From assembly GCA_038320275.1 (NCBI GenBank), contig JBBQEB010000007.1, positions 1 to 51,950 on the forward strand: a stretch of 51,950 nt of DNA, in the 5' to 3' direction. The DNA is from Myxococcales bacterium (GTDB lineage Bacteria > Myxococcota > Myxococcia > Myxococcales > Anaeromyxobacteraceae). A program made the position numbers and the translations under genes. Shown here piece after piece: positions 1 to 51,950 of the stretch (positions are counted from its first letter, which is position 1; every line of letters starts with the position of its first letter). The notes below the pieces were generated by a model, which saw only the letters and a list, made by a program, of their open reading frames with translations, made no database searches and was not told the origin of the DNA.

Positions 1-477
1 CTCGCCATCCTCATCGAGGACGAGGCCCGCGAGCGCTACGCCGAGTTCTCGCGCATCGTCGGAGGGCGCTACGCGGGCGATGCCGCCGACATGTGCCGCA
101 TGATGGCGGGCTACGAGGCGAAGCACGGCCAGCAGCTCACCGAGCGGCGCCAGCGCCTGTTTGGCAACGCCCCCAGCCGGCTCACGCGAGACATGCTCGA
201 CGACGCCGAGGCGCCCGACCGTGGCAAGCCGCGCGTGTTCATGTCGGCGCGCGCCGCCATGGAGATGGCGCTCTCGTCCGAGGAGAAGGCCTACGACTTC
301 TTCGCGGGGGCGCTGCCGCACGTCGTCGACCCGGACGTCCGCACACTGTTCGAGGAGCTGAAGGCGGAGGAACTGCAGCACCAGGCGATGGTGCGCGAGC
401 GGCTCCGCGCGCTACCCCCCGGCCCCGACGTCGACGAGGACGAGGCCGACGAGCCGGGGAGCGACCCGGGCAATTGA
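1..477 (+). CDS. Ferritin-like/rubrerythrin family diiron protein (5'-truncated by window edge)
   Basis: Frame is open from base 1 (LAILIEDEARERYAEF...). Two E..ExxH-type helix pairs (IEDEARERY/YEAKH and SEEKAYDFF/EELQH) and an acidic C-terminal tail. Confidence 0.8.
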   Translation, partial: LAILIEDEARERYAEFSRIVGGRYAGDAADMCRMMAGYEAKHGQQLTERRQRLFGNAPSRLTRDMLDDAEAPDRGKPRVFMSARAAMEMALSSEEKAYDFFAGALPHVVDPDVRTLFEELKAEELQHQAMVRERLRALPPGPDVDEDEADEPGSDPGN

Positions 478-502
478 TCGGAGGGCCGCCGCTCCGCGGA
501 CC

Positions 503-1509
<1,007 letters not shown>

Positions 1510-1510
<1 letters not shown>

Positions 1511-2772
1511 CAGGATCCTCCTCGGCGCCGGAGCGCCTCGAGGCAGCGCTGCAGGGTGTCCTCCGTTCCGAACGCGCCCGCCTTGGTGACCACGGTCAGC
1601 GGGCGTTCACCGTCGGCGCGACCCATGGGCACGCCAGGCTCGACCTCACCGATGAGCGTGAGCCCGCCCGCTCCAAGCTCCGCCAGGAGGGCCCGGGCGA
1701 TGTCGCCGCCCGTGGCGACGACGCCGCCGACCCTTCCCACCAGTGGCGCGGCCAGCCGGGCCAGCGCGCTCGCGAGCGCGGGGCCTTGCTCGAGGGGCAC
1801 CAGCTCGTCGAGCGAGATCATCGCCACCGCATCGCCTCCCCGACCGGTCGCTGCCTCCAGCGCGGCGGCTGCGCGCTCCCAGGCCGGGTCGCCCGCGCCG
1901 GCGAGGAGGGCCGCCGGCGCCACCACCACCATCGCCACCCCGCCTTTCTCGAGCCGCCTCGCCTGCTGGCGCGCCACGGCGGACCGGCTTCCCACCAGGA
2001 ACAGCACCGGCCCTGCCGCTGGAATCGCTCGCTCGGAGCTCTGTCCCGCGGGCCGCAGGGAGAGCGCGGCGGGAAGGTGGCGCGCCAAACCAGCGGAGCC
2101 CATCCAGACGGCCTGTCCGCCCAGGCGGGCGCCGGCCTCGGCGATGCGCCGGAGGTCGTCTTCTCCCTCCGCGTCGCACACCGCTGCGTCCACGCCCCGC
2201 GCCGCCATGGCATCGAGGATACCGTGCAGCGCGTCCACGCCTTCGCGCACCAGCGGCAGGCGCACGACCTCGGCCGTGAGTCCCGCCCCGTGGAGCATCG
2301 CCGGGAGGTTGGCGGGCCCTTGCATCCCCGACTTCTGCCAGACCTCCGTCTTCTCCAGCAGAGTGCCGCCCACGAGCACAGCGCCGTCGCGAACGATACG
2401 TCCGGTGGCGGGAAAGGCGGGAGAGGCGACGAGCAGCGGGCGCTTCCGACCCCTCGCCGGATCGAATGCGCGGCAGGTAGCGGCTGCCTCCACTCCGACG
2501 TGCCCGCGGAGGGTGGAGTCGATCTTCTTGTAGAGCGCGCGGGGCGAGCCCTGGAGCGCCCGCCGGGTGACCTCCCCGGCCCTGGCCGCCGCCTCGGCGG
2601 CCCTCCCGAGCCTGCGCGTGTCCATGTCGATCGCCACCACCTGGACATCGGCGGGAGGCTCGGCATCGTCGCGAAAGGCGACCCAGGAGCGCAGCCCGGC
2701 CAGCGTGAAGGCAATGCCGGTGTCGGCCGCACCGGTGAGGTCGTCGGCGAGGATGATGACGTCCACCGGCAC
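1510..2772 (-). CDS. Four-carbon acid sugar kinase (DUF1537 family, DtnK-like)
   Basis: ILADDLTGAAD, YKKIDSTLRG, ATGGDIA and TKAGAFG motifs. GTG start at 2772 after GAGG; stop overlaps the pdxA start (TGATG). Confidence 0.9.
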
Positions 2773-2774
2773 GG

Positions 2775-3776
2775 CTACCTCGCCGAGGATGACGGTGTGG
2801 AGGTCCCGAGGGCGGCTCCGGCGGCTCCCACCGTGCGGCGGTGCCACCAGGCCGTGATGATGGGGACGACGATCGCTGTCACCACCACGCTGGTGGCGAC
2901 GAGGACCGTCGCCGTGGCGGCGGCCGGCCTGTAGGCGGGATTCGCGGCCGCGACGATGGCCGGCACTGCCGCAGCGTTGCCGGCGGTGGAGGCCGCCGCC
3001 AGCCCAGCCGTGCCATTGCCGCCGGTGAGCTTGTCGACCGTGAGGAGCACGACGCCCGTCACGACCACCACGAACAGGCCCAGTCCGAGCCCCAGGAGGC
3101 CCGCCTTCCAGACGGTGGTGAGGTTGATCCCGGCGCCCAGCGCGAAGGAGAAGAACGGGATCATGACCGGGACGGCGCGGCCGAGGAACTCGCGCATGTT
3201 CCTGTCCAGGTTGCCGAGCAGCATGCCCACCGCGAGGGGCAGGATGGCGCCCACCAGCGCCTGCCAGGGAAAGGAGGACAGCCCTGCAACACCGAGCGTC
3301 ACCATGGTGAGGAAGGGGCCCGACTCGACGCTCATGATGGAGTAGGCGGCCACGTCCCGCGGCTGGCCGAACTGGCCCATGAGCGCCATGTACAGTCCGC
3401 CGTTGGTGTCGTTCATGGCGGCCACCACCGCGAGCGTTGAGAGGCCGGCCAGGAGCCCCCCTTGAACCGGCGACTCGCCCCAGATCCGTCCCAGCACGAT
3501 GCCGACCACCACCGCCGAGAAGATCTTGGCGGCGAAGAGCGCGCCTCCCTTCTTGAGGATGTAGGGGGTCGCCTTGAACTCGATGGTGGCGCCCATGCAG
3601 ACGTAGAAGACCGCCAGGATGGTGAGGGCGCCGCTGAAGAGCGCGCCAGTGAAAGACCCGAAGAATTTCCCGGTGTTCGGCGCGAGCGTGTTGATGATGG
3701 CGCCCGTGAACAGCGGCACGATCATCATGCCGCCCGGCACGCGCTCCAGGGCACGCTTGATCTCGAGGTTGGCCAT
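2775..3776 (-). CDS. kdgT: 2-keto-3-deoxygluconate permease family transporter
   Basis: [33 protein letters not shown] and ASTAGNA motifs; polytopic hydrophobic protein; GGAGGGG RBS upstream. Confidence 0.92.
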
Positions 3777-3877
3777 CAAGTGAAGTCCCCCTCCGCAACG
3801 ATGTGCATGGGTCCGGCGTTCGCCACCTGTGCTCCGCTCCTGCGCCGGCGAAAGGCAGCCCCGTTACATGAACGGGC

Positions 3878-4384
3878 GTGTCGAAGGCCTTCACCAGCGA
3901 GGAGACCCCAGACGTCGCTCCGCCGAGCAGGGCGCCTGCGCGCCTTGCTCCCGGCGAGATCCGCTACATGACGCCGGAAGGGCGTGCGGAGTTGCAGGCG
4001 GAGGCGTCGCGCCTGGTCTCCCAGCGCGACGCGCTCGCCAGGGGCGAGGAGCCGGCCCGGAGCGCCCGGCGCGGGGAGCTCGACCGGAAGCTGGCGCTGG
4101 TGGAAGCGGCGCTTACGGCGGCGACGGTGCTCGGGCCCGACAGCGCCCCCGAAGGCGTGGCCGGGTTCGGCTGCTGGGTGACGGTGGAGGACGCGGGCGG
4201 TGCGCGAACGACCTGGCGCCTGGTCGGCCCGGACGAGGTCGATGTCTCGAGAAAGCACGTCAGCGTCGAGTCTCCGCTCGGCGCCGCGCTCCTCGGCCAT
4301 GCCCCCGGGGACAGCGTGGAGGTGGAGCGCCCCGCCGGGATGGTGGAATTCACCGTCATCGCGGTGCGGCGCGAGCCCCCCTGA
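3878..4384 (+). CDS. GreA/GreB-family protein lacking the canonical acidic tip
   Basis: MSKAFT start, YMTPEG coiled-coil start, C-terminal LVGPDEVD...VSVESPLGAALLG...GD fold motif. Confidence 0.85.
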   Translation: MSKAFTSEETPDVAPPSRAPARLAPGEIRYMTPEGRAELQAEASRLVSQRDALARGEEPARSARRGELDRKLALVEAALTAATVLGPDSAPEGVAGFGCWVTVEDAGGARTTWRLVGPDEVDVSRKHVSVESPLGAALLGHAPGDSVEVERPAGMVEFTVIAVRREPP

Positions 4385-4415
4385 CGCGGCGACCGGGCAA
4401 GCCGCCTCGGCACCG

Positions 4416-5246
4416 TCACAGCTGGTACAGCGTCGCCCCCTTGCGCGCGTACCCGCGCTCCCGCGCCAGGACGTCGAGGTGCAGGCTGGTCCAGTCGGCC
4501 AGGAAGAGATCCTCTTCCCCTTCGCCGACGTACGTCTTGAGGAACCCCTTGCACGCGGTGCAGAGGTCCACCCGAAGCTCGCGCTCGTCCTCCAGCTCCA
4601 GGAGCTCCGTCCGCTCTCCGCCCTCCGCGGAGCACAGCGGGCAGCCCAGCCGCTTGAAGCGCCAGCGCGTGCGGCAACAGGCGCAGGACAGGAGCCGTTC
4701 GGGCCCGTCCCCGCGGTCGACGAGCTGGGCCATGGCCGGCGGAGCGCCGCAGGTGGGGCACATGGGGCGCTTCCAGCGCGCCTCATCGCCCCTCCAGACC
4801 GCGTACTCCGAGACGAGCGGCCCGAGGAGGTGGGCGAGCACCGTCCACCCCAGGAACCAGAGCAACCCGGGATTCTGCGGTTCCTGCGCGCCGGGGTCGC
4901 CGAGGAGCCAGCGCACCACGGCCTTGCGCGCCTCCGGGCCCTGCCGAAGCTGCTCGCGGACGTGGCGGCACTGCACCAGCATCCCAGCCGGTACCCCCGC
5001 CCCGACGAGCCGGGCCGCCACCCGCTCCAGCGCGTCGGCCGCCCAGTCCCGTACGTCGAGCCCAGCCCCGAGGCTGAGGAGCAGGGGCACGCCCTCGACG
5101 TGCTCGCGGGCATAGGCCGCCCAGCGCGGCACGAACACCACCGGCGTCGCCTCCGCGCGGGCGCTGGCCTCCACCAGCCCCTGGAAGGAGGCCATCCCGG
5201 CGAGAAAGGGATGCGCGTCGATCCAGGCCTCCAGACGGTTGTCCAT
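4416..5246 (-). CDS. fdhE: Formate dehydrogenase accessory protein FdhE
   Basis: CPTCG, CACC-x-TRW, CPLC and CTACKGFLK Cys pairs, then LHLDVLA...GY. Last gene of the fdh operon; ATG at 5246. Confidence 0.9.
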   Translation of the reverse strand: MDNRLEAWIDAHPFLAGMASFQGLVEASARAEATPVVFVPRWAAYAREHVEGVPLLLSLGAGLDVRDWAADALERVAARLVGAGVPAGMLVQCRHVREQLRQGPEARKAVVRWLLGDPGAQEPQNPGLLWFLGWTVLAHLLGPLVSEYAVWRGDEARWKRPMCPTCGAPPAMAQLVDRGDGPERLLSCACCRTRWRFKRLGCPLCSAEGGERTELLELEDERELRVDLCTACKGFLKTYVGEGEEDLFLADWTSLHLDVLARERGYARKGATLYQL

Positions 5247-5296
5247 GGCCCCGCGTTGTCCCACGGACGACGTCCGAGATCGAGCGGCGTCGACGC

Positions 5297-7585
5297 TCAG
5301 CTCCGAGCGGCGCCCTCCTTGGGCAGCACCGGCAGGAGCCGCACGCCGAGGCCGAAGAGGAAGATGGCGGCGGCGATCACGCCCGCGGAGATGCTCCACT
5401 CGACGAAGCTCGGTGCGTAGGCCTGGGGCACGAAGGCGGGAGCGATGCCCCGGAGCTGCATCCCGAGCAGCACCACGTCCACGCGGTGGAGCACCACCCC
5501 GGCGCAGGAGAGGAAGGCTGCGACTCCCAGCAGCCAGGGAGTCTCCCTCACCTTGCGGATCGCGAGCAGGAGGAGCGGCACGAGTCCGCCCACCACCACC
5601 TCGGCGGTGAAGAGCCCGCCCTTGGGGCCCGTGAAGGCGCTCCCGATCAGCCCGCGGAAGGCGAGGTCGCCCAGGCGGAAGGCCAGCGCCACGAAGAGCG
5701 CCGCGAAGGCGATGCGGCCGATCGCTGCGAGCTGCGCCGGACGCACCTGGCGGTTCCAGGCCCGGGCGATCCAGAGCTCCACGAGGATGAGGAGCGCCGT
5801 GCCGGCCGAGATGGACGACAGGAAGAAGGAGATGGGCATGACCGGCGACCACCACTGCGCGGCGAGCTTGTCGGGCATGAGGAGGAACAGCGAGCCCAGC
5901 GAGCTCTGGTGCATGGTGGAAAGCGTCACCGCCGCGATGGCGAGCATGATGGGCTCGGGGCGGACGCCGGGGCGGGCCCGGAAGGCGTAGGCGAGGCCGG
6001 AGAAGAGCGCCGCGGCTGCGCCTGCGTAGAGGACGCTGCGCGAGACGAGGTACACGAAGAGCGTCAGCACCCCCGCCACGTACCAGGGCGCGTACCTCCT
6101 CCAGAGCTCGGTCCAGCGCACGAGGCCCCAGCGCTCCAGGGGCACGGGCAGGAACTCGAGCATGAGCACCGTCACGTACAGCCCGACGCACCAGGAGACC
6201 TCGAACATGGCGGAATGCGACGGCGCGTTGAACGCGAGCTGCCAGGCATGCCAGGGCAGGCCGAGGTCGGCGACGAGCGTCACCGTGACGAAGGAGTAGG
6301 AGAGCAGGCCGAGGAGCACGGCGGTGCGGCCGACCGAGTAGAGGTCGGTCCGGCGCAGGCAGTAGATGAGCCCGGCGCTGGCGAACGCTCCCGCCGCGAT
6401 CGCGATCCAGATGAGGTCGAAGACGATCCAGAGCCCCCAGGCGTGGGTGTCGGAGAGGCTGGTGGTGCGCCCCAGGCCGAGCGCGAAGCGCGCCGCGAAG
6501 GACATCGCCCCGAGCCCCATCACGCCGGCGAGGAGCAGGTTCACCGGCGTCCACAGCGGCCGCGCCAGGGGCTCGAACTCGACGTGGGGCTCGGCGTGAG
6601 CGGCGGGGGCCGGCGTGGCGTCCTGCTTCGGCCGCAGAGACTGTACGGTGGCCGGCGCCGTCCGGGGCAAGGTCTTCCGCTCCGCCTGGGCGGGTGCCGT
6701 CTCCTCGCGGGCCACCGCCGTCCTCCGCTGCGAGAGCGCATAGGCGCCGCCCAGCACGGCTCCGACGCCCAGCACGGCAGGGGGGACCGCGCCCAGCGCG
6801 ATGCGCGAGGGGGCGGGGTAGGACTTCAGGCCCACGTCGGGCAGCCCCAGCTCGCCGAAGGGAACGCTCGCGAGGTACAGCGTGTCCGTCCCGCCGGCCT
6901 CCTTCTCGCCGTACACGTGGGCGACGTACTTGCCTGGGCTCTCCGCGATCCGCCGGTGAGCCTCGGCCAGCATCGCGTCGCGGTCTCCGTAGCTGAGCGC
7001 GCCGGCCGGGCAGGACTTCACGCAGGCTGGAACGGCCTGCGCGGCGGCGTAGCGCGTCAGCTCCTCGGAGGTCAGCAGGACGCCGTTGCGCTCCACCGAC
7101 GCCGGGGTCTCCAGCCGGTCATGGCACCCGGTGCACTTGCGGATCTTGGGCGCCAGCGACGACCACTCCGCGGTGGGGACGCCGAACGGGCAGGCCCACA
7201 TGCAGTAGCGGCAGCCCACGCACTTCGCGTCGTCGTAGACCACCGGGCCTTCCGGGGTCTTGTGCATGGCGGTGACGGGGCAGGCCGCCGCGCAGGCCGG
7301 CTCCTCGCAGTGCATGCAGCCGCGCTTCGTGAAGACGAGCCGGAGCCCGCCCGGCGCGCGGGGATCCTCCACCTCGGACGACTGCAGGATGCTGAAGGTG
7401 CTGGCGGAGAGCGCGGCGGGGTTCTGCATGCCGCGCGGGCCGGTGGGCAGCTCCGTCTTCTCGCCGGGCAGCCCGTTCCAGCTCTTGCAGGCGACCTGGC
7501 AGGAGCGGCAGCCGACGCACTTCGTGGTGTCGATGAGCTTGGCGCTGCGCTTCGCGGCAGCCTTCTCTGGGGTCGCGTGGTTCAT
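5297..7585 (-). CDS. Fused formate dehydrogenase beta subunit (4x[4Fe-4S], FdnH/HybA-like) + NrfD/HybB-type membrane subunit
   Basis: N-terminal CVGCRSCQVAC, CMHCEEPACAAAC, CVGCRYCMWAC and CTGC...PACVKSC, a TM helix and an Ala/Pro linker. Then NrfD motifs WGLWIVFD, DLGLPW, SAMFEVSWC and LSTMHQSSLG. One uninterrupted 762-aa frame. Confidence 0.9.
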   Translation of the reverse strand: MNHATPEKAAAKRSAKLIDTTKCVGCRSCQVACKSWNGLPGEKTELPTGPRGMQNPAALSASTFSILQSSEVEDPRAPGGLRLVFTKRGCMHCEEPACAAACPVTAMHKTPEGPVVYDDAKCVGCRYCMWACPFGVPTAEWSSLAPKIRKCTGCHDRLETPASVERNGVLLTSEELTRYAAAQAVPACVKSCPAGALSYGDRDAMLAEAHRRIAESPGKYVAHVYGEKEAGGTDTLYLASVPFGELGLPDVGLKSYPAPSRIALGAVPPAVLGVGAVLGGAYALSQRRTAVAREETAPAQAERKTLPRTAPATVQSLRPKQDATPAPAAHAEPHVEFEPLARPLWTPVNLLLAGVMGLGAMSFAARFALGLGRTTSLSDTHAWGLWIVFDLIWIAIAAGAFASAGLIYCLRRTDLYSVGRTAVLLGLLSYSFVTVTLVADLGLPWHAWQLAFNAPSHSAMFEVSWCVGLYVTVLMLEFLPVPLERWGLVRWTELWRRYAPWYVAGVLTLFVYLVSRSVLYAGAAAALFSGLAYAFRARPGVRPEPIMLAIAAVTLSTMHQSSLGSLFLLMPDKLAAQWWSPVMPISFFLSSISAGTALLILVELWIARAWNRQVRPAQLAAIGRIAFAALFVALAFRLGDLAFRGLIGSAFTGPKGGLFTAEVVVGGLVPLLLLAIRKVRETPWLLGVAAFLSCAGVVLHRVDVVLLGMQLRGIAPAFVPQAYAPSFVEWSISAGVIAAAIFLFGLGVRLLPVLPKEGAARS

Positions 7586-7609
7586 GGTCTTCTCCAGGGC
7601 GAGCGCGGA

Positions 7610-10600
7610 CTACCGCGACGCGACCGTGGCCTCCCCTTCCGCCTTCCGGACGTTCACCAGGCACGCCTTCGTCTCCTGCGTGCCCGCTCCGGGATCCCCC
7701 GCGTCGATGGTGAGGACGTTCGTGCTGGGGCCGGTGCTGAGACCCTTGAACCCCCAGTTGTAGGGCATCCAGACCACCGTCACCTCCTGGCCCTGGATGC
7801 GGAGCGTCTGCATGCGCTTCGTCACCACGGCTTTCACCACGAGCTCGCCGCGCGCCGAGGAGACCTTGGCCCGGTCGCCCGTCTTCATCCCCAGCTTCGC
7901 CGCCAGCTTCTCCGGGATCTCCACCATCGGCTCCGGCACGAGCTCGTTGAGCCACGCCACGTTGCGGGTGGTCGACCCCGCGCACCAGTGCTCCGCCATG
8001 CTCGAGGTCATGAGCACGAAGGGGAAGTCGCGGGTGGTGCCGATGGGCTGCTTCGACTTCACTCGCGGATACTTGAGGCATGGGTTCGTCGCCACGGCCG
8101 GGTGCAGCGCGTTCGGCACCGGGCTCTCCACCGGCTCATACATCTCCGGGAACGGCCCGTCCTTCGGGACGTAGGAGGTGTCGCGCGGCACGCCTTCACG
8201 CTTCGGATCCGGGTCGGCGTACGGGTTCGCCATGAGGCGGGCGACGCCCTCGCCGTTCATCCGGAACGGCTTCTGGCCGTTGGGCGTGTCGGGGCCGTCG
8301 GTGGGGACCGGGACGTCGGGCGTGTCGTTGCCCTTCCACTTCTTCTCCGCCTCGTCCCACCAGATGACCGGCTTCGTGCCTGGCCAGGGCTTCCCCTTGG
8401 CGTCGCAGGAGGCGCGGTTGTACAGGATCTTCATGTTGCCGGGCCAGGACCACGCAAACCCTGGGTACGTGCCGAGACCGGCCGGCCCGTCCTTGGGGTC
8501 GCGGCGCTTGGTCAGGTTCTTCCCGCCCTTGAAGACGCCGGCGTAGATCCAGACGCCGCTGGAGGTGGAGCCGTCCGCCTGCAGTTCGCCGATGCCGCCG
8601 ATCGGCTCCCCGGTGGTCAGATTCGTGCCGTTCATCTCGCGCAGCACCGCCTCGGCCATGCCCTGGGCCGGGTAGTTCCAGGCGGCCTTCGCGAGCGGCG
8701 CGTCCTTGGCGTCGGTCGAGCCGGCGTAGAGGTCGCGCACCTTGCGGAAGACCTCGTCGAACACCTCGAGGTCGGCGCGAGCCTGGCCGGGCGGCTTCAC
8801 GCCAGCGTGCCGCCACTGCACCAGGCGGCCGGAGCCGGTGATGGTGCCCTCCTTCTCCATGAAGTACGCGGCGGGGAGGAGGATGACCTCCGTCTTCACC
8901 AGCCTGGGGTCGACGCCGGGACGCTCCCAGAAGGCGGCGGTCTCCGTCTCCCAGAGCTCCTGCACCACCAGCGTCTCGAGGTTGCCAAGCGCCTCGCCGA
9001 CGTAGGTGAGGTTGGGATTCGTGACCATCGGGTTCTGCCCGAGGACCCACATCATCTTGAGGTCGCCCGCGTAGGCGGCGTCGACCATCCCGAAGATCGA
9101 GTAGTCCTTCTTCGCGCTCTTCTTGGGCAGCCAGCCGAAGCCGAAGCCGTTGTCGGCGGTGGCGTTCGTGCCGAACCACGCCTTGAGGCCGTTCACCGCC
9201 CACTTGGCGCGGAAGGTGCCGTTGTGCGCGGTCCACGCCTCGAGCGTGGGCTCGTCGTGGTTCGGGTAGTTGAGGTAGCCGAACATGTACCCGTTGAGCA
9301 CGGACATGTCGCAGGCGCCCTGCACGTTGGGCTCGCCGCGCAGCGCATTCACGCCCCCGCCCGCCTTGCCCATGTTGCCGAGGAGCTGCTGCAGGATGCC
9401 GTAGCAGCGGATGTTCTGGATGCCGACCGTGTGCTGGGTCATCCCGAGCGCGTACAGGATCGTCCCGGGCTTGTTCTTCGCGTACAGCTCGGCGATGAGC
9501 TCGATCTGCGCGGCGGGGATCCCCGAGATCTCGGCCCCGACCTCCAGCGTGTAGCGGCTGAAGTGCTGGCGCAGCTTCGCGAACACGCAGCGCGGATCGT
9601 CGAGGCTCTCCGCCCTGACCGGCTTCCTCGCCTCGGCGTCGAGCGCGTACGACCAGGAGGCGTTCTGGTAGGCGTGCTTCTCGGCGTCGTACCCGGTGAA
9701 CAGCCCGCCCTCGAAGCCGAACGCGTCGTCCACCAGCAGGAGCGCGTTGGTGTGCAGCTTCACGTACTCCTCGTCGTAGAGCCGCTTCTCGAGGATGTGG
9801 TGGATCATCGCCGACAGGAACGCGATGTCCGCGCCGGGGCGGATGCGCGCGTACACGTCGGCGATGGAGGAGGTGCGATTGAAGCGCGGATCGACGTGGA
9901 TGATCTTGGCGCCGTTCGCCTGCGCCTTGCGGATCCACTTCATGGCGATGACGTGGTTCTCGGCGGTGTTCGAGCCCTCGATGAGGAAGACCTTGGCGTT
10001 CTGGAGATCGGCCCAGTGGTTCGTCATCGCGCCGCGGCCGAACGATGCCCCCAGACTGGGGACGGTGGGGCTGTGTCAAAGGCGCGCTTGGTGCTCGACG
10101 TACGACGTGCCGAAGAGCCTCCCCATCTTGTTCCAGAGGTAGCACTCCTCGTTCGTGCTCTGCGCCCCGCCGAGGAAGCCGATGCCATCGGTGCGATGGA
10201 CCGGGTGCTCGCCGGCGGCGTCTTTCTCGGTGGCCACCCAGGTCGTGTCCCGCACCGACTTCACCTTGCGGGCGATCCTGGCGATGGCCTCCTCCCAGGT
10301 GATGTCCTGCCAGTGGTCGGAGCCCGGCGCGCGGTAGCGCGGCGTCTGGAGGCGGCGGGGCGAGGTGTGCGTCGCCACCATGGCGCTGCCCTTGGCGCAC
10401 AGGGAGCCACCGTTGATGACGTGGTCGGGGTCCCCCTCCAGCGTGAGCAGCTCGCCGTCCTTCACCCGCCCGAGCATGCCGCAGCCCACCGAGCAGAAGT
10501 TGCAGGCGGTGGTGTACTCCTTGGCGTGGGAGATCCTGAGCTTGCCCGCCGCCGCCCGGGCCTGGGGCACGTCCAGGAGGCCCGCCACCGCCAGCCCCGC

Positions 10601-10648
10601 GCCGCCGCCCGCCACGTACTTCAACCAGTCACGCCTGCCGAGGTCCAT
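7610..10648 (-). CDS. fdnG: Formate dehydrogenase-N-type alpha subunit, selenocysteine-containing, Tat-exported (about 1012 aa)
   Basis: Tat motif GRRDWLK and CNFCSVGC...GSLCAKG cluster motif. In-frame TGA at 10076-10078 in HQARL-U-HSPTVPSLGASFGRGAMTNHW joins the two track ORFs. LRGEPNVQG motif; GGGGAG RBS. Confidence 0.95.
10043..10078 (-). promoter_or_regulatory. Sec UGA codon and bacterial SECIS hairpin
   Basis: UGA CACAGCCCCACC GUCCCCA-GUC-UGGGGGC: a 7-bp stem with AGUCU apex starting 12 nt after the UGA, in the same position as the E. coli fdnG SECIS. Confidence 0.85.
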
Positions 10649-10816
10649 CGTCGCAGCTCCCCTGCCTTGGGGGCCGCGAGGCGGCCGAAGGCGGTCAACG
10701 GGTATTCCGAAAGGAACCCCACTCTGCTGAGGGGCGGAATGAAGCGTCAACCCAGCCAATCTCGCGCAATGCGTCACGAAATCACACGAGGTGTACGAGA
10801 GCGCAATGGTCGATGA

Positions 10817-10830
10817 TTGATGCTGGTCAA
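10817..10830. promoter_or_regulatory. Putative FNR/CRP-family binding site upstream of the fdh operon
   Basis: TTGAT-GCTG-GTCAA is a 9/10 match to TTGAT-N4-ATCAA, in an AT-richer intergenic region about 170 bp upstream of fdnG. Confidence 0.45.
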
Positions 10831-10956
10831 GGGGTGCGTCAAAAAGGCGCGCCAGTCGTACATCGGGTCGCACCCAAACAGCACGCAAAGGATGCGCGGT
10901 GCCTGCCTCCGACCGTTCTTTGCCCCTGCAACTTTTTCCGCGCGCGACCCCTCGCC

Positions 10957-11586
10957 TCACTCTTTCGGGGGGCTAGTTTCCAGAGCGAAACCCGCCGCTG
11001 CGAACTCTCCGGGCGTGTTGGCGCCTCGCAATGCGGGAGCAATGCCGGGGGGCAGCGGAAGCCTCTCGACTCCCGCGAGCTCGAGGAAGCACCGCACCGA
11101 GCGCGCGCTCGCGGGACCTCGACAGAGAGCACGCGCCACATCCAGGGACTCGGGGCTCGCCAGCACCAGCGCGGGCAGTTCCTCTCCGTGGTAGGCGCGG
11201 GTCGCGACCCCGCCTGCGAGGAGGGGCAGGAGCGCCTCCTCGGTGAGCGCGGGCAGATCGACGGGAACGAAGAGCAACGCGGTGGGTCGGGCCGGTTCGG
11301 GGACGCGGCACGCGTCCTCCAGCACCGCCGCCATGCCCCCGACCGGACCCAGCTCCCTTGCCGTGTCGGCGATGCATCGCTGACCTTCGACGTCGCCGCT
11401 GACGAGCACGATGGGCGCCAGGCCGCGCGCTTCCAGGGCTCGACCGAGCACGGCGACCACCCGATCGACCAGCCTTCCGCCGCCCGGCCACGGCAGGGAC
11501 GCCTTGTCGCGCCCCATCCTGCTCGACCGCCCACCCGCGAGGACGACGCCCCAGACCGACGCTGGTAAGGGCGCGGGCTCAGCCAC
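10957..11586 (-). CDS. mobA: Molybdenum cofactor guanylyltransferase
   Basis: GVVLAGGRSSRMGRDKA, GPVGG, PVDLP and ANTP motifs. GTG start overlaps the end of moaA. Confidence 0.88.
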   Translation of the reverse strand: MAEPAPLPASVWGVVLAGGRSSRMGRDKASLPWPGGGRLVDRVVAVLGRALEARGLAPIVLVSGDVEGQRCIADTARELGPVGGMAAVLEDACRVPEPARPTALLFVPVDLPALTEEALLPLLAGGVATRAYHGEELPALVLASPESLDVARALCRGPASARSVRCFLELAGVERLPLPPGIAPALRGANTPGEFAAAGFALETSPPKE

Positions 11587-12562
11587 CGATCTCGGCGAGG
11601 TTCCAGGTCCGGCCGCTGTTGCCCTCCAGGAGCCGGTGCGCTGGTGGCTTCGAGCGCAGCGCCGCCTCCACCTGCTCGGCAAGATCTGCCTCGCAGCCGT
11701 CCTCGCGGAGGTGGTGGCGAAGTGAGACATCGCCGTCTCCGAAGAGACAGAGCCGGAGCGCGCCGCGCGAGGAGACGCGCAGGCGATTGCACGAGGCACA
11801 GAAGTCGGTCGCGGTGGGCGCGATCACCCCCACCCGCCCCTGGTGTTGGGCATGGAGGTGCTCCACCGCCGGACCATCCGTCTCGCCCCGCTCCGCGCGC
11901 GCCCACCCGCGCGCCGCCAGCTCGTCCTGAACGAAGGAGACGGGAAGGTGGTGGGCGGCGAAGAACCCGGCGTCGCAGCCGGTGCGCATGAGCTCGATGA
12001 AGCGGACCGAGATGGGCGCGTCGCGCGTCAGGTCGAGGAAGCGCCTCAGCTCGTCGAGCGCGAGGCCGCGCAGGAGCACCACGTTCACCTTCACCGGTGA
12101 AAGGCCGGCCTGCAGCGAGGCAGTGACCCCGCGGAGCACGCGGTCGAGCAGCGCGCGGCCGGTCACCTGCTCGAAGCGCGCCGGATCGAGGCTGTCCACG
12201 CTGATGTTGATGGCGTGGAGTCCCGCGTCGCGGAGGCGCGGCGCCAGGCGCTCGAGGTCGTGGCCGTTGGTGGTGAGCGCGACCTTCCGGATGCCGGGCA
12301 CCGCCGCGACCGCTGCCACGAGCTCCGTGAGGTCGCGGCGAACGGTCGGCTCCCCGCCGGTGAGCCGGACCTTTTCCACGCCCATGGCCGCGAAGCCGCG
12401 CACCAGCCGGCGGACCTCGTCGACGTCGAGGATCGAAGCTGCGCCTGGCACGGGGCGCCAGCCATCCGGCAGGCAGTACGCGCAACGAAAGTTGCACGCG
12501 TCCGTGACGGACAGTCGCAAGTACTTGAATCGACGCCCGTGGGCGTCCTGCAGCACGCGCAC
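11579..12562 (-). CDS. moaA: GTP 3',8-cyclase (radical SAM)
   Basis: YLRLSVTDACNFRCAYC, TGGEP, FCASCNRLR...LCLF and terminal IGG. GTG start at 12562 after GGAAAGGGG. Confidence 0.95.
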   Translation of the reverse strand: MRVLQDAHGRRFKYLRLSVTDACNFRCAYCLPDGWRPVPGAASILDVDEVRRLVRGFAAMGVEKVRLTGGEPTVRRDLTELVAAVAAVPGIRKVALTTNGHDLERLAPRLRDAGLHAINISVDSLDPARFEQVTGRALLDRVLRGVTASLQAGLSPVKVNVVLLRGLALDELRRFLDLTRDAPISVRFIELMRTGCDAGFFAAHHLPVSFVQDELAARGWARAERGETDGPAVEHLHAQHQGRVGVIAPTATDFCASCNRLRVSSRGALRLCLFGDGDVSLRHHLREDGCEADLAEQVEAALRSKPPAHRLLEGNSGRTWNLAEIGG

Positions 12563-12686
12563 GATGCCCCTTTCCAAGGCGGGGAGGCGAACGCGTTTCC
12601 GCGCGCGCCCTGGTGAGCAGGAAGAGCAGCCCACGGCCCAGGGTCCATGCCCGAAGAGGGGTTAGGACGAAGGGCTCGGTAGCACC
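12563..12686 (-). ncRNA. Moco (molybdenum cofactor) riboswitch / Moco RNA motif
   Basis: The moaA leader has the motif hallmarks CCGAGCC...CCUAA, GGCCGUG...CACCAGGGCG-stem-GAAA-stem-CGCCUCCC...UUGGAAAGG. The 5' GGUGCU can pair over the RBS-adjacent GGGCAUC. Confidence 0.85.
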
Positions 12687-12732
12687 TATGTCGCATGAAG
12701 GTACCACGGGTGCGAGGGTGGGCTCAAACCGG

Positions 12733-12807
12733 GCGACTCCGACCGCGACTGGGCGCTCGAACTCGACCGCGAACTCGACCTCGACCGCGACCCTCGACCG
12801 CGACCCC
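12733..12807. repeat. Degenerate hexamer run (CGACNN)n, intergenic
   Basis: cgactccgaccgcgact...ctcgaccgcgaactcgacctcgaccgcgaccctcgaccgcgacc. Confidence 0.7.
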
Positions 12808-12869
12808 TCCCCCCGAGCTCACTCGCGACCTGCCACACCGCGCAGCACAGACACCGAACGCCGCCCCGA

Positions 12870-13838
12870 TCACCTCACCGCGCGCGACAGCTCGTCGAGG
12901 CGCCTCAGCTCCAGCGGGGACAGCAGCAGATCCTGCGCACCGATGTTCTCCTCCACCTGCTTCACTCGCGATGCTCCCGGGATGGCCACCACCGCCTCCC
13001 CGTGGAACCTCACCACCCAGGACAGCGCAACCTGCGACGCGCTGGCGCCGTGCGCCGCGGCGATCTTCTGCAGTTCCTGCACCAGCGGCCTCGTTCTCGC
13101 GAGCCCCCTCTTCTGAAACGCAGGCATGAAGCGCCTGGGGCCCCGCAGCTTGCGCGCCAGGGCGGGATCGTCGTGGTACTTGCCGGAGAGGATGCCCTGC
13201 TCCAGCGGCGAGTAGGCGATGAGGGTGACGCCCAGTTCCTTCGCCGCGGCGAGCACGCCGTTTCGCTCCGCCCGCCGATCGAGGAGGCTGAACTTCACCT
13301 GATTCGAGGCGAGCGGCAGGCTCCGCGACGCGAGCGCCCCGTGCGCGCGACGCATGCGCGCCTCGCCGAAGTTGCTCACGCCCACCGTGCGGACCTTCCC
13401 CTCCTCCACCAGCCGCGCCATGGCGAACATCTCGGCTTCCACCGAGGAGAAGCCAGCCCACTGATGCACCTGGTAAAGGTCGATGGGGTACGGGGCGAGC
13501 GCCGCCAGCCTCTCGCCGATGGTGGCGGAGATGGAGTGGGCACTGCGGAGCGCGGGCCACCACTTGGTGGCGACCACCGCGTCGCCCGGCCTGGCGCCGG
13601 CCGCCTGCAGCGCGCGCGCGAGGGCCCGCTCCGAGCGGCCCTTTCCGTAGACCTCCGCCGTGTCGAACCAGGTGATCCCCCCGCGCAGCGCGGCCGCGAC
13701 GATGGCGTCCACCTCCTCGCGCGGGAGCGCCTCCCAGTACCCCCCGACCAGCCCGAACCCTTCGGAAAACTGCCAGCAACCGAGTCCCAGGGGCGAGATC
13801 CCCAGGTCCGTCCTGCCCAGCCTTTGCGTGTTCGACAT
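12870..13838 (-). CDS. Aldo/keto reductase
   Basis: LGLGCWQ, FDTAEVYG, ATK, DLYQVH, GVSNF, AYSPL and IPGAS motifs. Confidence 0.92.
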   Translation of the reverse strand: MSNTQRLGRTDLGISPLGLGCWQFSEGFGLVGGYWEALPREEVDAIVAAALRGGITWFDTAEVYGKGRSERALARALQAAGARPGDAVVATKWWPALRSAHSISATIGERLAALAPYPIDLYQVHQWAGFSSVEAEMFAMARLVEEGKVRTVGVSNFGEARMRRAHGALASRSLPLASNQVKFSLLDRRAERNGVLAAAKELGVTLIAYSPLEQGILSGKYHDDPALARKLRGPRRFMPAFQKRGLARTRPLVQELQKIAAAHGASASQVALSWVVRFHGEAVVAIPGASRVKQVEENIGAQDLLLSPLELRRLDELSRAVR

Positions 13839-13994
13839 GCTCGAGGTCACCCCGTGGACCCCAGCAGCATAGCGTTGACCCTGGCCGCCGGGCGGGTAGA
13901 AAAACGGCCCCGCTTCGACAAGGTGCCCTTCGTCGCCATCGACGCGCGCATGCTGCTCACCCTCATCGACACGCTTTTCGCCCGGGAGGAATCG

Positions 13995-14432
13995 ATGGCG
14001 CCCTCACTCGTGCTCCTCGCCGGGCTCGCCCTGCTGGGAGCCCTCCCCGGGCGCGCCGGATCGTCACTTTCAGTACATGTCTCGGGATTTCGAAACGGCA
14101 AGGGCATGCTGCAGTGCTCGCTCTTCGCCGGGGACGGCGGCTTCCCCGACCACCCGGAGAGCGCGGTCGCGACCCAGCGCGCCCCCATCCGCGCCGACCA
14201 CACCGCCCTTTGCCAGTTCGCCGGCCTCGCGCCGGGGGAGTACGCGGTGGGCGTCATGCACGACGAGAACGGCAACGGGAAGATGGACTTCAACCTGGTG
14301 GGCATGCCCACCGAGGGCTACGGAATGTCCAACAACCATCTCCACGCGCTGCGAGCGCCGGACTGGGCCGAGTCGAAGTTCCGGGTCGACGCCGGAGCCG
14401 ACATGAGCCTGATGGTGAATTTGAGGTACTGA
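13995..14432 (+). CDS. DUF2141 family exported protein
   Basis: Signal peptide, G-FRNGKG, PGEYAVGVMHDENGNGKMDFNLVGMPTEGYGMSNN; GGGAGG RBS. Confidence 0.85.
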   Translation: MAPSLVLLAGLALLGALPGRAGSSLSVHVSGFRNGKGMLQCSLFAGDGGFPDHPESAVATQRAPIRADHTALCQFAGLAPGEYAVGVMHDENGNGKMDFNLVGMPTEGYGMSNNHLHALRAPDWAESKFRVDAGADMSLMVNLRY

Positions 14433-14455
14433 AAAGGCGCTGCTCCGACGCGATC

Positions 14456-15436
14456 TCAACGGGTCTCTCGGTCCGGGCAGTTGCCCACCGAGACGCGCAT
14501 GTTGCGGGAGTACGCGCGCTGGCAGTCGAGCACGTAGTCGACGTAATCCTCCTTGTTCTGGGCCTTGCGGTACTGACCTTCGACGAACCGCTGGTTCCGG
14601 CGGTCGCGGCCCCCCTGCTCCGCCGCCATGAAGTCCTGGTGCTGCTTCGTACGCTGCCCCTGGGCGAGCCGGCCCTGCTCCAGCAACGCGCCGGTCTGCT
14701 GGCGGCTCAGCGCCTGACTGCGAGCCACCATGGCCTGCTTCCATCGGTCCATCCAGGCCGGATTGACGGTCATCTTCATCGCCTCGAACTGCGGGATCTT
14801 CGACTGCAGCGTTCCGAGCGGCGCGAACCAGCGCGCCACGAAGGCGGAGCAGCTGTGCTGCTGGCCCGCGCCCAGCGCCGACACCTGGTTGCAGCTCAGC
14901 GTGACGGTGAGCCACTCCTCGAGCTGCTGCGCCCCCACGGAGTACCGGACGAGAGACCGAGCCATGTCGATGCTGAAGCGCATCCCTCCCTGGGCGCGGC
15001 TGTTCATGCTCTGCATGTTTCGCCGAGCCTGGTCGAGCTCCGGGACCGGCACCTCCCGGACGACCTCGAGCCCCCTGATCGCGACCAGGCGGTTCAGGTA
15101 GTCCCTGGCGCTGTCGATCTTGGGCAGCCTCCGGCAGTCGTCCGAGACCGGGAGGCGAGTGCCCCAGGCCCAGTCCGTCCGCGGGAGCAGGTAGAGACCG
15201 CTCAACCCGTCGGGACTCGACGCCCGGACCACGGGAGACGTGGAGGATACGCACGAGGAGCCGGGAAGCATGGTGCCTTCCGCCTTCCATCCTGCCGGCA
15301 CAGCGAGGTCCCAGGCCTTCATCTCGAGCACGGGATCCATCACTGCGTACGAGTGCATCCCACCCGCGCGCGCGGGTGCCAGCCCCGTCGCGGTGAGCGC
15401 CGCGACGGCCATTCGCATCAGGGCAAGACGATCCAT
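14456..15436 (-). CDS. Hypothetical secreted protein
   Basis: Signal peptide ending ARA, VPAGWKAEG, six Cys, Gln/Arg-rich helical C-terminal region, coding-like codon usage; GGAG RBS. Confidence 0.75.
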   Translation of the reverse strand: MDRLALMRMAVAALTATGLAPARAGGMHSYAVMDPVLEMKAWDLAVPAGWKAEGTMLPGSSCVSSTSPVVRASSPDGLSGLYLLPRTDWAWGTRLPVSDDCRRLPKIDSARDYLNRLVAIRGLEVVREVPVPELDQARRNMQSMNSRAQGGMRFSIDMARSLVRYSVGAQQLEEWLTVTLSCNQVSALGAGQQHSCSAFVARWFAPLGTLQSKIPQFEAMKMTVNPAWMDRWKQAMVARSQALSRQQTGALLEQGRLAQGQRTKQHQDFMAAEQGGRDRRNQRFVEGQYRKAQNKEDYVDYVLDCQRAYSRNMRVSVGNCPDRETR

Positions 15437-15631
15437 GGCTTGGCTCCGAGGTCCGGCTGCGACCAGCAGTCGATTCGTGGAGGGGCGCCGGGGGCTTTTC
15501 ACCCGACAGATGGGTCGCTCCGCAGCGAAGGCTCTTCCGTGCGCCCTCGAGCGCACGGTCGAGCTCTGGGTGACGAACTGTCAGACCTCGCCACTACCTT
15601 GCGCATCGCCACGGAACTGCGAGGAGCAACC

Positions 15632-15970
15632 ATGATCTCCGACATCCAGCTCGCTCGATGGAAGGCCCTCCTCGCTCGCCCCGGCGATGTGGAGGGGGTT
15701 CAGTTGCGCCGCATCGCCGCGCAGCTGGTGGACGAGGTCCAGGCGCTTCGCGCGGAGGCCTCGGGGGGCGGCCGGCAGAGCGCGGCCCAGCTCTCCACGG
15801 CGCTGGAGCGGCGGCTGGCGGATCTCTCTGCGAGCGGCGACGATTGCCCCGCATGCCACGACGCCGAGGCTCGGGTCGCCATGGCGCGCCTGCGCGAAAT
15901 CGCGCAGGGCCGCTGGGAGGTGGACGCCCCCCAGGTGACGGTCGGCGCGGCTGCGGTGAGGAGGCGCTAG
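15632..15970 (+). CDS. Small hypothetical protein (112 aa) with CPACH motif
   Basis: GAGGAG RBS then ATG at 15632; amphipathic helical sequence; fills the gap before the oxidoreductase. Confidence 0.7.
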   Translation: MISDIQLARWKALLARPGDVEGVQLRRIAAQLVDEVQALRAEASGGGRQSAAQLSTALERRLADLSASGDDCPACHDAEARVAMARLREIAQGRWEVDAPQVTVGAAAVRRR

Positions 15971-16018
15971 GCGAAGCGCCCGCTTATGCTCCGGCCCGAT
16001 CGCAGCGAGGAGACCGAC

Positions 16019-17032
16019 ATGCCGGACAGAACCAATCGTGAAATTCACCTTGCGGCGCGCCCGCGGGGCATGCCCACGCCGAAGGAGTTTGCGCTCGTCA
16101 CGGCGCCCGTGCGCGAGCCCGGTCCGGGCGAGGTGCTGGTGCGCAACCTCTACATGTCGGTCGATCCCTACATGCGCGGCCGGATGAACGACGCCAAGTC
16201 GTACGTCCCGCCCTTCAGGGTCGGCGAGGCGCTCGATGGGGGATCCGTTGGCGAGGTCCTCGTCTCGAACGCGCCATCGCTCGCCCCGGGCGACCTGGTG
16301 GTCTCGCCGGTCGGGGGCTGGCGCGAGCTGCACGTGGCTCCCGCGGAGCTCCACACCAAGGTCGAGAAGGTGGACCCGCTCTCGCTCTATCTCGGCGCGC
16401 TGGGCATGCCGGGGCTCACCGCCTATGTCGGCCTCCTCGACATCGGGCGGCCCAAGGCGGGCGAAACCGTCTTCGTCTCCGGCGCGGCCGGGGCGGTCGG
16501 CGGCATCGTCGGTCAGCTCGCCAAGCTCACGGGATGCCGGGTGGTGGGAAGTGCCGGCTCGGCCGACAAGGTCGAGCACGTGGTCCGCGAGCTCGGGTTC
16601 GACGCCGCGTTCGAGTACCACGGCGAGCCCCCGCGGGCCGCGCTCTCGCGGCTCTGCCCGGAGGGTGTGGACGTCTACTTCGACAACGTCGGCGGCGAGC
16701 ACCTCGAGGCCGCCATCGGCGCCATGAAGCCGCACGGCCGCATCGTCATGTGCGGCGCCATCTCCGGCTACAACGCGACGACGCCAGTCCCCGGCCCCCG
16801 CAACATGTTCCTCGTCATCGGGAAGCGGCTCTCGCTGCAGGGCTTCATCGTGAGCGACCACGCCGACCGCACGCCAGCGTTCCTCGCGGACATGCGGCGC
16901 TGGCTGGCGGAGGGCAAGGTGAAGGCGCCCGAGACGGTGGTGGACGGGGTGGAAAACGCTCCCGAGGCCTTCCTCTCCATGCTGTCCGGCAAGAACGTGG
17001 GCAAGATGGTGGTGCGGGTGGCGCAGGGATAG
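16019..17032 (+). CDS. NADP-dependent oxidoreductase (CurA/YncB, MDR family)
   Basis: [38 protein letters not shown] and CGAISGYN motifs; GAGGAG RBS. Confidence 0.93.
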
Positions 17033-17043
17033 AGACCTCTTCA

Positions 17044-18378
17044 GTGCGCGTCCTCGGCGTCGGCGAGTCGCATGACCTGGGCGACCTCTACGCCAGGCTC
17101 CTGCGGCTCGGCCACGAGGTGAGGGTCTGCGTCGAGGACGAGGCCTGCCACGACGTCCTGGCCGGCATCGTCCCGCGGGTGCCCCGGTTCGAGGATCACC
17201 TCGGCTGGGTGCGCGAGGCGGGCGAGGACGGGCTCGTGCTCTTCGAGGACGTGAAGCACGGCGCGGTGCAGGACGACCTGCGCCGGGAGGGCTTCCAGGT
17301 GGTGGGCGGGAGCGCTCTCGGCGATCGCCTCGAGAACCAGCGCGGCTTCGGTCAGGAGGCGCTCCGGGCGGCGGGGCTGCGCACCGTCCCCTCGCACGGC
17401 TTCGCAGACTTCGAGGAGGCGGAGCGCTTCGTCCTCGAGAGCGCGGGCCGCTGGGTGGTGAAGCTCGAGGGCGGCTGGGCCTCGCACCGCAGCTACGTCG
17501 GCCAGCTCCCCGGCGGGGAGGACGTCGCCGCGTACCTCGCGCTGCAGAGCGCGAGCTGGACGTTCGACGAGCGACCGCGGCTCCTGCTGCAGGAGCACGT
17601 CACCGGCGTCGAGATGGGCGTGGGGGCTTACTTCGACGGCCAGCGCTTCCTTCTCCCCGCCTGTCTCGACTGGGAGCACAAGCGCTTCTTCCCGGGCGAC
17701 CTGGGAGAGCTCACGGGCGAGATGGGCACGCTCGTCACCTGGAGGGGGGCGGAGCGCTTCATGGAGGCGACCCTCGCCAAGCTCGCCCCGCTCCTGCGCG
17801 ACGGCGGCCACGTCGGGTACCTGAACCTCAACACCATCGTGAACGAGGACGGCGTTTTCCCGCTCGAGCTCACCTGCCGCTTCGGCTATCCCGGGTTCGC
17901 CATCCTCGACGCGCTGCACGCCGAGGGCTGGGACACCATCCTGCGGCGGATCGCTGGACGCGCGCCGCCTCGCGTGGAGACGCACGGCGGCTTCGCGGTG
18001 GGCATCGTCCTCACCACCCCACCGTTTCCGTATACCGGCCCCGCGCGCGCCAAGGGGAGCCCCATCCTTCGCCGCCGGCCGCTCTCGCCGGAGGAAGAGG
18101 ACCGACTCTGCCTGGGCGAGGTCATGCTGCGGGATGGCCGCTGGGCGACGAGCGGCCCCACCGGCTACGTGCTCGTCGCCACCGGGCGCGGCGCGACGCC
18201 CTCGGGCGCGCGCGAGGCCGCCTCTGCGCTCGCCGCCGAGATCGTCATCCCCAACGTGCGCTACCGCACCGACGTCGGGGTTCGCTTCGAGCGCGAAGAT
18301 TCGGCGCGGCTGGCGCGGCTGGGCTGGCTCCCGCGAGAACTGTCGTACGCGCCCGGCACGTTCAGCTCCCCCCGATAG
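17044..18378 (+). CDS. PurD-like (phosphoribosylamine-glycine ligase-like) ATP-grasp enzyme, divergent
   Basis: [42 protein letters not shown] and [11 protein letters not shown]. Lacks the canonical GxGGREHA N-terminus; GTG start is uncertain. Confidence 0.8.
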
Positions 18379-19217
18379 CGCGCGAAGCAGCGGGCCCCCG
18401 CCTCCAGCCGCAGCAGCGCACCCTCCGCGATGAAGGGCGCCACCTCCGGGCGGCTCTGCACCAGCGGGCGGAGGATCTCCTCGTTCCAGGCCGCGGAGTG
18501 CTTCACGTCGAGGGTGGCGTGCAGCGCGAAGTACCGGTAACCGGCAGGCGAGACGCCCACGCGCTTCAGCCCCTGCACCACGTGGACAGCGCGCGTCGGA
18601 GCGGTCAGCTCGATCGCGCCCAGCGCGCCCATGGCGTGAAAGGCGTAGCTGCGGGTGGCGGCCAGCGCGACGAGCAGATTTCCGAGCGCCTGCGCTTCCC
18701 AGACGATGGGCGTGGTGCCCGGCGCGGCGCCCACCTCCCGCGCGAGGTCCTCCAGCATGCCGCCGTGCATCCCCTCCTCGCGCCCGCGGCCCATCTCGTC
18801 CCAGTAATTGCGGGCCAGCTCGAGCTTCGCGCGCACGGGAGCCTTCACCTGCGTCAGCGCGACCAGGTCGTCGAAGCCAGCCTCCCCGGCCACCTCCTGG
18901 CAGAGGAACCAGCGAAGCTCGTCGGCTGTGGCCTCCCTCGCGAGGTAGGGAAAGAGGGGGTCGCCCTGACCGGGCCCCTCCTCCCGCAGCCGCTCGAACC
19001 AGGCGACGAAGCCGTCCGGGTCGCGCGGCGCGCTCCGCGCGCGCGCGGCGACGCTCGCCCGCTCGGCCTCCACCCACTCCACCTCGGCTGTGCGGAGGAC
19101 CACTTCCTCCTGGAGCGCCTCCTTCCAGCCTGGGTCGGGAACTCCCGGCGACAGGCGCGCGCGGTTCCAGCTCGACAAGGATGCATGAAGCCGTTCGGGG
19201 CTTTGGGATTCCGGCAC
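18261..19217 (-). CDS. Iron-containing redox enzyme (heme-oxygenase-like diiron oxidase, HDO)
   Basis: [21 protein letters not shown]...[10 protein letters not shown] and [12 protein letters not shown] give an E/H/E/H-D-H ligand pattern. GGAGG RBS before GTG 19217. Confidence 0.85.
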
Positions 19218-19253
19218 GCAGGGGCCTCCGTGGGGTCGTGACCGCATGGTAAA

Positions 19254-20192
19254 TTAAGGACCCCGGTGCCGGCCGCCAGCCCTCCCCGCCCGGACCAGCA
19301 CCACCGCCACCACCGCGATGCGCTCGACGTCCGCGTAGGCCGCGCGCTCGAGCTCCTCGCCGAACACATCCGGATCGAGCTCCTCGTAGCGCGTCTGACC
19401 CGCGAGCTGGACCGCGGGGACGAGCGCCTCCCACAGGAGGTCCTTGCCCTCGACGATGGGCGTGGCGGTGTAGAGGACGAGCTGCCCGCCGGGCTCGAGG
19501 CGCTCCATGGCCTCGCGGGCGATGCGGGCAGAGAGCTCGATCCCCCGCGCCCCGCCGCCGTCGCGGTAGAGCCGCCGCGCCTCGTCCACCAGATAAGGCG
19601 GGTTCGCCACCACCAGATCGACCGGCCCCTGCACCCCTGCGAGCACGTCGCTCGCGATGCACTCCGCCTCGACCTGCGCGATGGCCGCGTTCACCCGCGC
19701 GAAGCGCAGGGCGCGCGGGCTCACGTCGGAGAGCACGATCTCGCGCGCTCTCCCGGCCAGCGACAGGCCGCCCGCGCCGGTGCCGCACCCCACGTCCACC
19801 GCCCGCCGGGCGCCCCGGACCTCGCGCCCCAGCAACGCCAGGAAGCGATAGGTGTCCGGGCCGAAGAACACCGCGTCCTCCTCCACGGTGGGATGAGCGG
19901 AGTGGACGAGGAGCAGGTCGCCGGCCGACGAGAAGCGCACGCGGCTGCGCAGGAGGCCCCCTGGGGCACGCTCCAGCTCGCCAGCGTCGTCGAGGAGCGC
20001 CAGCAGCCCCTCGGGCAGCACCTCCTCGCGAAAGGGCCGGCTCCAGCCGAACACGTCGCGCAGGGAGCGCGCCTCGGCGCCCGGCCGCGCGTTCACCCTG
20101 CGGTGCGTCTCCGGCGTGGGCGTCACGAAGGCGTACTCGCGCGCCCGCAGCCCTTTCCCGAGCTTCACCAGGGCGCGGTCGGCTTCGTCCAT
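19254..20192 (-). CDS. Class I SAM-dependent methyltransferase (HemK-like, NPPY motif)
   Basis: VFFGPDTYRF, VDVGCGTGAGG, ANPPY, YRDGGG and ELDPDVFGEEL motifs. Confidence 0.88.
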   Translation of the reverse strand: MDEADRALVKLGKGLRAREYAFVTPTPETHRRVNARPGAEARSLRDVFGWSRPFREEVLPEGLLALLDDAGELERAPGGLLRSRVRFSSAGDLLLVHSAHPTVEEDAVFFGPDTYRFLALLGREVRGARRAVDVGCGTGAGGLSLAGRAREIVLSDVSPRALRFARVNAAIAQVEAECIASDVLAGVQGPVDLVVANPPYLVDEARRLYRDGGGARGIELSARIAREAMERLEPGGQLVLYTATPIVEGKDLLWEALVPAVQLAGQTRYEELDPDVFGEELERAAYADVERIAVVAVVLVRAGRAGGRHRGP

Positions 20193-20296
20193 GCCGCGCG
20201 ATCTGGGCAGAGGCGGGCGGCCGCGCCAGGGATTCAGCACGGGTGCGCAGCCGCTCGTCCATGGACGGCCCGGCCACCGGCCATTACGCGGAATAG

Positions 20297-21949
20297 ATGA
20301 TCACGGACCTCTGGTACAAGAACGCGGTCATCTACTGCCTGCACGTGGGCTCGTTCCAGGACACCAACGGCGACGGCGTGGGCGACTTCCCGGGGCTCAC
20401 CCGGCGCCTCGATTACCTGGCCGGCCTGGGCGTCACCTGCGTCTGGCTCATGCCGTTCCAGACCTCACCCCAGCGCGACGCTGGCTACGACATCGCCGAC
20501 TACTACAGCGTGGACCCGCGCTTCGGCACGCTGGGAGACTTCGTCGAGTTCACGCGCGGTGCTCATCAGCGAGGCATCCGCGTGCTCATCGATCTCGTCG
20601 TGAACCACACCTCCGACCAGCACCCATGGTTCCGCGAGGCCCGCCGCGACCCGAAGTCGAAGTACCGGGACTGGTACGTGTGGTCGAAGAAGAAGCCCCC
20701 CCGCGCCGACGAGGGCGTGGTGTTCCCGGGCGTGCAGAAGACCACCTGGAGCTACGACGAGGCCTCCCGCGCCTATTACTTCCATCGCTTCTACGAGTTC
20801 CAGCCCGACCTCGACACCGCCCACCCCGCCGTCGCGGCCGAGATCCGCAAGATCATGGGCTTCTGGCTGGAGCTCGGCGTCTCCGGGTTCCGCATGGACG
20901 CGGTCCCCTTCGTCATCGCGAAGAAGGGCGCTGGCGTGAAGCCCACCGAGCAGTACGACATGCTTCGCGACCTGCGCGAGTTCCTGCAGTGGCGCAGCGG
21001 CGATGCGGTGCTGCTCGCCGAGGCCAACGTCCTCCCCAGGAGCGACCTCGAATACTTCGGGGACGACGGCGACCGCATGCACATGATGTTCAACTTCCAG
21101 GCGAACCAGCACCTCTTCCTCGCGCTCGCCACCGCCGACGCCCGCCCGCTCGCGAAGGCGCTCCTCGCCACGAAGGAGCGCCCCGCCACCGCCCAGTGGG
21201 CCCAGTTCCTGCGCAATCACGACGAGCTCGACCTGGGACGGCTGAAGCCCGCCGAGCGCCAGCAGGTCTTCGACGCCTTCGGGCCCGAGCCGCGGATGCA
21301 GCTCTACGGGCGCGGCATCCGGCGCAGGCTCGCCCCCATGCTCGACGGCGATCGCAGGCGGCTCGAGCTCGCCTACAGTCTGGCCTTCACGCTGCCCGGC
21401 ACCCCCGTGCTCCGCTACGGTGACGAGCTGGGCATGGGGGACGACCTCGACCTGGAGGAGCGCGCCTGCGCCCGCACCCCCATGCAGTGGTCCAACTTGC
21501 CGCACGCCGGCTTCTCCACCGCGAAGCGGCTCCCGAACCCGGTCCTCTCCGGGGGGCCCTTCGGCTACGAGCGCGTGAACGCGGCCGACCAGCGCCGGGA
21601 CCCCGAGTCGCTGCTCAACTGGATGGAACGCATCATCCGCATGCGCAAGGAATGTCCCGAGATCGGCTGGGGCGACTTCGCGGTGCTGGACGCCGGGCAG
21701 GCCGAGGTGCTGGCCCTGCTCTACACGTGGCGCAACGATGCCCTGCTCGTCGTCCACAACCTCTCGGGGAGATCGCTGGAGCTCAGGCTCCGCGAGAAGG
21801 ACGTGGGGAGCGACACGCTGGTGAGCCTCCTCTCCGAAGACCACAGCCGGGCGCGCGGCTCGGCGCACACCATCGAGATCGACGCTTACGGCTACCGCTG
21901 GTACCGCGTGGGCAGCCTCGACTACATCCTGAAGCGCACCGGCGCGTAG
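20297..21949 (+). CDS. GH13 alpha-amylase family protein, trehalose synthase (TreS)-like
   Basis: WYKNAVIY, DTNGDGVGDF, VVNHTSDQHPWF, GFRMDAV (nucleophile), LLAEAN (acid/base) and FLRNHDEL. Confidence 0.9.
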   Translation: MITDLWYKNAVIYCLHVGSFQDTNGDGVGDFPGLTRRLDYLAGLGVTCVWLMPFQTSPQRDAGYDIADYYSVDPRFGTLGDFVEFTRGAHQRGIRVLIDLVVNHTSDQHPWFREARRDPKSKYRDWYVWSKKKPPRADEGVVFPGVQKTTWSYDEASRAYYFHRFYEFQPDLDTAHPAVAAEIRKIMGFWLELGVSGFRMDAVPFVIAKKGAGVKPTEQYDMLRDLREFLQWRSGDAVLLAEANVLPRSDLEYFGDDGDRMHMMFNFQANQHLFLALATADARPLAKALLATKERPATAQWAQFLRNHDELDLGRLKPAERQQVFDAFGPEPRMQLYGRGIRRRLAPMLDGDRRRLELAYSLAFTLPGTPVLRYGDELGMGDDLDLEERACARTPMQWSNLPHAGFSTAKRLPNPVLSGGPFGYERVNAADQRRDPESLLNWMERIIRMRKECPEIGWGDFAVLDAGQAEVLALLYTWRNDALLVVHNLSGRSLELRLREKDVGSDTLVSLLSEDHSRARGSAHTIEIDAYGYRWYRVGSLDYILKRTGA

Positions 21950-22004
21950 CGGCCGGCCTCGCGCGCTCGAGGCCGGACCCTTCCGCCGACGATCGTGCGA
22001 GCGC

Positions 22005-23756
22005 CTACAGCACGTCCCAGGCGAAGCCCTCCCGGTTCAGCGCGTCGTCCGCGATGGACGTCACCAGCTCGTCGTCGTTCACGTCGATCCGCCGCAGGTT
22101 GCCGCGGATGCGCGTGCGCGCGGTGCGCGTGTAGACGCGCGCGATCTCGAGCTCGCGCGCGCTCTTCTCCTCGCCGTGGGCCTCCACCGAAGCGTTCACG
22201 CGGGAGATGAGCGCCGACAGCACGAAGAGATCGACGAGGATGTCGGCCAGGCGCCGCAGGGTGGTCTGCTTCTCGATGATGTCTCGGCCGTGCCGCCGGA
22301 TGACACGATCGCACGCCCACGCCAGGTCGCGCGTCTCCTCCTCGAAGGCCTCGGCGGTCTGCCGCAGCGCCGGGTGAAGCAGGGTGAAGCCGCGCTTCTC
22401 GCCCACCAGTCCGGTGCGGATGGAGGCCTGCTTGAGCGCGTAGTCGGAGAGGACGCCGAATCCCTTGATGGGGTCGTTGAGGACGCCCTTCAGGCTCTGC
22501 GCCACCTCCTTCAGCTGCGCGCCCACTCCATTCAGCGCGGTGAGCGCGACGAAGAGCCGAAGGATCTCGTTGGTGCCCTCGAAGATCCGGTTGATGCGCG
22601 CGTCGCGCATGACACGCTCGTAGGGGAACTCGCGCATGAAGCCGTTGCCGCCCGCGATCTGCAGCGCCTCGTCGCAGACGCGCCAGAGCGCCTCGGTGGC
22701 GAACACCTTGGAGATGGCTGCCTCCGCCGCGTAGTCGCCGTAGCCCTGATCGATGAGGCCGGCGACGAGGCTCACCACCGCCTCGGCGGCGTACGCGTCC
22801 ACCACCATCTCTCCGATCTTGGTCTTCACCAGGCCGAAATCGGCGATCGGCTTGCCGAACTGCTTGCGCTCCTTGGCCTGCTTGGTGGCGGCGCTGATGA
22901 GCTTCTTCATGGCGCCCACGCAGCCGCCACCCAGGCCCGTGCGGCCCGAGTTGAGGATCCGCATCGCCGTCTTGAAGCCGAGCCCCTCCTCGCCCAGCAC
23001 GTTCTCGTGCGGCACCTTCACGTCCTCGAAGTGGACGGTGGTGGTGGACGAGGCACGGATGCCCATCTTGTCCTCGTGGGGCCCCACCGAGACGCCGGGC
23101 ATGTCGCGCGTCACGATGAAGGCGGTCATCTGGGCCTTCTTGGAGGCGTCCGGCCCCGGCGTCTTCGCGAAGACGGTGAAGAAGTCGGCGATGCCGCCGT
23201 TGGTGATCCAGAGCTTGTCGCCGTTCAGGTTCCAGTGGTCGCCCTCGCGCACGGCCGAGGTGCGAACCGCCGCGGCGTCCGAGCCAGCGCCCGGCTCGGT
23301 GAGGCAGAACGCCGCGATCATCTCTCCGGTGGCGAGCTTCGGCATGAAGCGCTTCTTCTGAGCGCCGTTTCCGAAGAGGAGGAGGCCGCGCATGCCGATG
23401 GAGGAGTGAGCGCCCACCGTGAGAGCCACCGAGGCGTCGTGCCTCGCGATCTGCTGCAGCGCGCGCGAGTACGCGGCCGCCCCGAAGCCGAGGCCGCCGT
23501 GCTCCTCGGGGATGACGAGGCCGAACAGCCCGAAGCTCTTCAGCTCCTCGATGAATTCCTTCGGCATCTCGCCTGCGACGTCCCAGGCGCGAAACTCCTT
23601 CTCCTTGGAGCCCAGGAGCTGGTCCACCGAGGCGATCACCTGCTCCAGCGTCTCCTTCTCGCCCGCCTGCATCTGCGGGAACGGGACGACGATCTCCTCC
23701 TCGATGCGGCCCATGGCCAGGGACTGAACGAAGCTGGCGGTCTTCTTGTCGATCAT
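22005..23756 (-). CDS. Acyl-CoA dehydrogenase (VLCAD/ACAD9-like long form)
   Basis: FCLTEPGAGSD, KLWITNG, EDKMGIRAS and RIFEGTNEILR, plus a C-terminal helical extension. Confidence 0.93.
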   Translation of the reverse strand: MIDKKTASFVQSLAMGRIEEEIVVPFPQMQAGEKETLEQVIASVDQLLGSKEKEFRAWDVAGEMPKEFIEELKSFGLFGLVIPEEHGGLGFGAAAYSRALQQIARHDASVALTVGAHSSIGMRGLLLFGNGAQKKRFMPKLATGEMIAAFCLTEPGAGSDAAAVRTSAVREGDHWNLNGDKLWITNGGIADFFTVFAKTPGPDASKKAQMTAFIVTRDMPGVSVGPHEDKMGIRASSTTTVHFEDVKVPHENVLGEEGLGFKTAMRILNSGRTGLGGGCVGAMKKLISAATKQAKERKQFGKPIADFGLVKTKIGEMVVDAYAAEAVVSLVAGLIDQGYGDYAAEAAISKVFATEALWRVCDEALQIAGGNGFMREFPYERVMRDARINRIFEGTNEILRLFVALTALNGVGAQLKEVAQSLKGVLNDPIKGFGVLSDYALKQASIRTGLVGEKRGFTLLHPALRQTAEAFEEETRDLAWACDRVIRRHGRDIIEKQTTLRRLADILVDLFVLSALISRVNASVEAHGEEKSARELEIARVYTRTARTRIRGNLRRIDVNDDELVTSIADDALNREGFAWDVL

Positions 23757-23888
23757 GATGTGAGAGCCCTTCGTGCGTGAGCGCGAGCACAACGCTACAC
23801 GACCCCTTGGGCGGGACTCCATTCCAAGCGGGGCCTCCCGCCGGCGCGCAGCGCGGGCGGTTCGCCGGGCGATACGGGAGGGGACGAC

Positions 23889-24302
23889 ATGGTCGAAAAG
23901 CTCGTGCTCACGGACGACGCGTGGCGTCGCCGCCTCTCTCCCGAGGCCTACCAGGTGCTGCGCCTGCACGGCACGGAGCGCGCGGGCAGCGGGTGCTTTC
24001 TCGGTACGAAGGAGCCGGGCACCTACGCCTGCGCGGGCTGCGGGCATCCCCTCTTCCCCTCGGGAACCAAGTTCGAGTCGGGCACGGGGTGGCCCTCGTT
24101 CACCGAACCCCTCTCGGCCGACGCGTTGACGGAGATCGTCGACCGCACGTTTGGAATGACGCGCACGGAGGTGCGCTGCGCCCGCTGCGATGGCCACCTC
24201 GGCCATGTCTTCCCCGACGGGCCTCCGCCCACGGGCCGGCGCTACTGCATGAACTCGATCGCCCTGCGGCACGTCCCCGCCGGAAGCCCTTCCGACCTTT
24301 GA
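23889..24302 (+). CDS. msrB: Peptide-methionine (R)-S-oxide reductase
   Basis: GTER, CAGC, KFESGTGWPSF, RTEVRCARCDGHLGHVFPDGP and RYCMNS motifs. Confidence 0.95.
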   Translation: MVEKLVLTDDAWRRRLSPEAYQVLRLHGTERAGSGCFLGTKEPGTYACAGCGHPLFPSGTKFESGTGWPSFTEPLSADALTEIVDRTFGMTRTEVRCARCDGHLGHVFPDGPPPTGRRYCMNSIALRHVPAGSPSDL

Positions 24303-24380
24303 TCGCCGCCGGCCCGGACCAGCACCGACGGCCGCGGCGACCCGCTATCCCGCAGCTCCGCGCCGCTCGACGGAAAGGGA

Positions 24381-25322
24381 TCAACCTGGGGCGGTCCCAT
24401 CCTCGGGCGCGAAGGCGTGCGGTACTGGCTGGACCGTGGTCTTGCCTTGCCGACCCTCCCCGCCCGCCCAGGCGGCGCCAGCAGGCACGTCGAACGGCCG
24501 CCCCGCGTGGCGCTCGAAGTCCACCGGGTCGTGCCCGCACAGGAGCGTGACCTCCTTCCCGTGCTCGCGCTTGAGCGCGCGCAGCCGCTCCTGGTTCCAG
24601 AGCCGGGCCCGGCGGTCCTTCTCCACGAGGGTCTGGTACATGCGCAGCCCCGGCGTGCAGTGTGGATGCGCGAGGTCCATCTCGCCCCGGTGAAAGTAGG
24701 CGTCCCCGGCCTGCAGGAACCAGCCCGAGTCTCCCTTCACCGCCACCCCCGCGTGCCCGAGGGTGTGTCCCAGGAGCGGAACGAGCAGGATGTCGGGCGG
24801 CACCCCTTGCAGCGAGCGCACCGCGTCGAAGCCGAACCACCCCTCGCCGTCGCCGCGAGGATAGACGCGCCAGTTGGCACGCGTTCCCCATTGCTGTGGC
24901 CGGTAGCGCATGCGGTCGAGGGCGGTGTGCTGGGCCAGCGCACTGTCGCGCTCCCGCGCCAGCATGTGCACGGCCGCGTGCGGGAAGTCGTCCAGTCCCC
25001 CGGCATGATCGAAGTCGAGATGAGTGAGGACGATGTTGAGGACGTCCTTGGGGTCGAAGCCCAACCGCTCGATCTGGCGCACCGCCGTCATCTCCTCGCG
25101 GAGCTCCGGGCTCGTCAGGAAGAGGAAGAACTTGCTCAGGCGGCCGGGCGGGTCCGCGGCGTCGCGCAGACCGAAGCCGGTGTCGACGAGCACGAGTCCC
25201 GAGCCCGTCTCCACGAGCAGGCAGTGCGCGGCGAGCTTTCCGCGGAGACCCTTGGAGCGGCCGTCCATGAGGGCCCCTCCCAGCGGGCACGAGGAGATGG
25301 CGTTCAGGTGATGGATGCGCAT
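24381..25322 (-). CDS. Metallo-beta-lactamase-fold hydrolase
   Basis: LVDTGFG, THLDFDHAGG (HxDxDH variant), GHTLGH, GDAYF and CGHD motifs. Confidence 0.9.
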   Translation of the reverse strand: MRIHHLNAISSCPLGGALMDGRSKGLRGKLAAHCLLVETGSGLVLVDTGFGLRDAADPPGRLSKFFLFLTSPELREEMTAVRQIERLGFDPKDVLNIVLTHLDFDHAGGLDDFPHAAVHMLARERDSALAQHTALDRMRYRPQQWGTRANWRVYPRGDGEGWFGFDAVRSLQGVPPDILLVPLLGHTLGHAGVAVKGDSGWFLQAGDAYFHRGEMDLAHPHCTPGLRMYQTLVEKDRRARLWNQERLRALKREHGKEVTLLCGHDPVDFERHAGRPFDVPAGAAWAGGEGRQGKTTVQPVPHAFAPEDGTAPG

Positions 25323-25641
25323 GGAGCCTTCCGGCGGTGGTGTGTCACAAAGCTAGACACCCCACTCCCGAGAGGCAGCGACGCTGCGCTGCCTTCGCCC
25401 GTACGCGGCGCGCCACCCGGGGTCGGCGGTCCGGGTCCGGGCGGGTCCGCGCGGTCCCTGGCAGGAGCCTCGCCGGTGGGGCATCTGGCACGGATCGCCC
25501 TGATTGCAATCCGTTCAACTATCGTGGGCAATTGTCAGCACGGTGGCGCCACGGTCGTGACGGCGACGTCGAACCCAACGTGATCACCTCTCGCACCGTG
25601 GAGCTTGAGAACGTGCCCCGCGAGCGTGGTACGCGATTGGG

Positions 25642-28305
25642 GTGTTGCTCAATCGATATTGCGTACTCATTGCCGCACTCGCCGTCGCTCCGCGGGACGC
25701 ACCTGCTGCGCAGGTGTGGGCGGCCTCCTCCTCCGAGAAGCTCCTTCCGGGCGCGGCGGCGCGGCCCGCGGGCGCGGTGGCGCTCTCGGCGGCCCGCGGG
25801 GAGTTCGAATCCTTCCAGGTAGCGGTGACCGGGTCCGCGACCGGCGTCAGCGCCACCGCGACGGCGCTCACCGGTCCGGGCATCATCCCGGCCCCCCGGC
25901 TCTACCGCGAGGCGCTCATCGATGTCGCGAACGCGTCGGCGCTCGACGGCAGGACCGGCCGACACCCGGACGCGCTGGTGCCGGACGTCGACGATGTGGT
26001 GGGGGTGGGCGAGAAGCGCAACGCCTTCCCCTTCGCGGTGCCGGCGGGCGAAACGCGCGCCATCTGGGCCGAGGTGCTCGTTCCGCGCAATGCCAAGCCC
26101 GGGACGTACACAGGGTCGGTCACGGTGCGCGCCAGCGGCGCCGCCGACGTCTCGGTGCCGGTGACCCTCACCGTCTGGAACTTCGAGCTACCGGCCACCT
26201 CCTCCTTGAAGAGCTACTACGCCATTTCCTGGGGCGACCTACCCGCCGGGCACGGCACCGGTTACGAGGCCCAGACCATCGCCCCCCTGCGCGCCCGCTA
26301 CGCCCAGCTCGGCCTCGACCATCGCATCTCGATCTCCGGCTTCGACGACGGCCAGGCGAGCTGGGACATGGACTGGTTCGCGAGCCACTATGGACCGCTC
26401 CTCGATGGGACGGCGCCCACCCAGCTCGTGGGCGCGAAGCTCACCAGCGTGGAGTACCTGGGCAAGAAGACGAACGCCTCGTACAAGACCTGGGCCACGT
26501 TCTTCCGCGCTCGTGGCTGGTTCGATCGGCTCTTCGACTACACCTGCGACGAGCCCGCGGCCAACGTGAAGGTCGGTTCGAACGAGCTCCAGTGCAACTG
26601 GTCGGAGATCGCGAGCCGGGCGGCGGTGGCGAAGGCCGCCGATCCCGAGTTCCGCACCCTCGTCACCACCAACGTCGACGAGGCGAGCGAGAACGGCGTC
26701 CTCTCCGCCGTCGACGTGCTCACCCCGGTGGTGAACTACGTGGACGACAAGGACGGGTTCGGGCCACACGCCGGCCCGCAGCGGGCGAAGTACGACAGCT
26801 TCCTGGGAGGCGCCCGCAAGGAGCTCTGGACGTACCAGAGCTGCATGAGCCACGGCTGCGGCGGCACGGTCAACTTCGGGAACCCCAGCGCGAGCGACAC
26901 CTACTTCACCGGGTGGCCGAGCTACATGATCGACGCGGCGTCCGTCCGCGCGCGCTCGCAGGAGTGGCTCTCCTTCCTGTGGGGCACGACGGGAGAGCTG
27001 TACTGGGAGACCACCTACGCCTACACGCAGGGTGACCCCTGGGCGACGCAGTGGGACTTCAACGGCAACGGCGACGGGACGCTGTTCTACCCCGGCACGC
27101 CGGGCCGCATCGGCGGCAAGACCGACATCCCGGTCGCCTCCATTCGCCTGAAGATGATCCGCGCCGGGATGCAGGACTACGAGTATCTGAAGCTGCTCTC
27201 CGACGCCGGGGACCCATCGCTCGCGAAGGCCATCGCGGCCCAGCTCTTCCCCAATGCCTGGACCGAGCCCAGCGTGGAGGCCCTGCTCGACGCGCGACGC
27301 AAGGTCGCAAAGCGCATCGTGGAGCTCCTCCACCCTGGCGAGAACGACAGCGGCGACGACGACGGTTCGGGGACGACGGCCGGTGGGACGACGGCCGGGA
27401 CGACGCCGGGTACGACCACCGGGTCGGTTTCCGGGTCGGGGTCGACGTCGGGTTCGGGTTCGGGTTCGACGTCGGGTTCGGGGTGGAGCGACGCCGGCGA
27501 CTCCACCACCGCGGACACCGCGTCTTCCAACACTTCGGCCGAGGCCCCACCCCAGGTGTCCACCGTCGCTCTCCATCGCGCGGCGGCGCCGGGAGGCTGC
27601 ATGGCGGGCGGGCCTTCCGACCTTGCGACTCTCCTCGGCGGCCTCGCGGCCCTGGCCTTCCGTCGCAGGCCGCGCGGCCGGCGCGACGTCTACCGGCCCA
27701 CCGGCACCGCACGGGCCCGCGCCTCACCGGCCCGCGCCAGCGTCGCGCCCGCTTGCCCTTCCACGACCACCGACGCCGCCGCGGCCCCCAGGCGCGCGGC
27801 CGAAGCCGGCTCCATCCCCTCCGCGAGGCCCAGGAAGAGCCCCGCCGAGAACGCATCCCCCGCGCCGGTGGGATCCACCTCGGTCGCCGGCACCACGCCC
27901 ACCCGCGTCCGGCTTCCGGCCTGGACGAGCTCGCACCCGGCACGACCGTGCGTGAGCGCCACCAGCGGCACCGCCGCGACCAGGCGAGCCGCCAGATCTT
28001 CCTGCCCGCGCAGGTCGTCCTCGCCCGCGCAGGCGACATCGACGCGCCGCAGCTCGGAGCTCGCGGGCTGCCACCGCGATCCCTCGACGGTCCCATCGGG
28101 CCTCGCCGCGCGCACCCAGCCCTGGACGCCGATACCGACCCGGCGAGCCGCGACGACAGCGGTCCAGGCCACGAGATCCACCTCCCCCAGCACCGGGGCG
28201 AGGTGCAGCAGGTCCGGCGACCGCCAGCTTTCCGGGGCGAGGCCCGGCTGGAGCGCCGGAGCGACCGCCTCCACCCGCTGCGTGCGCGCCCCGCTCTCCG
28301 CATAG
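25642..28305 (+). CDS. Secreted DUF4091/GH123-like glycoside hydrolase with G/S/T linker and MYXO-CTERM-like tail; frame continues about 205 aa past the tail
   Basis: Signal peptide, AARGEFESFQ, PGTYTGSV, VWNFELP, DEP, GELYW, NGDGTLFYPG...SIRLKMIRAGMQDYEYL, then GGC...LLGGLAALAFRRR. Credible protein ends near 27684, but the first in-frame stop is at 28303-28305. Confidence 0.8.
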   Translation: MLLNRYCVLIAALAVAPRDAPAAQVWAASSSEKLLPGAAARPAGAVALSAARGEFESFQVAVTGSATGVSATATALTGPGIIPAPRLYREALIDVANASALDGRTGRHPDALVPDVDDVVGVGEKRNAFPFAVPAGETRAIWAEVLVPRNAKPGTYTGSVTVRASGAADVSVPVTLTVWNFELPATSSLKSYYAISWGDLPAGHGTGYEAQTIAPLRARYAQLGLDHRISISGFDDGQASWDMDWFASHYGPLLDGTAPTQLVGAKLTSVEYLGKKTNASYKTWATFFRARGWFDRLFDYTCDEPAANVKVGSNELQCNWSEIASRAAVAKAADPEFRTLVTTNVDEASENGVLSAVDVLTPVVNYVDDKDGFGPHAGPQRAKYDSFLGGARKELWTYQSCMSHGCGGTVNFGNPSASDTYFTGWPSYMIDAASVRARSQEWLSFLWGTTGELYWETTYAYTQGDPWATQWDFNGNGDGTLFYPGTPGRIGGKTDIPVASIRLKMIRAGMQDYEYLKLLSDAGDPSLAKAIAAQLFPNAWTEPSVEALLDARRKVAKRIVELLHPGENDSGDDDGSGTTAGGTTAGTTPGTTTGSVSGSGSTSGSGSGSTSGSGWSDAGDSTTADTASSNTSAEAPPQVSTVALHRAAAPGGCMAGGPSDLATLLGGLAALAFRRRPRGRRDVYRPTGTARARASPARASVAPACPSTTTDAAAAPRRAAEAGSIPSARPRKSPAENASPAPVGSTSVAGTTPTRVRLPAWTSSHPARPCVSATSGTAATRRAARSSCPRRSSSPAQATSTRRSSELAGCHRDPSTVPSGLAARTQPWTPIPTRRAATTAVQATRSTSPSTGARCSRSGDRQLSGARPGWSAGATASTRCVRAPLSA

Positions 28306-28571
28306 GCGTTCGCGAACACCGTCGTGCGGGCGGAGGGAGCGATCACCGCCTCCGTTCCGGCGAGCGCCTGGCGCGGAAAGTCGGAGGCGGCGCGGGTGAT
28401 GACCAGCACCTGCGCGCCCAGCGCGGCGTACACGCGGGCGGCGTAGTAGGCGCCGCCGCCCGGAAGGAGCTCGGCGCCGTACCTGTCGAGCGTGACGTGC
28501 CCCACCACCAGGACGCGGACGGGACGGGTTCGCGGGGGAGCGTCACCCTCGGAGGACAGGCCGGCGCTCAC
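27690..28571 (-). CDS. PfkB/ribokinase family carbohydrate kinase
   Basis: VVGHVTLD, PGGGAYY and VDPTGAGDAFSAG motifs. GTG start overlaps the stop of the outer-membrane factor gene (GTGA). Confidence 0.85.
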   Translation of the reverse strand: MSAGLSSEGDAPPRTRPVRVLVVGHVTLDRYGAELLPGGGAYYAARVYAALGAQVLVITRAASDFPRQALAGTEAVIAPSARTTVFANAYAESGARTQRVEAVAPALQPGLAPESWRSPDLLHLAPVLGEVDLVAWTAVVAARRVGIGVQGWVRAARPDGTVEGSRWQPASSELRRVDVACAGEDDLRGQEDLAARLVAAVPLVALTHGRAGCELVQAGSRTRVGVVPATEVDPTGAGDAFSAGLFLGLAEGMEPASAARLGAAAASVVVEGQAGATLARAGEARARAVPVGR

Positions 28572-30073
28572 CGCCCCGTTCCGCTCTCGCCGAGCGCCGT
28601 CCCGCGGACGGCGACGGTGCTGACCCCCGGCCCGCTGCTGGCGCGCTCCGCCCCGGTGCGCTCCTTCCAGCCTCCGCCCAGCGTGCGGTACAGATCCACC
28701 AGGTTGGCGAGCCGCGAGAGCCGCGTCTCGATGAGTCCCTGCTGCGCCGCGAAGAGGTCTCGCTGCGCGGTCAGCACGTTGAGGTAGCTGTCCACCCCAC
28801 CCCGGTAGCGCTTCTCCGACAGCTCGTAGCGCCGCGTCTCGGCCTTCACCCTCGCCATCTGCGCCCCGAGCTGCACGTCGAGCGCACCGCGCGCTGCCAG
28901 CGCGTCCGACACCTCGCGGAAGGCCGCCTGGATGGCTCCCTCGTAGCGCGCCACCTGAATCGACTTGCGGGTCTCGGCGACGTCGAGGCCCGCCCGCAGC
29001 GCGCCGCCGGTGAAGAGAGGCAGGCTGATCCGGGGAATGAAGCTCCAGGCACCCGAGCCGGAGCCGAACAGGCCGGAGAGCGAGGCGCTCGCGGTTCCGC
29101 CGTTGCCGGTGAGGGTGATGGACGGGAAGAACGCGGCCCGGGCCGCGCCGATGCTGGCGTTCGCGGACCGGAGCGCGTGCTCGGCGGCGAGGATGTCGGG
29201 GCGGCGGAGCAGGACGTCGGACGGCACGCCCACCGGAAGCTCGGCCACGATGGCGACGGAGTCGAGCGGCTGCGACGGTGGCAGCGCCGCCGGGAGCTGC
29301 GCGCCCAGGAGCAGGACGAGCGCGTTCTCCGCCCGCGCGCGGCGGACCTCGGCGGCGGAGAGATTCACCCGGGCCGTCTCGAGCTGGGCCTCGGCAGTGC
29401 GCAGGTCGAGCTCGGAGGAACGCCCCGCCTCGAAGGTGCGGCGAGCGAGCTGCAGCGAATTCTCCACGGTGACGAGCGTCTGCCGCGCGAGGACCACCTC
29501 CTCGTCGAACGCGCGCCGAGCGAGCTCCTGGTTCACCACCTCGCCGACGAGGGCGAGCTGCGCGCCGCGCCGGGCCTCCTCGGTGGCGAGGTAAGCCTCG
29601 AGCGCGGCGGCCGAAAGGCTTCGCACCCGGCCGAAGAGATCGAGCTCGAAGTTGGTGATCCCGGCGCCGACCGCGTAGGCGGTGGCAGTGACGGCGCGCC
29701 CGGTGGTGTTGAGGTCGGCCGGAGTGCGGCCAGCGCTGGCGCTCGCCACCGCGCCGGCCGAAGGCAAGAGCTCCGCTCGCTGGATCCGGTACTGCGCCCG
29801 GGTGAGCTCCACGTTGAGCGCGGTGGCGCGCAGGTCGCGGTTGTTCTGGAGCGCCACCGCTACCAGCGCCTGGAGCCGCGCATCGCCGAAGACGTCGCGC
29901 CAGCCCATGTCCGCCGCTGCCACTGCCGCCGCCGCGGCCCGAGGGGATCCGGAGGGCGCGGGGGGCGTCGGCCAGCCCTCGGCGACGGGCGGAGCAGGGC
30001 GCTGGTATGCCGGTGCCAGCGAGCAGCCGGCGAGGGCGATGGCGAGGAGCGCCGCCGGACGGGCGTCACGCAT
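28568..30073 (-). CDS. RND efflux outer-membrane lipoprotein (OprM/NodT family)
   Basis: Lipobox [41 protein letters not shown] and LYRTLGGGW motifs. Confidence 0.93.
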
Positions 30074-33000
30074 GGCCCTTCCCCCCCGCCGCGAGCGGCC
30101 GCCGCTCTCCGGTGCGCGGGTCCTCGTCTTCCAGGTCCTCCTCCTCCTGCCGCACCGGTTTCGGCTTCCCCCTCCCAGAGATGACGAGGAAGAAGAGCGG
30201 GACGAAGAGGATGGCGAGGATGGTGGCCGACAGCATGCCTCCGATGACGGCGGTGCCGATGGCGATCTGCCCGCCCGCGCCCGCTCCCCGCGCGATGGCG
30301 AGCGGGAGAACGCCCAGGATGAAGGCGAGCGACGTCATGAGAATGGGGCGGAGCCGCATGCGCGCGGCCTCCATGGCGGCATCGAACGCGCTCTTCCCGC
30401 GCTCGTGCGCCTCCTTCGCGAACTCGACGATGAGGATGGCGTTCTTCGCCGAGAGGCCCACCGTGGTGAGGAGGCCCACCTGGAAGAAGACGTCGTTGTC
30501 GAGCCGCCGGCCCAAGGTGGCGAGCACGGCCCCGAGCACGCCCAGCGGCACCACCATCATCACGGACACGGGGATGGACCAGCTCTCGTAGAGCGCGGCC
30601 AGGCAGAGGAAGACGACGATGAGCGAGATCGCGTAGAGGGCCGGGGCGTTCGCGCCCGAGATGCGCTCTTCGTACGACAGTCCGGACCACTCGTACCCGA
30701 AACCGGCGGGGAGGCTCTTCATGATGCCCTCCAGCGCGCCGAGGGCGTCGCCCGAGGAGTAGCCAGGGGACGGCTCACCCTGGATGGCGACCGACGAGAT
30801 GCCATTGAAGCGCTCCAGTTTCGGAGAGCCATACCCCCATGAACCGCTCGCCATGGCCGAGAACGGGACCATGTCGCCGGTTCGGTTGCGCACGTACCAT
30901 CGGTTCAGGTCCTCGGGCGTCATGCGGAAGGGCGCGTCCGCCTGCATGTACACGCGCTTGGTGCGCCCCTTGTCGAGGAAGTCGTTGACGTAGGCGACCC
31001 CCCAGGTGGACGAGAGCGTGTTGTTCACGTCGGCGATCGAGACCCCGAGCGCCGTCGCCTTCCTCTGATCGACGTCCACCCGGTATTCGGGGGTGTCGTC
31101 GAGGCCGGAAGGGCGCACCTTGGCGAGGCGCGGATCCTTTCGCGCGGCCGCGAGAAGCTGGTTGCGCGCCGCCATGAGCGCGTCGTGGCCCAGCCCGGCG
31201 CGATCCTCGAGCTGGAGCTCGAAGCCGGTCGCGTTGCCGAGCTCGGTCACGGCGGGAGGGCCGAAGACGTACACATTCGCCTCCTTGAGCCCAGCGAAGG
31301 CCTTCGAGGCGCGCGCGGCGACCTGGTCCACCCTGAGCCGGGCGCTCTTGCGCTCGTCCCAGGGGCGCAGGCGGATGAAGGCGACGCCGGCGCTCTGGCC
31401 GCGCGAACCGAAGTTGAAGCCCCCGATCGACATGACGGTCTCGATCGCCTCCTTCTCCTCGGTGAGGAGGTGCTGGCTCACCTTCTCGAGCACCTTGCGC
31501 GTGCTCTCGAGCGTGCTGCCCGGCGGCAGGATCACCTGGGCGTACATGAGCCCCTGGTCCTCCTGAGGGAGAAAGCCGGTGGGCAGCCGGGTGAAGAGGA
31601 ACGCCAGCGCCGCGACCAGTACCGCGTAAGCGATCATCGCCCGCACCCGCCGGCGCAGGAGGAGCTCGACCACCTTGCCGTAGCGCCCGCTGGCGCGGTC
31701 GTAAACGCGGTTGAAGGCGCCGAAGAAGCCGCCCTTCGCGAGGCCGTGCCCCTTCTCGACCGGCTTCAGCAAGGTGGCGCACAGCGCCGGGGTGAGCGAG
31801 AGCGCCACCAGCACCGAGAGCGCCATCGAGGACACGATGGTGATCGAGAACTGGCGATAGATGACGCCCACCGAGCCCGGGAAGAACGCCATGGGCACGA
31901 ACACGGCGGCCAGCACCAGGGCGATGCCGACCAGCGCGCCGGTGATCTGCTTCATCGACTTGCGCGTGGCCGACTTGGGCGAGAGCCCCTCCTCGCTCAT
32001 GACGCGCTCGACGTTCTCCACCACCACGATGGCGTCGTCGACGAGGAGCCCGATGGCGAGCACGAGGCCGAACATGGTGAGCGTGTTCACGCTGAAGCCG
32101 AACGCCGCCAGCACGCCAAAGGTGCCGAGCAGCACCACCGGCACGGCGATGGTCGGGATGAGCGTGGCGCGGAAGTTCTGCAGGAAGAGGAACATCACCA
32201 GGAACACGAGGACGATGGCCTCGAGCAGGGTCTTCACCACCTCCTCGATGGAGAGCCGGACGAACGGCGTCGTGTCGAGCGGGTAGAGCGCCTTCAGGCC
32301 GGGCGGGAAGAACTTCGCCAGCTCGTCGACGCGCGCCTTGACCGCGGACGCCGTCTGGAGCGCGTTGGCCCCGGCGGCGAGCCGCACCCCGATCCCGGAA
32401 GACGGGCTGCCATTGATGAAGGTCTCGATCTCGGAGTTCTCGCCGGCGAGCTCGACCCTCGCGACGTCGCCCAGCCGCACCGCCGAGCCGTCGGGGTTCA
32501 CGCGAACGAGGATCTTCCTGAACTGATCGGCCGTCTGAAGCCGCGTTTGGGAGGTGATGGTCGCGGTGAGCCGCTGTCCCTCCACCGCGGGGAGGCCGCC
32601 GAGCTGCCCGGACGAGATCTGCGCGTTCTGCGCCTGGACCGCCGCCTGCACGTCTGCAGGCGTGAGGTGGTAGTTGGTGAGCCGGTCGGGATTGAGCCAG
32701 ATGCGCATCGCGTACTGCGAGCCGAAGGTGTTCACCTCGCCCACGCCCGAGACGCGGCTGATGGGGTCCTGCATCGTCGTGTACGCGTAGTCCGAGATGT
32801 CGTTGCGGGTCATCGAGCCGTCTGCCGAGAGCAGTCCGATGATGAGCAGGTAGTTCGACACCGATTTCGCGACGCGGACGCCCTGCCGCTGCACCTCTTG
32901 CGGGAGCTGCGGCATGGCGAGCTGGAGCTTGTTCTGCACCTGCACCTGGGCGATGTCGGGGCTCGTCCCGGCGTCGAAGGTGAGCGTCACCTGCGCGTTG

Positions 33001-33257
33001 CCCGCGGCATCGCTCGACGACCCCATGTACCGGAGGCTGTCGAGGCCGTTCATGCGCTGCTCGATGACCTGGGTGACGGTGTCCTCGAGCGTCTTCGCCG
33101 ATGCGCCGGGATAGGTTGCGTAGATGCTGATCTGAGGCGGAGCGATGGCCGGGTATTGCGAGACGGGCAGCCCCAGGATGGAGAGGGCTCCGGCCAGCAT
33201 CACGATGATGCCGACCACCCAGGCGAAGATGGGACGATCGATGAAGAACTGGGCCAC
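30066..33257 (-). CDS. RND multidrug efflux permease (AcrB/MexB-like HAE1)
   Basis: [41 protein letters not shown] and [12 protein letters not shown] motifs. Confidence 0.96.
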
Positions 33258-33284
33258 GGTGGAGCCTCGCGTCGTTGGGGCGGA

Positions 33285-34514
33285 TTACCGCGCTGCCTGC
33301 TTCGGCTCCCCGGCGGCGGCGCCGGCGGGCCTGGGGGCGCCCGCGGCAGGAGGGGCGCCGGGCGTCGTGGTCGCGGCATTCTTCGGTCCCGTGACCACCG
33401 GCACCGGCTTCACCTCCGCGCCCGGCCGGACCTTCTGCAAGCCCTCCACGATCACCTGCTCGCCGGGCTGGAGCCCGGAGGTCACCAGCCAGGCATCGCC
33501 GATGGCTCGGTCGGTCACGATCTTCCGGAGCTCGACCTTCCTGTCGGGGCTCACGACGAGCGCGGTGGGGAGGCCCTTCTGATCGCGCGTCACGCCGACC
33601 TGGGGCACCAGCAGCGCTCGAGGATTCACGCCCTCGGTGAGCCGGGCCCGCACGAACATGCCCGGCAACAGCTCGCCGCCAGGATTCGGGACCACCGCGC
33701 GCAGCCCGATGGAGCCGGTGCTCGGATCGACGCTGACGTCCGAGAACTGGAGCGCCCCGGGCCTGCCGTACTCGCGGCCGTCCTCGAGCAGCACCGTCAC
33801 GCGCGCCCCGCCGTTCTCCGCGCGCTGCAGTTTGCCGCTCTCCAGCGCACGGCGCAGGTCGAGCGCCTCGGTGGAGGACTGGGTGAGGTCGACGTACAAG
33901 GGATCGAGCTGCTGGATCGTGGCGAGCAGCGTCGCCTGGCCCGCCTGCACGTAAGCGCCCTCGGTCACCGACGACCGCCCGATGCGGCCCGCCACGGGCG
34001 CGGTCACGCGGGTGTAGTCGAGGTTGATGCGGGCGGTCTGGACAGCCGCGCGGCCGGCGCCCACGTCGGCCTCGGAGGCCTTCAGCCCCGCGACCGCGCT
34101 GTCGTACTCCTGCCGGCTCACGGCGTTGTCCTTCACGAGGTCGGTCATGCGCTGGGCCTGCAGCTTCGCATTGGCGACGTTCGCCTCCGCGCGGGCCAGC
34201 ATCGCCTTGGCGCTGTCGAGCGACGCCTGATATGGCGCGGGATCGATCCGGTAGAGGACCTGCCCCTCCTTGACGTCGGTGCCTTCCTCGAACAGCCGCT
34301 TCAGGACGATCCCGTTCACGCGTGCGCGGACCTCGGCCACTCGGAAAGCGGAGGTGCGGCCAGGAAGCTCCCGGGTGAGCGTGACCGAGGTGGGCGCGAC
34401 GGTCACGACGCCGACCTCGATCGGACCGGCGACGGGGGGAGGCGCGGCCTTGCCCTTGCAGCCTGCGAACAGCACCAAGGTGGGGAGAACGATGAACAGG
34501 GGTCGGGTGCGCAT
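33285..34514 (-). CDS. RND efflux periplasmic adaptor lipoprotein (AcrA/MexA-like)
   Basis: Lipobox FAGC, ELPGRTSAFRVAEVRARV, APVAGRIG, LLPGMFVR and EGLQKVRPG. ATG at 34514. Confidence 0.93.
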   Translation of the reverse strand: MRTRPLFIVLPTLVLFAGCKGKAAPPPVAGPIEVGVVTVAPTSVTLTRELPGRTSAFRVAEVRARVNGIVLKRLFEEGTDVKEGQVLYRIDPAPYQASLDSAKAMLARAEANVANAKLQAQRMTDLVKDNAVSRQEYDSAVAGLKASEADVGAGRAAVQTARINLDYTRVTAPVAGRIGRSSVTEGAYVQAGQATLLATIQQLDPLYVDLTQSSTEALDLRRALESGKLQRAENGGARVTVLLEDGREYGRPGALQFSDVSVDPSTGSIGLRAVVPNPGGELLPGMFVRARLTEGVNPRALLVPQVGVTRDQKGLPTALVVSPDRKVELRKIVTDRAIGDAWLVTSGLQPGEQVIVEGLQKVRPGAEVKPVPVVTGPKNAATTTPGAPPAAGAPRPAGAAAGEPKQAAR

Positions 34515-34568
34515 TTCAGGCTTTCCGCATGACGTGGGCTGGACCGCGCGCACGGGCGCTGCGGCGAC

Positions 34569-34610
34569 TTGACGCACTCATACTGAACGGTGCAGTTTAG
34601 CGCAAGCGTC
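34569..34610. promoter_or_regulatory. Divergent promoter region with putative TetR operator
   Basis: Inverted repeat ACTGaAC-G-GTgCAGT (34582-34596) sits in the spacer of a minus-strand TTGCGC-N17-TATGAG and downstream of a plus-strand TTGACG. Confidence 0.65.
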
Positions 34611-34613
34611 GAG

Positions 34614-35240
34614 ATGAGCGAAACGCCCACAGCCCTTCCGTCGAGCGGACTTCTCCCCGCCAAGCGACGCCAGATCCTGGCGGGAGCCCGGCAGACGTTC
34701 GGCGAGCTCGGCTTCGAGCGCGCCAGCGTGGACCTGGTCGCCGCCCGTGCCGGGGTCTCCAAGGCCACCCTCTACAATCATTTCGACGACAAGAAGGCCC
34801 TCTTCATCGCGTGCTTCTCGGAGGAGGTGGAGGAGATGCGGGCCCGGGTACGCACCTGCCTCGGCGAGCCGGGCACGGGCCTCGTGGGGGCGCTGGAGCG
34901 CGCGGGCCAGGGGCTCGTATACCTCGCCATCTCGCCGGCCGTCGTCAGGCTGTACCGCTCGACCGTGGCCGAGACGGGACGCTTTCCCGAGCTGGGCCAG
35001 ACACTCTTCGAGCGCGGGCCCCGCGCCATTCAGGACGCGCTCGCCGCGTTCCTCTCGGTTTGGCACGAGCGGGGCGACCTCCGCGTCGATGACCCTCGCA
35101 CCGCAGCCATCCAGTTCAGCTTCCTGTGCCAGGGTGACCTGACGCTCCGCGCGCAGCTCGGCCTCGAGCCGACGCAGGAGGATGTCCGGAGCAGCGTCGC
35201 GCGCGGCGTGCACACGTTCCTGCGCGCGTACCGGCGTTGA
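34614..35240 (+). CDS. TetR/AcrR family transcriptional regulator
   Basis: KRRQILAGA...GFERASVDLVAARAGVSKATLYNHFDDK helix-turn-helix; divergent from the efflux operon. Confidence 0.93.
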   Translation: MSETPTALPSSGLLPAKRRQILAGARQTFGELGFERASVDLVAARAGVSKATLYNHFDDKKALFIACFSEEVEEMRARVRTCLGEPGTGLVGALERAGQGLVYLAISPAVVRLYRSTVAETGRFPELGQTLFERGPRAIQDALAAFLSVWHERGDLRVDDPRTAAIQFSFLCQGDLTLRAQLGLEPTQEDVRSSVARGVHTFLRAYRR

Positions 35241-35308
35241 CCTAAAGTACGTGGCGACCACGGGCTGGAGCCGCGTGGAAGGTCGTGGTCCTCGACCCGG
35301 AGCGCCGC

Positions 35309-37474
35309 ATGCGCCTCTTCACCCTTCTCGCAGCTTTCCTGCCCTTGGCCGCGGCCGCCCTCGCGCCCGCTCCGCCCCTCGTCTCTCCCGATGGCATCGA
35401 GATCGCTGGCGCCGATGCCGGCGTGGTGCGCGCCCCGAGCGCTCCGGGCGCCTGGGGTGGCCCGCGCACCGGAGCGGAGCCCGCGCTCTCGGACCGGGTG
35501 GCGAGCTACAGGCTGCGGGCCGTGCTCGACCCGGTGAAGCACACCATCGAGGGCACGGAGCAGCTCACCTGGCGCAACCGCTCGGCGGTGCCGGTGAAGA
35601 GTCTCTACGTGCACCTCTACCTGAACGCCTTCGCCTCTCCCGGCTCCACCTTCCTCACCGAGGCGCACGAGCTCGGCGGGTTCCGCAGTGGCCAGTTCGA
35701 GATCAAGAAGGGCGAGTGGGGCGGCATCGAGCTCCGCAGCGTCACCCAGGGAGGGCGGCCTGTCGCCACCACCTTCGTCCATCCCGATGGCGGCCCGGAA
35801 GCCGATCACACGGTGGCGCGCCTCGACCTGCCCGAAGCGGTGGCGCCCGGGGCCACGGCCATCATCGACATCGCCTTTCACGACCAGCTCCCCCGCGTCG
35901 TGGCGCGCACCGGTTGGTTCGGGACGTTCCACCTCGCCGGCCAGTGGTTCCCCAAGGTCGGCGTGCTGGAGCTCCCGGGCGAGCGCGGCGCCACCCGCCC
36001 TCGCTGGAACGCCCACGAGCTCCACCTGAACAGCGAGTTCTACGCGGACTTCGGCGCCTACGCGCTGGAGGTGGTGGCGCCGAGGGGCTACACCGTCGCG
36101 GCGAGCGGCGTGCAACAGGGGTCGCCCGAGGACCGCCCCGAGGGCGTCCTCCACCGCTTCCGCGCCGACGACGTGCACGACGTCGCCTTCACCGCCTGGA
36201 ACGGCTTCGCCCCTCCGCTCACGGCGCGATACAGCGGGCCGGGGAGCCCCGAGGTCAGCGTGCAGGTGCTCTACCCGCCGGAGTACGAGCGCGGCGCTCG
36301 CGTCGCGCTCCAGACCACCCTCGACGCGCTGGCCTACTTTTCCCGCACGCTCGGGCCCTATCCCTATCCCGCCGTCACCTGCGTCGTGCCGCCCTTCAAC
36401 GCCTTCGAGGCGGGGGGCATGGAGTACGAGACGTTCTTCACGACGATCGCTGGAGCCTCCTTCCCGCTCGATCAGGACTCCATCGTCCGGTACACCACGG
36501 TCCACGAGTTCGGGCACGGCTACTTCATGGGGCTGCTCGCCTCCAACGAATTCGAGGAGCCGTTCCTCGACGAGGGAATGAACGAGCTGTGGGACAGCCG
36601 CATGCTCGCGGGCGAGCCCTGGAAGCTGCGACTGCCGTGGCTGCCTCGCCTCCTCGGGCTCTCCTTCCCCGACCTCGACATCTGGGATTTCCAGCGCCTC
36701 GCCGGGACGACCCGCTGGCCGGCGGACCCGATCGCAGGAAGCTCCTGGCACCGCTGGTCGAAGGGCAGCTACGCCCTCGTGTATCCGCGCACCGCGCTCG
36801 TCTTCCACGACCTCGAGCGCCGGCTCGGTGGCGACCTCTTCGCGCGCGGCATGCGGCTCTACTACGCGCGCTGGCACCATCGGCACCCGAGCGCCGCCGA
36901 CCTTCGCGAGGCGCTGGTGGACGCCGGGGCCGAGCGCGCGCTCATCGAGCGCTATTTCGAGGAGCAGGTGTACGGGGCGTCGCCGGTCGACGACCGGGTC
37001 GAGGTGGTGGCCTCGGAGGAGGTGGTGCCGCTTCCCGGTCCGGCCACGCGCGACGGACGGTACGTGGAGCGCGAGGCCAAGGAGGTCGATCGCGAGATCG
37101 CCGACGCGCGCGCCGCCTGGAAGAAGGCGCACGGCGAGCCGAAGGAGGGCGGACCCGGTCCTTACCCGTGGCGGAGCACGGTGAAGGTGCGCCGCTATGC
37201 CGCGGGCGTTCCGCAGACCTTGGCCATCTCCTTCGAGGACGGCTCGGTGGAGCGCCTGCCCTTCACCTCCGGTGAGCGCTGGCAGCGCTTCGTCCTGGAG
37301 CGCCCGGTGAAGGTCGCTTCCGCGCGGCTCGACGAGGGGCGCGACGTGCTCCTCGACCTCGACAAGCTGGACGACGGCCGCACGCGCCAACCCCATCGCC
37401 GCGCCTCGGTCCGCCTGTCGCTGGACGCGGGCGCCTGGATCGAGCTCCTCCTCGCGGCGCTGGAGGCGCTGTGA
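35309..37474 (+). CDS. Secreted M1 family zinc aminopeptidase
   Basis: Signal peptide, GGMEY and HEFGH...NEFEEPFLDEG (HEXXH-x18-E) motifs. Confidence 0.9.
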   Translation: MRLFTLLAAFLPLAAAALAPAPPLVSPDGIEIAGADAGVVRAPSAPGAWGGPRTGAEPALSDRVASYRLRAVLDPVKHTIEGTEQLTWRNRSAVPVKSLYVHLYLNAFASPGSTFLTEAHELGGFRSGQFEIKKGEWGGIELRSVTQGGRPVATTFVHPDGGPEADHTVARLDLPEAVAPGATAIIDIAFHDQLPRVVARTGWFGTFHLAGQWFPKVGVLELPGERGATRPRWNAHELHLNSEFYADFGAYALEVVAPRGYTVAASGVQQGSPEDRPEGVLHRFRADDVHDVAFTAWNGFAPPLTARYSGPGSPEVSVQVLYPPEYERGARVALQTTLDALAYFSRTLGPYPYPAVTCVVPPFNAFEAGGMEYETFFTTIAGASFPLDQDSIVRYTTVHEFGHGYFMGLLASNEFEEPFLDEGMNELWDSRMLAGEPWKLRLPWLPRLLGLSFPDLDIWDFQRLAGTTRWPADPIAGSSWHRWSKGSYALVYPRTALVFHDLERRLGGDLFARGMRLYYARWHHRHPSAADLREALVDAGAERALIERYFEEQVYGASPVDDRVEVVASEEVVPLPGPATRDGRYVEREAKEVDREIADARAAWKKAHGEPKEGGPGPYPWRSTVKVRRYAAGVPQTLAISFEDGSVERLPFTSGERWQRFVLERPVKVASARLDEGRDVLLDLDKLDDGRTRQPHRRASVRLSLDAGAWIELLLAALEAL

Positions 37475-38379
37475 CCTCGCCCGGCCTGCTCCGGGCCGCC
37501 TTCGCCCGCGCGCTGCAGCCGCACCTCCTCCTCCTGGGGATCGCCGCCGCCGCCCTGCCCTCGGCCCTAGCCGTGCTGCCGCTCTGGCGATTCATCGCGG
37601 CCCGGCTCGACCATGCCCTGGGGGCGCGCGAGCTCGCGCGCGGGCTCGACTCCGCCGCCCTGGTCGACCTCGCGAGGGCGCTCGGCGACGGTCCGCACGC
37701 GCTGACCGTTCCGGGCGGGCTCCTCGCGGCGGCCCTGGTGGGCCTCCTCGTCGGGCCGGTGCCGGCCGGAGCCGCGCTGGCCGCTTCGCGATCGCGGCAG
37801 CCCCTCCCGTTCCGGGCGCTCCTCGCAGGGTCGGGCGAGCACTACGGCCGGCTCCTGCGCACCCTCCTCGTCGCGCTGGTGCCGCTCGGGGTCGCGGCCC
37901 TCGGGGCGAGCCTCGCGGCCAAGCTGGCGGGCGGGGCGGCGGCGCGAGCGGTGACCGAAGCGGCCGCCCGGCGTGCCGGGCTCGTCGCCGCCGGGGTCAC
38001 GGCGGCGCTCCTCTTCCTGGCGCAGCTCACGCTCGACGCGGGCCGGGCCCACTTCGCGGTCCAGCCACAGCGCAGGAGCGCGCTCCTCGCCTGGGCCGCC
38101 GGCGCGCGCCTCCTCGTGCGGAGGCCGCTGCGCGCGCTCGCCCTGGGGCTCCTGAGCGTGGCGGTGGCGGCGGGAGGCGGGCTCCTCGCCATGGCCGTCC
38201 GCCAGGGGCTCGACCGCCGCGCCTCGGGGCCCTACATGATCAGGGCCTTCGTCCTCTCGCAGCTCGCGGTGGCCTTCGTGGTCTGGGGCCGCAGCGCGCG
38301 GCTCATCGGGCTCGCCGAACTGGCGGAGCGCGACCAGGCGGCCAGGGCGAGGCAGCGGGCGGGCATTCACGAGGGGTGA
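37471..38379 (+). CDS. Polytopic membrane protein of unknown function, coupled to the M1 peptidase
   Basis: GTGA overlap with the peptidase stop; about 6 hydrophobic segments. Confidence 0.75.
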   Translation: MTSPGLLRAAFARALQPHLLLLGIAAAALPSALAVLPLWRFIAARLDHALGARELARGLDSAALVDLARALGDGPHALTVPGGLLAAALVGLLVGPVPAGAALAASRSRQPLPFRALLAGSGEHYGRLLRTLLVALVPLGVAALGASLAAKLAGGAAARAVTEAAARRAGLVAAGVTAALLFLAQLTLDAGRAHFAVQPQRRSALLAWAAGARLLVRRPLRALALGLLSVAVAAGGGLLAMAVRQGLDRRASGPYMIRAFVLSQLAVAFVVWGRSARLIGLAELAERDQAARARQRAGIHEG

Positions 38380-38388
38380 GAGGGAGGC

Positions 38389-38420
38389 GGCGACCTCGAC
38401 CTCGACCGCGACCGCGACCT
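38389..38420. repeat. Short hexamer run (CGACCN)5, intergenic
   Basis: cgacctcgacctcgaccgcgaccgcgacct. Confidence 0.6.
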
Positions 38421-38469
38421 GGGCGCTCGCCGCGGGGCGCACCGGCGGCCCTTCCATTACTCAGGTCGC

Positions 38470-39462
38470 ATGGAGACCACGCGACTCGGCAGGACGGGGC
38501 TGGAGGTGAGCCGGCTCTGCCTCGGCACCATGAACTTCGGCGCGGAGACCGAGGAGTCGGACGCCTTCCGCATCATGGATCGTGCGCTCGAGCACGGCGT
38601 CACGTTCTTCGACACGGCCAACGTCTACGGCACCAAGATCGGCGCCGGGAACAAGCTGCCGCACGACGGCCGCACCGAGGCCATCCTGGGGCGCTGGTTC
38701 GCGCAGGGAGGGGGACGGCGCGAGCGGGTCGTGCTCGCGACGAAGGTGTACGGCACCATGTGGGAGGGCCCGAACGGCCGCGGCCTGTCGGCGCTCCACA
38801 TCCGCCGCGCGTGCGAGGAGAGCCTCCGCCGCCTGCAGACGGATCACCTCGACCTCTATCAGATGCACCACGTTCACCGCGCCACGCCCTGGGACGAGCT
38901 GTGGCAGGCGATGGACCTGCTGGTCGCGCAGGGGAAGGTGCTCTACGTGGGGAGCAGCAACTTCGCGGGGTGGCACATCGCGCAGGCGTGCGAGGCGGCG
39001 CACCGGCGCCGCTCCCTCGGCCTCGTCTCGGAGCAGAGCCTCTACAATCTCACCGCGCGCACGGTGGAGCTGGAGGTCGTTCCGGCCTGCCGCGCCTATG
39101 GCCTCGGCATCTTGCCCTGGAGCCCGCTCGCCGGCGGGCTCCTGGGCGGCGTGCTGGGAAAGGCCGCCGCCGGCCGGCGGGCGAGCCCGCGGATCCAGGA
39201 GCGCATCGAGAAGCACCGCCCGCAGCTCGAGCGCTACGAGAAGCTGTGCGCCGCGGCAGGGCAGCGCCCGGCGGACGTGGCGATGGCGTGGCTCCTGGGC
39301 CGGCCGGGCGTCAGCGCGCCCATCATGGGGCCTCGCACCGTCGAGCAGCTCGACGAGGCGGTGCGCGCGGCCGAGGTGAAGCTCGACGCCGCCACCGTGA
39401 AGGAGCTCGACGCAATCTGGCCCGGGCCGGGCGGGGAGGCGCCGGAGGCGTACGCCTGGTGA
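38470..39462 (+). CDS. Aldo/keto reductase
   Basis: CLGTMNFG, FDTANVYG, LATK, DLYQMH, GSSNF and PWSPLAGG motifs; ends APEAYAW. Confidence 0.93.
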   Translation: METTRLGRTGLEVSRLCLGTMNFGAETEESDAFRIMDRALEHGVTFFDTANVYGTKIGAGNKLPHDGRTEAILGRWFAQGGGRRERVVLATKVYGTMWEGPNGRGLSALHIRRACEESLRRLQTDHLDLYQMHHVHRATPWDELWQAMDLLVAQGKVLYVGSSNFAGWHIAQACEAAHRRRSLGLVSEQSLYNLTARTVELEVVPACRAYGLGILPWSPLAGGLLGGVLGKAAAGRRASPRIQERIEKHRPQLERYEKLCAAAGQRPADVAMAWLLGRPGVSAPIMGPRTVEQLDEAVRAAEVKLDAATVKELDAIWPGPGGEAPEAYAW

Positions 39463-39466
39463 TCCC

Positions 39467-41260
39467 TCACCCCAGCGCGGGACGTTCCGTCCCCACGCCG
39501 GCCGCGCGCTCCAGCGCGAGCCCCAGGCGGCAGAGCGTCCCCTCGTCGTAGAGGCGGCTCCAGAGCGAGATCCCGTGCGGCACCCGCGCGCTCGCCGGCA
39601 GGCGGCGCGGCTCCTTCTCGGCCCAGTCGCTGCGCAGGGCCGTGATGCTGCGGAACCCCGTTCGCAGCGTCAGGCACGGATGGCCGGTGAAGTTCGTGAT
39701 CGTGAGCATGGGGCCCGCCAGCGCCGGGCCGGCGAGGGCGTCCACCTGCCCGAACACCTTCGCCATCTCCTCCATCGCCCGCCGCCGCAGGCGATCCGCC
39801 TGCACCATGTCCACCGCCGTGATGAACCGGGCCGCCCGCCAGATGTTGGGCCAGGCATCGGGCACCTGCATCCGGAGCGCATCGTCCCCGTGCGAGAGCG
39901 TCAGCTCCTCGAAGGCCGCTGCCGACTCGGCCATCAGGATGGGCAGGAGCGCGTCCCAGGGCAGGTCCGGGAGCTTCACCTCGACGAGCTCCACGCCGGT
40001 GCGGCGGAGGAGGTCGAGCGCGGCGCGGTCCTCGGGAAGGGCATCCTTGTCCCCGAGCCAGGCCGGGTCGAAGCCGACGCGAAGGCCTTTCACGCCGCGC
40101 GTGAGGTCGATGGCCAGCGGCACGGAGACGCTGCTCGGGTCGCCCGGGTCGGCGCCGTCGAGGGAGGCCAGCACCAGCGCCGTGTCCTCCACGCCCCGCG
40201 CGATGGGGCCGAGCTTGTCGAGCGACCAGCAGAGCGGCATGGCGCCGGTGCGCGGCACGCGGCCGAAGGTGGGCCGCAGCCCCGTCACGCCGCAGCGAAT
40301 CGACGGCGAGACGATCGAGCCGAGCGTCTCCGAGCCGAGGGCGAAGGGGACGAGGCCCGCCGCCACCGCCGAGGCCGACCCGGCAGACGATCCCGAGGAC
40401 CCCTCCTCCGGGAGCCACGGGTTGCGCGTCTGCCCACCGAACCAGACGTCGTTCAGGGCGAGCGCGCCCAGCGACAGCTTGGCGACCAGCACCGCGCCGG
40501 CGGCACGCAGCCGGACGACGACGGCGGCATCGCGTTCCGGCACGCGATCCTGGAACGGCTCGGCGCCGAAGGTGGTCGCGGTGCCCGCAGTGTCGAGGAG
40601 GTCCTTGGCGCCGTAGGGGATGCCGTGGAGCGGCCCGCGCCAGCGCCCGGCGGCGAGGTCCCGATCGGCCGCGGCCGCCTCGCGCAGAGCGGCCTCCTCG
40701 AGGATCGTGATGGTGCACAGCAGCCTCGGCTGGAAGCGCTTCAGCCGCTCCAGGCAGAGCCGTGTCAGGCGCACGCTGGTGAGCTCGCGCGCGCGGATGA
40801 AGCGCGACAGGTCGGCCACCGGCGCGAAGGCGAGATCCTCGTCCGTCGCCGGGAGCCGCGCCGCAGCCGCGCGTGGGCGCAGGAACCGGCTCTTGCCTGC
40901 CGGGCGGCGCATCCCCGGGAGAAGCGGATCGAAGCGCGTGGCCGGCGCCAGCGCGAAGGGCAGCGGCACCTTGCGCCGCTTCGCCGGCCAGGAGAGCTGG
41001 TCCGAGAGGGTCTCCACGATGGTCGACCGCTGCGCGGGCCGGTACTCGACCCCAGCGAGCTTCTCCGCCTCGGCGATGGTGGCGGGCGTGATGCCGGGGG
41101 GAGCTGCGCCCGGCGCTCCGAACGCGCCCGGCACCGCGGCAGAGCCGCCGTCGAGGGGGCCTCCATCCGGCGCCTGGCCTCGGGCGGGAGCCGCGGCCGC
41201 GGCGGCGAGGAGCGCCGCCGACGAGAGAAAGGTCCGGCGGGAGAGCTGGGGGTCGTGCAT
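39467..41260 (-). CDS. Amidase signature family enzyme, Tat-exported
   Basis: SRRTFL Tat motif, GAKDLL, GSSGSSAGS and GSETLGSI (Lys-cisSer-Ser triad); GAAGGAG RBS before ATG 41260. Confidence 0.9.
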   Translation of the reverse strand: MHDPQLSRRTFLSSAALLAAAAAAPARGQAPDGGPLDGGSAAVPGAFGAPGAAPPGITPATIAEAEKLAGVEYRPAQRSTIVETLSDQLSWPAKRRKVPLPFALAPATRFDPLLPGMRRPAGKSRFLRPRAAAARLPATDEDLAFAPVADLSRFIRARELTSVRLTRLCLERLKRFQPRLLCTITILEEAALREAAAADRDLAAGRWRGPLHGIPYGAKDLLDTAGTATTFGAEPFQDRVPERDAAVVVRLRAAGAVLVAKLSLGALALNDVWFGGQTRNPWLPEEGSSGSSAGSASAVAAGLVPFALGSETLGSIVSPSIRCGVTGLRPTFGRVPRTGAMPLCWSLDKLGPIARGVEDTALVLASLDGADPGDPSSVSVPLAIDLTRGVKGLRVGFDPAWLGDKDALPEDRAALDLLRRTGVELVEVKLPDLPWDALLPILMAESAAAFEELTLSHGDDALRMQVPDAWPNIWRAARFITAVDMVQADRLRRRAMEEMAKVFGQVDALAGPALAGPMLTITNFTGHPCLTLRTGFRSITALRSDWAEKEPRRLPASARVPHGISLWSRLYDEGTLCRLGLALERAAGVGTERPALG

Positions 41261-41456
41261 GGGCGCTCCTTCGGGTGGACGCGCGCAACGATGCCATGGG
41301 CCGCCGCTCCCGTCCGAGCGCCGAGCGCCAGGCAGCGGGCAGCGGGCACCCGCGGACACCGGTCTCGGAGCTCCGGGCTCCGGCCCGCAGGCACCATGGA
41401 CGCGAGGGCCTCGTTCCACGTAGCGTGCTCCTCTCCCCTCGCACGCGGGTTTCCCG

Positions 41457-41798
41457 ATGCCCAAGCCCAAGTCCAAGCTCCCGGATCACTTCCTGCGGTT
41501 CAGGTCGCACCATCCGGAGATCGTCGCCGCCTTCGAGGAGCTCGGGAAGCGGGTGCACGACAGCGGGCCGCTCTCCGAGAGGGAGCGCCGCCTGGTGAAG
41601 GTCGGCATCGCGCTGGCCGTGGGATCGGAGGGCGCGGTGCACTCGGCGGTTCGGCACGCGCTCGCCGGGGGCTGCTCGTCCGAGGACGTGGAGCACGCGG
41701 TCCGGCTCGGCATCACCACGCTCGGGTGGCCGCGCACCATGGCCGCGCTCTCCTGGGTGCAGGAGGTCCTCGCCGGAGCTGCGCCCGCGGAGGACTGA
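41457..41798 (+). CDS. Carboxymuconolactone decarboxylase (CMD/AhpD-like) family protein
   Basis: GPLSERERRLVKVGIA...EGAVHSAVRHAL...TTLGWP; no CxxC. Confidence 0.88.
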   Translation: MPKPKSKLPDHFLRFRSHHPEIVAAFEELGKRVHDSGPLSERERRLVKVGIALAVGSEGAVHSAVRHALAGGCSSEDVEHAVRLGITTLGWPRTMAALSWVQEVLAGAAPAED

Positions 41799-41807
41799 CC
41801 CCCGCTT

Positions 41808-42194
41808 CTACCGTCCGCAGCTCGCGACGAGGGCGGTGAGCTCCCTGTGCAGCAGGGCCTCGCTGGCGAGGTTCACCTCCAGCAGCCTGCGCAGGTGGGC
41901 GACGCTGTCGAGGTCGAGCTCGCGGCTGCGAATCCCCACCGTGTCCTCGCCGCGGTGCGCGACCGTCCCGCGCATGCAGATGTGCGCCACGCCCTCGTCG
42001 AGCCGCACCAGCACCGTGCAGGCCTGACCCTTCTCGGCGCGGAATCGGGGCGGCACGCGAAGGAGCGCCCCCCGGAGCGAGATGTCGAGAAGCTCGCAGC
42101 CGCAGCGGGCTCCGGACACGTCGAGCGCAGCCGGGCGGTGGAGGGCGATGCGGGAGAAGTCGCGGCGCTCTTCCAGGGTGAGAACTTTGGCCAT
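41808..42194 (-). CDS. Stand-alone PilZ domain protein (probable c-di-GMP receptor)
   Basis: RxxxR (RDFSR) and DxSxxG (DISLRG) motifs; C-terminal HLRRLLEVNL...LLHREL. Confidence 0.88.
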   Translation of the reverse strand: MAKVLTLEERRDFSRIALHRPAALDVSGARCGCELLDISLRGALLRVPPRFRAEKGQACTVLVRLDEGVAHICMRGTVAHRGEDTVGIRSRELDLDSVAHLRRLLEVNLASEALLHRELTALVASCGR

Positions 42195-42287
42195 GGGGTC
42201 ATCGTCGTGCGCTTCGGCGTGGGTGAACAGTCCCCTCTTCCCCGGGGGTTCGCAGGAACCCCGCCTGCGCTTCGGACGGGCCGAGGC

Positions 42288-42725
42288 TCAGGAGGTCGCC
42301 TCGTGCCCTCCGCCCAGCGCCTTTTCCTCCACCTTGCGCGAGAAGCGCGCCACGTCGATCACCATGCGGTCGTGCGTCCCCTCCCCGATGACGTCCACCC
42401 CGTCGTGTGCGCTGACCGTGAACCCGAGCCGCCGCCCCGCCACGCGGTCGAGGCGCACCCGGACCGTCACGGTGAAGCCGGGCGGCGTGGCGGCGGAGTG
42501 GGTGACGCGCACCTCCACCCCCACCGACGCCTCCCCTGCGTCGAGATGCGGCTGGATGGCCTCGAGACAGGCCCACTCCATGAGCCCGACCATGAAGCCG
42601 GTCGCGAAGACCGCCGGCATGCCGCGGAAGAGGCCGGACTCAGGGTAGAGGTGAGGAACCGTCTTCGATTCCGTCACGGTGAAGCGGAGCTCGTGCTCGA
42701 GCCCGGCGAGGAGGGTTGGCCTCAT
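42288..42725 (-). CDS. Hotdog-fold thioesterase, FlK (fluoroacetyl-CoA thioesterase) family
   Basis: VFATGFMVGLMEWAC, SVG, THSAATPPG and GEGTHDR give the Thr-Glu-His triad pattern. Confidence 0.88.
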   Translation of the reverse strand: MRPTLLAGLEHELRFTVTESKTVPHLYPESGLFRGMPAVFATGFMVGLMEWACLEAIQPHLDAGEASVGVEVRVTHSAATPPGFTVTVRVRLDRVAGRRLGFTVSAHDGVDVIGEGTHDRMVIDVARFSRKVEEKALGGGHEATS

Positions 42726-42782
42726 CGGTGGAGTCTCTCTCCGGGGTGGCGGCCGGGTTGAGCGCCCTCGAACCTCGCACCC

Positions 42783-43100
42783 CTACATCGTCTTTGTGTT
42801 GTGCTTCGCTCGACGGATCTGCTTCGAGGCGCGGTTCTCCTGCCTGTTCACCTTGGCCCGCTCGGCCGCGGTGAGCTTGCCGCCGTTCGCCGCGCGGTCC
42901 GCGCGGATCTCCTGGCGGATCTTTGCCTCCTTATTCTCCAGGCGAGCGGTCTCGCGGGGCGTGAGCTGCCCGCTCTCGACGCCCTGCCCGATGCGCTGCT
43001 GCTGATTGTTTTGCCGGGCATCGACCTCCGCTGCAAGCGCCGGGACGGTGGAGGCGGCGAGGAGGGCGGCAAGGGCGAGCTTGGCGGCGAGGGTCTTCAT
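42783..43100 (-). CDS. Small secreted helical protein (105 aa)
   Basis: Signal peptide ending ALA; internally repeated RQNNQQQRIGQGVESGQLTPRE / GKLTAAER...RQENRASKQI; GGAG RBS. Confidence 0.85.
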   Translation of the reverse strand: MKTLAAKLALAALLAASTVPALAAEVDARQNNQQQRIGQGVESGQLTPRETARLENKEAKIRQEIRADRAANGGKLTAAERAKVNRQENRASKQIRRAKHNTKTM

Positions 43101-43216
43101 GGCGTTCTCCGAGAATCGGGTTCGGAAGCCGGGACGTCCGGCGACCGGTGGTTCTTCAAACCCCGTCCTGGTGCCCTGGTTTCGCAGGGCCGCACAGGGC
43201 GCCGCTGGGAGAGGCT

Positions 43217-43456
43217 TCAAACCGCCCGCTCGCACTTGTCGGTGCAGAGCGGCCGGCAGACATCCAGCCTGGAGCGGCGCGGCCTGTCCGCCAGCGCGTC
43301 CTCCAGCGCGAGCGAAAACGCCGCCTGCGCTCCCCCGCTGCGGCGCGCAGCGGCGGCCCGGATGGTGGTGAGCTTGGCCTCGTCCTTCGCCCGGACCGCC
43401 TGGCGGGCGATCGCATAGATCCGACCGTACAGCTCATAGGTGCACTCGAGCGCCAC
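43217..43456 (-). CDS. Possible small hypothetical protein (about 79 aa)
   Basis: Protein-like reading (ECTYELYGRIYAIARQAVR...FSLALEDALAD...CRPLCTDKC) in an otherwise empty gap; start codon uncertain. Confidence 0.4.
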   Translation of the reverse strand: MALECTYELYGRIYAIARQAVRAKDEAKLTTIRAAAARRSGGAQAAFSLALEDALADRPRRSRLDVCRPLCTDKCERAV

Positions 43457-43597
43457 GGCGGAGGCATGCTCGGGCGAGCGCGCGAGGTCAAGGGTCAGGA
43501 GGTAGGTGGGTCCGGACGCGCCTGCTTTCGCCCGACCCTGCCGGGCCCGCGACAGGGCGGCGCGCGCGGGCGACGATGCTTTTGCCCGGAGGTGACA

Positions 43598-44926
43598 TTG
43601 CGTGAATCGCTGAGCAGCGTGGATGCAGCCTGGTACCACCTCGACAGGCCGGACAACCCGGCGGACGTGGTGGCGCTTCTCACCTTCCGTGAAGCTCCAG
43701 CCATGCCGGAGCTGCGGCGCCTGGTGGAAGAGCGGCTGCTCTCGGCGGATCGGTTCCGGCAGCGGGTCGTCCCCGGAAAGATGCTGCGCGGCGTCGCCTG
43801 GGAGGAAGACCCGGGCTTCTCCCTCGACCGCCACCTGGTGGCGCGTACTGTCGCGGCCGGCAAGAGAGCCCTCGAGGACCTGGTGGGCGAGGTCGCGAGC
43901 GAGGTGCTCGACCCCGCGCACCCGCCCTGGCGGCTGGTGCTGGTGAACGGGCCCGGTCAGGCCGCCATCGTGGCTCGCCTGCATCACGCCATCGCGGACG
44001 GGTTCGCGCTCGTGAGCCTGCTCCTGTCCCTCGCCGACGAGCGCCCGGACGTCCCGGCGCCTCGGCACGCCCTTGCGGCATACCGGAGGATGGAGCCCTG
44101 GCTGGCCGAGGGCGGGCTTCTCCGGGCGCTGGGCCACCCGGTGAGCGCGGCGAAGCTGGTGCTGCAGGCGGCCGGGCTGACGACGTCGCTCCTCCGCATG
44201 GCGAGCTACCGCGCGGACCCGCACACGTCGCTGCAGCGGGGGCTCAGCGGAGCCCGGCGCATGGCCTGGTCGCGCGGGTTTCCTCTCGCCGCGGTGCGCC
44301 GGGGAGCGCAGGCGGCGGGCGCGACGGTGAACGATCTGCTCATCGCAGCGCTCGCCGGCGGGCTTCGCGCCGAGCTGGCGGGGAGCGACGCCCCTCGCCG
44401 CGGGCTGCGCGTCCGCGCCCTCGTGCCCATCAACCTCAGGCCCGGTCCCCCCGAACCCTCGGCGCGCGCGCTCGGCAACCGCTTCGGGCTGGTGTTCCTC
44501 GAGCTCCCCCTCGACGCTCCCACCCGCACGGCCCGCGTGGAGCGCGTTCGGGCGGCAATGACGCTGCTCAAGGGAAGGCCCGACGCGCTTGCAGCCTTCG
44601 GCGCTCTCTCGGCGGCGGGGCGCGTGCCGCCACTCACGCGGCCCCTCATAACCTTCTTCACCCGCAAGGCCTCGCTCGTCGTCACCAACGTCCCCGGGCC
44701 GAAGAAGCGGCTCCACCTCGCCGGGCGGGAGATCGAGCACGCGATGTTCTGGGTCCCGCATCCCGCCACGCTGGGCCTTGGGGTGAGCATCCTCACCTAC
44801 GCCGGCGAGGTGCGCGTGGGCGTACGGGCCGACACGGGCGTGCTGCCCGACCCCTCCTCGCTGGTGCGGCGGTTCGAGGAGGAGCTGGCGGCGCTCGCTC
44901 CGCAGCACGAGCCGATCGAAGGCTAG
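43598..44926 (+). CDS. Wax ester synthase/diacylglycerol acyltransferase (WS/DGAT)
   Basis: LSSVDAAWYHLD, HHAIADG (HHxxxDG), ATVNDL, LGNRFG, TNVPGP and SILTYAG motifs. GGAGG RBS before TTG 43598. Confidence 0.9.
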   Translation: MRESLSSVDAAWYHLDRPDNPADVVALLTFREAPAMPELRRLVEERLLSADRFRQRVVPGKMLRGVAWEEDPGFSLDRHLVARTVAAGKRALEDLVGEVASEVLDPAHPPWRLVLVNGPGQAAIVARLHHAIADGFALVSLLLSLADERPDVPAPRHALAAYRRMEPWLAEGGLLRALGHPVSAAKLVLQAAGLTTSLLRMASYRADPHTSLQRGLSGARRMAWSRGFPLAAVRRGAQAAGATVNDLLIAALAGGLRAELAGSDAPRRGLRVRALVPINLRPGPPEPSARALGNRFGLVFLELPLDAPTRTARVERVRAAMTLLKGRPDALAAFGALSAAGRVPPLTRPLITFFTRKASLVVTNVPGPKKRLHLAGREIEHAMFWVPHPATLGLGVSILTYAGEVRVGVRADTGVLPDPSSLVRRFEEELAALAPQHEPIEG

Positions 44927-45016
44927 CCGTGCCGGGCACAACGCAAACGGGCGCCCTCCGCGAGGAGAGCGCCCGGCCACGGATCGGGTCTGTCGATGAA
45001 GCGGCTACCGAAGCAA

Positions 45017-45436
45017 CTACGCCTTCGGGCTGCGCTTCTCCGCGATCTCCTTCTCGAGCGCGGCGACCTGCGGGTCGACCACGGCGGCCTCGTCGCCCTT
45101 GGTGGTCGGGTCGCCGGTGAGGTGCGCCTCGCCGGGCACCCAGCCCGGTGCCATCGTCGCCGCCATGTCGCTCGTCGAGCGGCGCACCAGCTTGCCCACC
45201 GGGCGGAGCGCGGTGCGGCCCACCAGGTAGAAGCCGATGAAGGGGAGGAACATGAGGAACGCGGCGCCCATCAGCGGCGCCAGCGCGAAGGCGCCGACCA
45301 GCGGGACCGCCAGGTACTTCTCGCCGCGCGCGCCGGGCAGCTTCTCGCCATCCGCTGCCACGCCGTGGAGCGTCCAGGTCTTCGCGCTGAAGTAGTGGCC
45401 CTTGTTCACCTGCGTCCCGGCTTCGATCATCGTCAT
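45017..45436 (-). CDS. Hypothetical small membrane protein (139 aa)
   Basis: AAGGGGAG RBS; central hydrophobic segment LAPLMGAAFLMFLPFIGFYL; charged C-terminal helix. Confidence 0.8.
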   Translation of the reverse strand: MTMIEAGTQVNKGHYFSAKTWTLHGVAADGEKLPGARGEKYLAVPLVGAFALAPLMGAAFLMFLPFIGFYLVGRTALRPVGKLVRRSTSDMAATMAPGWVPGEAHLTGDPTTKGDEAAVVDPQVAALEKEIAEKRSPKA

Positions 45437-45685
45437 TGGCGTTCTCCCCTTCGTGGCGTTCGCTGCGTTGCCTTCGATGAATGGAGTCTCTCCTTTTCCG
45501 GCCGCCGGCGAAATGCGGAACTCGCCCGACCCCGACGGCTTTGATTCCCGGGCCGGTGAGGGTCGGACGCCGTAGAGAGCCCTCCGGAAAACACCCGAGA
45601 GACCTTCGGGGGACCCTCGCCCCTTCCGTCCGTACGGCGCGCCGAAAACCCAAGTATCCGCCATTGCTGATGTTTCGTGACATGA

Positions 45686-45720
45686 GAGGGCCCTCGCTCC
45701 CGCGCGGGAGGAGGGCCCTC
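45686..45720 (-). terminator. GC-rich hairpin after the TPR lipoprotein gene (possible terminator)
   Basis: GAGGGCCCTC-gCTCCCGC/GCGGGAG-GAGGGCCCTC inverted repeat about 28 bp past the stop; only a weak U tract. Confidence 0.5.
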
Positions 45721-45747
45721 GAACTTCTCGCCTGGGGCGGCGGCTGG

Positions 45748-47301
45748 CTACTTCAACGACTCGAGCCGCTGGCGAGCATCGGTCATTTGCGACTTCGTGA
45801 CCGGGTCGTCGATGCCCTTCAGATTGACGAGCGTGCTCCAGACCGCCTTGGCGTCACCCCGCTTCTTTGCGTTGTAATAGAGGACTCCCGAATTGTAGAG
45901 CGCGCGGGCGGCCGTGTTGGGATCGTCCTTCGCACAGCGCGCGTCCTGCCCGAACGTGCGGTAGCGCGCCGCCGCCTGCAGCTTCTTGTTGCCCTGCTCC
46001 AGCGCGGCGCCGGCGTTGCCGAGCGCGAGGCAGCGCTGCTCACCGTCGGGCCACTTCTCGAGATACCGATCGTAGAGCTGTACCGCGCCGCCTGTGTCGT
46101 GGGCCTGAAGGCGGCTGGTGGCGAGGGCGACGGTGGCGATGCCGGCCTCGGGAGCATCGGGATACTTGTCGAGGAGCCTCCGGCGGGCTTCCTCGGCCTT
46201 CTTCGGCTCCTTGGCCTGCACGTATGCCACACCGGCGTTGTAGAGCGCGTTGGCTGCGTCGGGGCTGTCCGGATTCTGCGCGACGAACTCCTCGAAGCCT
46301 GCGGCGGCCTCGGCGGGCTTGCCCGACTTGAGGAGCTCCATGGCGCCCGCGTAGCCGAGCCGATTCTTCTCCTGGCCGAGCTGCTGCAGGACGCTCGCGA
46401 TCTTCTCCGGCAGCGCCTTCTGCTCCGCCGTCGCGCCGCTCGCCGACGCCGCGGCCTGGGCCTTGGGCTTGTCGGATTCCAGCATGGCCTGCATCCGCAC
46501 GACGGCGTCGCCGTATCCCTTCATGTCCTTGCGGGCCGGGAACGTGAGGAGGTACGGACCGACGCCATCCACGGCCGCGGCGGTGAGCGGCCATTTCTGG
46601 AAGATGGCCTCGAACCGCTTCTGGGCCTCCTCGATGTTGTCGTGGCTGTACTGCACCTCCGCCGCGAGGAGCTGGAGAAGCGCCGCGTCGTGCTCGGCGG
46701 TAGGCGACGGGTCGGTCGTGTACACGACCGCGTACGCGTCGGCGGCGTCGATGTAGCGCTTCCACGTCTCGGCCGGCGGCCGGGGCTTCAGCTCGGTCTT
46801 GCGGCCGATCTTCACCGGCTCGAGCTCGCCCGCCTTGACCTTCTGGAAGGCGAGCTGCTGCAGCGAGCCGGCGGCGAGCCGCGCGCCGAAGGCCTGGGTG
46901 GCGGGGGTGGCGTCCTTGTCCGTCCGGAACAGATCCGCGGCCCTGGCGGCACCCTCGGCGTCGGCGGCCTGGAGGTAGTTCTCCGCCGCGGCCCGGCGGT
47001 AGACGATGCGCCACTCCGAGGAGGGGTAGCGCTCGGCCAGCTTCAGGAGGGCGTCGGCGGCGAGCTTCGACTCCTGCCGCGCCTGGTCCATGTTGCCGGA
47101 GGTGCGGGCGTCGGCGGCCCGCCCGGTGTGCGTCTGCGTGTCCTTGAGCTCGGCGCGCTCGGTGTCGTCTCCGACGTCCTTGTAGTCCGGCATCCTGTGG
47201 TCGGCCTGGAACACCTTGAGCCCGCCGCCCCCGCCACCGGCGGTGGCACAGGCGCCTGCGAGCAGCGCGACGAGCGCGAGCCCTTTCACCTTCATGGTCA
47301 T
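45748..47301 (-). CDS. Tetratricopeptide-repeat lipoprotein
   Basis: Lipobox LAGAC; repeated TPR-like units (ERYPSSEW, QNPDSPDAANALYNAG, DKYPDAPEA, ARALYNSG). Confidence 0.85.
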   Translation of the reverse strand: MTMKVKGLALVALLAGACATAGGGGGGLKVFQADHRMPDYKDVGDDTERAELKDTQTHTGRAADARTSGNMDQARQESKLAADALLKLAERYPSSEWRIVYRRAAAENYLQAADAEGAARAADLFRTDKDATPATQAFGARLAAGSLQQLAFQKVKAGELEPVKIGRKTELKPRPPAETWKRYIDAADAYAVVYTTDPSPTAEHDAALLQLLAAEVQYSHDNIEEAQKRFEAIFQKWPLTAAAVDGVGPYLLTFPARKDMKGYGDAVVRMQAMLESDKPKAQAAASASGATAEQKALPEKIASVLQQLGQEKNRLGYAGAMELLKSGKPAEAAAGFEEFVAQNPDSPDAANALYNAGVAYVQAKEPKKAEEARRRLLDKYPDAPEAGIATVALATSRLQAHDTGGAVQLYDRYLEKWPDGEQRCLALGNAGAALEQGNKKLQAAARYRTFGQDARCAKDDPNTAARALYNSGVLYYNAKKRGDAKAVWSTLVNLKGIDDPVTKSQMTDARQRLESLK

Positions 47302-47488
47302 GGATCTCCCCTTCCGATGTGGTCACGTGGGACGGCCCGGCTCGCCCTGAGCGGCGCCGGTGCTGTCGCGAAAGCCCTGCCCCGCGGCGCTCTTTATAGC
47401 GCTCGGTCCGCGCGGTGCACCCTGGCAAGGCCAAAGCGGGTGCCCGCAGCGGCCGCTCGTCCGTCGGCGTGGGGCTCGACTCGAAGCT

Positions 47489-48079
47489 CTAGTCGCCGCT
47501 GCGCCTCAGCTCGCTCAGGACGAGCTTCGCCACGGCCTTCAGGGTGTCGAAGACGCCGACGCCGGTGGGCGCCACGGCCTGGAACTCCGGCACACCGTTC
47601 GGATTCAACGCCTCGCGGAGCTCCTCCACGGGTACGGCGCTGGGCAGGTCGCGCTTGTTGTACTGGACCACGTACGGGAGCTTGTCGAGGTCGTACCCCT
47701 GCTCGGCCAGGTTGGTGCGCAGGTTCTCGACCGACTCGAGGTTCGCCTCCATGCGCTCGAGCTGGGAGTCGCCCACGAACACGACCCCGTCCACCCCCTT
47801 GAGGATGAGCTTTCGGGAGGCGTCGTAGAAGACCTGCCCGGGCACCGTGTAGAGGTGGAAGCGCGTCTTGAACCCGCGGATCTCGCCCAGCGACAGCGGC
47901 AGGAAGTCGAAGAAGAGTGTGCGCTCGGTCTCGGTGGCGAGGCTGATCATCTTGCCCTTCGCGCCGGGGCTCGTCTTCGCGTACACGTACTGTAAGTTCG
48001 TCGTCTTCCCGCACAGTCCGGGGCCGTAATAGACGATCTTGCAGTTGATCTCGCGCGAGCTGTAGTTGATGAAGCTCAT
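47489..48079 (-). CDS. mglA: Small Ras-like GTPase MglA
   Basis: [44 protein letters not shown] and NKRD motifs. Confidence 0.97.
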
Positions 48080-48561
48080 GTCGTCTCGCTGAAGAGGCTG
48101 TCGATGTCCTCGTCGGTGATCTCGGCGAAGGGACTGCCGGCTCCTGGGGACTCGCCCTTTTTGGCCAGCGCCTCGAAGATCTTGCCCAGCTCCTCGCCTG
48201 CCTTTTTCACCCTCAGGCGAACGAGCCCGAGGGAGCTCTTCGCGTCGAAGATGACGACCAGCACCACGCGCCCCCCGACGATGCTCATGTGGAGCGACTC
48301 GTGCTCACCCTCGTGGAACTGGTTCGGGAATTCCTTCTCGCCGATGAGCTTGGCGAGCCCTCCCATGGCGGCCACGTTGCCCGCCGTCAGCGAGGCGAGC
48401 GAGGTCGTGTCGAGGCTCCCCGCAGCGCCGCTGGAGGCGATGAGCTGCCCGTCCTTGTCGACGAGGAAGACCACCTTGGCGCTGGCCTCACGGGTGAGCC
48501 GGTCGCAGATCGTGGCGATCTGGCCCGCCTCCTCGTCGTACATCACCAGCCCGGAGCCCAT
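48076..48561 (-). CDS. mglB: Roadblock/LC7 GTPase-activating protein MglB
   Basis: [36 protein letters not shown] and [14 protein letters not shown] motifs; ATGA overlap with mglA. Confidence 0.97.
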
Positions 48562-48594
48562 GCGCGCCGCTCCTGAGAAGCGAGTCCACCCTGG

Positions 48595-48623
48595 CGAATA
48601 GCAGGGAACCTGGGGCGAGGCAA
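48595..48623 (-). promoter_or_regulatory. Possible sigma70-type promoter of mglBA
   Basis: TTGCCT-N17-TATTCG with an extended TG, in the recR-mglB gap. Confidence 0.35.
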
Positions 48624-48648
48624 ACGAGGAGGTCGGGCGCGAAGCCGC

Positions 48649-49245
48649 CTACATCTCGCGCCGTCCGGAGAGCGCGCGCGCCAGCGTCACCCCGTCGGCG
48701 TACTCGAGGTCGCCGCCCATGGGCAGCCCCTGGGCGATGCGCGTCACCTTGATCCCGATGTCCTTGAGGAGCTTCGAGAGGTAGAGCGCCGTCGCCTCGC
48801 CCTCCACGTCCGGATTGGTGGCGATCACGATCTCCTCCACGGCCGCCCCGTGCAGCCTCCCCAGCAGCTCGCGGATCTTGAGGTCGGAGGGCCCGATGCC
48901 GTCGAGGGGCGAGAGCGCCCCGTGGAGCACGTGGTACCGGCCGCGGTACTCGCGCGTGCGCTCGACCGCGAGCAGGTCGGGCACCCCCTCCACCACGCAG
49001 AGGATCCGGGCGTCGCGCTCGGGATCGGCGCAGATGCGGCAAGGGTCGCGCTCGGTCAGCGTCTGGCAGGAGCTGCAGCACCGGACGTCGCGCACCACGC
49101 CGGTGACCGCCTCGGCCAGCTCCGCGGCGTAGCCGGCCCCCGCCTCGAGAATGTGGAAGGCGAGCCGCTGGGCGGTCTTCTCCCCGATCCCGGGCAGCCT
49201 GGCGAGCTCCTTCACCAACCGTGCGATCGGGTCCGCGACCGGCAT
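48649..49245 (-). CDS. recR: Recombination mediator RecR
   Basis: [14 protein letters not shown]4 zinc finger, [28 protein letters not shown] and GGDLEYAD motifs. Confidence 0.97.
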
Positions 49246-49249
49246 GGCT

Positions 49250-49570
49250 TCAGTAGGGAAGGCCCGGCATCTGGATCCCGCCGGTCGCCTTCTTGAGGTG
49301 CTCGTCGGCCGCGGCGCGCGCCTTGTCGGCGCCCGCGTTCACGGCGGCTGCAACCAGGTCCTCCAGCATCGCCTTGTCGCTCGGATCGATCGCCTTGGGG
49401 TCGATGCGGATCTCGAGCAGCGTGCAGCGCCCGTCCATCTTCACTCTCACGAGCCCTCCTCCGCTCTCGGCCTCGATCTGGATCTGGTCGAGCGAGCCCT
49501 TGGCGTCGGCCATGGCTTTCTCGATCTTCCGGGCCTGCCGCATGAGGTGCTGGATATCGATGCCGGGCAT
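49250..49570 (-). CDS. ybaB: YbaB/EbfC nucleoid-associated protein
   Basis: ESGGGLVRV and [11 protein letters not shown] motifs; conserved position between dnaX and recR. Confidence 0.95.
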
Positions 49571-49582
49571 GGTGTTCCCCTC

Positions 49583-51403
49583 TCAGAGCTCGTCGATGCT
49601 GGTCACGTCGCCGTCCAGGATGCGCGCGGCTTCCTGGACGCGCGGATGCGCGCGCGCCCTCTCCCGAACGGACGCCTCGCGCGCGCGGCGCTCCGCCTGC
49701 TCCTGAGTCGCCAGGGTGGGAGCGCTCGCGGGCGCGGTCTCGCCGGCGGCGAGGGGGGCGCCCTGCACGGCCACGAGCCGCGTGGGGCGGCCGAACACGC
49801 GGGCGAAGCTCGCCTCGATCTCGGCGCGGCGGCGCTCCAACGTGGGCAGCGCGAGCCCGGGCGGCATCCTCAGGCTGACCTCGCCCTCGGCGAGGCTCAC
49901 GAGAGTGCCCTGCTTGAGGGCATTGGCGATGCCGGGACTCGAGCGCTCGATCTCCGCGACGGCGGCCCGCCAGCGGTCGGCGGGAGGGTCGCCGGAGTCT
50001 AATTCGACGATCGCCGGCTGCGCCGGTCTCGGCCTGTCTCGGGTGGAGGGTGGGGTCGGCGTCGAGGTCGGAGTCGCGGTCGCGGTCGCGGTCGCGGTCG
50101 GAGTCGAGGTCGGAGTCGAGGTCGAGGTCGGAGTCGAGGTCGAGGTCGGGGTCGCGGCGGAGGTCGCGGTCGGGGTCGGGGTCCCGCTCCCCACCCGCTG
50201 CGCTCCCCCCGCGCACCCGGAGCTTCCACCCGTCAGCGGCCCCGAGCCTCCTCCGCCTCCCTGGGCCGCGGGCCCTGCGCGCCCCTCCAGCCGTGTCAGG
50301 AGCTCGCTCAGGTCGGTGCCGGGCGCGAGGAAGCACGCCTTCAGCAGCGCGACCTCCAGCGCATAGCGGGGCTGCTCGGAGGCCTTCACCTCGGCCACCG
50401 CCGTCTGGACGATGTCGAAGAGCCGCGTGAGCTGGGCCGCGGGCGCAGCCTGCGCCTGCGCGAGCACCTCCCGGCGCGCGGCGTCGGTGAGGTCGAGCGG
50501 TGTCGCCGGCGCGAGCTTCGCGACCACCACGTCGCGCAGGTGGCGCACCAGCTCCTCCGCCACCCGCTTCATCTCGTGACCTCGCGCGTACAGCGCAGCC
50601 AGATCGGCGAGGATGGCACCCCCATCCCTCCGCACCAGCGCTGCGGCGATGCGGGCTACCGCCTCGACGTCCACCGCGCCCACCGCCTCGGCGACGGCCG
50701 CGTCGTCGGCCTCCTCGCCGCAGGACGCCCGCACCTGGTCGAGCATGGAGAGCGCGTCGCGCATCCCGCCCTCGGCCTGGCGCGCGACCAGCCCCAGCGC
50801 CGCGTCGGAGACGCGCAGCCCCTCGCTGTCGGCCACCTTCCGGAGCTGCGCGACGAGCTGCACCTGGGTGAGCCGGCGGAAGTCGAAGCGCTGGCAGCGG
50901 GAGACGATGGTCTCCGGCACCTTGTGGACGTCGGTGGTTGCGAGGACGAACTTCACGTGCGGCGGAGGCTCCTCCAGCGTCTTGAGGAGCGCGTTGAAGG
51001 CGCCCGTCGAGAGCATGTGGACCTCGTCGATGACGAACACCTTGAAGCGGTCGCGCGCGGGCCGGTACTTCACCGCCTCGACGATGTCGCGGACGTTGTC
51101 GACGCCGTTGTTGGAGGCAGCGTCGATCTCGATGACATCGACCGAGCGCCCCTCGGCGATCTCGACGCAGGGCGGGCAGACCCCGCACGGCTCGGCGGTG
51201 GGCCCCTTCTCACAGTTGAGCGCCTTGGCGACCAGGCGCGCGGAGGTGGTCTTCCCCACGCCGCGCGGGCCGGTGAACAGGAAGGCGTGAGCGAGCTGGC
51301 CGGTCCGGAGCGCGTTCGAGAGCGTGCGGACGACGTGCTCCTGCCCGGACATCTCCGCGAACGTGCGGGGGCGATACTTGCGAGCGAGGACGAGGTACGC
51401 CAT
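49583..51403 (-). CDS. dnaX: DNA polymerase III subunit gamma/tau
   Basis: LARKYRP, GPRGVGKTT, EIDAASN, IDEVHML, LLKTLEEPP and SRCQRF motifs; low-complexity PT/ST linker before the C-terminal domain. Confidence 0.97.
   Translation of the reverse strand: MAYLVLARKYRPRTFAEMSGQEHVVRTLSNALRTGQLAHAFLFTGPRGVGKTTSARLVAKALNCEKGPTAEPCGVCPPCVEIAEGRSVDVIEIDAASNNGVDNVRDIVEAVKYRPARDRFKVFVIDEVHMLSTGAFNALLKTLEEPPPHVKFVLATTDVHKVPETIVSRCQRFDFRRLTQVQLVAQLRKVADSEGLRVSDAALGLVARQAEGGMRDALSMLDQVRASCGEEADDAAVAEAVGAVDVEAVARIAAALVRRDGGAILADLAALYARGHEMKRVAEELVRHLRDVVVAKLAPATPLDLTDAARREVLAQAQAAPAAQLTRLFDIVQTAVAEVKASEQPRYALEVALLKACFLAPGTDLSELLTRLEGRAGPAAQGGGGGSGPLTGGSSGCAGGAQRVGSGTPTPTATSAATPTSTSTPTSTSTPTSTPTATATATATPTSTPTPPSTRDRPRPAQPAIVELDSGDPPADRWRAAVAEIERSSPGIANALKQGTLVSLAEGEVSLRMPPGLALPTLERRRAEIEASFARVFGRPTRLVAVQGAPLAAGETAPASAPTLATQEQAERRAREASVRERARAHPRVQEAARILDGDVTSIDEL
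50052..50183. repeat. In-frame hexamer run (NNGTCG)n encoding the TP/TS/TA linker of DnaX
   Basis: About 22 consecutive, mostly NNGTCG hexamers translating as TPTPTATSAATPTSTSTPTSTSTPTSTPTATATATATPTSTPTP. Confidence 0.85.
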
Positions 51404-51470
51404 GGCGGGGGGCGATTCAGCTACCAGCTTTAGCTCCCGCGCGGAAGGGCCGCACGCGACCGGAAACTGC

Positions 51471-51582
51471 CAAGCCGGCCCACAATCCCCGGGCGCACGG
51501 AGGAACCTCTACCGTTGCTCCCTTCCGGGCCTGGCGGAGTTCGAAGCGCCCCACGTCGCCCGAGGATTCTGGGCCGGCTCGC
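51471..51582 (-). ncRNA. ffs: Signal recognition particle RNA (4.5S)
   Basis: Conserved core CCAGGCCCGGAAGGGAGCAAC closed by a long stem (GAGCCGGCCCA-GAAUCCUCGGGCG / CGCCCGGGGAUU-GUGGGCCGGCUU); upstream of dnaX. Confidence 0.92.
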
Positions 51583-51603
51583 ACCGGCGACCATCGTTCA
51601 GAC

Positions 51604-51693
51604 TGGCGGAGAGGGTGGGATTTGAACCCACGGTCCGGTTCCCCGGACACACGATTTCCAGTCGTGCACCTTCGGCCGCTCGGTCACCTCTCC
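51604..51693 (-). tRNA. tRNA-Ser (anticodon GGA)
   Basis: Acceptor stem GGAGAGG/CCTCTCC, anticodon arm CACGA-CTGGAAA-TCGTG, long variable arm, T arm GTGGG-TTCAAAT-CCCAC, G discriminator and encoded CCA. Confidence 0.97.
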
Positions 51694-51700
51694 ATTCTAG

Positions 51701-51727
51701 ATGGGGGGGCTCAGAAGGCCCCCCCAT
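51701..51727. repeat. Perfect 10-bp-stem hairpin immediately 5' of tRNA-Ser
   Basis: ATGGGGGGGC-TCAGAAG-GCCCCCCCAT. Confidence 0.7.
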
Positions 51728-51731
51728 TCCC

Positions 51732-51950
51732 CCCGCTCGTTCCGGGGCAGCCTCATCCGGCTGCCCCTTCACTCGCAAGATCCTGGCGAATCTCTCACGA
51801 ACCGCACTGCCGCCCGCTCGTTCCGGGGCAGCCTCATCCGGCTGCCCCTTCACTCGCAAGATCCTGGCGAATCTCTCACGAACCGCACTGCCGCCCGCTC
51901 GTTCCGGGGCAGCCTCATCCGGCTGCCCCTTCACTCGCAAGATCCTGGCG
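51732..51950. repeat. Perfect 81-bp tandem repeat, at least 2.7 copies, truncated by the window edge
   Basis: Units start at 51732, 51813 and 51894; each contains the hairpin GGGGCAGCC-TCATCC-GGCTGCCCC. Confidence 0.95.

Follow-up and report, generated by a model that had tools for sequence, protein, structure and literature searches.

A PurD-like ATP-grasp ligase gene linked to diiron oxidase and methyltransferase genes: a candidate pathway for an N-oxygenated, N-methylated amide

Gene layout of the locus

We analysed a window of 51,950 nucleotides from a Myxococcales genome (completeness 90.7%), in which the gene of a PurD-like ATP-grasp ligase faces the genes of a heme-oxygenase-like diiron enzyme (HDO) and of a methyltransferase (MT). 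The features are the following:

15986..17032, + strand: CurA-like NADPH oxidoreductase, separated by 11 bp from the start of the ligase gene downstream
17044..18378, + strand: PurD-like ATP-grasp ligase, 444 aa, GTG start
18261..18378: convergent 3' overlap of the ligase and HDO genes, 118 bp, with no terminator-like site between them
18261..19247, − strand: HDO, PF14518, 328 aa
19254..20192, − strand: MT, 312 aa, class I SAM methyltransferase carrying FFGPDTY and NPPY motifs
20297..21949, + strand: TreS-like glycosidase, divergent from MT, a neighbour only

The three ORFs lay where the sequence-only reading had placed them, and the ligase gene did converge on and overlap the MT/HDO unit. The overlap encodes mostly poorly conserved C-terminal tails, homologues aligning up to about residue 429 of the ligase and 297 of the HDO. 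MT could alternatively begin at an in-frame GTG at 20240. A sigma-70 scan of the locus returned no site, and a single, unremarkable terminator-like site was seen. No pur gene was present among the 10 neighbouring proteins scanned, in agreement with the earlier claim. Contigs from one DNA run, one of them spanning 18107-19495, matched the locus without differences, a match that is not independent insofar as the run is possibly the source sample. Recent foreign origin was rejected on composition, GC being 0.73-0.75 and GC3 0.89-0.93 against a genome GC of 0.717. No match to the ligase, the HDO or the MT was obtained in any of 42 further genomes from this family.

It is possible that the CurA-like gene and the ligase gene share a transcript here. 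We considered treS, curA and msrB as cassette members and rejected them, since they lie near the ligase gene in only 2 (one being the closest relative, L007), 1 and 5 of 80 related loci, respectively. The hint of a stress role formerly drawn from these neighbours was thus weak.

Sequence features of the three enzymes

In the ligase, Pfam detected GARS_A (E 9.7e-9), GARS_C scored under its cut-off and GARS_N was absent. The TIGR00877 score of 88.8 bits, against a curated cut-off of 288, places the protein outside PurD. Its AlphaFold model (pLDDT 91.6) nevertheless has the whole PurD fold (PDB 2yrx, 1gso): the top 14 listed Foldseek matches were all GAR synthetases, with TM 0.69-0.74 and only 18-24% identity. 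In phylogeny, the family forms a clade separate from canonical PurD (support 100). We compared residues across 80 loci with 10 canonical PurDs, mapping by motif the substrate-site residues given in PMC8449271. Residues K140, K213, E275 and R279, assigned to ATP/Mg and acyl phosphate, were retained in 79-80 of 80 ligases, so that the fold, ATP lysines, metal Glu and acyl-phosphate Arg of ATP-grasp carboxylate-amine ligases are all present. Two positions depart from the usual pattern: Thr replaces the metal-binding Asn of ExN in 80/80, and Arg takes the place of the first Lys. In contrast, both PurD substrate sites were lost. The GxGGREHA loop, previously noted as missing, is indeed replaced, the N-terminus reading GVGESHDLG, and the NPG/GPE motifs are replaced as well. 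In the phosphoribosylamine site, the Arg of GGREH became Asp (69/80) and its Glu became Leu (79/80), the Asp of RFGDPE became Tyr (79/80) and the C-domain Arg became Tyr (69/80). In the glycine site, the Arg of RFGDPE was kept in 80/80, with its Asp changed to Tyr (79/80), its Glu to Gly (80/80) and the Asp of DHK to Glu (80/80). Unlike PurD, the family also has new invariant acidic residues (E211, E222, E226, E359). By sequence criteria, the ligase is a GAR-synthetase fold with rebuilt substrate sites and not a GAR synthetase.

That the ligase is a second working GAR synthetase with incidental neighbours is extremely improbable. The fold and the automatic annotation as phosphoribosylamine-glycine ligase would fit, but all phosphoribosylamine residues are replaced and a canonical purD was found in 11/11 carrier genomes tested, namely the source genome (G000:C183, 480 bits), where the gene is the orphan paralogue that it had been taken for, and 10/10 others. 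In addition, the accessible text of Brown et al. 2011 (PMC3261824) judges haloarchaeal copies with the same signature to be non-GARS. These 'extra' PurD-like proteins, Hlac_1553 and rrnAC0307, resemble our ligase in missing GARS_N, in a divergent P-loop and in the lost Asp of R[LF]GDPE, and that same text proposes no function for them. A Halarchaeum homologue (34% identity) falls inside the ligase's large clade, yet its locus differs from the trio in having no HDO or NPPY methyltransferase neighbour. PurD is not mentioned in PMC5512222 or PMC9503650. Clustered at 50% identity, with E up to 1e-30, the PurD-derived family comprises at most 805 clusters, some canonical PurD possibly being counted among them. 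At L087, a basal member of the ligase clade has a type III PKS and an aminotransferase as neighbours instead.

The HDO has PF14518 as its sole domain (E 5.5e-42, 144 bits against a cut-off of 28.9). The diiron ligand pattern that had been read from the sequence was confirmed as E151, H161, E213, H243, D247 and H250 (E-x9-H, E, H-x3-D-x2-H), using the spacing reported for BelK mutagenesis in the accessible part of PMC11611017. This is the 3His/3carboxylate set of HrmI and BelK, along with the essential Tyr (Y239), and the ligands were retained in 153-154 of 154 clade members. HrmI and BelK are L-lysine N-oxygenases (PDB 9n1a; PMC11611017 and PMC13108848, as far as their available text goes). 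Similarity to HrmI was strong both directly (9n1a, E 6.8e-32) and by profile (E 6.9e-46, against 1.4e-5 for SznF). Seven polar residues (Q117, E118, D127, K141, N190, R219, R280), many of them putatively lining the pocket, are common to two BelK-like proteins, while E122 and G124 stand where BelK/HrmI have D and K/R. Like HrmI/BelK, the HDO has a Phe (F125) at the extra-ligand position of SznF. It has neither the extra Glu, a fourth carboxylate ligand, nor the C-terminal cupin of SznF-type N-nitrosourea synthases. The HDO clade is nonetheless distinct from HrmI/BelK (support 99), and the 2OG-Fe cyclopropanase (HrmJ/BelL), DapF and molybdo-reductase genes of the BelK-like loci L094 and L284 are not among the HDO's recurring neighbours.

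The MT matched Pfam MTS (E 2.8e-16) and has DxGxGxGxG at 133-141 and NPPY at residues 197-200; the class I SAM motif and NPP[YF] together place it among the NPPY (HemK-like) N-methyltransferases, as first proposed. It shares the GPD and NPP[YF] motifs described for AerE/PoyE, GenN and HemK in the accessible text of PMC9060474. Its profile scored RsmC, GenN, HemK and AerE alike, and it lay far under every NCBIfam cut-off. We predict an N-methyltransferase of HemK/GenN/AerE type, leaving the acceptor broad. The best single-sequence PDB match, over residues 29-240, was AerE, a peptide Asn N-methyltransferase.

This match bears on the possibility that a protein or peptide is the target, with the ligase appending an amino acid to a side chain, the MT methylating Asn/Gln or an isopeptide amide and the HDO oxidising Lys/Arg. 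The equivalents of the catalytic Asp141 and Asn231 of AerE (D113, N197) are indeed retained in 111/112 MTs. Moreover, SET genes and a second methyltransferase (29/80 loci) join the cassette, cyanophycin, whose genes adjoin in 9 loci, is itself a candidate polymer, and distant PurD-like relatives in phage virion regions, one fused between portal and MuF domains, make a protein or host target plausible. However, the essential Tyr137 of AerE is Phe in 112/112 MTs, which breaks the Tyr137-Asp141-Asn231 network, and AerE Y137F is inactive according to the available part of PMC9060474. No RiPP precursor was seen, and clustering the ORFs (at least 70 aa) from 84 and from 111 loci brought out no conserved gene resembling a precursor or target. 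HrmI, for its part, anchors the backbone of a free amino acid (review PMC13108848, accessible text), and the polar residues listed above are shared. Modification of a protein or peptide is, in our view, unlikely.

Linkage and exchange of partners across genomes

Among the 80 best of 340 GTDB ligase hits, 63 loci had a diiron HDO and an NPPY MT both within 3.5 kb, the co-occurrence of homologues that the sequence-only reading had named as a test. Both partners were present in 42 of the 44 loci having at least 2.5 kb on either side, and MT was missing from none of these. Of 301 genomes sampled from the window's phylum, 42 had HDO, 35 had MT and 6 had the ligase; all 6 ligase genomes also had HDO and MT, and all 35 MT genomes had HDO. 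Given these low background frequencies, the 42/44 figure indicates linkage beyond chance. The complete loci showed 15 gene arrangements, the commonest being convergent (26/63). The opposite orientation had been held against linkage; it is no objection, as 8/63 complete loci lie on one strand and an MT-PurD-like fusion exists (P0134). Pairwise distances of the three proteins correlated over 49 loci (Spearman 0.47-0.51, 0/999 permutations), values that kinship inflates. Its HDO partners come from three separate clades (support 99-100; 56/193 rows in the tree) and the methyltransferases beside the ligase are of two types, and the cassette is spread over at least 8 phyla. Of 13 longer MT relatives, 11 carry PF14518 and one, P0134, carries GARS domains. 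By eye, some fusions (P0135, P0137, P0140) are possibly frameshift read-throughs.

Linkage thus stood, but not the idea of a fixed, minimal three-gene system, because HDO and MT form the core, usually without the PurD-like gene, and the ligase is accessory. Indeed, the PurD-like gene was present in 15/80 HDO-anchored metagenome loci and in 0/18 Pseudomonadota MT loci. Of 33 fully flanked HDO-anchored loci, 4 had the ligase and 16 lacked MT. In one family (f2), 0/122 sampled genomes had the ligase and 32 had the HDO; in one of its genomes (G150), HDO and MT lie 0.85 Mb apart. No recognised ligase was found near HDO and MT in 8/13 long-HDO loci or on a Komagataeibacter plasmid. These ligase-free pairs, and the predominance of the convergent layout, would suit a two-enzyme HDO/MT pathway, the PurD-like enzyme catalysing a separate reaction and its gene, a co-regulated stress gene, being kept nearby for shared control. 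On the other hand, the ligase almost never occurs without both partners, has been re-paired with three HDO clades and is fused to an MT, and other stress genes are not kept beside it. We regard such a separate role for the ligase as decidedly unlikely.

Another ligase can occupy the same slot. A GCS2 (YbdK) ligase gene lies beside MT and HDO in 5/18 Pseudomonadota loci; P. aeruginosa PA2179-PA2181 are presumably MT, long HDO and GCS2 genes. PMC3224232 places PA2179-PA2181 in the stress-induced PA2134-92 locus and lists them just as hypothetical proteins. GCS2 was seen only beside long HDOs, which form a very divergent clade with different pocket residues, so these loci may make another product.

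Arginine enzymes (ArgZ-like hydrolases, cyanophycin genes) have been recruited repeatedly. In L184, the gene of an ArgZ-like hydrolase (E 1e-73 to Sll1336) has the same orientation as MT and HDO; L071 has a second such hydrolase. A distinct Asp-type pentein adjoins the HDO in Myxococcaceae-type loci, L051, L131, L144 and L257, and is fused to MT in one plasmid record; most of the loci rich in penteins are closely related. Cyanophycinase genes are found in 9 loci, among them L080, which has the full trio, and isoaspartyl peptidase is among the partners. Strict mutual exclusion of the ligase and the pentein/cyanophycin genes was rejected, L051, L071, L184 and L080 combining them. In the source genome (90.7% complete), tblastn found no match for pentein or GCS2 and a partial one (33%) for CphA.

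Such hydrolase partners, along with the lack of a conserved exporter, could also point to catabolism or repair, the cassette recycling or detoxifying arginine-derived or damaged amino acids with no end product built; for example, a guanidino group might be methylated then hydrolysed, or an amine trapped as an amide. Yet the outlay of SAM, ATP and reductant for a single substrate is what one would expect of biosynthesis, and the characterised PF14518 relatives HrmI, BelK and SznF are biosynthetic (PMC13108848, PMC11611017, accessible text). Catabolism or repair is to our mind quite improbable.

ORF clustering showed no conserved transporter, exporter or regulator beside the cassette; catalase neighbours occur in other genomes. 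General-stress EcfG promoters have a consensus of the GGAAC-N15-18-CGTT type. An EcfG-like motif lay upstream of 20/181 HDO genes, as compared with 0/181 gene bodies and a 1.5% background, and was absent near the trio genes in the window. The evidence for a stress role comes from this motif and from the catalase neighbours, both in other genomes. In alphaproteobacterial-type loci, a general-stress sigma factor probably switches on the cassette. With this probable control and no conserved transporter or regulator, a protective or N-storage metabolite is likelier than an exported antibiotic.

Possible product and significance

Gene linkage, the fold, the loss of the PurD substrate sites and the intact iron ligands are what we observed. 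Building on them, we see an even chance that the product of the trio is a small N-oxygenated, N-methylated amide, derived from arginine or ornithine. By analogy with HrmI/BelK acting on lysine, the HDO would oxidise a side-chain N of a free amino acid (or short peptide), giving a hydroxylamine or nitro group. With ATP, the PurD-like ligase would turn a carboxylate into an acyl phosphate and couple it to some amine that is not phosphoribosylamine, and the MT would methylate a planar N, whether of the new amide or a ureido or guanidino N. The amide step would be accessory, supplied by either the PurD-like or the GCS2/YbdK ligase. Any one order of these steps is unlikely to be the right one. The source amino acid is likely basic, most likely arginine or its product ornithine; BelK rejects ornithine (PMC11611017, available text), which counts against ornithine as substrate.

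Two known systems follow a related logic. In the available text of Badding et al. 2026 (PMC13185094), the mangotoxin mbo cluster combines ATP-grasp ligases, arginine deiminase and an HDO acting on an arginine-containing small peptide. It resembles the trio in logic, in its free-standing ATP-grasp ligases, HDO and arginine deiminase, and differs in having no methyltransferase and in that MboA acts as a desaturase together with a redox partner. The other system is streptozotocin biosynthesis. There, SznE makes methylarginine before N-hydroxylation by the HDO SznF. As the trio may do, it couples a methyltransferase to a PF14518 N-oxygenase acting on arginine (for SznF, PMC13108848, accessible part).

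We found no paper describing the trio, although the 25 HDO and ATP-grasp cluster types in PMC13185094 (Fig. S2C) may include it. Systems pairing an HDO with an ATP-grasp ligase are already known; the combination with MT, and its product, did not turn up in the literature searched. A wider scheme is possible but doubtful: the PurD-derived family, none of whose members has been characterised, would be a general-purpose amide ligase, interchangeable with YbdK, which would thereby gain a pathway. Soil bacteria would combine it with an HrmI-like N-oxygenase and an MT to make a widespread arginine/ornithine stress metabolite bearing N-methyl and N-hydroxy or nitro groups, and phages would employ it as a virion-delivered enzyme.

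A family routinely mis-annotated as phosphoribosylamine-glycine ligase becomes a testable orphan enzyme, and an easily expressed three-gene pathway is now defined. If the trio makes the proposed amide, N-oxygenation of the HrmI type would extend past cyclopropane antibiotics, and a physiological reaction would be suggested for the long-orphan GCS2/YbdK ligases in the same slot. Soil bacteria would then commonly make an N-oxygenated metabolite that has so far been missed.

Gene layout and linkage across genomes

The three genes, and the overlap between two of them, were borne out as the sequence-only reading had described them.

Genes of the trio in the window, from ORF and domain searches
17044-18378, plus strand: PurD-like ATP-grasp ligase ORF, 444 aa
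18261-19247, minus strand: heme-oxygenase-like diiron protein, PF14518 (HDO)
19254-20192, minus strand: NPPY SAM methyltransferase (MT)

The ligase and HDO ORFs overlap at their 3' ends by 118 bp, and 6 bp separate HDO from MT. Elsewhere in the window, a 366-aa ORF (14456-15556, minus strand) has a signal-like start, no Pfam match and no homologue in 80 related loci. At 7610-10960 and 10957-12634 (both minus strand), a formate-dehydrogenase-like molybdoenzyme ORF, split by a stop near 10076 that by eye is possibly a selenocysteine read-through, is preceded by MoaA- and MobA-like ORFs, all recognized from their sequence. An identical 25-bp GGAAC...GGTT stretch occurs twice close to the contig end (51824 and 51905, minus strand, 81 bp apart) and is likely a short repeat.

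The proposed association of the three genes held across genomes. Among the best 80 of 340 GTDB matches to the ligase, fetched as loci, both HDO and MT lay within 3.5 kb of the ligase in 63, the others having MT only (9), HDO only (1) or neither (7, on short contigs). Where the contig extended 2.5 kb or more to each side of the ligase, both partners were present in 42/44 loci and MT only in 2/44. Record titles placed the loci in Myxococcota, Acidobacteriota, Gemmatimonadota, Pseudomonadota, Planctomycetota, Verrucomicrobiota, Fibrobacterota and Marinimicrobia. Fifteen gene arrangements were seen, the window's convergent order being the most frequent (26/63); all three genes shared a strand in 8/63. 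A sample of 301 genomes from the phylum of the window had the ligase in 6, all 6 with HDO and MT, and MT in 35, all 35 with HDO, which itself was found in 42.

The closest relative of all three proteins was a single locus (L007, 73-76%) and none of the three genes had a match in any of 42 other genomes from the window's family, which fits movement of the trio as a unit. Protein distances of the three correlated over 49 loci (rho 0.47-0.51, a value inflated by kinship). Stronger evidence of linkage came from re-pairing and fusions. On a tree using 56 of 193 rows, the HDO partners of the ligase fell into three distinct clades (short, Gemmatimonadota and long), and its methyltransferase partners were of two types; 11 of 13 longer MT relatives carried an HDO domain and 1 of 13 the ligase. 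In the Gemmatimonadota loci, HDO forms a clade of its own and the NPPY methyltransferase is divergent. A second methyltransferase, of Methyltransf_25 type, follows the ligase in 29/80 loci, including L020-L061 (Gemmatimonadota loci), L032, L047, L051, L059, L067 and L084.

The ligase and canonical PurD

The ligase scored 88.8 bits against TIGR00877, for which the cut-off is 288. As for the canonical purD that the sequence-only reading suggested looking for, it was found on a different contig of the source genome (480 bits), so that the window gene is an extra copy; 10/10 further carrier genomes also had a canonical copy. A confident structure model built from 80 sequences (pLDDT 91.6) had GAR synthetases as the top 14 matches among those listed, at 18-24% identity. 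Compared with 10 canonical PurDs, with site residues mapped by motif, the family retains K140, K213, E275 and R279, has new invariant acidic residues (E211, E222, E226 and E359), and has replaced the Arg and Glu of GGREH, the Asp of DHK, the Asp and Glu of RFGDPE and a C-domain Arg. By this motif-based mapping, the replaced residues are those to which PMC8449271 assigns the binding of phosphoribosylamine and glycine. In a FastTree phylogeny of 89 rows, 79 PurD-like proteins stood apart from canonical PurD (support 100), and the cassette ligases formed one clade of 32 rows (support 100). The accessible text of Brown et al. 2011 (PMC3261824) terms two haloarchaeal copies with the same signature non-GARS and gives no function. 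The protein thus fell outside PurD on the features tested and, judged from its sequence, is not purD; despite the GAR synthetase fold, a second purD is extremely improbable.

Distant PurD-like relatives (27-33% identity) occur on phage contigs (L287, L288, L290, L291, L292, L294 and L295, match near 5001), directly after a 990-1490 aa ORF resembling, by inference, a DNA-ejection protein, one with a phage lysozyme domain. In protein record P0224 the PurD-like domain lies between portal and MuF domains, and virus-rich PurD-like clusters are also listed in the Atlas. This suggests a virion-delivered ligase. In six members of 750-1120 aa (P0155, P0169, P0185, P0205, P0265 and P0287), the sequence is interrupted around profile positions 224-280 by intein/LAGLIDADG inserts. 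At L087:6792-12449, a ligase branching at the base of the clade has no HDO beside it; it has a type III PKS/methyltransferase/FAD monooxygenase operon on one side and an aminotransferase on the other, possibly a second biosynthetic use of the clade.

The HDO and MT core

Among HDO-anchored loci (the best 80 of 551 metagenome matches), MT accompanied 42, the ligase 15 and cyanophycin synthetase 8; in the 33 fully flanked ones, these counts were 17, 4 and 5. MT was found in 19/386 Pseudomonadota genomes, and the 18 fetched regions had a long HDO (13), a short HDO (2) or no HDO (3). None of these 18 held a PurD-like gene; a GCS2/YbdK carboxylate-amine ligase was present in 5, and cyanophycin genes in 2. 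The core is thus HDO and MT, with the PurD-like ligase as an accessory. A ligase separate in reaction, yet co-regulated with the pair, is unlikely. Because the PurD-like ligase is found beside the long HDO as well (L063, L084), the PurD-like and GCS2 ligases, of unrelated folds, appear to occupy the same slot, a reading limited by GCS2 being seen only beside the long HDO, whose pocket differs. The long PF14518 clade paired with the same MT (L231-L243, about 440-500 aa) has a pocket and third carboxylate position unlike those of HrmI-type enzymes.

The closest solved HDO relative was the lysine N-oxygenase HrmI (E 6.8e-32; by profile, 6.9e-46 versus 1.4e-5 for SznF). For the related BelK, PMC11611017 describes six essential ligands, an essential Tyr, Phe179 and rejection of ornithine. 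The equivalents here are E151, H161, E213, H243, D247 and H250, Y239 and F125, retained in 153-154/154 clade members. HDO has E122 and G124 where two BelK-like sequences have D and R, and one may speculate that having E rather than D could give a shorter pocket, closer to one for ornithine. On the features tested, HDO belonged neither to the HrmI/BelK clusters nor with SznF. Complete BelK/L/M/N-like cassettes (HDO, 2OG-Fe dioxygenase, DapF and molybdopterin oxidoreductase) occur on plasmids of Agrobacterium vitis (L094:5641-10520) and Streptomyces (L284:2249-5585).

For MT, the peptide Asn N-methyltransferase AerE was the best single match, D113 and N197 corresponding to its catalytic Asp141 and Asn231. 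MT nevertheless fell outside AerE on the features tested, carrying Phe in place of Tyr137, which is essential according to PMC9060474. Its profile gave like scores to RsmC, GenN, HemK and AerE, and MT is predicted to be of N-methyltransferase type, its acceptor not being narrowed by these scores. Protein or peptide modification, to which the AerE match would point, is unlikely.

Neighbours and the putative pathway

The stress role hinted at by neighbouring treS, curA and msrB proved weak, these genes accompanying only 2, 1 and 5 of 80 related loci. A large catalase adjoins 5 loci. A GGAAC-N15-18-CGTT-type motif (EcfG consensus) occurred upstream of 20/181 HDO genes versus 0/181 gene bodies (background 1.5%); 17 antisense matches mostly faced divergent neighbours, and no match lay near the three genes in the window.

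Arginine-related neighbours were also seen. ArgZ, an arginine dihydrolase, yields ornithine; L184 has a near-orthologue of it (E 1e-73; FSAN motif) next to the ligase, in the same orientation as MT and HDO, and L071 has a second. Another kind of pentein, of Asp rather than Asn type (E 1e-19 to 1e-21 against ArgZ/AgrE), flanks HDO in Myxococcaceae-type loci and in L051, L131, L144 and L257; in a plasmid record it is found fused to MT. Nine loci have cyanophycinase next to the module, and in one of them, L080, the trio is complete. The source genome (assembly 90.7% complete) gave no pentein or GCS2 match. With such neighbours, a catabolic or repair route was weighed and is unlikely.

The most likely reading, held with roughly even confidence, is a small-molecule pathway acting on arginine or ornithine. 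HDO would oxygenate a side-chain nitrogen, the ligase would form an amide via an acyl phosphate and MT would methylate a nitrogen, as family chemistry and context suggest, several orders of these steps being conceivable. The streptozotocin pathway is alike in methyltransferase and HDO. The mangotoxin pathway, as described in PMC13185094, is alike in ATP-grasp enzyme, arginine deiminase and HDO. A description of the trio was not found in the literature searched, a published figure of 25 HDO and ATP-grasp cluster types lying outside that search. The trio is a real, widespread and uncharacterised cassette, putatively biosynthetic.
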